Below, piece by piece: positions 1-64,000 of a DNA stretch of 64,000 nt (position 1 is the stretch's first letter; every line of letters starts with the position of its first letter). Where the stretch lies: the NCBI RefSeq assembly GCF_963921235.1, contig NC_086097.1:157048001-157112000 (forward strand). Direction: 5' to 3'. Source of the stretch: Mobula hypostoma (lineage: Eukaryota). Both the position numbers and the translations under genes were made by a program. A model generated the notes under the pieces. The model had not been told where the DNA came from. It did no database searches and worked only from the letters and a program-made list of their open reading frames with translations.

Positions 1-265
1 ATTAGCCTTCAGACCCAACAGCCTATCCAACACCATTTTCTGCCTAATGTGAATCTCCTTCAGTTCCTCCATTACCATAGGTCCTCCGGCCACTATTACA
101 CCTGGGAGATTGTTTGTGTCTTCCCTAGTGAAGACAGATCCAAAATACCTGTTCAGCTCGTCTGCCATTTCCTTGTTCCCCATAATAAATTCCCCATTTC
201 TGTCTTCAAGGGCCCAACTTTGGTCTTAACTAATTTTTTCCTCTTCACATACCTAAAGAAGCTTT

Positions 266-315
266 GTTGTGTTTTGCTTGAATTTCCAGCATCTGCAGAA
301 TTCCTCGTGTTTACG
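266..315 (+). mobile_element. Tiny Penelope-like terminal fragment inserted in the CR1
   Basis: gttgtgttttgcttgaatttccagcatctgcagaattcctcgtgttt resembles the end of the Penelope relic at ~41040-41065. It splits the host string aagaagc/ttttactatcc. Confidence 0.6.
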
Positions 316-747
316 TTTTACTATCCTCCTTTATATTCTTGGCTAGTTTGCCTTGGTATCTCATCTTTTCTCCCCGTATTGCCTTTTTAGTTATCCTCTG
401 TTGCTCTTTAAAAGTTTCCCAGTCCTCTGGCTTCCCGCTCATCTTTGCTATGTTATACTTCTTCTCTTTTATTTTTATACTGTCCTTGACTTCCCTTGTC
501 AGCCATTGTCACCCCTTAATCCCCTGAGAATCTTTCTTCTTCTTTGGAATGAACTGATCCTGCACCTTCTGTATTATTCCCAGAAATACCTGCCACTGTT
601 GTTCCACTGTTATCCTTGCTAGGGTATCTTTCCAGTAAACTTTGGCCAGCTCCTCCCTCATGGCTCCATAGTCCCCTTTGTTCAAATGTAACACTGACAC
701 TTCCAATTTTCCCTTCTCCCTCTCAAATTGTAGATTAAAACTTATCA

Positions 748-1383
748 AAAGATGGGAGGAGAAGATGGCGGCACGATGCAGCGCGCGCAGCTCTCTGGTG
801 AAATGATATTGTATTTGTAAGTAGGATGCTGTGCACAATTCTGATTTGATGGAGACAGACATGAGAAGCACAGAGGAACATCTTGAGAAACTTCTGAAAC
901 GCCCGGTTCGCTGCCGCTGCTAATGTGTGATCAAGATCTCCGGAGGGAAGGCCCCAAAATCCCTGGCTTTGTCTGCTGCTGGCGACCGGGGCTGGGATCG
1001 AAGTGTTCGGCAGAGATGGTGCTTGGTACTCGGTGTTGGAGGGCTGGTTGGAGGCTCGAAGTTTTCAGACGACTCAGAGTCGGACTGTGGTCGGGCATGG
1101 CAGGGAGAGTTTTCTTCCTTCTCCCGTCTGCGTGAGTTGTGGGACTTTCGAGAGACTTTGAACTTTCTTTTACTGTGCCTATGGCCTGTTCTTCATCAAG
1201 TTATGGTATTGTTTGCACTGTTGTAACTATATGTCATAATTATGCAGTTTTTGTTAGTTTTTCAGTCTTGGTCTGTCCTGTGTTTCTGTGATATCACACC
1301 GGAGGAATATTGTATCAATTATTAATGCATGCATTACTCAATGACAATAAAAGAGGACTGTGTGTCCTCATAATCTAATCTAA
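748..1383 (+). mobile_element. Non-autonomous SINE-like retroelement with GC-rich head and LINE-like 3' tail
   Basis: Interrupts the CR1 cleanly. Starts GGAGGAGAAGATGGCGGC and ends with AATGACAATAAA plus a (TAATC)n tail. The tail resembles the LINE 3' end at ~55240-55290. Confidence 0.75.
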
Positions 1384-1995
1384 TATTATGGTCACTACCT
1401 CCTAATGGCTCCTTTACCTCGAGTTCCCTTATCAAATCTGGTTCATTACACAACACTAAATTCAGAATTGCCTTCTCCCTGGTAGGTTCCAGTACAAGCT
1501 GCTCCAAGAATCCATCTCAGAGGCACTCCACAAACTCCCTTTCTTGGGGTCCAGTACCAACTTGATTTTCCCAGTCTACCTGCATGTTGAAGTCCCCCAT
1601 AACAACCGTAGCATTACCTTTGTGACATGCCAATTTTAACCCTTGATTCAACTTACACCCTACATCCAGACTACTGTTTGAGGGCCTGTAGATAACTCCC
1701 ATTAGGGTCTTTTTGCCCTTACAATTTCTCAGTACTATCCATACTGACTCTACATCTCTTGATTCTATGTCGCCCCTCACAAGGGACTGAATATCATTCC
1801 TCACCAACAGAGACACCCCACCCCCTCTTCCCACCTGTCTGTCCTTTCGAAAGGACGTATACCCTTGAATATTCATTTCCCAGCTCTGGTCCTCTTGCAG
1901 CCATGTCTCTGTTCAGCTAGGTACATTGTCTGCAGCAGCCATCTTCCGTCAGTTCACTTTCTTGAAGTATATATAGAGATCAAAGTAACAGGTGT

Positions 1996-2137
1996 AGAAC
2001 ATTGAACATAGAACATAGAATAGTACAGCACAGTACAGGCCTTTCGGCCCACAATGTTGTGCTGACCCTTAAACCCTGCCTCCCATATAACCCCCCACCT
2101 TAAATTCCTCCATATGCCTGTCTAGTGGTCTCTTAAA
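1996..2137 (-). mobile_element. CR1 3' tail, severely 5'-truncated
   Basis: (CATAGAA)n tail. Close reverse complement of the CR1 3' end at ~10848-10978. Confidence 0.85.
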
Positions 2138-2224
2138 AAAGGTATAATTAATACAATGAAAAATGTATAGGAGGAAGTAGAATGATTTAGGAAATATTTA
2201 TGCAAATGAACTGCTACAATAAAA

Positions 2225-2400
2225 GGAAATGCTCTAAGCAATCATTAAATCAGACAGCATCCATGGAAATAGAAAAAAAAACAACACTTCACATTGAAGA
2301 CACTATATCAGAATGAATGATTTGTCTAAGGTCTTCAACCTGAAACTTTGTTTCTCTCTCCGTAGTTGATTCCTGAACTATTGTGTGCTTCTAACTCTTG
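2225..2400. mobile_element. Degenerate Penelope-derived palindromic relic
   Basis: Similar layout to 41125-41300 and 56415-56520 (gtcttcaacctgaaac...tttctctctccgtagttgat...tgtgcttctaac). Confidence 0.4.
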
Positions 2401-2419
2401 GTCTATATTTACTTCAATG

Positions 2420-3000
2420 ACTATTTCATTAGGACTTTGAGGAGATTTGGTTTGTCAACTAAAACAATCAAAAACTTCTTCAAATGTACTGTGGAGAGCT
2501 TTTTAACTGGCTGCATCACCATCTGGTATGGGGCGGGGGGAGGTTCTACTGCACAAGATTGAAATAAATTACAGAATTAGTCACCTCTATCATGGGTGCT
2601 AGCCTCCATTGTATTCAAGACATCTTCAAGGAGCAGTTCTTTAGGAAAGTGGTGTCCCGTAAGTATCCCCACCAACCAGGATAAGCCTTCCTCATTGTTA
2701 CCGTCAGGAAGGAGTTACAGAAGCCTGAAGACACACATTCAGCAATTCAGGAACAGCTTCTTCCCCTCTTCCATCAGATTTCTAACTGGATATTGAACAC
2801 ATGAACACTACCTCACTACTTCTTTATTTCTGTTTTGGTTGTGCTACTTCTTTAGCTTAACTATTTAGTAGACATATATATATACTTAATGTAACTCAGT
2901 TTTTTCTCTGTATTTATCATATATTTCATTGTACTGCTGCCGTAAAGTGAACAAATTTCATGACATATGTCAGTGATATTAAATCTAATCGTGATTCTGA
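2420..3000 (+). mobile_element. Rex1/Babar-type LINE 3' fragment
   Basis: Translates to LLPSGRSYRSLKTHIQQFRNSFFPSSIRFL. Typical 3' UTR ending in a gattctga-type tail. Confidence 0.8.
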
Positions 3001-4315
3001 AATATTTACAGTATACTTTAATGTGGTCAAGTGTAAGGACAATGTCAAGAAACTGAAAGAGGGACAATCAGATTGGAGTTGGAATACTAACATTGGAACA
3101 GAAGAGATGGATACATTCATACACTAAGCCAAGATTTAGTTTAAATAGAGGGATCATCTGTCACTAAAGGAAGTAAAATATCAATCTTATTAAGTATTGG
3201 CTGATTCCTTATAGCAATTTTCATCTGGTACCTGATTGCATTTTACCTGAAAATCAATATATGCCATAATTAGCTTAGACACCCCTTAGATGTATAATGC
3301 CTACCTAAAACAAATTTCTTTTGGGCTGTAAATCTCAGTAATGTGTGGCAGTCTGTGGAGAATCACGCCCCTTCAATAAACCATTTTATATCTTGGAACT
3401 ACTTTTATTTCCCTTTATGTTCATACAAGCGTTCTTGGTATTTTTTCAATGTTAATAACATGGTGTTGATGGAAGTCTTGGTTGCTTTTGTTGTAGCAAT
3501 GCTCAAATTGCTTTCTGTATTATAGATGTTACTGCTTTTACTTCTGCAGATGCTAAACTCACAAGGCAATAATTCCCAGTGTCATACTTCTCATCTTTTC
3601 TGCTTTGAATTCAAATACCAGATATTTTTTGGTCTTCAGGTACCAATCTAGTATTCAATGAGCTGTGAACTAATTGAGCAATAGCATATTTCTATTTCCA
3701 TTTCCAAAGCATTATTTTAGCCTCACTTTTTATAGTATTCTTCGGTACATCCCAGCCGATCTCTTACAATAGTCACATGTGGCAGATATTGCAAAACAAA
3801 TTGTTTATTAGAGCTAACTTTCTCTATGATAAGGGTTGCCAAAAAGAATGGACTTGAGAGTATACCATTTTCTAATTTAAAACAGAAGTACATTTTCTAT
3901 TGATCCTATCAATTCCCTGCTGATGCTCTCTTGTTATTTCTCTTTTATCTCTTTAAGTTTTACCCATCTGAACCTTACTACAGTTGTGTTTTTCTCACAC
4001 AACAGTTCATGTAGTATTTCGCACTGTTTTACTTTCCCAGTCTAACGTTTTGTTCTAATTTGCTAACTTTCTACATGTTTTTTAAGTATATTTCCCACTA
4101 TTTGCAACAGCAAATTGCTTCGATTACTATCAACATACATGAAAAGACACCATTTAAACTCTCCATGTATCCTGTCCCTTTCAAGCAACCAGCTATCACA
4201 CTTCTTAATAGAAAACATTGAAACACTGAATGGCTTCTAAGAGCCACACAGTCAAAGATGTGCAGGTACTGTTGCCTTGTAACAGCATCACAATTTCGCA
4301 GAGCAAGCTTTCACT

Positions 4316-6810
4316 AACATAAGACCATAAGACAAAGGAGCAGAAGTCAGCCATTCGGCCCATCGAGTCTGCTCTGCCATTTTATCATGAGCTGATCCAT
4401 TCTCCCATTTAGTCCCACTCCCCCACCTTCTCACCATAACCTTTGATGCCCTGGCTACTCAGATACCTATCAATCTCTGCCTTAAATACACCCAATGACT
4501 TGGCCTCCACTGCTACCCGTGGCAACAAATTCCATAGATTCACCGCCCTCTGACGAAAAAAATTCCTTCACATTTCTGTTCTGAATGGGCGCCCTTCAAT
4601 CCTTAAGTCATGCCCTCTCGTACTGGACTCCCCCATCATGGGAAACAACTTTGCCACATCCACTCTGTCCATGCCTTTCAACATTTGTAATGTTTCTATG
4701 AGGTCTCCCCTCATTCTTCTAAACTCCAAGGAATACAGTCCAAGAGCGGACAAATGTTCCTCATATGTTAACCCTCTCATTCCCGGAATCATTCTAGTGA
4801 ATCTTCTCTGTACCCTCTCCAACGTCAGCACATCCTTTCTTAAATAAGGAGACCAAAACTACCCACAGTACTCCAAGTGAGGTCTCAGCAGCGCCTTATA
4901 GAGCCTCAACATCACATCCCTGCTCCTATACTCTATTCGTCTAGAAATGAATGCCAACATTGCATTTGCCTTCTTCACTACTGACTCAACCTGGAGGTTA
5001 ACCTTAAGGGTATCCTGCACGAGGACTCCCAAGTCCCGTTGCATCTCACTTCTTTCTAATGATCTAATATCATTTTTTACCAATAAAGCCACGTCTCCCC
5101 CTCTGCCTACCTTCCTATCCTTCTGATACACCGTGTATCCTTGGACGTTCAGCTCCCAGAGACATGCATCCTTTAGCCAGGTCTCAGTGATGGCCACAAT
5201 ATCATACCTGCCAATATGTAGCTGTACGACAAGATCATCCACCTTATTCCTTATGCTGTGTGCATTTAAGTATAACACCTTAAGACCAGTATTTGGTACT
5301 TTTCACGTTGATTTCACTGCAACTCATCCCAATGGCTACAAATTTGCCCCAACACCTGCCTGTCTTTTCTGACATCTTTACTGCTCACTATCTTAGATTT
5401 ATTTCTGTTTTCCCCTTCCTCTGCTCTATCATTCTGGCTCCCATCCCCCTGCCAAATTAGTTTAAACCCTCTCTAACAGCTCTATTAAACTTTCCTGCCA
5501 GGACATTGGTCCCCCTTGGGTTCAGGTGTAACCTGTCCATTTTGAACAGGTCATACTTCCCCCAGAAGAGATCCCAATTATCCAAGAATCTGAAGCCCTG
5601 CCCCCTGCACCAGTCTCTCAGCCACGCATTCATCTGCCTGATCCTACTATTTTTGCCCTCACTAGCATGTGGCACAGGTAGCAATCCCAAGATTACTACC
5701 CTGGAGGTCCTGCTTCTCAGCTTCCTTCCTAACTCTCAGAAATCCCTCTTCAGGACCTCCTCCTTTGTCCTATCCATGTCATTGGTACCAACATGTACCA
5801 AGACAACTGGCTGCTCACCCTCCCCCTTCAGAATATTCTGGACCCGATCCAAGACATCCTGTACCCTGGCACCTGGGAGGCAACACACCATGCGGGTATC
5901 TCTATCAGACTCACAGAATCTTCTGTCCGTTCCTTTGACTATGGAATCCCCTATGACTACCGCATTCCTCTTCTCCCTCCTTCCCTCCTGCACAAGAGCA
6001 CCAGGCTCAGTGCCAGAGACCCGGTCACCGTGGGCGTCCCCTGTCAGGTCATCCCCCTCAACAGCATCCAGAACAAGATATTTGTTGCTGAAGGGGACAG
6101 CCACAGGTGTGCTCTCCACTATCCGGGCATTTTCCTTCCCTCTCTTGACAGTGACCCAGTTTTCTGACCCCTGTATCCTAGGGATGACTACCTCCCCGTA
6201 GCTCCTGTCTATCACCTCTTCACTTTCCCTGATAAGCAGTAGGTCATCAAGCTGCAGCTCCAGATCCCTACACGGTCTCTGAGGAGCTGCATCTCGGTGC
6301 ACCTGGCGCAGATGTGGCCATCAGGGAGGCTGGAGGTCTCCCAGGATTCCCACATCTGACACCCTGAACAAAGCACTAACCCTGCAGGCATGCTATCTAA
6401 TTCTACAGGAATAAAACAGGAAAAATAAGTCTACTCACCCACTTACCTCACCAAACAGACGAACTTTTTAAACCGTTAGCTCGTACCGTTAGCTGTGAGA
6501 ACCCTGCTGTTCCTGTCTGTCTGAGCCAATTTGCAAAAGGGGGGAGGGAAGAAAAAAAAGAGTTGGTTCTTCGCTCTTGCCTCTTCCCGTTTACTGCCGA
6601 AGTCTGTTGAAGCCAAAGCCCTACACTCTGCTACCACTCACTCCGCTGCCCGCTCTGACAACTGCCCGCTGTATAGGGTGGTCTCCTTTTTAAACTCTCC
6701 GCGCTGTCCTGTTACATCACGCGCCTGCACAGTGTCATCCTTCTTGCACTCGAAGAAGTTTTTAAAGAAACTGCCTTCCTTCAGAATTCAGCTCCCACGC
6801 CGCTCTGTAG
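4316..6810 (-). mobile_element. CR1 LINE keeping 5'UTR, ORF1 and 3' tail, with a large internal ORF2 deletion at ~5047
   Basis: Tail aacataagaccataagac; RT C-terminus LERVQRRFTRMIPG; EN start YLNAHSIRNK..ITETWL; ORF1 esterase VVIGDSIV..VHVGTND; CpG-rich 5'UTR. Confidence 0.92.
5457..6392 (-). pseudogene. CR1 ORF1 (N-terminal Cys-rich motif plus SGNH/GDSL esterase-like domain), disrupted
   Basis: ORFs 5736..6302 and 5457..5690 carry GDS, HVGTND and D.LHLN..G motifs, split by lesions. Confidence 0.85.
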
Positions 6811-7069
6811 TCCCGATCCAAAAGCAGTGAGATAAAGAGCAGATCATTGGCTTTAGTGATGTTGGTTGATAAATAAAGTCTGCCGAGCAAACAAAAGTGG
6901 AAGCTGCTGTTCTGCTGTAGAGCAGTTTTTTTTACAACCACCAAGGACAACTCAAGCATTCTGCCAGTTAAATGAAACAAATAAAAGGCATTTCTTTGCA
7001 GTCATATTACTATAGAAATCTGAGTATAATGAGTATGATCTGAGAACAAGTTGTGCTTAGAAAAAAGGG

Positions 7070-7800
7070 TGACCTCAATAATAATACTGTATACCACTTT
7101 GGATACTGTTGGGGGAGAACGACCTATTGGGGAAAACCACAGCTACTTGAAGTCTGGCACTGAGTCCAATTCTGTGACTCAGAAGTGTTCAGAAGGGAAG
7201 TGAAGGGGGGCAGGGAGAAGACAAGAGTAGAAGTGATAGGTGATTTCATAATTAGAGGAGCAGACAGGACATTCTGTGGGAGTGAAAAAGAGACCCACAT
7301 GGTATGTTGCCTCTCAGGTTCCAGGGTCATAGACATCTCGGATCGGGTCCATAGTATTCTAAATGGGGAGGGTGAACAGTCAGAAGTCATGGTACATATT
7401 GGCACCAACAACATAGGTAGGGAAAGGGAGGAGGTCCTGAAAAGATAATATAGGGAGTTGAGTCAAGACCTGCAAGGTAGTGGTATCTGGTTTGCTGCCT
7501 GTGCCACATGCCAGTGAGAGTGATTTGGCAGATGAATGCATGGTTGAAGAATTGGTGCAGGAGGCAGGGGACAGTGCTTCGGATTTCTGGATCATCGGGA
7601 TCTCTTCTGAGGAAGGACTGACCTGTACAAAAACATGAGGGGAACCAATATCCTTGCAGACAGGTTTTCTAGAACTGTTGGAGAGGGTTGAAAATAATTC
7701 AGCAGGGAGTCAGGAACCAGAGTGATAGGGCTAATGATGGGGCATTTGGTATGTACTGTAAGTAGATGTAGTGAGACTGTGAGGAAGGACAGGCAGGTGA
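7070..7800 (+). mobile_element. Degenerate CR1 ORF1 esterase fragment
   Basis: ORF 7185..7448 reads VIGDFIIRGADRTFC...VHIGTNN. Confidence 0.85.
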
Positions 7801-10800
7801 TTTTTCTTGGTGGTTGATCGGGACAGGACTGCGAAAGCGCGTGTAAGTTGGTCCATGAGACAGCGGGAGTATTTAAAAGAGAGCAGTTTGACGGAGCAGG
7901 CGACAGAGTAGAGGGCGACAGAGTAGGAAGGCTTTGTCTCGAGAGGCTTCGGGGAGCAGAGGCTGAGGACGAGCTTCACTCCAAGAGAGGTAAGGCCGGG
8001 TAAGTTCCTTTAAAAGGAGAACGGTCTGCAGCAGTATTTTATTTGAAGCAAGGAAGGTGGCGAGGCTGTAGCGTATTGGGTAGGTCATGACAGCCGAGAT
8101 CGGCCCCGTGGTTTGTTCATCCTGCAGCATGTGGGAAATCAGGGATACCTCCAGTGTCCCTGACGACTATGTGTGCAGGAAATGTGTCCAGCTGCAGCTT
8201 CTGGCAGACTGCATTGAGCAGCTGGAGCTGCGACTGGATTCATTCTGGAGCATTCCCGATGCTGAGAAAGCTGTGAATGGCACGTTCAGTGAGTTGACCA
8301 CACCGCAGGTAAAGGCTACGCAGGCAGAAAGGGAATGGGTGGCCACTAAACAGCGTAGCAGTAGGCAGGTAGTGCAAGAGTCTCCTGAGGTCATCTCCCT
8401 CCTAAACAGATAAACTGTTTTGGATACTGTTGGGCGAGATGTCTCATCAGGGGAAGGCAGCAGCAGCCGAGTTCATGGCACCATGGGTGGCTCTGCGGCA
8501 CAGGAGGGAAGGAAAAGGAGTGGGAGAGCTATAGTGATAGGGGATTTGATTGTAAGAGGAATAGATAGGCGTTTCTACGGCTGCAAACGAGACTCCAGGA
8601 GGGTATGTTGTCTCCCTGGTGCAAGGGTCAAGGATGTCTCTGAGCGGCTGCAGGACATTCTGGAGTGGGAGGGTGAACAGCCAGTGGTCATGGTGCACAT
8701 AGGTACCAACGATATAGGTAAAAAATGGGATGAGGTCCTACAAGGTGAATTTAGGGAGTTAGGAGATAAACTAAAAAGTAGGCCACAAAGGTAATAATCT
8801 CTGGATTACTACCAGTGCCACGTGCTAGTCAGAGTAGAAATAGGAGCATATTTCAGATGAATACATGGCTTGAAAAATGGTGCAAGGTGGAGGGATTCAA
8901 ATTTCTGGGGCATTGGAACCAGCTCTGGAGGAGGTGGGACCGGTACAAAGAGGACGGTCTGCACCTGGGCTGGACTGGAACCAATGTCCTAGGGGGAGCG
9001 TTTGCTACTGTTGTTCAGGAGGATTTAAACTAATGTGGCAGGGGGATGGGAACAAGTGCAGAGAGACAGAGGGGTGTAAAATGAGGGTAGAAGCAAAAAG
9101 TAGTAAGGTGAAAAGTAAAAATGGCAGGCCAGCAAATCCAGGGCAAAAATCAAAAAGGGCCACTTTTCCACATAATTGTATAAGGGCTAAGAGTGTTGTA
9201 AAAGCGAGCCTGAAGGCTTTGTGTGGCAATGCAAGGAACATTCGTAACAAGGTGGATGAATTGAATGTGCAGATAGTTATTAATGAATATGATATAGTTG
9301 GGATCACAGAGACATGGCTCCAGGGTGACCAAGGATGGGAGCTCAACATTCAGGGATATTCAATATTCAGGAGGAATAGACATGAAAGAGAGGGAGGTGG
9401 GGTGGGATTGCTGGTTAGAGAGAAGATTAACGCAATAAAAAGGAAAGACATTAGCCGGGAGGATGCGGAATCGATATGGGGAGAGCCGCATAACACTAAG
9501 GGGCAGAAAACCCTGGTGGGAGTTGTGTACAGGCCACCTAACAGTAGTAGTGAGGTTGGGGATGGCATTAAACAGGAAATTAGAAATGCGTACAATAAAG
9601 GAACAGCAGTTATAATGAGTGACTTCAACCTACCTATAGATTGGGTGAACCAAATTGGTAAGGGTGCTGAGGAAGAGGATTTCTTGGAATGTATGCGGGA
9701 TAGTTTTCTGAACCAACATGTTGAGGAACCAACTAGAGAGCAGGCCATTCTGGACTGGGTATTGAGGAATGAGGAAGGGTTAGTTAGCAATTTTGTCATG
9801 CGAGGCCCCTTGAGTAAGAGTGACCATAATATGGTGGAATTCTTCATTAAGATGGAGAGTGACATAGTTAATTCAGAAACAAAGGTTCTGAATTTAAAGA
9901 ACGGTAACTTTGAAGGTATGAGATGTGAATTAGCTAAGATAGACTGGCAAATGATACTTAAAGGGTTGACGGTGGATATGCAATGGCAAGCATTTAAAGA
10001 TCGCATGGATGAACTACAACAATTGTTCATCCCAGTTTGGCAAAAGAATAAACCAGGGAAGGTAGTGCACCCATGGCTGACAAGGGAAATTAGGGATAGT
10101 ATCAATTCCAAAGAAGAAATATACAAATTAGCCAGAAAAAGCAGCACACCTGAGGACTGGGAGAAATTCAGAGTCCAGCAGAGGAGGACAAAGGGCTTAA
10201 TTAGGAAAGGGAAAAAAGATTATGAGAGAAAGCTGGCAGGGAACATAAAAACTGACTGTAAAAGCTTTTATAGATATGCAAAAAGAAAAAGATTGGTTAA
10301 GACAAACAGGTGAATTGACCATGGGAAACAAGGACATGGCAGACCAATTGAATAACTTCTTTGGTTCTGCCTTCACTAAGCAGGACATAAATAATCTTCC
10401 AGAAATAGTAGGGGACCGAGGGTCTAGTGAGATGGAGGAACTGAGGGAAATACATGTTAGTAGGGAAGTGTCCAGTTCTGGTCGCCTCACGATAGGAAGG
10501 ATGTGGAAGCATTGTAAAGGGTACAGAGGAGATTTACCAGGATGCTGCCTGGTTTAGAGAGTATGCATTATGATCAGAGATTAAGGGAGCTAGGGCTTTA
10601 CTCTTTGGAGAGAAGGGGGATGAGAAGAGACATGATAGCGGTGTACAAGGTATTAAGAGCAATAGATAGAGTGAATAGCCAGCGCCTCTTCCCCAGGATA
10701 CCACTGCTCAATACAAGAGGACATGGCTTTAAGGTAAAGGGTGGGAAGTTCAAGGGGGATATTAGAGGAAGGTTTTTTACTCAGAGAGTGGTTGGTGCGT

Positions 10801-10978
10801 GGAATGCACTGCCTGAGTCAGTGGTGGAGGCAGATCACTAGTGAAGTTTAAGAGACCACTAGACTGGTATATAGAGGAATTTAAGTTGGGGGCTTATATG
10901 GGAGGCAGGGTTTGAGGGTCAGCACAACATTGTGGGCCGAAGGGCTTGTACTGTGCTGTACTATTCTATGTTCTATGT
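7800..10978 (+). mobile_element. CR1 LINE with 5'UTR, ORF1, EN and 3' tail; RT core deleted (junction ~10468-10470)
   Basis: ORF1 pieces 8087..8413 (CSSC..CRKC), 8420..8794 and 8815..9033. ORF 8877..10313 has EN motifs ITETWL, YRPP, SDHN. Abrupt jump to the RT C-terminus (MLPGLESMHYDQRLRELGLYSLERR). Tail ttctatgttctatg. Confidence 0.93.
8877..10313 (+). pseudogene. CR1 ORF2 N-terminal part (APE endonuclease plus linker), truncated before the RT
   Basis: 478-aa open frame with NARNIRNK, GITETWL, VYRPP, SDFN, ILDWVL, SDHN. The first ~50 aa overlap ORF1 and are probably not genuine ORF2. Confidence 0.85.
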
Positions 10979-11225
10979 TTATATATTTGAGTGGCATGCT
11001 TAAGTTTTGGAGACTCTACAGTATCAAAATGTATTGCAGATTGAGAAATAATTTGTTACAAGTGGCAGAACATTATTTTAAACGGTAACTCCTTAATTAT
11101 CTGTTTATTACAACTCTTTCTGCATGCCAGATATTTTGCTACAGTAAAGAATTTTGTCACATTTTGAGTTATAAACGGTGTTATTTTATGCAAGTTTTAG
11201 GTTTCTTAATTCACTATTTTCATAG

Positions 11226-12042
11226 TGTCACGTACCCCGTGACGGGTTAAAGAACCAGCAGAAATGGAAAACACTTTGGAGTCCAGTATTGCTGTTAACT
11301 AATGGTATTTATTAGTAACTACTCAATACAGTAATATAAATGCAGATATATAAAACAAGTTAGCAATGACTATATATAAGTAAGTGTGGAAATATATGAA
11401 AACCAAGCTTCTTCAAGCCTAGGGGTAAATAGATAGTCTTACGATGATGAATAAAGTTCAGTTCAGTTCGTGGTATTGAGTTGAGTAGTGATGGAGAGAG
11501 AGAGAGAGAGAGAGAGATTTGAGTCTTCAGGTGAGTTGACACCGTTGATCTTTCCGTTATCCTCCGAAATCCTTTAGAAGTCACCGACTGTGACCACAAC
11601 AAAGGGGGCCATTCTTCTGTGGTGGAATTATCAACCCAGGCGTGGGTTGGACACAAAATAACTCCCCACCAGTCATGCCCTTTTCACATTGCAAGAGCCA
11701 CTGATTGATCCACCTGATTGATCCTCCAAAACCCACTTTTTCTGTGGGCACAACAAAGCTCATTCAGTGTCTAAAACCATGTGTCTCTAGGTCTATCATC
11801 TGACCATCTATTTATCTCACCGTGCTGAATACCAACGGTCTCTCAAACAGCTACTCCCTTCCCTCTCTGTAAGTATTTCCAAGCAGGCAGCGTCCTTGTA
11901 GAAAGTATAAACCATCTGTGAGCAGTCTTCGCCTCTCTCTCTCTTTCTTTCTCTCTCTTTTTTAACAAGGTGTTTGTGTTGGGCACCTCTCTCTCTCTTT
12001 TTAAAAGCACAGTTCGTAGGGGTAATTCAGGACCCCATCACA
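11226..12042 (-). mobile_element. Solo LTR (Gypsy- or ERV-like)
   Basis: TGTCA...TCACA termini; flanks ATAG/ACAG (4-bp TSD, one mismatch); AATAAA on the minus strand near 11308-11313. Its terminal ~60 bp resemble the U5 end of the LTR at 16433-17369. Confidence 0.85.
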
Positions 12043-12984
12043 ACAGTAGAACATAAAACAAAAACTATAGTTGTCACTACCTTTAGAACTAGCTATAGGA
12101 ATCACTACAGGTTAGCACACTATGATCACTTGGATCACATTTTACTAAAATGAAATTTTTTTTGTTCTTTATAAAAATGTCAGAAATTTATGGTTAATTT
12201 ATGCTTTTTTCTTGTGAATACATCTTATATGATGCTCTGTGCTTGTGATGCAATCAAAAGTAAGATTTTCATTGCATACATGTATGAATGCATATCACAA
12301 TAAACTTGACTTTGACCTTGACATAATGCTTTGGGCCATCTTATTTGGGTAGCTTTCCCGGTCCATCAAAATTTACATGCAATCAAAAGCTCCCATATAA
12401 CAACCACTAGTTAGCAGGAATTGTGCATTTTCCGGCATGTAATTATGTGACTTGCTAGTCTTACACCAGAGTCTGGTTAGGAATTAGCCACAGATGAATG
12501 ATTAAGGAAAGGGGAATGAGAAGGGTTCAGAACACAATGCATGGGTCAGTGAGTTGAGATTCATTTAGTTATGAAAAATGTATGAGGCCTCGACCAAGGT
12601 AGCATTTGTGGTTAAGGACCACAGAGCATAGCATTCCAAAGAACCAGTCAGAAATGGTTCCAAGGAAGGGGATGGGGTGATGGGGGGTGTTGTGTTCTTA
12701 TATTTATACGTACCGTGGGTTAACAATAAAGAATCATATTCTGGAAGAATTAGAACTTTTATTTACAGCAACAAAACCAAACCACATTTTTACCAAGCCA
12801 TGTTCCAGATCATTCTATCATTTCTGTGCATGCTCAGAACTCTTTCCAATCACGTTCTGACACATCATATCACCACAAGGGGATGGCAAGGAACAGACGG
12901 GAGAAGTTCTTTTGAAGGTAGGGCTGGAAATCCGGGCATGAAGGGTGGGAAGAATGCTCTAATGATTTAGTGTGTAATTAGATG

Positions 12985-13545
12985 ACTGGAAAATGAAAAC
13001 AAGAATGTGATGTTGAGGTTTTATAAGCCATTAATCAGACCATATATGGAATATTTGAGCAGCTTTGGGTACCATATCTGCTGGCATTGGAGAGACTTCA
13101 AAGGAGATTTACAAGAACGATCTCAGGAATGAAAGGGCCTATACCTACTGAAATTCCTAAAAATGAGGGAGTATTTCATTGAAATCTGTCAAATATTGAA
13201 AGATCTAAATAGAGTGGGCTTGGAGTGGATGTTTTTATTAGTGATGGAGTCTAGGACCAGAGGACAGGTTCAGAATAGAAGGACTTCTCTTTAGTATAAA
13301 GATAAGGAGGAATTTCTTTAGCCAGAAGGTAGTGCAGCTGTGGAATTCATTATCACAGACAGCTGTGACAGACAAATCACTGGGTATATTTAAACAGATG
13401 TTGATAGTTTCTTAATTAGTAAAAATATCAGAAGTTATGAGGAAATGCAGAAGAATGGGGTTGAGAGAGAAGAAAATTCAGACATGATTGAATGGTCGAG
13501 CAGACTCAAAGGGCTAATTCTACTCCTATCTTATGGTCTTATTGT
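12985..13545 (+). mobile_element. Old CR1 3' fragment
   Basis: Degenerate RT C-terminus and a tail ending tcttatggtcttat. Confidence 0.8.
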
Positions 13546-14259
13546 AATGGGCAGCTCAAGGGTGTATTTTCTTATCATTGCAGTTCCTCTGCAATGGACT
13601 AAAATGTGCTTCCTCATGTGTGGACTGCTTTGGTGGCTCAAAGATGACTCCTGGTCTGAAATATCCACGTGAACATTCCAAACAGCTGATTTGATCAATG
13701 TTGCAGATATACTTCGTAGAGGCATAGCGTTGCAAAAAAACAGTATTTCAATTACTACTTTTTTAAAGTAGTTGACAAATAAATGTTTGCTTTGATTGTA
13801 GGATATTTCAATTTCTGCTTAAATCCCCTCTAAGGTTTAGAATCAGAACCAAATTTAATATCACTGATTTAAATTACGTGAATTTGCTTTGTTTTGTGGT
13901 AGCAAACTTCATTCTATTTTCTGCAAAATATTAAACACTTAACTTTGTTTCCTTCCTGGTGTGCTGACTCTGAAATTTCTTCAGTGTGATTTGCTGTCAG
14001 CCTGATTGATGATATTTCTGTTACTTGACATTAGTGAAGCTTTAGATCTAGTGCTTAAATTGGAGAGGAGAGAAATCCACACCACAGTAATCACTAGGCT
14101 TTTGTCAGTAGCTTCAAGGGAGAATGGGTTGATGATTTAGTGCTTAACAGGCTGATGAGATAAGTGTTTTCTTATCATTTATATTTCCCACATTGGCTCT
14201 GCAAGGTTGAAAACAAATTATCCTGTGTGTGCCCCACAGTGTGTGTCCTCTGAACAAGG

Positions 14260-14550
14260 TACTCCCAAATCTGGACGACATGCATGGAAGGCGAGAGGAG
14301 CAAAGTTTAAAGGAGATGTATGGGGCAAGTAGTTTTTCACACAGAATCATGAAGCCTGAAATAGACTGTCAGGGCAATGGTGGAAGCAGACATGATGATG
14401 GCTTTTAAAAGGCTCTCAGGCAGACAAATGAATATGTAGGGATGGAGGGATATGGATCATGTATAGGCAGTAGAGGATTTAATTTAACATTGTGTTTGGT
14501 ACAGACATTATGGGCCAGCGGGCCTGTTCCTGTGCTGTACTGATCTATCT
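14260..14550 (+). mobile_element. CR1 3' fragment
   Basis: Typical CR1 3' end (gggcctgttcctgtgctgtactgatctat). Confidence 0.75.
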
Positions 14551-14814
14551 TCCACATAAAACCTCTATAATGGTCTAAGTTGGCAAGTTTTTCACCTCAC
14601 AGCTGAGTGCAAAATCTGAACATTCATAATTGCACAGTCTCACAGATTTCATATTACCAAAGCGCAGGAGAGGAATGTGTACCTGTACATCTGCACAGCA
14701 AACCACAGAAAAATGTATTTTCGTATTAAATCTCCAGTACAGCACCCCACAGAGAACGTCAAGTGGCAAGAGGAAGCAAAAATGTCAGTAGACTTGTGCA
14801 GGAGACATTTAAGG

Positions 14815-14886
14815 CAAGGGTTCCCAACTGACATGGGCCAATACCATTAAACAAGGGGTTCATGGACTCCAGGTTGGGAATCCCTG
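14815..14886. mobile_element. 72-bp hAT-type MITE
   Basis: TIRs CAAGGGTTCCCAAC and GTTGGGAATCCCTG; 8-bp flanks ATTTAAGG/TGTTAAGG (6 of 8 identical). Confidence 0.7.
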
Positions 14887-15341
14887 TGTTAAGGTGATAG
14901 GTGAGCTTTGAACTAAGTGTCCATACAGGGTGGGGGAAGGAATGTTGAGCTACAATTCAAAGTGAAATTAGATTGCCTTAGTGTATAATAGATTTATCTT
15001 TGGCGATCAAATTTTTTTTCAATGTTACAGGATTATTTGTGTATATTATAAAAGAGTTCACACTTTTAAAATAGGTTAATTAATACTGAAGCACTTTGGG
15101 ATGTCCTGATATTATCAAGTTCAAGTTTAATTATCATTCAACCATACATGAATATAGCCAAATCAAACAGCGTTTCTCCAGGGCCAACATCCAAAACACA
15201 ATACCTACAGCACATAGCACACTGCACATGGCACATAGCACAAATAGCACATACGGTTATATTTTAGAAAAACATACAATCACACAGAAAAGAATATATA
15301 GCCCAAGTCACTGACTGTCCTGCTCGTTCTTCTACTGAGCT

Positions 15342-15416
15342 AACACCAGAGGGCAGCACTGAGCAAGCACTGACGCATTGGAGGGCAGCACCAATTCAGC
15401 AAGTACTGTATAAATA
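15342..15416 (+). promoter_or_regulatory. Two CTCF-like motifs, a CRE-like TGACGCA and a TATA-like TATAAATA
   Basis: ACACCAGAGGGCAGCACT and CATTGGAGGGCAGCACC. Motif match only. Confidence 0.35.
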
Positions 15417-15439
15417 GAAGTTCTTTCATTCTATGCTCT

Positions 15440-15530
15440 GTAAGTGATGCATTGTCAGAGGTGTCAGCCTTTGGATGAATACAGCTTTTTAGTTGAACAC
15501 AACCATCAGAAAAACAGGGAATTGTCAATT
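15440..15530 (+). mobile_element. Possible DeuSINE (Deu-domain) remnant
   Basis: gatgcattgtcagaggtgtcagcctttggatga resembles the Deu core as I recall it. Short match. Confidence 0.35.
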
Positions 15531-16432
15531 GCATTTCCATGCACCCGATAAAGGACCTGATAACAGCAAACCAATCAGTTTGCGGTTCTCTATGTGGTTA
15601 ATAGTTCCTGCCTTTGCGTATAGAATAGGAACAACCCATTTAAGAAGTAATTTGTTGTACTTTTGAGAAAAAGAAACATGCATTATATCAATATAAATAT
15701 TTCTCCAGAACAAAATATCCTATCTGAAGTATTCTTTTATCTCATCTGCGTCATTTTACAGTTTGCTTGTTTTATTTTTGTTGTTCAGAATTCCTGGTAT
15801 CATTATTTAGGACAATTTGAAAGCTGAGTCAAAGGCAGGCACCTAATATCTCTGTAGCTTTCCATGTAAAAAAAACTATTCAAATGTTCTGATCATAGAT
15901 GAAACAGTTGGTGGTGTCAAGTTGTCATGGAAACTAAATACAGAACCTCAGAGGGGACCCATTGTGTCACTCAAAGCTTGAGCACTAAATGATACCTAAA
16001 AATTATTGTTATCTCACCTAGTGTTCATTTATCCGGTACCCATACGCATTATATGTCTTCCGAGTTGGTTTCTGCTATTTGCATTTTAATTTTGTGATAA
16101 AAATTGAAGATAGATCTTCCTTCACTGTTCTAATGCATTGAATCACGGATTCAGATAAGCTGCACACTATTCAACTTCCTGGCTCTTTTCTCCGTTTAAT
16201 ACCATACTTCTGGTATTTCACTGGCTATGGACCTGATCACCATTTTGTTTTCAATATTGTGTAAAGGAGACCCTATGCAAGTGTTGGAATTATGTGGCAA
16301 TCATTTGATATGGAAAGAAATGATTGCTCTTTAGATTAAGATGCCAATCATTCAACTTTTCAAAAAAAAATGCCATCTACCTGAATCTCTGCAATCCTGA
16401 AGATCTGTTATATACTTGAGATATTTTAATAT

Positions 16433-17369
16433 TGTGACAAGAATACACATAGATAAGATGTTAGCTGTCCTGTGTGATCAGCAGTTGGTCTGCCACCTGT
16501 CTTCAAGAGAGAGATAAGGAACAATGAAGCAGCATTTGGAGATGTGTAATGAAGGGACGGGAGAGAGAGCTGTCTGGAGCGGCTCCCCCTTTGAACCCTG
16601 AACTGTCTGAAGGGATGGACAGGCGATCTGGAGATGTTTAATGAAGGGACAGGAGAGAGAGCTGTCTGGAGCGGCTCCCCCTTTGAACCCTGAACTGTTT
16701 GAAGTGATGGACCGGCGATGCCCCAGCAGGGGGATAAAAAGGGCCAGGTTCGCTAAGGCAGGACACACGACACCCGAGGTAACGAGACCCTGGAAGCGGT
16801 GCGCCTCTCACGAGTCGGTGGGAAGTATCGGACCTTAAATGCACAGGGTGGAAAGGTACGATCAATGGGAACCCGGTGTGTGTCCTCCCTCGCTTGGGTG
16901 CCGGGTTCACTGCAGAGGATCGACCGCATCTGGAGGAGGGGTCACAGTCGGTGACCTCAGGTGACATCACCAAGGACCTGCCCGAAAGCTGCTTGTGAGC
17001 AATATCGCCGGTCTGTGAGTGGAAGCCGTGTCTGAATGATCAGTCATTCTCGTTCTCTCTCTCTCTCTCCCCCCACATTGTCCATCGCCATGGCAACGAT
17101 TACTGCAAACTGAACTAAATTGGACTGAACATTTGTGTCACTTTGAAATTTGGTCATTTACCCCTAGACAACGATAGAGCTTGATTGATGCTGTTATCTT
17201 AATTCTGTGCACATGTGTGTTTATCATTGCTGAACTGTTGCATTTATTATCCTTTCGATTACTGTGTTGCTTGTTTCTTTAATAAAACTTTTTTAGTTCT
17301 AGTAATCCAGACTCCAACTGAGTGATCCATTTCTGCTGGTTTGGCAACCCAGTTACGGGGTACGTAACA
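16433..17369 (+). mobile_element. Solo LTR (Gypsy- or ERV-like), 937 bp
   Basis: TGTGACA...GTAACA termini; perfect ATAT TSD; TATA-like GATAAAAA near 16733; AATAAA at 17281. Confidence 0.92.
16537..16719 (+). repeat. 92-bp tandem duplication in the LTR U3 region
   Basis: tggagatg..gctccccctttgaaccctgaactg..ggcgat starts at both 16537 and 16629. Confidence 0.95.
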
Positions 17370-18139
17370 ATATATATTCATCCTTCAGGTAGCCTGATCA
17401 CCACCAGCACTAGTTTGCATATCAGGAGGTGGAATATTGTGAAATGGCAGAAATGAGGCAATCATGCCTTAAGAGGCTGAAGACTTGTAACAAGCAAAAT
17501 TTAACATTTAGCTACGTGTCAGTAAACAGCATTCTCAGTTGAGGAAGTCAGTACTCTCTTCAATGTTTCTGTGACATTTCATTTCAGTGTATATAACTAT
17601 ACTTGGTTGGCTCTCTGTTTTCCTCTGGTTCATCTGACTGGATGGGTGGGGAGAAGGGGCTAAATAAGGTGGGTTTTTGTGTGTCAGTGGGTATTCAAAC
17701 TCATAATTGGGTTGAGGTTTACAGGCCCTACGCACAAGAACAGCAGTAAGAGGATTCACGCAACCAAAGAACCTCTATAGGAAGATGCTCTAAAACTGTA
17801 ACAATGAAATAGATTACCATAGGCCTCTTTAATATAGCCGAATCAGGCTTTGACTCCCTGTTGTCCATGCCTTCATAAGTAACAAAAACATTCAAAAAAT
17901 GTGCAATCATGATTCAATGCCAATTAATGTCACTGTACATATTTGGCAGTTTTATGGATAAAACTTGTGGAAACATAGTATTATTAATAAAGGATCAATT
18001 GATATATGATGTCAGTCATATAGTGCACAAAATCTCACACTATACCCAAAGAATTTCTAGTCAAACCAAATACGGTGTGATAAATGACATAGTACAGGCC
18101 TCAATAGCCTTTGGATAACCTGCTATTAGTTCTAATATG

Positions 18140-18639
18140 CACTCAGGGGCCACTTTAATAAGTATCTCCTTTACCTAATAAAGCAGCCACTGAGTGTATG
18201 TCCGTGGCCTTCTGCTGTGTAGCCCATCCACTGCAAGATTCGACATATTGTGCATTCAGATATGCCTCTTTGCACACCACTACTGTAACACATGGTTATT
18301 TGAATTACTGTCACCTTCCATCAGCTTGACCCTGTCTGGCCAAACTCCTCTGACCTCTCTCATTAACAAGGCATTTTTTTTGTTTGTTGCACCATTCTTT
18401 GTAAGCTCTAGAGAACGTTGTGTGTGAAACTCCCAGAAGATCAGCAGTTTCACAGTCCACAGTTGAAGTCACTTAGATCACATTTCTTCCTTAATCTGAT
18501 GTTACCTCTGAACAACAAATCAACCTCTTGATCATGTCTACATACCTTTATCAGTTAAATTACTGCCACCTGATTAGCCGATTAGATATTTGTATTAACA
18601 AGCAGATGTACAGTTGTACCTAATGAAGTGACCATGAGT
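18140..18639 (-). mobile_element. Tc1-derived non-autonomous element with an internal TIR hairpin
   Basis: TIR CACTCAG(T/G)GGCCACTTTA, inverted at ~18172-18196 and again at ~18617-18639. The interior is antisense to the Tc1 sequence at 30525-30988. Confidence 0.8.
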
Positions 18640-18699
18640 TTGTGATCCTACATATAACACAGACTGGAAGCTGGTTGGAAAGGATTTGATTACAAGCAT

Positions 18700-19000
18700 A
18701 AAATCCTTGGAAACACCTGACCATGTTACTTCAAGAGATTCCGAATGACTATTTGGAATGACTAAACCTCCACAGTCGGGAAGTAGAGAATTCCAAAGAA
18801 TCACTGCCCCCTCAGTCAGGAAATATCTTCTCATATCTGCTCTTAATGGTTGGCTCCTTATTTTGAGATTGTGACCTTTAGATACATCAGCCAAGAGAAA
18901 CATCATTCCTATATCTATTTTGTCAAAAATTTCGGCATTTTGAATGTCTCAATATGATCATTTTTTGGCGTTCTGAGTTCGAGGGAATATAGATGCAGTC
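18700..19000 (-). mobile_element. Old CR1 3' fragment
   Basis: ORF 18595..18906 reads KGHNLKIRSQPLRADMRRYFLTEGAVILWNSL. Confidence 0.7.
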
Positions 19001-19316
19001 TGCTATTCACCACCATCTTGGATATCATCCTGCAGAACGCTTGTTGCCTCTCATAATCCTGACAGGGTTAGAAGACCGGGCTTGTACGTAATATTGCATG
19101 TGCTGTCTCACCAGGGCCCAATTTACTTGAAGCAAATCACCTCAGCCCTTATATTCAATTACTCTTGCGAATGGAGTCAACTGCAGTTTCAAAATCAGGT
19201 TTACTATCATTAGCATATATGATGAAATTCCTTAACTTAGCGACAGCAGTACAATGCAATACATGATAATATAGAAAAATAAATAAGTAATTCAATTACA
19301 GTAAGTATATATGTAT

Positions 19317-19627
19317 TAAAAAAAGGCATTCGTTAGTCTTGTGAGACCATGGATCTGCGCCTGGAAAGTCTTCACTCTCCAGGGCACAGGCCTGGGCAAG
19401 ATTGTATGGAAGACCAGCAGTTGCCCATGCTTCAAGTCTCCCCTCTCCATGACACCAATGTTGTCCAAGGGAAGGACATTAGGACCCATACAGCTTGGCA
19501 CCAGTGTCGTCGCAGAGCTATGTGTGATTAAGTGCCTTGCTCAAGGACACAACACGCTGCCTCGGCTGGGGCTGGAATTCACAACCTTCAGATCGCTAGT
19601 CAAATGCCTTAACCACTTGGCCACACT
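19317..19627 (-). mobile_element. tRNA-derived SINE with a CORE-like body
   Basis: Head GTGTGGCCAAGTGGTTAAGG (A box) with a degenerate B box; body GTGTCCTTGAGCAAGGCACTTAA; TSD TATATGTAT (19308-19316 and 19628-19636). Confidence 0.85.
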
Positions 19628-21062
19628 TATATGTATATTATATGTATATTAAACAATTAAACTAAAAAGTTGCAAAAACAAATAATTTTTTAAAAAGTGA
19701 GGTAGTGTTCATGGGTTCAATGTCCATTTAGAAATTAGATAGCAGAGGGGAAGGGGCTGTTCCTGAATTGCTGAGCGTGTGCCTTCAGGCTTCTGTACCC
19801 GCTTCCTGATGGTAACAATAAGAAAAGGGCATGTCCTGGGTGATGGGGTCCTTAATAATAGACACCGCCTTTCTGAGACACTGATCCTTGAAGATGTTGT
19901 CTTGGATACTGCAGAGGTTAGTGTCCATTACGGAGCTGATTAATTTTACAACTTTCTGTAGCTTCTTTCAATCCTGTGCGTTAGAATCACACCACCCAAT
20001 CCCCCCCCCCCCACCCGCCCGTCATACCAGACAGTGGTGCAGTCTATCCAAACACTCTCCATGGTACACCTGTAGAAGTTTCTGAGTGTTTTGGGAAAAA
20101 CCAAATCTCAAAATCCTAATAAAATATAGCTTCTGTCTTGCCCTCTTTATAGCTGTATCGATATGTTGGGACCAGATTATATCCTCAGAGATATTGACAC
20201 ACAGAAACTTGAAATTGCTCACTCTCTCTACTCCTGATCCCTTTATGAGAATTAGTTCATGTTCCCTTATCTTACCTTCCTGAAGTCCACAATCAGCTCT
20301 GTGGTCTTATTGACATTGAGTGCATGGTTGTTGCTGTGACACCACTCAGCTAGCTGGTATATCTCGTTCCTGTGCACCCTTTAGTCTCCATCTGAGATTT
20401 TACTAACAATGGTTATATCATCAGTAGATTTGAGTTATACCTTGCCACACAGTCATGGGTATAGAGGGAGTAGAGCAATGGGCTAAGCACACAACCCTGA
20501 GGTGCACCAGTGTGGAATGTCAGCGAGGAGGAGATATTAAAACCAATCCACACAGATTGTGGTCTTCCAGTTAGTAAGACAAGGATCCAATTTCAGAGGG
20601 AGGTGCAGAGGCTCAGGCTCTGTAGTTGATCGATCAGGATTATGGGAATGATGGTGTTAAAAGCTGAGCAATCGCCAATGAACAACAGCTTGACATAGGT
20701 GTTTGCATTATCCAGGTGATCTAAGGCCTTGTGAAGAGCGATTGAGATTGTGTCTGCGCAGACCTATTGTGGCGATTGGCAACTTGCAGTGGGTTCAAAT
20801 CCTTGCTGAGGCAGGAGTTGATTCTAGCCGTGATCAATCTCTCAAAGCATTTCATCACTGTAGATGTGAGTGCTATTGGATGATAGTCGACGGACTTCCG
20901 GTAGCGCTCATGGAGTGAAGTCGCGTTCTTGACTCGCTCCATTACCTCTGAGTTTTTTTACTCTATGGTCAGCTATACTTTAATTAACCATTAAGGCATC
21001 AATTTTTATAATACTTTGAATTAAACTGAATTCTCTGACAATTGGATGATACTTGATCTGCT

Positions 21063-21278
21063 ATGTCTAAGAACGGGAAAAACAGCAAGGATGGTAAACC
21101 TTCGGCTAAACCAAAAGCTACGGATCTCCCTCCGACTGAATCACCGGTGACTTTGAAAGCGATATCGGAGTTAATTCAGAGGGAAATTTCAACCTCTGTT
21201 AGGGAGATGATTCGTACGGAAATTGCAGGCTTTGTTAAAGATCTGATTCATGCGGAAATCTCAACTAATTTCCAGTAA
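21063..21278 (+). pseudogene. L1 ORF1 N-terminal stub (71 aa), ending at the deletion junction
   Basis: Follows the 5'UTR. MSKNGKNSKDGK start, then a helical or coiled-coil-like stretch, then TAA at the junction. Confidence 0.7.
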
Positions 21279-24200
21279 TTTTTTTCTTTCTGATTCTGGG
21301 TCGACGGACATTTGGCGTTTTCTGCATCCTCAGGAAAAAGATTTTTCCTTTTTTTCACATGTTCATCATTCCTATTCAAGAATTGATTATTTTTTTATTG
21401 ACTCTCGTCTCATTCCTTCAGTGATTAAATGTGATTATGATTCTATAACCATTTCGGATCATGCTCCACTTAAGCTTTCTATTAAAATTATGGCCAATAT
21501 ACCAAACAATAGACAATGGCGTTTTAATTCGCTGTTGCTTCAGGACTCGGACTTTGTTAATTTTATGAATGAACAGATTGAGCTTTTTTTTACAATTAAC
21601 CATACAGAAGATATTTCGGTTAACACTCTTTGGGACACTTTTAAAGCCTATATTCGGGGTCAGATTATTTCGTATTCCGTTGCTTTGAGGAAGAAACAGA
21701 AGCAGGAGGAGATGGCAATTGTGGACAAGATTAAAGAAATTGATAAGAAATATGTTATGGCTCCTTCTGAGGAGCTATACAAACAAAGAACTGAACTTCA
21801 AATGGAACACAGTTTACTACTCTCGTCCTCGATTGTAAACCAATTAAAGAAAACAAGAAGTGATTTTTATGTTCATAGTGATAAAATTGGCAAGCTGCTG
21901 GCTAATCAATTGAAATCTAATTATGTTAAATCTCAAATCAATCAGATTTATAACCAAAATGATCGATTGATATTGGATCATGTGGGGATTAATCAAACCT
22001 TTTGTGATTTTTATTCTTCTTTATATCAATCAGAGTCTCCTCGAGATTCTAAATATATGAATGATTTTTTAGATAAGTTAGACTTCCCTCAGATTTCACA
22101 GGATATGTCTTCTTTATTAGATACTTCCATTACAATGGATGAGATTAAGAATGTTATTTTTTCTATGAATCTGGGGAAAGCTCCTGGCCCTGATGGGTTT
22201 ACCGTTGAATTTTATAAATGTTTTGCTTCTTTATTGATTCCTTGGCTCTATAAGGTTTTTGAGGCTTCTTTGAAACTTGGTAAACTTCCGGAATCTTTTA
22301 ATAGAGCATCAATTTCTTTAATACTAAAGAAGGATAAAGACCCTGCTCAATGTGCATCTTATAGACCAATATCTTTATTAAATGTTGATTCTAAAGTTTT
22401 TTCTAAGTTATTAGCAAATAGACTAGAAAAAGTACTTCCTTCTATTATTTCGGAAGACCAAACGGGTTTTATTAAAGGTCGTTACTTTTTTTATAATATT
22501 CGTACATTGTTAAATATCGTTTATACTCCCTCACAAAATGTTCCTGAGTGTGTTATTTCTTTAGATGCCGAGAAAGCTTTTGATAGAGTAGAATGGCCTT
22601 ATTTATTTAAGGTGCTTGAAATGTTTAATTTTAGCTTGAAATTTATATCCTGGATTAAACTGTTATATCACTCCCCTGTAGCTTCGGTTCGTACTAACTC
22701 TTTAAACTCACCTTTTTTTCCTCTCTTTCGTGGTACTCGACAAGGCTGTCCTCTTAGTCCCCTATTATTTGATATTGCATTAGAACCTCTTGCAATTGCT
22801 ATTCGAGAATCTTCAAATATTACTGGGATAACTCGGGGATTAAAGTCCCATAAATTATCACTCTATGCTGATGATTTACTTTTATATATTTCTAATCCTG
22901 AGAGATCTATTCCTGCTGTTTTAGAGTTATTAGCACAATTTGGTCTTTTCTCAGGTTATAAATTAAATCTTAGTAAGAGTGAACTTTTTCCGATTAATAA
23001 ACATCTTCCCTTATATTATAAATTTCCATTTAAATTGATTAATAATTACCTTTCATATCTTGGGATTAAAATTACTTGTAAACATAAAGATTTATTTAAG
23101 ACTAACTTTTTACCATTAATAGACCATATTACTCAACTTTCATCTAAATGGTTTCCCTTATATTTAACTTTGATTGGTCGTATTAATGCAGTTAAGATGT
23201 TTTTTTTGCCAAAATTTTTATATGTGTTTCAGGCATTACCAATTTTCGTTCCTAAATCTTTTTTTGATAAAGTCGACTCTAAAATTTCTTCATTTATTTG
23301 GCAGAATAAGAATCCGAGACTGGGTAAAATACATTTACAGAAAGCTAAGAGAGATGGAGGTTTAGCATTACCTAACTTTAGATTTTATTATTGGGCTATT
23401 AATATTCGACATATGAAATTTTGGTTACTTGACCGGGACATACTATCTATTCCTAAATGGGTAGCATTGGAATTACAATCTGTTCAGGGTTATACACTTG
23501 GTTCTATTTTAGGTTCATCTCTTCCCTTTGATTCGAAACGCCTTAAGCAGGTCTCTAACCCGATCGTTAAATATGCTTTGCGTATTTGGTTTCAATTCAG
23601 AAAATTTTTTGATCTTAATCAATTCGGGTTAGCGATTCCTATTTTAGGTAACATATTTTTTCCTCCCTCTTTTACGGATCGCGCTTTTCAAACTTGGAAG
23701 ACTAAGGGTATTTTACGGTTTTTGGATTTATTTTTAGATGGTTCCCTTGTGTCTTTTGAACAATTATCTAATAAATATAACTTATCAAGAATACATTTTT
23801 TTAGATATTTACAAGTTAGAAATTTCCTAAGTACTATACTTTCTTCCTTTCCAATGCTTCCTCCTATATATATTTTAGATTCGATAATTAACCTTAATCC
23901 ATGTCAGAAAGGTGCATCGGCTATGATTTATAATATTATTATGAAACTTAGGAAAGCTCCATTTGATAAGATTAGGGTAGATTGGGAACAGGAATTGGGG
24001 CTTACCATTTCTGTGGATGATTGGGGGCAGATTTTACAATTAGTTAATACTTCCTCTATTTGTGCTAAACATTCCCTAATTCAATTTAAAGTGGTTCATA
24101 GAGCACATATGTCCAAAGATAAGTTAGCGCGTTTTTACACGCATATTAATCCTTTCTGTGATAGATGTTCAGGGCAGATAGCCTCTTTAACTCATATGTT

Positions 24201-24549
24201 TTGGTCTTGCCCTACTTTGGAAACTTTTTGGAGAGATATTTTCAATATTATTTCTAAGGTATTAAATATAGATATCTCTCCTCACCCTATTACTGCTATC
24301 TTTGGACTACCTAAAATTTCTAGTAATCTTTCCCCTTCAGCCCGTAGAATGATTGCATTTCTTACTTTGATGGCGAAAAGATGTATTTTACAACATTGGA
24401 AAGAGCTTAATGCTCCAACTACCTTTTTTTGGTTTTCTCAGACGATTTTATGTTTGAATCTGGAGAAAATTAGAAGTAACCTTTATGATTCTTCATTTAA
24501 ATTTGAACAGATTTGGGGACCTTTTATTCGATATTTTCATTTAATGTAA
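21250..24549 (+). CDS. L1 ORF2p (C-terminal part of the APE endonuclease, reverse transcriptase, CCHC domain), N-terminally truncated, 1099 aa open
   Basis: SRIDY and SDH (EN); KAPGPDG, YRPISLLN, DAEKAFD, GTRQGCPLSP, YADD, YLGI (RT); CDRC..HMFWSC. No stops or frameshifts. Confidence 0.93.
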   Translation: MRKSQLISSNFFLSDSGSTDIWRFLHPQEKDFSFFSHVHHSYSRIDYFFIDSRLIPSVIKCDYDSITISDHAPLKLSIKIMANIPNNRQWRFNSLLLQDSDFVNFMNEQIELFFTINHTEDISVNTLWDTFKAYIRGQIISYSVALRKKQKQEEMAIVDKIKEIDKKYVMAPSEELYKQRTELQMEHSLLLSSSIVNQLKKTRSDFYVHSDKIGKLLANQLKSNYVKSQINQIYNQNDRLILDHVGINQTFCDFYSSLYQSESPRDSKYMNDFLDKLDFPQISQDMSSLLDTSITMDEIKNVIFSMNLGKAPGPDGFTVEFYKCFASLLIPWLYKVFEASLKLGKLPESFNRASISLILKKDKDPAQCASYRPISLLNVDSKVFSKLLANRLEKVLPSIISEDQTGFIKGRYFFYNIRTLLNIVYTPSQNVPECVISLDAEKAFDRVEWPYLFKVLEMFNFSLKFISWIKLLYHSPVASVRTNSLNSPFFPLFRGTRQGCPLSPLLFDIALEPLAIAIRESSNITGITRGLKSHKLSLYADDLLLYISNPERSIPAVLELLAQFGLFSGYKLNLSKSELFPINKHLPLYYKFPFKLINNYLSYLGIKITCKHKDLFKTNFLPLIDHITQLSSKWFPLYLTLIGRINAVKMFFLPKFLYVFQALPIFVPKSFFDKVDSKISSFIWQNKNPRLGKIHLQKAKRDGGLALPNFRFYYWAINIRHMKFWLLDRDILSIPKWVALELQSVQGYTLGSILGSSLPFDSKRLKQVSNPIVKYALRIWFQFRKFFDLNQFGLAIPILGNIFFPPSFTDRAFQTWKTKGILRFLDLFLDGSLVSFEQLSNKYNLSRIHFFRYLQVRNFLSTILSSFPMLPPIYILDSIINLNPCQKGASAMIYNIIMKLRKAPFDKIRVDWEQELGLTISVDDWGQILQLVNTSSICAKHSLIQFKVVHRAHMSKDKLARFYTHINPFCDRCSGQIASLTHMFWSCPTLETFWRDIFNIISKVLNIDISPHPITAIFGLPKISSNLSPSARRMIAFLTLMAKRCILQHWKELNAPTTFFWFSQTILCLNLEKIRSNLYDSSFKFEQIWGPFIRYFHLM

Positions 24550-24954
24550 TATTTACCCTTCTTGTTCTTTTCTCACTGGTTTAATGGAGGTCGGGATTGA
24601 GGACGTGATTTTAAGTTTAACTCTGTTTGGTTTCAAGTTAGCCCATTGCTTTGCTTTGCTTTTAGTTAGTTGCACGGTGGGTTTTTTTTTGGGGTTTTTT
24701 TTTTCTTTTTTTTCCATTGATATATATAAAATCTAGTATACTATTATGTTATCTTGGTTTCTTATGCTTAAATTACATTGTTTGTAGTATTTTCTTTTTG
24801 GTATTGTTATCTTTTGGAATTTTATTATACTTTAACATTGTATTAATGTTTATATGGCTTACCTTTTTTGTATACTTACTCAATAAAAAGATTTAAAAAG
24901 AAAAAGAAAGAAAGGATGATAGTCATTAAGGCAGCTCACACTACTCTTCTTAGG

Positions 24955-26159
24955 CAGAGGGCCCTAGCCTTTTTTTGCACTATGGACCGGTTTAATATTG
25001 ACAATATTCTTGTGGACCGGCCAATGTGGGGGGGGGGGGTCACGGTAGGGTTGCCAACGGACAAGAGTAGCAGTCAAATACATTGTGTTTACCCCGAGAA
25101 AGACTACAATGACCATGAAGCCTTGCACGGGCACCTGTGTGAACATGGGTGTACGTGCCGAATTTTTTTCTCTACAAGTTGTTTTTGGCGATTCTGTTCG
25201 TGGTGGAGGGTGTTAATCATGACCGGAATATAGTTGATAAGTGGCTAATACACTCAATTTCGTTTCTAAAAGGGATTATCTAACAAATTTTATATTAAAC
25301 ACACAGCGCATATTTTCCTCTCATGAATATAGTGATAAGTCAGTTATCAGGAGAGGACAGGGGAGCTTGAAGTAAGTGTTGAACGAACTTCCAGAAGTGG
25401 TATAGGTAGGTTCAATATTATTATTTAAAGTTAACTTGGATAGGTATATGGACAGGAAAGGATTGGAGGGTTATGGGTTGAGTGCAGGTCGGTGGGACTA
25501 GGTGAGAGTAGCGTTCGGCACAGACTAGAAGGGCCGAGATGGCCTGTTTCCGTGCTGTAATTGTTATATGGTTATATAAGTCACTTATATGTCAATAGCA
25601 TCATAACATTTTAAATAACGTTTGGATATTAAACACACAGCACGTATTTTCCCCGTATGAACATATAAAATCATTGCAACACACCAATATTGCTGAATCA
25701 GTGGGAGCCCTGGGCTTGTTTCCCTGCAACAAGATGGTCCTATCGAGGGGTGATGGGAGACAGCGATACTCGAAGGGGGTTCTTTATGTCCAGTCTATTC
25801 CGCAATTTTGTTTTCGTTGCATTCATTGTAGAGATTTGTTGGAAATGGAAGCAACGTTTTCAGTGCTTTTGTGGCTATCTCAGGATATTTAGCCTTGAGT
25901 TTGATCCAGATTGCCGGCAGAGATGTTATGTCAAACATACTTTTCAGCCCATCGTCATTTGCAAGCTCGAGCAGTTGATCTTCTTCCCGCGCTGACATGG
26001 GTGACGCGCGGGTAATGACCTCGTGTGCGGTCAAGTTCAACAGTGCGCGTGACAGGGAATGAGGAAAGGTGCAGCTGACTTATATCGTTTCCTCGCGGCC
26101 CGGTAGCACATGCTTTGCGGCCCGGCGCCGGTCCACGGCCCGGTGGTTGGGAAACGCTG
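24955..26159 (-). mobile_element. Non-autonomous hAT (Charlie/Buster-like) DNA transposon with an internal CR1 tail
   Basis: Imperfect TIRs CAGAGGGCCCTAGCC and GGTTGGGAAACGCTG; perfect 8-bp TSD TTCTTAGG. ORF 25795..26040 resembles the hAT C-terminal dimerisation region (WIKLKAKYPEIATKALKTLLPFPT). Confidence 0.92.
25385..25578 (+). mobile_element. CR1 3' tail embedded in the hAT element
   Basis: ttggataggtatatggacagg..ggagggttatggg..ggcctgtttccgtgctgtaattgttatatggttatat. Confidence 0.85.
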
Positions 26160-26288
26160 TTCTTAGGCACTGGTGTAATTGCTTGTCTATCTGCATATTC
26201 ATTTCAGCAATTTGTTTACTAGGAGACATATGTTCCTCAGTACACCAACAGCTTTCAACTTTCAGTATTTTTAAAAAACCACCTCCCT

Positions 26289-26910
26289 TAAGACCATAAG
26301 ACATAGAACATAATTAGGCCATTCGGCCCCTCAAGTTTGCTCTGCAACTTCATCGTGGATGATTTATTATACCCCTCAACCCCATTTGCCTGCCTTCTCC
26401 CCATAACCTTTGACAATCTTACTAACCAAGAACCTATCAACCTCCACTTTAAACATACCTAATAACTAGGCCTTCGCAACTGTCCATGACAATGAGTTCC
26501 ACAGATTCACCACCATCTGGCGAAAGAAATTCCTCTTCTTCTCTGTTCTAAAGAGACATCCTTCTATTCTGAGGCTGTGCTCTCAGGTTCCAGACTCTGT
26601 TACTATAGGAAACATCATCTCCATGTCCACTCTGTATCTTGGCCTTTCAATATTCAATGGGTTTCAATGAGATCCACCCTTATGCTTCTAAATTTCAGTG
26701 AGTACAGGCCCACAGCAATTTAATACCTCTCATATGTTAACCCTTTTCATTCCCAGGATCATCCTTGTGAACCTCCTCTGGACCCTTTCCAATCCCGGCA
26801 CATTCTTTTTTATAAAGATCCAGAACAACTCACCATATTCCAAGTGTGGTCTGACCAATGCATTATAAAGCCTTGTATTACATGCTTACTCTTATGCTCT
26901 AACCTTCACA
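26289..26910 (-). mobile_element. CR1 3' fragment
   Basis: Tail taagaccataagacatag; similar to 4316-4960. Confidence 0.85.
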
Positions 26911-29164
26911 AAGTGAATACTTTTACCCAAAGTGAAGGACATCATTATTTTTGCATTTAATTCTGCCTGCACCATCATTGTTCATTGGTAGTTGGATTAA
27001 GAAGCATAGTCTCAGACAAAGGGTAGCTGGTTTCTGAAATGTACCTCTCCAAAAAGCTTTATCTATTGAATCAATAGAAATTTGAAAATGAGGATTAATA
27101 TTTTAGTTAACTGAGAGAGTTTACTTTAACCTTTAACTGCATCCTCCATTTTGTGGGAATTAGGAATGAACAATTGTGAAACTGATATTCATATACCATG
27201 ATCAACTTAACAAAAAAGCACAGGAGAGTATGCAAGGGTGAAGTTTCATTGATGTATTAATGTTCCAATAAACTAGACTCATTTAGTTGTAGAGTTGGTT
27301 TCATTGTGTTATTTTACTTAGCCCAGGTACTTGCATGCATGGATTTGCTGCATTTACAGCATGGTTTATTTTTAATTGTTTACATTTTAATCATAAACCA
27401 TTAATTAAAAACAGTAATTGTCTAGAAATTAAAGTAAGCAGTTTACTTTTTCATGTTTCAGTGAAGAATGTCATTCACCATATTCTGCTTCTAAATTATT
27501 TAAATTACTGTCAAATTTTAATTAGAAAATATTGCACAGGACTCTTGCAAAATCTGCAATGCCACAGGGGTCCGTTGAGTCAATGCTTAATGTATCTGAT
27601 ATATTTGCTGACATCAGTTTGCAGTATTATGGCTGTATATGTCTAGGAAAAGCGCAAGAGGCAGAAGGAGAAAAGGAAACTTTAGAATCATTGTACAAAC
27701 GTTTCTATATCTGGAGTGATACTGATGATTAAATTCAATTTTCCTGCCCATGCAGAATGAACTGGCTCCGTTGCTCAGGAAATCACACAAAAAAATTCAA
27801 ATATGCTGAGCTTTGAGAGCTGTTGGTCTACAGACCCTCCAACAGAGCACAGAGGACTGGAAGACTCCAAACTACCAAAGTAAGTGGAGGGATGAAGATA
27901 CTTCAAAGCTCAGAGACCTTCCAAATGAGGTTGCTGGCTTTTGGTGACACAGAAGAATGGTAATGCTGGACCATGGAGAAAACACAAACTGTTAGAGTGA
28001 AGGGGGAAACTAAATAAAAAAAATGGAATCAAGAATTGAAGGATGTCCTCATAGCACAAAATGAAATAAGGGTGATGAAGGCTCCCTGAAGCCTGAATCA
28101 GCATGGATGGTCTGTTTGTGTACTCCACTTAGCAGCATCATGCTCAAGGTACTAAATGGTATTCTGTCTTTATGTAGGTTTAATTATCCAAGTGAAACTG
28201 TAGTGGAGTTTCACTGTTCCCATACGGTGAGACTTCCACAACTTTTTCACACTTACAACATCCGCTTTCTTTCTTATTGGAGCTGACAAAATATTTATTG
28301 ATAGGTTTTGTTTTGCTTTCGATTACATTTTATCTCAGTTGTCATTTATCATTTCACTCTATAGTGCCATATTTAATTACCTTAATGTTATTGAATGTTT
28401 GTGCTCAAGAATATTCAAATTACAAAGCAGATATGAGAATGAATCAAGATTGTTGATCTATTGCAAACAAATGAAAAAAAAATGTCTTTGAAGCTTCCTA
28501 AATGTAGAATGAAGCAGTAAATCTCTGACTGAATTAGGTTTGGTCAAATATATTGATCAGTCATAGTTGATTTTATGTTAGTTTGCTATTTCCCAATTAC
28601 TGTAATGGTTTATATTTATTTTCTCTCCCTCCCAGTGCCTCTGTTTGTTTCCCAGTCCTTAAACTGCAATTCTTTGCAAAGTAGTTTGCTGGTCTTGCCA
28701 CTTTGGAAGATCCCAGGTGCCCCATGAAAATCTCTAGATATCTACTAAATTCCTGAAATTTTACAGGGTGTGAAAGAAGTCTAAACATGAGTTTCCTATT
28801 ATGATTATATATTTGACAGCAGACTCAAAAATAATTGTAGTTATCTTGTATGATATTAGACGGTCATTTCGTAGTTATTTGTTTTGTTTCTCTTTTGGCA
28901 GTATTCACTATTAATTTATATGTTTTCTATTACACTCTTATTCCACTAATATTACTTCTGCTACAGTATATCATAACCCTGTGGGTAATATCGTAATCTA
29001 TTTTATCATAAAACAAGCATATGACATTGGGAGACCTGGGGAAATAGACTGAGATGGATGCAACCGATCTTCATTTGGGGTACGTGGAATATTGATGAAG
29101 AGGCCCAAACCATCCAAACTCATCAACAAAACATTCAGTGGCAATGTGTGGTTAGGGTCGCGAA

Positions 29165-29320
29165 TTCATACAGTAATACAGCACAGAAACAAGCCCTTCA
29201 ACCCATCTAGTCTGTGCCAGCTTGGATTTCTGCATAGTCCGGTCTACCAGCATTCAGCCCATATCCCTCCATACCTTATCATCCGTGTACTCCATCTATC
29301 CAAACTTATCTTGAATTAAG
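29165..29320 (-). mobile_element. Short CR1 tail fragment
   Basis: atacagcacagaaacaagcccttcaaccc...ctatccaaactt. Confidence 0.65.
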
Positions 29321-29324
29321 AAGT

Positions 29325-30450
29325 AGATTTCAGAACCAGAATCAGGTTTAACATCGCCGCCATATGTTGTGAAATTTGTTGACTTTGCTGCAGCAGTACA
29401 ATGCAATACATATTAACAGAAAAAAAGCTGAATTACAGGAGGTATATAGATATTAAATAGTTAAATTAAAGCAGTAGTGCAAAAATAAAAACTTTAAAAA
29501 GTAGTGAAGTAGTGTTCATGGGTTCAATGTCCATTCAGAAGTCGGATGGCAGAGGGGAAGAAGCTGATCCTGTATCGTTGAATGTGTGCCCTCAGGCTCC
29601 TGTACCTCCTTCCTGACTGAAGCAGTGATTTTCTGTCAAACCCTAGATAAAATAAGTGTGCACTTTCAGTGATTTCTTTTTTCTTAGTTACAAAGTACAA
29701 AGTAAATATATTATCAAAGTACATATATGTCAACCTATACAACCTTGAGATTTGTTTTCTTGTGGGCATACACAGCAAATTCAAGAAATGCAATAGAATC
29801 AATAAAAGACCATAGCCAACTGGACAGAAAAACAACCAATGTGCAAAAGACAACAAACTGGTTAAATAAAAAAGAAAAAAGAAAATAAACAAATCAGCTA
29901 TAAATATCGAGAGCATGAGATGAAGAGCCCTTGGAAGTGAGTTCATGGGTTGTGGGAACAGTTCAGTGAAGCTGAGTGGTTGTCCCCTCTGTGGATCCTA
30001 AGATTCCTGTACCTTTTTCCTGATGACATCAGTGAGAAGAGGAAATGGGCTGAGCGGTGGTGGTCCCTGATGATGAATGCCGCTTTTCTCGACAGTGCTC
30101 CATGCAGAGAAGAGCCTTACCTGTGATGGACTGGGCTGCATCCATTACTTGTGTAGGATTCCATTCAAGGGCCTTGGCATTTCCATACCAGGCCATGACG
30201 CAACCAGTCAATATACTTTCCACCACACATATCTACAGAAGCTCGATGGTTTCCAAATCTCTGCAAACCTCTAAGCAAGTGGGGGCATTGCTGTGCTTTC
30301 TTTGTAATAGCCCTTACATGTTCCCCCCAGGACAGATCCTCTGAAATTATTACACCATGGAATTTAAAGTTGCTGACATCTTGCACCTCTGATCTTCCAA
30401 TGAGTACTGGCTCATGGACTTCTAGTCTCCCCCTTCTGAAGTCAATAATC
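29325..30450 (-). mobile_element. Two Rex1/Babar-type LINE 3' fragments (about 29325-29625 and 29690-30450)
   Basis: SGRRYRSLRAHIQRYRISFFPSAIRLLNG; VESILTGCVMAWYGN; VSNFKFHGVIISEDLSW. Confidence 0.82.
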
Positions 30451-30524
30451 AATTCCAGAAGATTACTTCACATTCTCCTGTGGTCCAATGAGAAAAGTTC
30501 CAACCTGCTGAGTGTCTCTCCATA

Positions 30525-30988
30525 ACTCAGTGCCTTGAGTCTTGGCAACTCAATGCATAAAAACATGCAGACTTGATCAAGAGGTTCAGTTGTTCTTCAG
30601 ACCAAACATCAGAATGGGGAAGGAATGGTGATATAAGTGACTTTGACTGTGGAATGATCGTTGGTGTCAGGCGGAGAGTTTTGAGTATCTCAGAAAATGC
30701 TGATCTCCTGGGATTTTCTCTGTGAGTGATGTGAAAAGCAAAAAACATCCAGTGAGCAACAGTTCTGTTGGCTAGAATGCGTTGCTACTATGAGAGAGGT
30801 CAGAGGAAAATGGTCATACTGGTTCAAACTGACAGGAAGAAGACAGTATCTCAACATGTTACAACAGCGGAGTGCAGGAAAGCATCTTTGAATGCACAAC
30901 ATGTCGAAACTTCAAGTGAACGGGCTACAGCAACAAAAGAACACAAACATTCATTCAGGGTCTAATTTATTGGGTATGGGAGGTACCT
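30525..30988 (+). mobile_element. Tc1-derived element with a degenerate transposase N-terminus
   Basis: From ATG 30614: MGK..DISDFDCGMIVGVRRRVLSISENADLLGFS (frameshifted HTH region). Same family as 18140-18639. Confidence 0.8.
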
Positions 30989-33282
30989 TTGCAATGGTAG
31001 GGAGTTGCTAGTCTTGTAACGTTCTGCACTTATGCTCCAAAAAGTTAAATTCAGTTGAACTTATACCCTGTATTTATGCTCATGACACCAATAAAGTTGT
31101 AATAACTTGCAATGAGGAGAATTTTCTCACTATCCACTTTTTCTCTGCCCTCACAATCTTGTATTCCTCTATCAACACCCTCCTGTACTCTAAAGAAAGC
31201 AAGCCTAACCTATCAGTTGTTGGGCTTCAATGGAACTGTGTGTGAGGCAATAAAAAGAGCGGTCAAAGATTGAAGGGAGTAGAAAATTAAATTGACAGGC
31301 AAATTCGAAGGTATAGTCTGCCACTGGAGGCTGAATATAAGTCACCCAATCAGCATATAGTTTCTTTAACATAGATCTATATACAGGGCTAAATTCAGCC
31401 TACAGCTAAATCTGAAATTAGTACTGACAGAAGTGTATTAGGTCAAACGACCTCACTTGCTTTTATATTGAATAATCTCATATATTTCTCACCAATTTAT
31501 TATTGTGTGGACCAATGATAATACATTCAGTTTCATAACTGCAGATTTTCTAATTAGATGCCTTCTCTTGCAAGCCACGTGCTCATTAATCTTTTTATAC
31601 TGTATCTTGATTTTTATCAAGCAAAGATTGTAGAAAGAGAAATCATTATCTTTTATAGGTAGTGATCTGTTCCCCATTAGGTTTGGAAAGAGAATTTGTT
31701 ATTCTTTCTCAATGCCTCAATTTTTGCTAATGAACTGTCTCCCATAATAAGAAATGATGCAACACACTTTTGTTCTCTGTAGCTGGTTGATTTTCAGTGA
31801 TTTGCTTTAAGTCATGAATGAGTGCATATGGTATTTCTCACTTTGTTTCTTGGTTTGGCAACTGTGCAATTGATAAATTGAATGCTGTTTTCCATTTGTG
31901 AAATGAATCACTATCCTGTCAATTGTTATATTTGAGTTAAAAAAAATACACATGGACTAAGACGTTAACCGTCCTGTGCTATCACCAGTGGGTTCATCAG
32001 TTGATCTGCCACTATATTTAATATACAGTACTTCTCCCATTATCCATCTGACACATTTTAATTATCTATGCTACTTACTTTATAGGTGGACTACCTTCAT
32101 TGACTGTGGGGTGAATACTCACCATGTATGGATATTTTTAGAAAACTCCTATTTATTCAAATTAACTTCTTAGCTGGAGCTATTGTTCAATATCCAAGTA
32201 ATTATTCAGACAAATGAGAGCATTTCTTTTCTTCTCCAGTTTCTTTCTTTATCTTTCTCCAAAGAATGCAGCCACATCTCAGAATATTTTTTTTTTATTT
32301 TGTGTATTCCTAAAGTGAACCTGAATCCTGAATCCTGAATCCTGATCTTGATCAGGTCCTTGTGTTTGGATCTGAGTTTAGTACACCTGTTGCAATTCGA
32401 AGAGAAATGTTTGCATGCCATTTTTTCAGTGCATATATTAGGGAGCAATATCACCTGGATAGTAAAATGCCTCATTAACTGTAATTGGCTGACTGTTTCA
32501 TTTTCTGAGGCACACTTATCCAGTACTTATCTTGAACACCAGAAAACTTCTTCAAATCTGTCCAAGTAGAAAGACTCATGCCTGTAACTATTAATAGCAG
32601 AAATTAGTTATAAGACCTGCTAAGATTTCCAGTTTATGTTAGGTGGTTTCTTCTAGAATTACGCTGTTGTGGTCATAATTGGATGCAGTGTTCTGGATTT
32701 ATTGGTCTAAATTTAGATATGTGCTTTAAGAAAACTTCACACAAATGGATAGAAGTTTAAATCTGTCCTCTGTCAATGGGAATTCAAACTGAAACTGGCT
32801 GACTTTTATTAACCAATACATTAAGGAAGAAAAGACTAAGGGAGAAAACGGTCACAGACATGTGACAATCTTATGAATACTAAGATAGAATCAGAGGGAT
32901 AAATGGCACATTCTTGTTGAATGATTTTCTTGCAAATTAACTGGTGACCAACATCAAGAACATGAGGACACAGTTCTTGTCACCTGTCTGTTCAGCTTCT
33001 CTATTTCCCTGTTCTGTACTCAGAGCCTTGAGATTTCTTTTCACTCAAGTGCTTATTGAATTTCTTTGTGAAGCAATTGATCATCTCTTTCACTACCCTT
33101 GGGAGTTATGAGTCATTGCACCTTCAGGCATAAAAATAGTTCTTTTTCATATTGACTCATGTCTTGCCCAAAACCTTACATCTTTTCCCCTAGCCCCTAT
33201 ACTATCAATTAAAGGAAATAATTTCTCTAAATCTGCCATAATCTTGCACACCTTTATCAAACCTCCACTTAACCTCCACTCA

Positions 33283-34640
33283 AGAAAAGGAGTAGGTATA
33301 GCCCAGGAAATTAAAGGCCAGTGAGTCTTATTTCAGGTTGATGGAGGAAATCCTGAGAGGCAGGATTTATGAACATTTGGAGAGGCATAATATGATTAGG
33401 AATAGTCAGCATGGCTTTGTCAAAGGCAGGTCGTGCCTTACGAGCCTGACTGAATTTTTTGAGGATGTGACTAAACACATTGATGAAGGTAGAGCTGTAG
33501 ATGTAGTGTATGTGGATTTTAGCAAGGCATTTGAAAAGGTACCCCATGCAAGGCTTATTGAGAAAGTAAGGAGGCATAGAATCCAAAAGGACATTGCTTT
33601 GTGGATCCAGAACTGGCTTGCCCACAGAAGGCAAAGAGTGGCTGTAGACGGGTCATATTCTGCATGGAGGCCGGTGACCAGTGGTGTGCCTCAGGGATCT
33701 GTTCTGGGACCCCTACACTTTGTGATTTTTATAAATGACCTGGATGAGGAAGTGGAAGGATGGGTAAGTAAATTTGCTGATGACACCAAGGTTGGGGGGT
33801 GTTGTGGATAGTGTGGAGGACTGTCAGAGGTTACAATAGGACTTTGATAGGATGCAAAACTGGGCTGAGAAGTGGCAGATGGAGTTCAAACCGGATAAGT
33901 GTGAGGTGGTTCGTTTTAGTAGGCCAAATATGTTGGCAGAATATAGCACTAATGGTAAGACTCTTGGTAGAGTGGAGGATCAGAGGGATCAAAGCTGCGA
34001 CGCAGGTTGACTCTGTGGTTAAGAAGGCATACAGTGCATTGGCATTCATCAATCATGGGATTGAGTTTAAGAGCCGAGAGATAATATTGCAGCTATAGCG
34101 GACCCTCATCAGACCCCACTTGGAATACTGTGCTCAGTTCTGGTCGCCTCACTACAGGAAGGACGTGGAAGCCATTGAAAGGGTGCAGAGGACTGGGGAG
34201 CATGCCTTATGAGAATAGGTTGAGTGAACTTGTTTTTTTCTCCTTGGAGCGATGGAAGATGAGAGGTGACCTGATAGAGGTGTACAAGATAATGAGAGGT
34301 ATTGATCGTGTGGTTAGTCAGAGGCTTTCCCCAGGGCTGAACTGGCTAGCACGAGAGGGCATAGTTTTAAGGTGCTTGGAAGTAGGTACAGAGGAGATGT
34401 CAGGGGTAAGTTTTTTACGCAGAGGGTGGTTAGTGCGTGGTGCAGAATGGGCTGCTGGCGGCAGTGGTGGAGGCGGAAACAATATGGTCTTTTAAGAGAC
34501 TCCTGGATGGCTACATGAGGCTTAGAAAAATAGAGGGCTATAGGTAAAGCCTAGGTAGTTCTAAGGTGGGGACATGTTCGGCACAGCTTTGTGTGCCGAA
34601 GGGCCTGTAATGTGCTGTAGGTTTTCTATGTTTCTATATT
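33283..34640 (+). mobile_element. 5'-truncated CR1 with RT core and 3' tail
   Basis: ORF 33338..33811 has [24 protein letters not shown]. Tail ttttctatgtttctat. Confidence 0.93.
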
Positions 34641-34764
34641 TCAACCTCCTTTCTTCTGGGAAGCAACTCCAACTTTTCTAATCTAACCTAGAAGCTAAAA
34701 AAGCACGATCCCTGAAATCATTCTGGTAAATCTTATCAGTACATGCTAACTGTACAGATAAGAT

Positions 34765-35063
34765 GGGCGGCATGGTAGTGTAGTGGTTAACACAACACTT
34801 TACAGTATCAGCAACCCACACTCCATTCCCACCACTGCCTTAAGGAGTTTGTACGTTCTCCCTGTGACAATGTGCATTTCCTCAGGCTGCTTTGGTTTTC
34901 TCCACAGTCCAAGGACGTAATGGTTGTAGGTTAATTGATCATTGTAAGTTGTCCACCCGTAATTGGACTACAGTTAAATCGGGGATTGCTGGCCAACAAG
35001 GCTTGAAGGGCCAGAAGGTCCTACTCCATGCTGTATCTCAATAAATAAATTAAAAATAAATAA
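34765..35063 (+). mobile_element. V-SINE (HE1/HER1-like) with a CR1-like tail
   Basis: tRNA head GGGCGGCATGGTAGTGTAGTGG; V-domain ggagtttgtacgttctccc..ccacagtccaaggacg..ggttaattg; (AAAT)n tail. Confidence 0.85.
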
Positions 35064-35249
35064 ACGATATCTAGATCATTCCAAAGGTGTGGTGATCAGA
35101 ACTGCTCCCACTGTTGTACTTTTGGTCTAACCAAAGCCTGAAGAATGCTCAGAAAATCTCAGTACCCTTCTATTCATGGAAGAAAAAATCCTGTTTGATT
35201 TGCTATCAACTATATACAGATCATGTCAATATTTCTTGCCACCTACAAT

Positions 35250-35870
35250 AATTGGTAATTGGTTTATCATGGTCATATGTATAGTGAAAAGCATTTTTTA
35301 CAAGCCACCCAAACAGATCGTTCCATGGTGCATTGAAGTAGTACAAAACAAAGAACAACAAGAGAATGCAGCAGATAGTGTTACCACTACAGGGAAGTAC
35401 TCTGCAAGTAGAAACGGCCATGACAAGGTAGTCTGATAAATCAAGAATTCATCTTTATCATATAAGAGCCTTACAACTGTGAGATAGGAGCTTTCCTTGA
35501 TCCTGGTGGTATGTGGTCTCAAGCTTTTGCATGTTCCACAACATGAAAGTGAGGTGAAGAGATAATGACTGGAATGGGAGGGATCTTTGATATTTTGGCT
35601 ACTTTCCTGAGACAGTAGGAAGTGTAGGTAGAGTCACCAGAGGGAAGGCTGATTTTTATGACAGACTGGCTGTGTTTACAACTCTCAATAATTTCTTGCA
35701 ATCTTGACCAGAGCAGTTCTAATACAAAGTTGTGAGATATCTGGATAGGATGCGTTCTGTGGTGTGTGTAAAACTTGGGGGCATGCTGAACTTCCTTACG
35801 CTTCTGACAAAGAAGAGATTCTTTTTTGACTATCATATCTATATGCCTGGACCATGCTAAGACACATGAT
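35250..35870 (-). mobile_element. Degenerate Rex1/Babar-type LINE fragment
   Basis: RPHTTRIKESSYLTVVRLL. Confidence 0.65.
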
Positions 35871-35924
35871 CATTCTGTCATTCTGCTTTTGCACATCCCA
35901 TGCCATGGGATCTGTATTAACTCT

Positions 35925-36290
35925 GGTCAGTATTTTTGGGTCTGTGTCGTAAAGGAGGGAAGGAGAAGAGATCCGACACAGAATGGGAGATCACTTCATC
36001 AAGCACTTTAGTTCCGTCTATCACAAAAGCCAGGATCTTCCAGAGGCCAACCATTTTAATTCCACTTCCCCTTCTCACACAGACATGTCTGTCCACAATC
36101 TTCTCCACTGCCACATGAAATCCGGATGCAGATAGGAACAACCAGACCTTATATTCTGTCTTGGTAGTCCTGTCAGTATTAACTTCAGTTTCTCTAGTTT
36201 CAGTAACTAGACCCTCCAGTTTTTTCCTTATTCCTATGGCCCCATTACACTTTGTCTTTCTGCTCCCCTCACCCTCATAACCTGCCCTTT
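35925..36290 (+). mobile_element. Penelope-like element relic (GIY-YIG C-terminal region)
   Basis: Degenerate RMGDHF.KH..S..P.ANHFNSTSPSHTDMSVH; similar to 40500-40710. Confidence 0.7.
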
Positions 36291-36399
36291 TTTAGGAAGA
36301 GTTCTGTTTGTTGGAGATCTCAGTGGAAGGGAGAAACATACCAAATGAGGAGTAATAATTTAACTTGAAATGGATAAGGCAAAGATTATCAATAAATCA

Positions 36400-36990
36400 A
36401 ATTTCAAATGTCCCAGTAAATTTATTATCAAAGTACATATACAGTATGTCACCATATACAACTCATTTTCTCAATAAATCCAAAAACCATAATATAATCA
36501 ATAAAAGACAGTACCAACAGGGTGACAGCCAGTGTGCAAAAGACAACAGACAGTGCACATATAAAAAGAAAGAAATTTAACAAATAATAATAATGATATT
36601 AATAATAAATATTGAGAAGATGAGATGAAGAGTCCTGGAAAGTGAGTCCAGAGGTTGTGGGAACAATTTAGTGATGGGTCAAGTGAAGTTATTCACTCAA
36701 GTTCAGGAGCCTGATGGATTAGGGGTAATTATTGTTCCTGAACCTGATGGTGTGAATCTTCAGATTCCTGTATCTTCTTCCTGAGGGCAGCAGCAAGAAG
36801 AGAGCATGACCTGGGTGATGAGGATCCTTGATGATGGATGCTGCTTTCCTGAAACTCTGTATAGATGTGCTCAATGGTGATGGACCATCCTATTTGTTGT
36901 AGGATTTTCCACTCAAGGACATTTGTGTTTCTATACCACACTATGATGCAGCCAGTCATATACTCCCCACCACACATCTAGAGAAGATAT
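36400..36990 (-). mobile_element. Rex1/Babar-type LINE 3' fragment
   Basis: MTGCIIVWYRNTN; 3'UTR like 29690-29990. Confidence 0.75.
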
Positions 36991-38647
36991 TACAAATTGT
37001 TATATTATATTTTATTTAATTAGACAAGTCATATGTAAATCATTTTATGAAAATAAATCTTTTGGATGGGAAAGATATTTGATTAAAATGATGTATCAAT
37101 GAACTGTATCAAGATGGAAGTTGTAAATAGGGTAGTGACTACTGGATAACCACTTGATAGCAGTGGTTAAATTGGATTAAAACATGTTCACTTTACAGCA
37201 GGGTAGTTTGCAATCATTGCTAGCTTTCCTTTTAATCTATTCCTTACTATTGGTTGCCAAGGCATCAAAGACAAAGTATTCAACCTAAAGCCAAAAAATA
37301 AAATTCCCTCAAGGCCTTGAGCTTTCTATTTGAAGAGTTACCATAATTCATCAAACTGTTCACAGCTATTCATCTAGCTGTTCAGCACGAGCTCATGTTT
37401 CCTGAGGATTTCTAAGGATAAAGACAAGTGTGTAATTTAACAAAAAAAACCCGAACCAAGGCATAGGCCTAAATACATTACATAGAAAAGTGAAAATACA
37501 GTATTTCTGGATCTGAGCAGGGACAGTACCATCCCCAAAGGGGCAGTTATTATTCCTAAGGTGGTGTTAGGGGAAATGGAAGTCATCAGGGGGTGGTCAA
37601 GATTTTTTTGGGGAGGGAAAGTAAGAGGCACCCTAACTTAAGGCACGAGACATGACCAACCATGTCAACTTGTTGCCATCATCAGCATCCAATAGGCATT
37701 CTCAGTTTGTGTTATTTTTTAAATTTTAATTTAGGCCTTTTAATGATAGATAAGTATATACGACACAAACTCTATGAGTCTGAAGGTGGAGAAGTCTTGA
37801 ATCCTAATCCTGCCAAGAAAGAGAAACTACAGAAAGTGCATCAATACTATGTTATGAACAGAATGGTTTTATTCTGCTCCCATCAGATTAGAGATGCCCC
37901 ATGCGTCTTATTTGTTATACTGTACTGTCTAATGAATCAAGATTGCAGGAACACTTCTGTAAAAGATACCCTAAAGGGATGAAAGGAGTATTTGAAAAGC
38001 ACTGCACACTCGAGTCATTTGCCAAAAACGCTAAAAGTGAGCTTGACCTCATTGCTTGTTATACCCCATTTCCAAAATGATAGAAAAGTGTGGAAAATCT
38101 CATACAATTGGTGAAAGATTAATACAGTAATGCCTTTAATAATAAGGATTAATAGAAGAGGTGCTCACCACTGTTCTCAAAATGGATACCAGTATTTTAA
38201 AACTAATTCCTCTGGGTAATAACTCTAGAACTCATCATATTGACAAATGAGTGAAGACGTTGAGTATCAACTATACACAGAGCTACAAAAAAACAGAAGT
38301 TGGTTTACAACTGGATGATTCAACTATGCAAGACAATGAGACACTGCTAATGGCATATATACAGCTGATCAAAAATGGGTAAGTTTATGAAGAGATTCTC
38401 TTTTGTAAAAGTTAAAAACAAATAACAATGGAGAATCAATCTATGGCAAGTTCAGAATGTATATTGAGGATAAAGGTATTCCAATGAGGAACATGATTTC
38501 TTGTGCACTAAGTGAAGCACCATATATGACAGCTCCCCATGCTGGTTTAGTGGCATTTATCGAAAAAGAAATTCCATGTCTGTTTACAATCTATTGGGTA
38601 ATCAATATCTCGCAGCCAAAAATCTCAGCCAGTGATTTTTTTCAAGC

Positions 38648-38707
38648 TTGATTCTTATGATATTAAAGCTCATCCATTAAATTGATTCTTATGATATTAA
38701 AGCTCAT
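38648..38707 (+). repeat. Tandem duplication with a 34-bp period
   Basis: ttgattcttatgatattaaagctcat at 38648 and 38682. Confidence 0.9.
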
Positions 38708-39125
38708 TAAAATTAATGTTTATCCATTAAACAGTAGTATATTTTGCCAGTTGTGCCAAGATAACAAAGAAGAGTTTTCTTCTTCACACTGAAGTGCATT
38801 GGCTGTAAAGGCTGCTGTTTAAAACATTTCTGTGATTTTTTTACACTCTTTTTGAATTTTTCCTCAAAGTTGACAAGAGTTTTGGAAACAAGATTGAACC
38901 TCTAAGTGGAGATATGGCATACCTAGCCAATCTGTATGACAAAATGAACACTAAATATGAAAATACAGAGTGAGAATTTCAGTTTAATCCAGGCAAGAAG
39001 TGTGGTGTCCACTTTTATCAGAAAATTGGAAAAATATAAACATAATATTGAGAGAAGAATATTCTCACAGTTTTCCTACATGGAAAGTATGGCATTTGTT
39101 TTCACAGATGGTGATTTACAAGAGT

Positions 39126-39255
39126 TGCGATAGACTGGCGTCCTATCCGGGGGGGGGGAGGTCTCATACTCTCAGTCGCTGCACACCACAGAAACCGCAT
39201 AAGCACCAGCCTGATGGGCCACAAAAGGCTCGGGACAGACCTTAACTTTAACTAA
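39126..39255 (+). mobile_element. 5'-truncated SINE or LINE tail inserted in the hAT fossil
   Basis: 13-bp TSD GATTTACAAGAGT/GATTTATAAGAGT; (TTAACT)n-like tail. Confidence 0.8.
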
Positions 39256-40249
39256 GATTTATAAGAGTACTGCTTACACCTCCAGTCACTGAAGAAGGAT
39301 TTTCAGAAAAGATTTAAGAATTTGAATGACCTGGAAATTCCAGACTGGGGTAATTAATCCATTTCTTGGCAAGGTGGAAGAACAGAAGAGAGCTTGCAAG
39401 AAAAAATTATCAAAATTCAGAATGATGAAGAAACAAAAATGCTTTTCAAAATATCGGCTTTTATGGTATGTGACTACACTGTCATACGAAGTTTCCTGGT
39501 TTTTGGAGAAGAGCCAAACTGCTCTTCATTGCATTTCCATCCTCCTACATTGTTGAAAGAGGATTCAATGCAGTGAACCACATATTCACAAAAGTAAAGA
39601 AACCGGTTGGACATTGTTGCGTGGGTGGACAAGGCTTTTGCTGTCACAACTTGAACAAAATATTTCAACTCTTGCTAAAAACCATCAAGCTCAAAGATCA
39701 CATTGATGTCGAAGCTGTTATATAGCACACAGGTACTGAGTAAGCTAAGTTTAAAGACAAATAAAAATGTAAAGTAGTATCATGTTTCTCATGTTAGCAT
39801 AATGTTTTTACACTATGGGGTGTTGGCAAGTATGAAAGTGCTTTAGGGTGACATTAAGCTAAAAAAGTTTGGGAAACTCTGGTACAAACTGAGTCCCCAG
39901 TTCTGTGCATGTGACTTTATTGACATTATTGCAGTGAATCTGAGGATTGAAGCCATAACCCCATAAACATTTACATCTTTGCTTCGAAAGAAATATGCTG
40001 AAATATATTTTTGATAGTTATTTTAATGGTCACGGTCAGTTGTGCAATATGAGTTGGTTTTCATTTGCAGCCAATTGTTCGAATAATAACATTGTTAAAA
40101 TGAGAAACTATTTTGTTCTTAGTTATTTCAAAACATTCTAAACTATGGACATTCACTATTCTTGCTATGGAGGCCTGATGGATCATATGATAATAATTTT
40201 TTAACTATAACACTGTATGGAGCAGAGGAACGGGAATCGGATCCTACCA

Positions 40250-41065
40250 TTTAGTATGTACTTCCCTTCCCCCCACTCTGCTTTCTGTAAGGATCAGTTT
40301 CCATGTGACACCTTTGTCCACTCATCCCTCTCAACTGATCTCCCTCCTGGAACTTAACCCCTGCAAGTGTGACAAGTGCTACACCTCTTCCCTCACTAAC
40401 ATTCAGGGCCCCAAAAAATCCTTCCAGGTAAGGAAACACTTCACCTGTGAGTCTGTTGCAGTCACAGGTACAGCCTCCTGTACATCACTGAGAACTGATT
40501 TAAATTGAGGACTGCTTTGTTGAGAATCATTGCCTGTCCAGTGCAAAAGGCAGGTTCTCTGAGTTGCTACTCATTCATTTCAACTTCCCATTCACGTTCT
40601 GACGCGTCTGTTCATGGCCTCCTCTACTGCCATGAGAAGCAACTATTTATATTCCATCTGGGTAGCCTCCAACCTAATGGCATGAACAACAATATCTACA
40701 ACTTGAAGTAATTTCTCTCCCTCCTTCTCTCTTTTACCACCCCTGACTCTGGGCACCCTCTCACCCCTTCTCCTCATCTCCTTCTAGTTCACCTCCTCCT
40801 TCCCTTTCTTCTATGGCCTAATGTCCTCTGTCAGAATCATTCATCTTCCACAGCTTCTTACTTCAAACCCCTCCCCTGCCAAAGCACTTTCCCCCTCAGC
40901 TGGCCTCACCTATCACCTGCCCACTCGTACTCATCCCAACTTCCACACTTTCTTATTTTGGCTTCCACTGCTCTTGCCCAAAACATTGACTGTTTATTTC
41001 TCTCCCCAGATGCTCTCTAGCCTGCTGAGCTCCTCCAGCACTTTGTGTGCATTGCTCCAGATTTA
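40250..41065 (+). mobile_element. Penelope-like element relic
   Basis: PCKCDKC..SLTNIQGPKKSFQVRKHFTCES; HSRSDASVHGLLYCH..IFHLGSLQPNGMN; pLTR-like 3' end. Confidence 0.8.
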
Positions 41066-41124
41066 ATAGAAAGAGATACTGGCCTCAGGGTAAAAGATAA
41101 AGTCATTTAAGAGGCAGCTGTTAA

Positions 41125-41300
41125 TCATAGAATACAGAGGAGACTGTTATTGCTGGAACCTGGAGCTGAAGGAACTCTGTCAGAGGGAACGAGTTGTTTA
41201 TGTTTCAGGTTGAGACCTGATGCAGGGTTTCAGCCCAAAATTTCAACAATTCATTTCCTCCCACAGTGTTTCTTGGCACACTGAATTGCTCCAGCAGATT
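41125..41300. mobile_element. Penelope-derived palindromic mini-element
   Basis: Inverted arms around cctgatgcagggtttcagcccaaaa. Confidence 0.55.
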
Positions 41301-41329
41301 ATTGGTTGCAGCTGACAGTCATAGTCAGG

Positions 41330-41595
41330 ATTATCACTTCAGTGTATAGAGCCAAAGAATTAAACAGTATGAAAACAAAGCCTATGGCCAAGGTCTTCTG
41401 TGACAGCCCAAGGTTCCTTCCTGAGTTATTCCCATTGGCCTGAATTTGGCTCATATCCCTTTGAAACTTTCCTATCCATGAATCATTCCAAATGTTTTTA
41501 CCCTCTCCCACCTCCTCTGGCAGCTTATTCCATATACACACCCAACTCTTGCCCCTCAGAGGTCCTTCTTAGATCCTTTCCCTCTCACCTTAAAT
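41330..41595 (-). mobile_element. CR1 tail fragment
   Basis: ORF 41299..41541 begins CIWNKLPEEV. Confidence 0.7.
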
Positions 41596-42027
41596 GGAGA
41601 CAAATTGGCACAAGCAGAGGCAAGCAGAGATAGCTGCAGAATGATGCTTCTCACTGGGAGATGTACTCCCCATGCAGCAAGCCAAGTGCTGCTAGACACT
41701 TGTTATGACAGAAAAGTAATGTGCTGCCTGGAGCTTTCCAATTTGCTGCAAACTTCCGAGTAAAAGCTTCTTAATTGCATGACAGCTTTACAGTTCCAGA
41801 TTGTTTAAAGATGTTCATAATGAGATGCAAGTAAAATGCTGGACTATTATAAAATGCTCCAAAGTAAAACTAAAGACAAGGAGCTGCCTTGGCTGATTAT
41901 ATATTTAAAATCGGCTATGCAATCAAGAAACTAGTGCGAACAGTAAGGGAGCATTATGCTATGATTTTTAAGAAAGATGAAGGAATAATCAAATAAAAAC
42001 ATATAAAATAGTTAAATAGTTTGGACA

Positions 42028-42280
42028 ATGGACCCATGACACTACCTCAGTATACTTTTCCTCCTTTTTGCACTACTTATTTAATTTACTATATATCTGT
42101 ACAAAAGTCAGGTGTATATATATACACATATACATACACACATATATATAAACTGTATAGCTATGGTGTCTAAGACTTTTGCACAGTACTGTATTAATAT
42201 TATGATTTACTGTGCTGCTGCCACAAAAAAAAACAATTTCATATGATCTGGGAGGCATTATAATCCTGATTCTGATATGA
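42028..42280 (+). mobile_element. Rex1/Babar 3'UTR interrupted by a Tc1-type MITE (~42098-42193)
   Basis: 3'UTR like 2790-3000. MITE right TIR GGTGTCTAAGACTTTTGCACAGTACTGTA, partial left TIR TGTACAAAAGTC. Confidence 0.7.
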
Positions 42281-42529
42281 GTCTCTGTTGTGGACTGAGA
42301 GTGCGAAGGGGGCAGGGAGAGGGGAGGGAGTGGGAAGCACCAGAGAGACATTCTGTAACAAAAAATAAACCAATTGTTTTGAATCAAATGACGTTGCCTG
42401 GTGTCTCAGGGCTGGGTGTGTCTGCAGCTGCACCACCCCCTGCCCATTGCACCTCTTGTCTGCCACCTGTCCCATGTCCCTCTCATAGTGCTCCATTTTC
42501 TCCAGCCCCAACATCCTTTGCTCCCACCA

Positions 42530-44582
42530 CAAAAAGAGAACCTATACATCAGGAGCCAGAGAGGAATTGAAACATGTGCAGAGGGAGCTAACAGAGAAGG
42601 TCAAGGTGGCTAAAGAGGAATACAGGAGAGAGCTGGAGAGCAAGCTCACAGGAGGTGTGGAGAGGCTTGAAGAACATCACTGGCTTCAATCAGCCGAGCT
42701 GTTGAGCCTCAGAATGCAGCCATGAATGAGCTAGTGAGTTAAACTAATTCCTTAATAAGTTTGACAATTGTACTCCTGTTCACACCCCCTCAGCACACCA
42801 GTTCTGGTGCAGAAGCACCCAATACTCCCTCAGCACCAACATCTCCTCTCCTCTCTCCTCTCTCCTCCCCCTCCCCCTCCCCCCTCCAATTCGACATGTG
42901 GATGAAAAATCGGGCTACTATTGTCTACATCCCTTCCTTGCCCTGCACCTGCCATCCGCACCTCTACATTGTAACTGCTATCATCCCAATCTTCACCTCC
43001 CCCAGTCCCCACCTTCCACCAATTCCCCAGTCACCATGGACTCACCTTCACAACTGAGCAGGTGAGAAGGGCTCTGGGGAAACTCAGACACGGCAAAGCA
43101 TTGGGATCTGATGGTGCGAACCCCAAGGTCCTAAAGGAGTGTGCTGAGCAGCGGTATGGAGTTTTCCAGGCATTTTCAATATGAGTCTCAGCCAGGAAAG
43201 AGTCCTGACTCTGTGGCAAACATTATGTGTGGTCCCACTAACCAAGAGGGGCCAACTGAAAGTCTTGAATGACTACCGCCTAGTGGCCCTGAACTCACAT
43301 ATCATGAAGACCCTAGAGAGGCTGGTCCTGCCTTACGTCCAGCCCCTGGCCAGATCAGCCTTTGATCCCCTGCAGTTTGCCTACCAGGAACATATTTCAG
43401 TCGACAATTCCATCATCTACCTGCTGAGCATAGCCTACTTCCATTTGGATAAGCAAGGCAGCACTGTGAGGATCATGTTTTTTGATTTCTCAAGTGCCTT
43501 CAATAGTATAAAGCCCTCATTGCTGGGGGGAAAGCTCTGTTCAATGCAGACTGGCACTTCCCTTGTATTCTGGATACCCGACTGGCAGACCGCAGTTTGT
43601 ACGGCTTCAGAGCTGTGTGTCAGACATAGCTATAAGCAGCACTGGGGCCCCACAGGGGACTGTATTGGATCCATTCCTGTTTACCCTGTATACCTCGGAC
43701 TTTAGATACAACACTGAGTCATGTCATCTGCAGAAATTCTCTGAATACTTAGCAATAGTTAGGTGTATAAAGGGAGGACAGGAGGATGAATACAGGGCCC
43801 TGGTGGAGGATTTTGTCAAATGGTGCAAGCTGAATCATCTGCAGCTCAACATTGTAAGACAAAGGAAATGGATATGGACTTTAGGAAGACCAGGCCTGCT
43901 CTGCTCCCTGTTACTACCAATAGTGACTAAGTGGATGTGGTGAGGACCTACAAGAACCTGGGGATGCAGCTGGATGACAGCCTTGAGTGGAGTACCAAGA
44001 CTGCTGAATACAAGAAGGGCCAGGGTCAACACTACTTCCTGAGGAGACTGAAGTCCTTTGGAGTGTGCAGGCCTCTTCTTCACATGTTCTACCAATCTGT
44101 TGTTGCCAGTACAATCTTATGGTATGCTGGGGCAATAACATCAACACAGGTGATGCCGACAGACTCAATAAATTGATTTGAAAAGCTGGTTCTGTTATCA
44201 GAGTCAAACTGGACTCATTGGAGGCTGTGGTAGAACATAGGACCTTGTGAAAAATCCTGGCAATTCTGGACAATGTTTCTCACCCTCTGCATGCTACCTT
44301 GGCTGAACAGAGGAGCACTTTTAGTGATAGATTAAGACAGCTGTGCTGCTTCAAAGAGTGCTATATGAGGTCGTTCTTACCCTCAGCTATTAGGCTCTAT
44401 AATGAGTCAACCTCGATCCGGGGAAGTGATGACCCCTCCTGTTAGACTATTTGCGGCAACTTACTGTTTTTTTATTCTTTCTACTTCTCTTTTAATATTT
44501 ACTGTATATCTGTGCACTTGTAATGCTACTGTGACATTGTAATTTCCTTTGAGATCAATAAAGTATCTGTCTATTTATCTAA
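42530..44582 (+). mobile_element. Rex1-type LINE (RT pseudogene) with 3' tail
   Basis: NDYRLVALNSHIMKTLERL, DPLQFAY, FFDFSSAFN, GAPQGTVL.PFLFTLYTSDF. Tail aataaagtatctgtctatttatct. Confidence 0.92.
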
Positions 44583-44619
44583 CTATTTACAAACTCGCTG
44601 TCCACTCCACATTGACAAA

Positions 44620-44652
44620 TACAGTACTGTGCATTGGTGTTAGGCTCCCTAG

Positions 44653-44689
<37 letters not shown>

Positions 44690-44692
44690 TAA

Positions 44693-44747
<55 letters not shown>

Positions 44748-44766
44748 AATGACTTTTGCACAGTTC
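44620..44766. mobile_element. Tc1/mariner-type MITE filled with a (CA)n-(AT)n-(GT)n palindrome
   Basis: TACAGTACTGTGCA...GACTTTTGCACAGT termini; same TIR as 42165-42193. Confidence 0.7.
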
Positions 44767-45914
44767 CATAGATGCAGTGAATCTAGAGTAAATATTTGCC
44801 CTTGATAACATATGCTTAATGTGTACTAGAAGTGCACATGTAAAATGCGGTCTGCTTCTTAAATTTAGTTTCTGTGTTGTACTGAGCTGCATCCGCAACA
44901 TTCTGCAGTTTTGTTTGATCTTGGGTAAGGGACTTGCCATACCAAGCATGATACATAGAGATAGGATGCTTTCTCTTTTATATTGATAAAAACGTGAGGA
45001 TTGAAGGGGTAATGACTTATAAATCTGTAATGAAATGGCAATAATAAAAATATGATATAAGGTCTGGGCACATAATATTCACATGCACAAAAATATTCAG
45101 CAGTTAAAATATGTATGGTATTATTGTGATTAGGAAACTTATTGTAGTGTTAAATAACTCTAACTAGTTATTGCCAAGTGTGACAAGGACAGAATATAAC
45201 TAGTTAGAGCAGAGAGGTTCAACTTGGGAGGCTGAACAATTTAGTAGAGTTGAGAATCTGTTTTGTTAGAGTTGATGGTGGAACTCAGATGTGCGGAGTT
45301 GAATTTCCTGAAGTACTTTGGATTTGTCCTTTCAGTGTTGTACCTGAATGGAGGGCACATGTCACAGAGCCCCATTGTTCTGAACTGGATGTTGATCTAA
45401 ATTAGAGGAGACATTACAGATACAGATATATTTTAAATCTCATTTACCCCTGATGTTTTTGATTAATTTCCATCAGTTAGCCTTAAGATTTTTTATAACA
45501 TGTTTGTTTTCGTTTTTAAATGTACATTATGTTTCTGGGTGGCTGGGCAACAGAAAGGTCACATTGATCTGTGCATTGCATTGATTAAAGGTAATATCGT
45601 TTTCTTGTCTTGAACTATCATTTACCACTGGGTCAGAGTGACAAGAACTTAAGAGTGTATCATTACTGAAACAGTCACTGATAAATTTAGATGCTTTATA
45701 AGATAAAGCACCTAAATACTCATCATGCAGAAGTATGTTAGAACAATGAAGAATACGAAAAACATAAAATAACATCAAATCAATCACACTTATCCACCTT
45801 ACATGCACAACGATCACTAAGATTTTTCTTTAAACTCACCTACACTGTTTGTACTGGTGGGTCATCCAAAGAATATTCCCAAGACACAACCCTCGTATCT
45901 AAATTTACCACATA

Positions 45915-46096
45915 CAGTTGAGGTCAGTTCATTGGCTATATTTAAGAGGGAGTTAGATATGGCCCTTGTGGCTAAAGGGATCAGGGGGTATGGAGGGAAG
46001 GCAGGTACAGGGTTCTGAGTTGGATGATCAGCCATGATCATACTGAATGGGAGTACAGGCTTGAAGGTCTGATTGGCCTACTCCTGCACCTATTTT
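45915..46096 (+). mobile_element. CR1 3' tail
   Basis: ggcctactcctgcacctattttctatttttctatgtttctat. Confidence 0.85.
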
Positions 46097-46154
46097 CTAT
46101 TTTTCTATGTTTCTATAATTATTAAAGCTTCTATTAAATCACATTAAAATCCTT

Positions 46155-47060
46155 TGATTCAAAAGTACAGAATAATTTTTTAAAATCAGATTACATACAT
46201 GCCACCACATACAACCCTGAGATTCTTTTTCCTGTGGGCATACTTACCAGACCTATAGGGCAGTAAATTTAAACAGGATCAATGAACAACAAATTGTACA
46301 AATGCAGATATAAATAAATAGCAACAAATAACAAGAGCATGAAATAACAAGATAAAGAATCCTTAAAGAGAGACCATCGGTTGTGGGAACATCAGAAATA
46401 CAATGAGTGTTTTATCCCCTTTTGTTCAAGAGCCTGTTGGCTGAGGGGTAGTAACTGTTCTTGAACCTGGTGGTGCGAGTCCTGAGGCTCCTGTACCTCT
46501 TACTTTCTACCTGATGGCAGAAAGGAGCATGGCGTGGGTGGTGAGGATATTTGACGATGGATGCTGCCTTCCTATGGCAACTTTTCATGTAGATGTGCTC
46601 AATGGTTGGAAGGGCTTTATCCATGATAAACTGGGCTGAATCCATTATCTTTTGTAGGATTTACCGATCAAGCGCATTGGCGTTCTGTACCAGGCCATAA
46701 TGAAGCCAGTCAGCACACTTTCCATCACACATCTGTAGAAGTTTCCCAAGGTTTTTGATGATATGCTGAATTCCCACAAACTCCTGAGGAAGCAGAGGCA
46801 ATGTTGTGCTTTCTTTGCTATTATATTTATATGATAGGTCCTGGACAGCTCTTCAGAGACAGTGACACCCAGAAATTTAAAGTTACTGACCCTCACCTCC
46901 TCTGATCCTCCTATGAGTACTGGCTCATGGACCTCTGTTTCCCTCTCCTGAAGACTATAATCTGTTCCTTGGTTGTATTGACATTGTGGGAATGGTTGGT
47001 GTTATTACACCACTCAGCCAAATTTTCAATCTCCCTCCTGTATGCTGATTTATCACTGTT
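46155..47060 (-). mobile_element. Rex1/Babar-type LINE 3' fragment
   Basis: RVSNFKFLGVTVSEEL; FYRCVMESVLTG; RYRSLRTRTTRFKNSYYPSANRLLN. Confidence 0.88.
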
Positions 47061-47064
47061 GGTA

Positions 47065-47430
47065 GAATGAAATTGTCAAAATGAACTTGGCACGGGCAAA
47101 GTGTTGTCAAATAAAATTTAAACCAGTTGTGTAACTTAGGAAGTCAAATATGGGTAGGACATAGATAGTGTGAGGAAGGAATTTTAAAGGGAATTTGAGG
47201 GTGAGGGTTTTTTTCGAGGGAGGGTTTGATATCTGGGGAACATGCTGCCAGGTGAAATACTGGAAACAAATGCAACTACTACATTCAAAACAAACTTAGA
47301 CAGTCGCTTAAATAGGTAACACTGAATGATACAGACCAAATCAGGCAATGGAATTAGTGCAGAGGAGCAATTTGGCCAGCATGGATATTATGGGCCAAAT
47401 GGTCTACTTCTGTGTTATGTAACTCGATGA
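47065..47430 (+). mobile_element. Old CR1 3' fragment
   Basis: Degenerate RT end and tail (tgggccaaatggtctacttctgtgttatgtaactc). Confidence 0.6.
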
Positions 47431-48519
47431 CTAATTCTAAAGCTAATGACTTATCTACAATGTTTTCCACATAGTATGATTAAGCATAATAAATCAAAGC
47501 TAAGACAACCTTGGGATGCACTACTACCAGCTTTATTGTTATGGTCAATCACTGATTCACTGCTAGCCTTAGCAGACATGTCAAAGTTTGTCATTTTGCA
47601 CTTGGACATTATGAGCTTCTTTCCTTCGATTCTTTCTCTTTAGTCCTAACTGCAATGAATCGTATTGGCATTATGTACAGTTGTCAGTGAATTCCAATAC
47701 TTCATTCAGGACTGGGTAATTGATTGTGTAAGGCATCTCTGCTTTATCTGAACTTATTATCACTTAAAATTCTCGAGTGTCAATCTGTCTTCAGAAGTTA
47801 CTGACATGGCAATTAGACATGAGTATCTCTCCCATTTTATCCAATAGACTGTATAGTTAATTTTGCCTCCCCTTCTTTCTTAGATGAGGTCAACATACCA
47901 AGTGCTGAACGTGAGTGGAAATAGCACTCATAAGTCATGTCATATTGAAGGCTGCAGTTATTGCTAAATGATCAGAGAGTTACTTTACCTTTCCTCCTAT
48001 ACAACTAAAAACCTGGCATTCTGAGTGACGCTTTGGCTGTTTCCAAGGTGATAAAAACTTGACACATTGCATCAATGTAAGCAAGTAACAAACATAATTT
48101 AAACAAAATGTTTCCCCCCATTTAATGTACCCCTGGATATTAAGTTAGTTAAAACATTATTACGGAAATAGATTCTTAATGGCCATACCAATTATTTTGG
48201 CATAACATGTTCTGTTTTGTTATCAGTATGATTTTGCCTCCCACTCATAATCAACATTCACAAATATGATATATTATCCATTGAGAATTCACAATTCGAT
48301 ATACGTTCAGACTGTAGGTGATTGCAATAATGGAACTTGGTCAAACCTGACAAAAAAATAAGGCACACACATTTGTTTATCTGCTCAATGTTGTCAGAGG
48401 AAACAAGTGACATTAAAATGTATTCCATCTGGCATGCCCTATGTTTTCCTTTATTTGTTTCATAGGATTATTGAAAGCAATTTAATTGTTCTTGTTTATT
48501 ATTTCCTGTCTTAATTACC

Positions 48520-49290
48520 AAGGAGGAATATTTTATCTGAGGGACACTGAAGAGAGAAGAGACCATGGTCTAGAAGTTTCTAGAGCTCAAGCCAGGTTAC
48601 TATGATGCCCTGTACCAAATATCGATTTGTGTCAATATAATTGTACACTTTTGATCTCCTTATTCAAGAAAGAATGCACATGCCACAGTAAGTATTGAAT
48701 GGATGGTTTCAGGATGAAAGACTTGTCATATAAGGAGATACTGTTAAGAAAGGAATCATATTCCTTACAGTTCAGATGATTGAAAGTAAATTGTATCAAA
48801 GCATAACATTTTAAGGGGTTTTGTACTTGAAATGTAGACAATATGCATTTCCTGGCAGAGGGAAGAAGAACCAATGAGCATTGCTTGAAAATAAGAGATA
48901 GTCTATTTAGGAATGAAACAAGGACAGGTTTATTTATTAAGATTGTTCCTATGCCTTAAAGAGATCTGACATATCACTGTTACTCCCACAGCAGCTCCCA
49001 ATCTGTAATCCTTACAAATAAGAAGGGCAAAGCAAGCAGATGCAAAGGAACCTCACGAGCTGCAGGTTCTGTACCAAAATGCATACCATCCTGATCTGGA
49101 AATATGTCACTTTTCCTTCAACAATGTTGAGTCTAACTCCTAGAACTTCCTCCCTAATATTATCATGGGAGTATCAATTCCAAAAGGACCATAATTTCCT
49201 CAGGTAGGTGGCTCACCAACAAGCTGGGCATTTAGGCATGGAGACTGAAAGCTGAGTTTGACATTCATGTTTATTTTCTAAAATGCAGAA
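48520..49290. mobile_element. Highly decayed CR1/L2-like fragments
   Basis: gaaaataagagatagtctatttaggaatgaaacaagg (CR1-like) and cttccttcaacaatgttgagtctaactcctagaacttcctccctaat (L2/CR1-like). Confidence 0.45.
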
Positions 49291-50889
49291 CAATTTAAAC
49301 CCATTTATGAAGATACATGCCAATTAAACATAAACTTACTTTTCCAGTTATTAATATTCCAAAGTTTTTTGAGAATTATTCTAAGTCTACCATTGCAGGA
49401 TATGGAAAGAACCTAAGTCTTTTCTGATCCATGCAACTCAATATCATGTGGTCCTGAACCAAATAAGTGGGAAGTTTTAAAATTCTCATTGTCTTACATC
49501 TAATCAATGTGCATGAAAATATATTGTCCATTTTGGCAATTAACAGAGAACACACTGTCCTTATAATACTTTCCGAAGACCAAAAGAAAAAAGTAACTTA
49601 GATTTATGCAACACTTTCTCATGTTGCCAAAACATCGCAAAGATCTTGACATGATGAATTTTTTTTGGACTGAAGAAATAGTTGTTGTAAGAATGAGCTT
49701 CAGTATAATTTCTGAATCAAAATATTTTATTTGAGGGACATTAAAGAGAGAAGTGCAGTATGATCAGAATAGTCTGTCATCCTTTCAAAGAATATTGTAA
49801 AACAAAAATGTCCTATGTCTCATTATGTTGTCACTGTTCAATGGAACACTGATATTTATTAATTCAGACTAAATTCACAGCAAGCATTACAATTATTAGT
49901 GAGAATGTGGGGCCGATCTCAATATTAAACACACAACAGGTGGCCCCTGGGTCGAGAGGTCTGCTTCTTGTCTGCTTTTACTAACAACAACAATATTTGG
50001 AGGGCGTGGCCTCACTTGCATGTAACCAGCAGATATGGTTGGCAAGCCAGTACTCTGAGACACAAGTGCCAATCCCGTATTGTAGGCACCTCACAATCTG
50101 AAGAGAATAGAACATTAGCAGGCTCCTGAGGAAAGACAGTCTTGGAAAGGAGATTTGGAGGTGTAGCTAGAATATTCCTTAATTCAGTCGACCAACTTTG
50201 TACAGCACAAATAATATTCTTTGTAGCACTTTGAAACAACTAGACAACTTGCCAGCCCTCTAAAGAGGGAAATTAAAAGTCAGCGACTCTGGCCTGAGAT
50301 GGGGAACGCATATAAAACAGTTTGAGTAATGAATGAAGGTTCATTTCTCTGGAATAGTAGAAAAACATCGAGATTTCTTATAAAATATAGTAGTATTACG
50401 TTCACTTCTATTGATTCTTGTATGTTGTCTATTCCAAACATATTCTTAATCAGAATTAATTTTCCCCACTGCCATATTGTTAATTGAGCTCATATGCTCT
50501 TTTCTTTAAAACAGTGTGGGAATGGCTATGTTGCTGATATAATGAACTCATAACATGGAAAGTTTAATAGCCCCATTAATTGCACAACTGTTTTGGACCT
50601 CATCAGTCAGGATCAGGCTAATGCTTTGCAGTAAGCTGACCGTGATTGATCTGCAAGGTATAAGTGCATACCACAAAGGTCAATGGTGAATGTGGGCAGT
50701 GCATTCCCGGCAGCAAGTTCTATCATCTTTCTGCTACATGTTGTAAGAAAACAAAAGAAAGGTTCAGAACTTCATGTTTGGTTCTGGTTTAAGATGGTGC
50801 TTGTGAAACACAGTGACAACTTGCTGGTAGCAAACAAATCAAACAAAACTATAAGTTACTGTATTAGTCACACTTTTTCTCAGATATGA

Positions 50890-51686
50890 TCAGTAAAATC
50901 AATAGCCTGTAACTTCCAGTTTGGAGTTGAGCTTTTGAACTGCCTTCATGACCTGGCATTCTTGCAGTGTGAACTGAAGTTTCGAAGGTACAGGACAGTT
51001 GCAGCCTATTTAGTGAATCTTGGGCCTGGGCCCAAAAGTGGGAAATGAGCCAATGTTTGGCCATTGCTGGAGCGGACTTAGAGGCAATTCAATGTGGCAG
51101 AACTGGAGACGAGGAGATCAAAGCAGCAGGGTCCAGGCCTAGTCCCATGAGTGAGGAAACACCCAAGGTTTGATGGATTTAACCGCTGGCTGAATTGGGA
51201 AGGTCAGGTTTGGGCCGAACTGAGGCAGCGTGGCCCAGGCCCAAGAGCATATCGAAACAGCAGAATCCAAGTTAGAGAATGAGAAACTGCCTGAGATTTG
51301 GCCAATTTCAGTGCTGGACTAAATTGAAAAGTCAGGGTATCGGGGCTGGAAGTGAAGTATGGGCCCATATTCAGCTCTCTACCCCATGAGGCTTACTTCT
51401 CTCTGTGTTGAACTGAGGCTGTGGCCTACGACTAATGGGCTCCTGAATCACCTGCAGTGATGACTGGCTTTGTGACCATGGATACACTTTCATGAAGTTC
51501 AGTTCTCAATGTTATTTGTTTACTTTTATTGTTTGCACAATTTGTTTTGTTTTCTACACATTAGGTGTTTGACGGTCTTTTTTAATGGGTTCAATAGGGT
51601 TTCTTGTTTTGTGGTTGCCTGTAAGAAGACAAGTGTCTAAGTTGTATGTCGTATACTTTGATAATAAATGTACTTTGAACTTTGAA
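50890..51686 (+). mobile_element. Non-autonomous element with a GC-richer, internally repetitive body and a Rex/L2-like tail
   Basis: Ends tgataataaatgtactttgaactttgaa. The tail resembles the Rex 3'UTR at 29690-29870 (reverse strand). No coding similarity seen upstream. Confidence 0.55.
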
Positions 51687-51899
51687 TGTAATTGTAAGCA
51701 TTAAAATTAAGACCCTATGTGGGAACAAAGAATTGATCATTAGGTTCAATAAATGATTATCACAGCCCTGAACAAATCTGACCTAATTGTACCCTCCTTC
51801 CCTTCTTCCCTTCTTCCATTAATGGAATGGAGATCTCTGATGCCAGCAATACAGTTCATCTCCCAATCTCTGTGTTCTCCTCTGCCATATAAATATAGA

Positions 51900-52650
51900 G
51901 TCAAAAATCTTACCTCATGGAAACATTCCTTTCAACCCAACTATGATACCACCTCCCTAGTAATATGAACGTTTTCCATATCATAGCCACTTGTTTTCAT
52001 TTTCTCTTGAGCAACCATCATTTTCTCTTCAGTAAACACCATGGAGAAAAATTCCCTAAAAATTCATCATACCTTCTCTAGCTCAGGAGTTAGGTGGCTC
52101 TACTGATCTCCAAGGAGACTTACTCTCTCCCTGAACAACCTTTTACTCTTATTATAACCATAAAACCTCTTGCAAATTTCCTTAATCTCACATGCCAAAT
52201 CTATCTCATACATTCTCTTCATCCCTCTAATTTCCTTCTTAGGTGTGTTCTCAATTTTGTTTATAGTCATCAATGGATTCACTTGTCCTCAAATTACTAA
52301 ACCCAATGTTTGTGTCTTTCTTTTACTTGACCAGAGCCTCAGTATTTCTTCAGTTAAGTTTCCTTACACTTGCCAGGTTTACCTTCACCCTAACAGTAAT
52401 ATGCTGCTTCTGAGCTTCTGATATCACTGTCTTGCTTGAGGGTGTAAAACCAGAAGTCTCCCATTTGCCATTTGTATCTTTTTCCTTCAAATAGGATCAC
52501 GCAGATCAGACTCCGCTATATCTTCCCCAAAATTAGTGCTCCCCAATTTAGGATATTAACTTGTGGACCTGCCTATTCTTTTACCATCTTAAAATTAATG
52601 GAATTACGGTCACTATTCATCCTACAATTTAATTTTCAATTATGTGCACA
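51900..52650 (-). mobile_element. Old CR1 ORF2 linker fragment
   Basis: ORF 52100..52282 reads KKEIRGMKRMYEIDLACEIKEICKRFYGYNKSKR. Confidence 0.7.
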
Positions 52651-54639
52651 TCTAACATCAATTTAACTGTTCTACGATGATATCTAACACATATCTTTAT
52701 GTTTTAGTTATATAGTTTCCCCAAAATATATATTTTCAGGAAGCCATTGATGTCCTGAAGCACATAATCCATGTTTCGGGAAGTGAGGCAGCTTGGACAA
52801 TGTCAACTGATAAGAGCTACTAGCAGCATTCCCTTCAAAAAACTTTTTGGTTTTGTTTTGTGGTCTGATGAAAACTTCAAGAGAATTCTCACACATTCAG
52901 TAGCAAAGTGACATAACTGAACCTGGCGCCAACATTTTCAGTAAGCTGGTCACTGGATGAGCTCCAATGATGTTCTTTGATTAGGAACAAAAGAGTGTTT
53001 AAATTAGTGTATCAAAGTGAGCAAAGCACAGGAAACAAATTCACGATTTCTGATTTTGTATTGGATCAGGTCAAGTTCAGTCTTTAGGTGGTCCTCCCTG
53101 ACTAGAATTGTAAACAGGTGGTGTGAAAGCAAAGCCTTGTTCAGGATACAGTTCAGCCATTCTGTATTGTGTTTCTTTAATAAAACATAATTACATCAGT
53201 CAAGGCTTTTTTTTACAGATCTCCATTCACATTCTCACTTGAAAAAGACACGGCCATGGATTCATTTATAAATCCCTGGAACTACAAAGATAACATTGAC
53301 AAAAAAAGAGAGAACTACTTCTGTGAGCCAGGAAGGGGAGGGTTCTTGTCAGCTCATCTTGATAAATCAAGCCTCTCTCCAAGATAACTCACGTAAAAGG
53401 AAAATAAATCATGTTCTTCCATGACAACAATTGATTTCCACTATTTTAGATAAAAAGCAACACACATGAAAAACCTTGTAGCTTTATTCCTTTATAAAAA
53501 CTTGAAAAAGGAAAGACAGCGGAGATAAGTGTTTTATAAATTTTCTTCACAGCTTGTTCATCTTTGCAGCACAGGAAGGCAAATACTAATGCAGAACACA
53601 TCACTCCAGCTGAGAATATGAATTGTGGGAAAGCGACAAAGCAAAACAATCATTTTCAGGTACCTCGCCAGTTGGAATCCTACTGGATCAGGATTTTATA
53701 TTCCTGAAATTGTTGTCCAATTATTTTTCAAAGCGATAAATATTGGTTCTGGAGTTTAACCAGTTTTTTGCCAGGTATAATCAATTTGCTACTGAGTGCA
53801 TAGAGTTAATATTGTTCTCCTTGCATTCAAACCTGGAGGATTTAATCCAATCATCAGCTCTTTACTGGGCACTGTTTTTCAAATGATCCGACAAAAAACC
53901 AAAAATTTTTGCAGGGTTTCAAGCAATCATACCTAATCATAAGAGTTTCAATAATGATCAGTATAGAAAGATATTATGATTGCATATTATCATATGTTCT
54001 TCAAAACAACTAACAATATTCTTAAGTAGTGATGAAAAAAGTGAACTATTTTGATAAATATCACATCAACAAAATAGTGCAGTCTGCTGTTGCCAATATG
54101 AGCTACAAAATAATACTTTCCTCAGACGGCTTCATCCGGAACAGTTTAAGGAAGATGGTTGACCTCTCTACTTTGTAACATCACATCACAATCCGATAGC
54201 CAACTGGACTAATGCCTAATTTCTCAATGTGCAAAGACTGAACTATAACCGTTGTGAATGCAATGTAATTTGATTCTTTCTGGTTGTTGTTCATTCCCAT
54301 TCATTCATTCTAAGGGTAATTTTCAAAAATAATAGCAAATGGGACAATGGAAACCTGTACTTTGGTGACATAATTTTATCTTTGTGGCTTAAATAGTCAG
54401 TAGTGCACACTATTGTACAAATGAACAATCAGAGAAATCATAGTTAACTATATAATGTAATGAACTAAATACATTAATAAACAATTCTTACATTTTATAG
54501 TAGCTATAACTTGCGAAATAAATGGGTAAATTATGGATGCTAAATTTAATAGCTGTAACTTTTTAAAATTGCATATGTTTACCATATATTATATTACAAA
54601 ATTACAGTATATTTCCTATTATATTATAAACTGTGCCTA

Positions 54640-54965
54640 TATTTCCATATGACAGAGATACAGCTCATCAACTCCATGCCAGCTGTTATCTATCCCATTC
54701 CCCTATGTATTTCCAAGCAACTTATTCTCTCTGACACAAGCCCTTTAATGTCACTGCAATTCATCTACCTATTGCTTTTGGTAATCATGGCAACTGATTG
54801 CCCACCTTTAAGATGTGGGAAGGAATGAGAGCATCTAAGGGATATTCATGCATTCACAGGAAACATAAACACACTCTACATATGCAATAGCTAAACTCAG
54901 GATTGAACCTGAGTCACTGGATCTGTGAGACAGCAGCATCATCTGTTGTGCTACTGTGCTGCTCT
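54640..54965 (-). mobile_element. Degenerate tRNA-derived (V-type) SINE
   Basis: Minus-strand head gagcagcacagtagcacaacag...gactcaggttcaatcctg (A and B boxes). Confidence 0.65.
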
Positions 54966-55019
54966 TAACCTAAAAGCAGCCAGATGTCATGTTACACTAC
55001 TGGCATATTGCAGTGGGTG

Positions 55020-55295
55020 GGAATTGAAGGTAGGTTGTACACCTGAAGCACCAGTGCCATTAACAATAACCACAAAGCTGCTGAACAACATTTCAGTATG
55101 AAGTGCCAGTAGTGTTACACTGTTCACTTTTTAAACTAGAGTCATAAATGCACTTTACTATTTGTTAATTTGCTAGTTGTAATATAATGTTACGGAGTTA
55201 TGTGTGTGAGTTATATGTACTGTATTGTGTACCTTGGTCTGGAGGAACATTGCTTCATTTGGTAGTATACCTGTGTGCGGTTGAATGACAATAAA
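55020..55295 (+). mobile_element. Rex/L2-type LINE 3' tail
   Basis: ggaggaacattgcttcattt..gaatgacaataaactaaacttgaacttg. Confidence 0.6.
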
Positions 55296-55744
55296 CTAAA
55301 CTTGAACTTGTACAATTCTATCAGGAAAGAAATCCAACTTATTATTAAGTCTGGCCAATATCACAATACATAGTTTTGTGACATATAAGGTTACTTCATG
55401 CATTACATCTTTGCTGACTGCCAGAGCAATCCTGTCACTCCCATCTCCTTGTTTCACTTATATCTTTGTAACCCATTCTCTTTCACACATCTCTCAACAT
55501 TGTTCTGACTCCTCTTACCACTAAAATATACTAGAAGTAATTTTCAAAAGCCAATTGACCTATGAACCAGCACATCTTTGGAATGTGGGAAGAGACATGA
55601 AGCAGGGAGAGGTACCCATAAGATCTCAGAGAGAATCTATGAAGTCAACACAGATAGCATTGGATGACAATACTATAGCCAGGTTTCTGATACTGTGAAA
55701 TACCCATATGGTGTGTCCAACTGTGCTAAGTCAGTTGGCTCTTA

Positions 55745-56220
55745 GATTCACAGAGTCATACGGCCCTACTTATCAATGTCAATTAAAATGCCCATTTAAA
55801 CTAGTGCCATTTGTCAGCGCTTGACCCTCTAAATCTTTCCTATCCATACATCTGTCTAAATGTATTTTAAAAGTCATTATTGTCTCCGGCTCAGCCACAT
55901 TCTCTGACGAGTTCCATAAATGTACCACACCTGTGCGAATACAATTTCCCCTCCCCAGGGAATAAAGTTAGCCTGCCCAACGTATCCATAATGTCCCTCA
56001 GTTCTTGGAAACATCCTTATGTTTTTTTCTGCATAAAAGTGTAATGACATCTTTCCTACAGCAGGGTGACCAAGACTGAACACAATACTCCAAGTGTGGC
56101 CTCAACAACATCTTGTACAACTGCAACATAATATTCCGCTTTCTATACTCGTTGTCTTGACTGATGAAAGGCATCTTGCCAAAAGCTTTCACCACCATCC
56201 CCTCTACCTGTAACACCATT
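55745..56220 (-). mobile_element. CR1 3' fragment
   Basis: LYKMLLRPHLEYCVQSWSP. Confidence 0.8.
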
Positions 56221-57589
56221 TGCTCAGCAACAATTACATATGTACAATAAATCCCAGCATTGTCAGTGATATCAAATTTGTATTAAAATGCTTAAGGTTA
56301 TTATTAGACTGTTCTGTATGTAAAATTAATTAAAAGTTTGTAAGAGCATGGGCACTGGGAATTTAATTAACTTCTGTTGTTTACTGAAACTTTAGGTTTT
56401 GCACCTATGCTTTAAGGCTGAAACCCTGTTGAGGGGGCTCAGTCTCAAATGTTGACTCACTATTCCTCTTCATAGGTGCTCCTAGACTTGATGAGTTCCT
56501 CTAGCATTTTGTGTGTTTATTATTCCGAGTTTGACTTGTATGTTTTATAAAAGGTGAATTTATATAAGCTTTATACAAGGTAAGGAATTGAGAAAGCAGT
56601 GCTGGATTTAACAGATATAACTGTACTGACATTACTCTAGATAGCTATCTAATCTAACTCACTATTTTGTGGTAGATGAAGGAAAGACAGAAGTATCTGA
56701 GCTTATGGGTGGCTGGAAAACATAATGGTTAAATTGCTGAATGTAGATCTGGCTGTATGAACTCTTATTCCAGTGAATGGCAACTGGGGAATTCAAAGTA
56801 ATTAAGTACATTTGGAATAAAGGACTATTATAATTCACTTTAATCCTTTATCCCATTTCCATTCTGACTTTTTGTTGTTCAACTGAAGCTCAATGTGAAA
56901 CTAAGGAACTATGCCTTCCCTTCTGTCTCAGCAATTTCCAGCCTGAAAGACTCTGTATTAAAGTCAGGTAACTTCCTTTTCCTATTTATGTCAGAAATAA
57001 CCATTTATCTGTAACTATAATAATCCAGACTCTTTCTCTCACAGATATTAGCAGAAAGGCTGGACCTTTCCAATATTCTCTTTGTGATTCCGGGCAGAAG
57101 TACTCACTGCTTTACAACATCCCTTTGTTTTCAGTCTCTCTCAAAATATCCTTGTTATACAATTAACCAGATGGTTCCATTACTTGGACAATACACATTA
57201 TTGCCCAATTAGAGTCATTCTCTTTGTCCAATACATCCCTTTGTCTAGTCTATCCTTTTATCCGCCCTGTAAAAATTGTTTTTCATTATGAAAAAAATCT
57301 TATTGTTCATTTTTTAGTTTTCAGTTCTTACAAGTGACCTTCAGAACTTACTTTCTGTTTTTTCCCCTCATTTTTATGAAAGATCTTCAAATCAAAATGT
57401 TAACTTTGATTCTCTTTCCACAGATTCTGCCTGAGTTTCTGCGTATTTCCACTATTTTCAGTTTTCACTCTGCAATCTATTTTCTCTCATTGAGTGTTAC
57501 AGATCGACATGTTCTGCACAGCCTAGATTAAAGTGAGTATAGATGAAGAACTGGCGACTCTTGGGCATTTGCCAGCTGTCATCTCAGTG

Positions 57590-60500
57590 TACATAGAACA
57601 TAGTGCAGTACAACACAGGAATAGGACAATGCTGTGCCAAACCAATTAAAGTAGTAATCAAATGGCCAACTAAGCTAATCCCCTTTACCTACACAATATC
57701 CATATCCTTCCATGTCCCTCATATTCATGTGCCTATCTAAATGTCTCTTAAAATTCCTTAGTAGATCTGCCCCTACTAATACCCCAAGGAGCCCATTCCA
57801 GACACCAAACACCACTACATAAGAAAAAAATGCCCTTCACATCTTCTTTCACATTAAATGCACTCCCTCTGATTTTAGACAATTCAATGTTGAAAAGAGG
57901 TAAGACCTTAAGGCCATAAAATATAGGAGCAGAAGTAGGCCACTTGGCCCATTGAGTCTGCCCCACCATTTCATCATGGCTGAACCACTTTTCTTCTTAG
58001 CTCCAATCTCCTGCCTTCTCTTATCTCTTCATGCTCTGACCAATCAGGAATCTGTCAACCTCTGCCTTAAATATAGAGAAAGACTTGGCCTCCACAACTG
58101 CCAGTGGCAAAGAATGCCACAGATTCACCACTCTCCGGCTAAAGAAGTACCTCCTCATCTCCATTCTAAAAGGATACCCCACTATTCTGAGGCTGTCCTC
58201 TGACCTTAGACTCTCCTAACATAGAAAATATCCTCTTCATATCCACTCTATCAAGGCTTTTCACCATTTGATAGATTTCAATTAGGTTGCCCCTCATTCT
58301 TCTGAATTCAAGTGAACAAAAGCCCAGAGCCATCAAAGCTCTTCATATGACAAGCCATTCAATCTTGGAATCATTTTCATGAACTTCCTTTGAACCCTCT
58401 CCAGTTTCAGCACATCCTTTCTAAGACGAGGCGCCCAAAACTGCTCACAATACTCCAAGTGAGGCCTCACCAGTACTTTAAGAAGTCTTAACATTATATC
58501 CTTGTGTTTATATTCTAATCCTCTTGAAATGAATGCTAACATCACATTTGCCTTCCTCACCACAGACTCAACCTGCAAGTTAACCTTTAGGGAATCCTGC
58601 ACAAGGACTCCCAAGTCCCTTTGCGCCTCAGTATTCTGTGTTTTCTCTCCATTTAAAAAATCGTCAGCTCTTTCATTTCTTCTAACAAAGTGCATGACCA
58701 TACTGTTGTGTATCTGCCATTCCTTTGCCCATTCTCCTAATCTGTCTAAGTCCCTCTTGTAGCCTCTCTATTTCCACAAAATACGTGCCCCTCCTCCAAT
58801 CTCCATATCGTCCACAAACTTTGCAACAAAGCCATCGATTCCATCATCCAAATTACTGATCTATAATGTAAGAAGTATCAGCACTATCACAGACCCCTGT
58901 GGAACATCATTAGTCACCAGCAGACAACCAGAAAAGACTCCCTTTATTCCCACTCTTTGTCTCCTGCCAATCAGTCATTGCTTTATCCATGCTAGAATCT
59001 TTCCTGTAATATCATGGCTTGTAGTTTATTAAGCAGCCTCGTATGTGGCATCTTGTCAAAGACCTTATGAAAATCCAAGTACACAATATCAACCAATTCT
59101 CCTTTGTCTTGTGGAGTGACATTTTCAATTTTCCAGTCCTCCAGAACCATTCCCGAAACTAGTGATTCTTGAAAGATCATTACTAACGCTTTCACAGTCT
59201 CTTCAGTCACCTCTTTCAGAACTCTGGACTGTACCCCATCTGTTCCAGATGACCATCTATCTTCAGACCTTTCAGTTTCCCAAGAACCTTCTCTCTAGTT
59301 ATGGTAACTTAACATACTTCATGACCATTGACACCTGGAACGTCTACAGCACTGCTAGTGAATTCCACTGTGAAGAATGATGCAAAATACTTATTCAATT
59401 CATCCACCATTTCCTTGTTCCCCATTACTACCTCTCCAGCATAATTCTCCAAAGGTCTGATGTCCACTCTCACCTCTCTTTTACACTTATGTGTCTGAAG
59501 AAACTTTTGCCACCCTCTTTAATATTATTGAACAGCTTACTTTTTGTATTGCATCTTTACCTTCTTAATGAATTTTCTAGTTGCCTTCTGTTGGTTTTTA
59601 AAAATATCCAATCCTCTAACTTCCCACTAATCTTTGCTTTAATATATGCCCTCTCTTTGGTTTTAATGTTGGTTTTGTCTCCTCTTATTAGCCCTGATTG
59701 TGCCATCTTCCCTTTAGAATACTTCTTCCTCTTTGAGATGGATATATCTTGCTCCTTCTGAATTGGTTCCAGAAATTCCAGCCATTGCTGCTCTGGCGTC
59801 ATCCCTGCCAGTGTTCTTTTCTACAGCCTCTCCTCACTGCGCATTGCCTCTCTTTGTAAATCAGCTACTTCATCTTCAGCACTATCATCCACCTTTCCAA
59901 CAATACTTTTTGCATTAAGATATACGCAGCTCAGGACATTAATCATACCATGCTCAACCTTTTGATTCCTAACATTTCCTGAGGTCTTAACAACATCCGC
60001 CTCCATAACCTCTCCACTAACTGTTCTGACACTCTAGTTCTCATTGCTTTGCAACCCTGCAACCCTATTTTAAACCCCTCTATGCATAAATCACAATGCT
60101 AGGATATTAGTCCTCCTCCAGTTCAGGTGCAGACTGTCTGATTTGTACAGGTCCCACTTTCACTGGAAGAGAGCAAAATGATCCAGAGATATTATGCCCT
60201 TCCTCCTACACCAACTCCTTAGCCACGTATTAAACTGTATAGTCTTCCTAGTTCTGGCCTCACTAGCACATGGCACTGCTGGCACTCCTGAGATCACTAC
60301 CCTGGAGATCTTGCCCTTTAACTTAGCACCAAACTCCCTGAACTCCCTGTGTAGAACCTTATTAATCATCTTACCCATGCCATTGATACCCATATGGAGC
60401 ACAACTTCTGGCTGTTCACCTACCCACTTAAGAATATTGAGGACTCAATCCGAGATATCCCGGACCCTGGCACCCGGGAGGCAACATATCATCTGGGAAT

Positions 60501-61850
60501 CTCACTCTCGCCCACAGAACCTCCTGTCCATTCCTCTAACGAATCGTCTATCACCACAGCACGCCTCTTCTCCCTCTTTTCCTTCTGAGCCGCAGAGGCA
60601 GACTCAGTGCCAGAGATCTGATCATTGTGACTTTCCTCTGTTAGTTTATACCGCACACCCTCTCCCACTCCCGACCATATCCAAAGTGATGTTGTTGAAA
60701 GGAATGGTTACAGGGGTACTCTGCTCTAGCTACTTAACCCCTTTTCCCTTCCTGAAAGTCACGCAGTTTCCTGTATCCTGGACTTTGGGCATTACTATCT
60801 TTCTGAATGTCCTATCTATCACCTGTTCAGCCTTCTGAGTGATCTGGAGCTCATCCAGTTCCAGCTCCAACTGCATAACATGGATTGCTAGAAGCTGTAG
60901 CTGGATGCACTTCTCTTAGTTGTCGTTGTCAGGGACACTGGAGGTCTCCCTGTCTTCCTACATCCTGCAAGGGGAGCTTGCAACTAACCTGCCAGGGATC
61001 TCTACTGTTCAAGCTGAGTAGATATAAAGAAGGGAAGGAAAATAATCTGTCTGCTCTAGCTATGCCTCTCATAATCTTATAAACAACTATCAAATCTCCC
61101 CTCACCCTCTGCTGCTCCTGAGAAAACGACTGAAGTTTATACAAAATCATCTTGTAACACACACCATCTAATCCAGGCAGCATCCTTGTAAAGCTATTCT
61201 GCACCTTCTCCAAAGCCTCAATATCCTTCCAATAATGGGGGAGGTGTGTGATGGGAGGTCCAGAACTGTATGCAATACTCCAGATGCAGCCAAACTAGAG
61301 TTTATAGAGTTGCAACATAACTTGATGCCCCAACTCATAAAATCAGTTTATGCCTTCCAAACCACCTTGCAACCTGTGCAGCCACTTTCAGGGAACTTTG
61401 AACATGGACTCCAAGGTCCCTCTCCTCAACAACACTGTTAAGGGTCTTGCCCTTAACAGTGTACTGTCTCTTTAAATTTGACCTACCATAGTGCCACATT
61501 TCACAGTTGGCCAGGTTAAACTCCATCTGCCATTTCTCTGTGTATATCTGCAGCTGATCTATATCCTGCTGTATTCTTGACCACTCTTCAACGCCACCAA
61601 TCTTTATATCATCCGCAAACTCACTAACCCACCCATCTACATTTTTATCAATTTTTTTATCCATTTATATGCATCACAAACAGCAGAGCTCCCAGTACTG
61701 ATCCCTGTGGAACACCACTAATTACAGACCATCAGCAAGACTAAGTTCATTCAACCACTACCCTCGGTTTTCTGCGGTCAAGCTATTTCTCAATCCAAAT
61801 GGCAAATTCACCATGTATCCCATGCACCTTAATCTTCTCGATGAGGCAAG
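57590..61850 (-). mobile_element. Host CR1 (57590-57900 and ~61040-61850) split by a nested CR1
   Basis: Tail acatagaacatag at 57590. The RT resumes at ~61040 (MEKVQNSFTRMLPGL; WVSEFADD). Confidence 0.8.
57900..61000 (-). mobile_element. Nested CR1 spanning ORF1 to the 3' tail, with several internal deletions
   Basis: Tail taagaccttaaggccataa; RT pieces (DFHKVFDK; LVRPHLEYC); EN start CVYLNAKSI; ORF1 esterase pieces at 60160-60900. Confidence 0.87.
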
Positions 61851-62199
61851 GAAATATAGTTTTATGGTTGTTTTTATAGGAAGGAAGGTTGCCAAGGATA
61901 ACTTGCCTTACTTTATTGAACCCATCCTTCCTCACAGCATCCCTTGCACCATCTGCTGATTTCCTTCATCCTGAGAGAAAACCACACAAGAAAACAGCTT
62001 GCACACTCTCAAGGAATAATAGTATTTTATGGATCCAATTAACAACTATACATGATACTCTTGTCAATTTCAAAATGTCTCTGTCCACATGGATGTTGCT
62101 TCATCAATTACGTTCTCCCAGAGGATATTGGTGGAAAAGGAAAAGGAAAAGGAAGTAGAGTTATATACTATTTTTTTAATTTGGAAGGACAACAAACGT

Positions 62200-63290
62200 T
62201 TTCTCCTTTTCAAGAAGGACAACAGGGAAAAGCCTGGTAACTATAAGGCCTCTGAACTTCCCATCAGTGGTATGGAAAATAATGGAAAAACTTTTGTGGA
62301 AATAGGTAAAGTGATCATTTGGAAAAGCAAGGATTGAGACAGATAACATGGCTTTCCCTACTGAGGTCTACTGATCCTATTTTACCAAATTAATTGAATT
62401 CTCTGGAGTAACAAAGCATATTGATAAATTTGGTGCAGTAGACATGATTTACATGATCTTTGGTGAAGTCTTTAACAGGATCACATGTAGGAGACTCATT
62501 CAAAAGGTGAAGACCAGTAACATCTTGGGCTAGTGGCAAATTGGACCAAAAATTAGGTTGACAATGGGAGTAGAAGATATGACATAGGGTTCTTTTTGTG
62601 ACTGGCTGCCTGTGACTAGTATGTCCCATAAGGATAGTTGCTGAAAGCCTTTATATTATATGTCAGTGACTTGGATGTAGAGACAAGATCAATAAGTTGA
62701 CAGGTTATACCAATATTGGAGGAGTTGCTGATGGTGTGCATGAATGTCTTCAGTGCAGAAAGTTATCAATGATATAATTAACTGGACTGAAAAAGAAGGC
62801 AAATGGAGTTTAATCCAAACTTGAGATGATGTTCTCATGAGGTTAGGACATACAGTAGAGGTAGGGTCTTAGGATGTTTGGGAAGAGAGGGAGCTCAGAG
62901 TACAAATCCATAGACTTTGAAAGTAGCAATCCAGATGAAAAGTCTAGTAAGGCAATCAAAATGCTGATCTTCATCAGCTGAGGCATAAATACAGAAAGAG
63001 GGAGGTTTTGCACCAATATTATAAAATCTTGGCCCAACCTCAGTTGGTGAACTGCTGGAAACATTTCCTCATATCAGAGGTAGATAAAACTAGAGGAGCA
63101 AGAGATTCAAAGGGGATAGGAAGAGAACCTTCTTCACCAGACAGGTATAAATACCTAGAATGTAATGCCTGAGAGAGTAGATTGAAGATGAGTTATTGAC
63201 AGAATTTAAGCCATTTTCTGGATGGAATGTCAGTAACTTAGACATTGGGGATTATGGCCTAAGGGCTGGGGAATGGAATTGATATGGAAG
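62200..63290 (+). mobile_element. Old CR1 RT fragment
   Basis: LFKKDNREKPGNYK followed by degenerate RT motifs. Confidence 0.75.
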
Positions 63291-63544
63291 GATATCAAAT
63301 GTTTATTGTGGGTCACTCACTTTCTACCAAACTAGTTTATTCAATTGGAAGTGGTAACTCTTATCTTTCCTCCCATGAATACTGCTTGACTTACTGAATG
63401 GTTTGTGGTTACAGAGAATATTGGAGGAAATAGAATAGGGAATTGATTTATTCCCTTTTTTAATTGCTTGATTAACCTGGCCTCACCCCAACAGGCAGAT
63501 TCAATTCCCTCACTATGTCGATTGACTAGTCGAGTTGCTGTATA

Positions 63545-63930
63545 ACTTGACACACAAAGTATCCATTCGTTTGGTCCAACTCACCCATGCCAAGCTGGTC
63601 CCATCTGCCCATATTTAGCCCATAGTTCTCTAAACCTTTTCTATGTATGTACATAAGTAAGATGACTTTTAAATATTACTAACATGCCAAATTAACCACC
63701 ATTTCTGGAAACTCATTCCAAATAAGCATCACACTTTGTATGAAGAATCTATCCCTGATGTCCCTTATAAATCTTTCATCTCTGATCTTATACCTATGCC
63801 TACTTTTTGTTACCATCTTCACTCTGGAAAAATTACCATATGCTTTCACCCTGTCTATACTGCTCATGATCTCATATTTGTCTATCGGGTCACCCCTCTA
63901 TCTCCTACATTCCAGGGAAAAAGGTTATAA
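63545..63930 (-). mobile_element. CR1 3' fragment
   Basis: ORF 63679..63867 reads RHRYKIRDERFIRDIRDRFFIQSVMLIWNEFPE. Confidence 0.75.
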
Positions 63931-63942
63931 AGGAATAGAGTT

Positions 63943-64000
63943 TAAGAACATAAGAACATAAGAAATAGGAGCAGAAATAGGCCATCTGGCCCATCGAGCC
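63943..64000 (-). mobile_element. 3' tail of a CR1 that continues beyond the window
   Basis: taagaacataagaacataagaaataggagcagaaataggccatctggcccatcgagcc. Confidence 0.8.

Follow-up and report, generated by a model that had tools for sequence, protein, structure and literature searches.

A very young L1 copy in Mobula hypostoma with a blunt, non-splice internal deletion

The genome of Mobula hypostoma contains a compact L1 element that combines intact ends with a stub of ORF1 and an open ORF2 lacking the front of its endonuclease (EN) domain, which raises the question of how such a form arose and whether it represents a single event or a family. The element occupies positions 20889-24913 (+ strand) of the window, the 64-kb stretch of contig NC_086097.1 (positions 157,048,001 to 157,112,000) that was analysed as a whole, and no second copy of it was found within these 64 kb. 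The locus is a rearranged, non-autonomous copy of an L1-clade LINE, which is a known kind of element.

The element lies between two exact 11-bp direct repeats of the sequence GGATGATAGTC, a left copy at 20878-20888 and an identical right copy at 24914-24924; the probability that such a repeat arises by chance at both element ends is about 9e-4. Excision of the L1 together with one copy of this target-site duplication (TSD) restores an open minus-strand frame (20724-20888, resuming at 24925-24955) that resembles a reverse transcriptase (RT) and belongs to the degraded RT of an older LINE, the relic into which the L1 inserted. The left half of this host frame matches Pfam RVT_1 (E = 0.0012), and the relic is putatively Rex1-like. 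In contigs of public runs, other copies of the host repeat contain empty-site-type joints that skip exactly 4036 nt and share 11 letters, but because the host is itself a repeat, such joints cannot demonstrate an empty allele at the locus. The initial annotation had described intact ends and a perfect 11-bp TSD, and this description is borne out by the exact repeat, the restored frame and these joints.

Between the repeats, the 5' UTR (20892-21062, +) is collinear with the family in one contig of run X5 (record 9) and includes the starts of three short upstream ORFs, and the 3' UTR (24550-24913, +) carries AATAAA at 24882 and an A-rich tail of the GAAA type. A TSD, a poly(A) signal and an A-rich tail, as found in the L1 clade, are all present, and TSD and tail are described as hallmarks of endonuclease-dependent insertion in the available part of PMC1920257. 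The signature of endonuclease-independent insertion given there (no TSD, no tail, 3' truncation) does not match the locus, which has both TSD and tail. The twin-primed signature, an inverted 5' piece, does not match either, because the 5' piece lies on the same strand and is collinear with the family.

The interior of the element is dominated by an open frame of 1099 codons (21250-24549, +), in which nine off-frame codons of ORF1 are followed by ORF2 from about residue 169 of its relatives; the 3.3 kb of ORF2 are indeed free of stop codons and frameshifts, as had been claimed. The best PDB matches of the frame are human ORF2p (E = 3e-159), with similarity beginning at human residue 171, versus R2 at 1e-24, and the alignment to a close relative begins at residue 169 of that protein. 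The two closest proteins share 64-70% identity with the frame, and one of them, from the stingray Hypanus sabinus, is the closest named protein (67% identity over the query region).

The RT domain (22324-23040, +; Pfam RVT_1, E = 9.7e-39) contains the YADD motif at 22864-22875, and its catalytic Asp residues match those of 87/87 relatives. The C-terminal CCHC motif (24157-24210, +) is intact by motif comparison, and the Cryptic WD and FF pairs are also retained. Judged by its sequence, an EN-less ORF2p from this frame would have the residues and motifs expected of a competent RT, with one odd change at codon 413. Conserved columns are kept in 240 of 252 cases, and relatives miss 3 to 18 of them (median 7); the closest ray protein spans nine of the changed columns and shares the change in five of them. 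At codon 413 the copy has Phe, whereas this position is Ser, Leu, Pro or Gly in 86 of 87 relatives and Ser in each of the two closest ones; the difference may be a hint of change without selection.

Upstream of this frame lies a stub of ORF1 with 71 codons (21063-21278, +), whose stop codon (21276-21278) is created by the deletion junction, so that the earlier description of an ORF1 of about 71 codons ending there was correct. The identity of the stub as ORF1 is suggested by its location and by the family sequence, which continues in frame and without stop over the 10 codons shown. Homologues of the stub were absent among 37 candidates, profile searches gave at best E = 0.1 in Pfam and a score of 0.75 in the Atlas, and two matches to repeat proteins were judged spurious.

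Immediately downstream of the junction, a C-terminal remnant of the endonuclease (21276-21489, +) is recognizable by motifs and ORF2p alignment, with SRIDY at 21376-21390 and SDH at 21454-21462. Of 87 full-length relatives, 84 have the front motif WN, 83 have QE[TS]H and all 87 have [GAT]DxN; the copy lacks all three. Catalytic EN residues of human L1 include N14, E43 and D145, and the motif counts among the 87 relatives support the initial annotation in that the front residues are lost while SRIDY and SDH are kept. The copy thus has neither the whole ORF1 nor the whole APE endonuclease of an autonomous L1.

The two sides of the junction were compared with the family in contigs of four of 23 listed public runs (X1, X5 and X7 among them), aligned to positions 20400-25400. 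Past 21275, the family reads AAAATT... in the frame of ORF1 and without stop over the 10 codons shown (two contigs of X7), and record 9 of X5 extends 65 nt beyond 21275 into the full-length form. Upstream of 21276, the family ends in ...TTGAT, in frame with EN (four contigs of X1, one of X5 and two of X7), and record 10 of X5 carries 338 nt more in this direction. Records 9 and 10, with depths of 448 and 895, cross the breakpoints unbroken into the full-length form; an intact, abundant parent L1 family exists. The contigs flanking both sides place the junction at 21275|21276 (+), exactly where it had been located before. The lost piece measures at least 403 nt, as seen in the two X5 records, and about 500 nt of EN (about 168 residues) must fall inside it; from the ORF1 lengths of fishes, the total is estimated at 1.3-1.8 kb.

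The ends of the lost piece bear on the proposal that a spliced L1 RNA was retrotransposed in trans, in the manner of the SpIRE or SpORF2 elements. The left side of the junction ends in CAG, and human spliced L1 insertions with hallmarks of target-primed reverse transcription (TPRT) are known from the available part of PMC5860796. Of the two outcomes that the initial annotation had asked to distinguish, GT...AG ends or microhomology, the family contigs yield neither: the junction is blunt, the lost piece reads AA...AT, and no letter is common across the cut, so that the breakpoints cannot be shifted. With such ends and no microhomology, the lost piece is not a spliceosomal intron. The EN side is supported by three runs and two sequence variants, the opposite strand of the lost piece reads AT...TT, and a GT-AG intron would need two changes per end. 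The splicing option is refuted by these contigs and retains next to no probability. The RNA fold over the junction is unremarkable (z = -0.08).

An assembly error that dropped the middle of a full-length L1 is another potential source of the junction, because the family is abundant and near-identical. A clean, homology-free drop is nevertheless unlike a repeat collapse, and the copy has its own alleles on each side of the junction, which makes such an error very unlikely. Among the matches listed, no contig bridges the junction, which is no evidence of absence because contigs drop rare variants; for the same reason, little weight attaches to the zero depth in X1 of the window letters at 21242 and 24579. 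In metagenome collections that are not expected to include this organism, the junction pattern had 0 matches, and 101 pattern matches to ORF2 relatives included 0 confirmed ones.

The copy is very young. Its ORF2 part has 15 differences in 2176 nt from six of the seven listed pieces of X5 and 5 differences in 1568 nt from all eight listed pieces of X7; the remaining X5 piece, at depth 51, differs at 42 of 380 nt and was omitted as a distant family member. The resulting divergence from abundant family contigs of 0.3-0.7% is an upper bound on decay. In neutral simulations at 0.35-0.7% change, the frame remains open in 5-65% of cases, depending on the indel rate. The persistence of the open frame is within chance because the copy is so young, and the open ORF2 is likely explained mainly by youth rather than by selection.

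Among the 18 listed difference rows in ORF2, eight depart from at least 70% of the depth in X1, and six of these eight are synonymous; given a neutral synonymous share of 0.29, this has P = 0.01 (among 40 listed of 330 difference rows) and points to inheritance from a coding, full-length source lineage. Four ORF2 differences are near-fixed, two of them synonymous and two not, and one of the latter is Phe413 at a conserved Ser. Selection on the shortened frame would produce the same synonymous excess, which is therefore the chief argument for a family of such deleted copies.

The 5' piece is more divergent, with 18 differences and one gap in 384 nt relative to X5. Relative to the X1 majority, 7 listed differences in 384 nt compare with 15 in 2176 nt of ORF2 (P = 0.036), in a family that has several 5' haplotypes and double the CpG density in this region. 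The higher divergence at the 5' end would fit a second RNA, and it is also explicable by the haplotypes and CpG density.

The 5' end of the element contains a further clue to the order of events. Three likely extra bases (20889-20891, +) separate the target from the family 5' end, which begins at 20892 in record 9 of X5. The 10-mer spanning this insertion junction, composed of three target bases, the three extra bases and four L1 bases, recurs at 21300-21309 (+), 24 nt past the deletion junction; a repeat search found these two copies in the 64-kb window and 0 on the minus strand. With random extra bases, a recurrence within 100 nt of the deletion junction has a chance of 1.2e-4; counting any site in the element raises this value to 2.6e-3, and a snap-back of the target end as the source of the extra bases raises it to about 1e-2. 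These values apply to a pattern that was spotted post hoc and to a family start that depends on one contig. The sequence of the 10-mer may be read as a templated insertion, a clue that would tie the deletion to the insertion event. Extra 5' bases of full-length L1s often derive from upstream transcription, according to the available part of PMC2912911. The target also matches the L1 5' UTR over 11 nt, but this match was dismissed, because 10% of random 40-mers reach it.

The 10-mer lies near the deletion junction and therefore counts against a later deletion, in which a full-length L1 would have inserted first and then lost the segment in place during repair of a double-strand break by classical end joining. 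A blunt junction without microhomology fits this type of repair (PMC11702581, available part), and ends and TSD are as in a full-length insertion. A copy at most 0.3-0.7% diverged leaves little time for a second event, however, and the match 24 nt from the breakpoint would have to be a coincidence of about 1% given one such site. Deletion in place is unlikely on this evidence. The initial annotation had listed a young insertion deleted in place among its options; youth and a single deletion stand, whereas the 10-mer leans toward deletion during insertion.

We give a probability of roughly 0.64 to the reading that the locus represents a very young L1 insertion whose internal deletion, blunt and unrelated to splicing, was produced once by a template jump or end-joining during retrotransposition by an intact ORF2p. 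That an intact ORF2p made the copy follows from TSD and tail, which mark an endonuclease-dependent insertion. In the first step, an EN-competent L1 protein would have nicked the target site and begun cDNA synthesis at the A-rich tail, as TSD and tail suggest; the protein encoded by 20889-24913 itself would be incapable of nicking. Copying may then have reached 21276, where the cDNA continued on, or was joined end to end with, a fragment of an L1 5' end whose last base is 21275. This piece could stem from the same or another L1 RNA, by a template jump or from ligated RNA fragments. The 5' end was presumably closed by the three extra bases, copied from 21303-21305: the end would have annealed via a 3-nt target match near the stalled cDNA end, been extended by copying a few bases, and re-annealed via 4 nt at the L1 start. 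The remaining ORF2 is open and has intact RT and CCHC motifs, probably because of youth and not selection.

The individual steps have precedents in the available parts of the sources cited here. Human ORF2p in vitro performs template jumping and base addition (PMC10830420), and cells are found to carry insertions that combine two templates in one orientation, have a TSD and poly(A), and arise by template switch or RNA ligation (PMC11702581). Two-piece insertions in the same orientation under one TSD are also reported in 10.1101/2025.02.02.635956. Internal deletions of tumour L1s are short and linked to 5' inversions (10.1101/2024.08.27.596794), whereas the copy at 20889-24913 has no inversion.

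Alternatively, the deletion may have been inherited from a deleted source, a small non-autonomous subfamily that is mobilised in trans by full-length L1s and perhaps makes an EN-less RT. Such an origin accords with the intact ends and 5' UTR, the six synonymous changes among the eight listed majority differences in ORF2, the 240/252 conserved columns kept and the 5/9 covered changes common to the closest ray protein. A random window is also likelier to catch a multi-copy form, and several window alleles occur in X1 at depths of 165-780, like a minor lineage; these residual depths nevertheless lack a 5'-to-3' trend, and recurrent mutation can explain them. Precedents in the available parts of the literature are the R2 SIDEs (PMC3414825), the activity of the EN-less human ORF2p core as an RT (PMC10830420) and the low-level complementation of RT fragments by EN fragments (PMC4889948). 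Against this origin, the abundant X5 contigs traverse both breakpoints, so that the deleted form is not dominant in X5, and the near-fixed ORF2 differences are evenly divided between synonymous and nonsynonymous, with one at the conserved Ser. In addition, 3.3 kb of ORF2 confer no known benefit on a trans-mobilised RNA, and in the first BAR test, as given in the available part of PMC4889948, an RT fragment alone yielded no Alu retrotransposition. Taken together, an inherited deletion is improbable, to about the same degree as a deletion in place. The GGAC at 21306 is also the first one met inside the shortened molecule, and an inherited deletion would explain the 10-mer too. For this reason, the 10-mer is weaker evidence against an inherited deletion.

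A stronger form of this idea, a multi-copy L1 derivative of cartilaginous fishes that lacks ORF1 and EN and keeps a selected, expressed RT, is more doubtful still. If true, such an RT-only L1 would either be naturally bipartite, relying on full-length copies for ORF1p and nicking, or make cDNA in the cytosol. No ORF1-less, EN-less L1 family and no L1 deletion forms in cartilaginous fishes were found among the papers listed by the literature searches.

The apparent gain of a start codon is at the level of chance. The ATG at 21250 lies off-frame inside ORF1, across His-Ala codons, and the deletion placed it in the frame of ORF2, in agreement with the initial annotation; the significance attributed to this gain is not sustained. 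Among the 630 combinations of phase and left breakpoint within the stub, ORF1 is fused in frame in 210 and a different upstream ATG becomes open in a further 108, so that 318/630 possible junctions (about half) yield an open upstream ATG. The ATG at 21250 is the seventh of the element, in a weak context with T at -3 and C at +4, and sits 26 nt ahead of the ORF1 stop; most stop-restart overlaps described so far span 1-14 nt (PMC5972666, available part).

The native in-frame Met at codon 81 (21490-21492, +) has a strong Kozak context, with A at -3 and G at +4, and opens an EN-less ORF2 of 1019 codons that begins at about human residue 240. Four ATGs in other frames separate Met81 from the ORF1 stop. 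If there is any RT product, initiation at Met81 by reinitiation is predicted to be more likely than at 21250. If the copy is transcribed, its RNA would be expected to yield an ORF1 peptide of 71 residues and no more than small amounts of EN-less RT, and it would not be able to retrotranspose on its own. The copy is likely a dead end.

Its closest counterparts are the L1s of fishes and cartilaginous fishes (with human ORF2p structures in PDB 8SXT, 8UW3 and 8C8J), with which it shares 5' UTR, a putative ORF1, an ORF2 of the APE-RT-CCHC type, poly(A) signal, tail and TSD. It differs from L1-clade LINEs in that ORF1 is reduced to 71 codons, EN lacks about 168 residues and the copy is non-autonomous; the ORF2p domain limits used here are those in the available part of PMC13103738. 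Template-switched two-piece L1s (PMC11702581) and chimeras of the U6/L1 type (10.1101/2025.02.02.635956) are similar, as far as the available parts of these sources go, in having one TSD and a tail, collinear pieces and no splice signals. By contrast, both pieces of the present copy are L1 in native order, which resembles an internal deletion, and the mechanism is deduced from one locus.

SpIREs (PMC5860796) and SpORF2 (PMC2896524) also combine an internal deletion with TPRT hallmarks and loss of ORF1 function. In the available parts of these sources, they have splice donors and acceptors, a start in the 5' UTR and a whole ORF2, whereas the copy at 20889-24913 has AA...AT breakpoints, a whole 5' UTR and a cut EN. 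The R2/R1 SIDEs of Drosophila (PMC3414825) likewise join the 5' and 3' ends of a LINE by internal deletion; they are short and non-coding, and their propagation has been shown, according to the available part of this source, whereas the L1 copy still has an open ORF2 of 3.3 kb and is known from one locus. The frame beginning at Met81 resembles the engineered human EN-less core 238-1061 (PMC10830420) and the BAR RT fragments (PMC4889948), in the available parts of both, in its start at about residue 240, Cryptic pairs, RT and CCHC. The engineered proteins are laboratory constructs with shown activity, whereas the natural Met81 frame is known from sequence.

On the best reading, the significance of the locus is modest: it adds one rearranged copy to a young and abundant L1 family. 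Its 5' junction may preserve the order of events in a natural template jump, in which priming close to the stalled end of the cDNA was abortive and an L1 5' end was then captured, and such records are seldom visible in germline insertions outside mammals. The Met81 frame matches the engineered human EN-less ORF2p core, which makes the locus a natural test for RT-only L1 products. If the junction proved to be multi-copy and the RT selected, the element would represent an undescribed coding, non-autonomous L1, and trans-complementation between EN and RT would become testable in a natural genome.

The family from which the L1 derives, represented by full-length copies that cross both breakpoints of its internal deletion, is abundant and young, and is also present in the related organism B. 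In contigs of the sequencing run X1, summed depth, which is not a copy number, amounts to about 90,000–100,000 at the 5′ end of the L1 and to 500,000–775,000 near the 3′ end of its ORF2.

Over window positions 20892–21275, the parent family comprises at least three 5′ haplotypes, which suggests that the 5′ UTR and the start of ORF1 turn over faster than ORF2. One difference among the haplotypes, a three-base swap at 21225–21227, is a minor form in X1 and the sole form in the runs X5 and X7 among the contigs listed. The ORF1 stub also contains a decayed 36-nt repeat (21167–21275), whose 12-residue units (ELIQREIST, EMIRTEIAG, and DLIHAEIST) probably represent a helical or coiled-coil repeat. 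One X5 contig (depth 689) skips 226 nt between 24222 and 24449, towards the 3′ end of ORF2, a segment with the ends AC..TT; this contig is possibly a further deleted form or a member of a related family.

Old repeats are plentiful in the 64-kb window, with 26 self-matches of >100 nt when it is compared with itself, and include decayed LINE reverse transcriptase fragments at 33302–33808 (RVT_1, E = 1.4e-23) and 43148–43702 (RVT_1, E = 2.2e-8). The older LINE relic that hosts the L1 is interrupted again 31 nt to the right of the element, at 24956–about 25391. This second insertion begins with a decayed version of CAGGGGTCCCCAACC, a sequence present in many run contigs, which we take to be a hAT-type terminal repeat.

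At the target site of the L1 (20870–20888), the first nick would have been placed on the bottom strand at ATCC/AA. Compared with the human L1 nick consensus, given as TTTT/AA in PMC2912911, the site in Mobula hypostoma retains the AA but lacks the T run, so the target preference of the parent family may differ from that of human L1.
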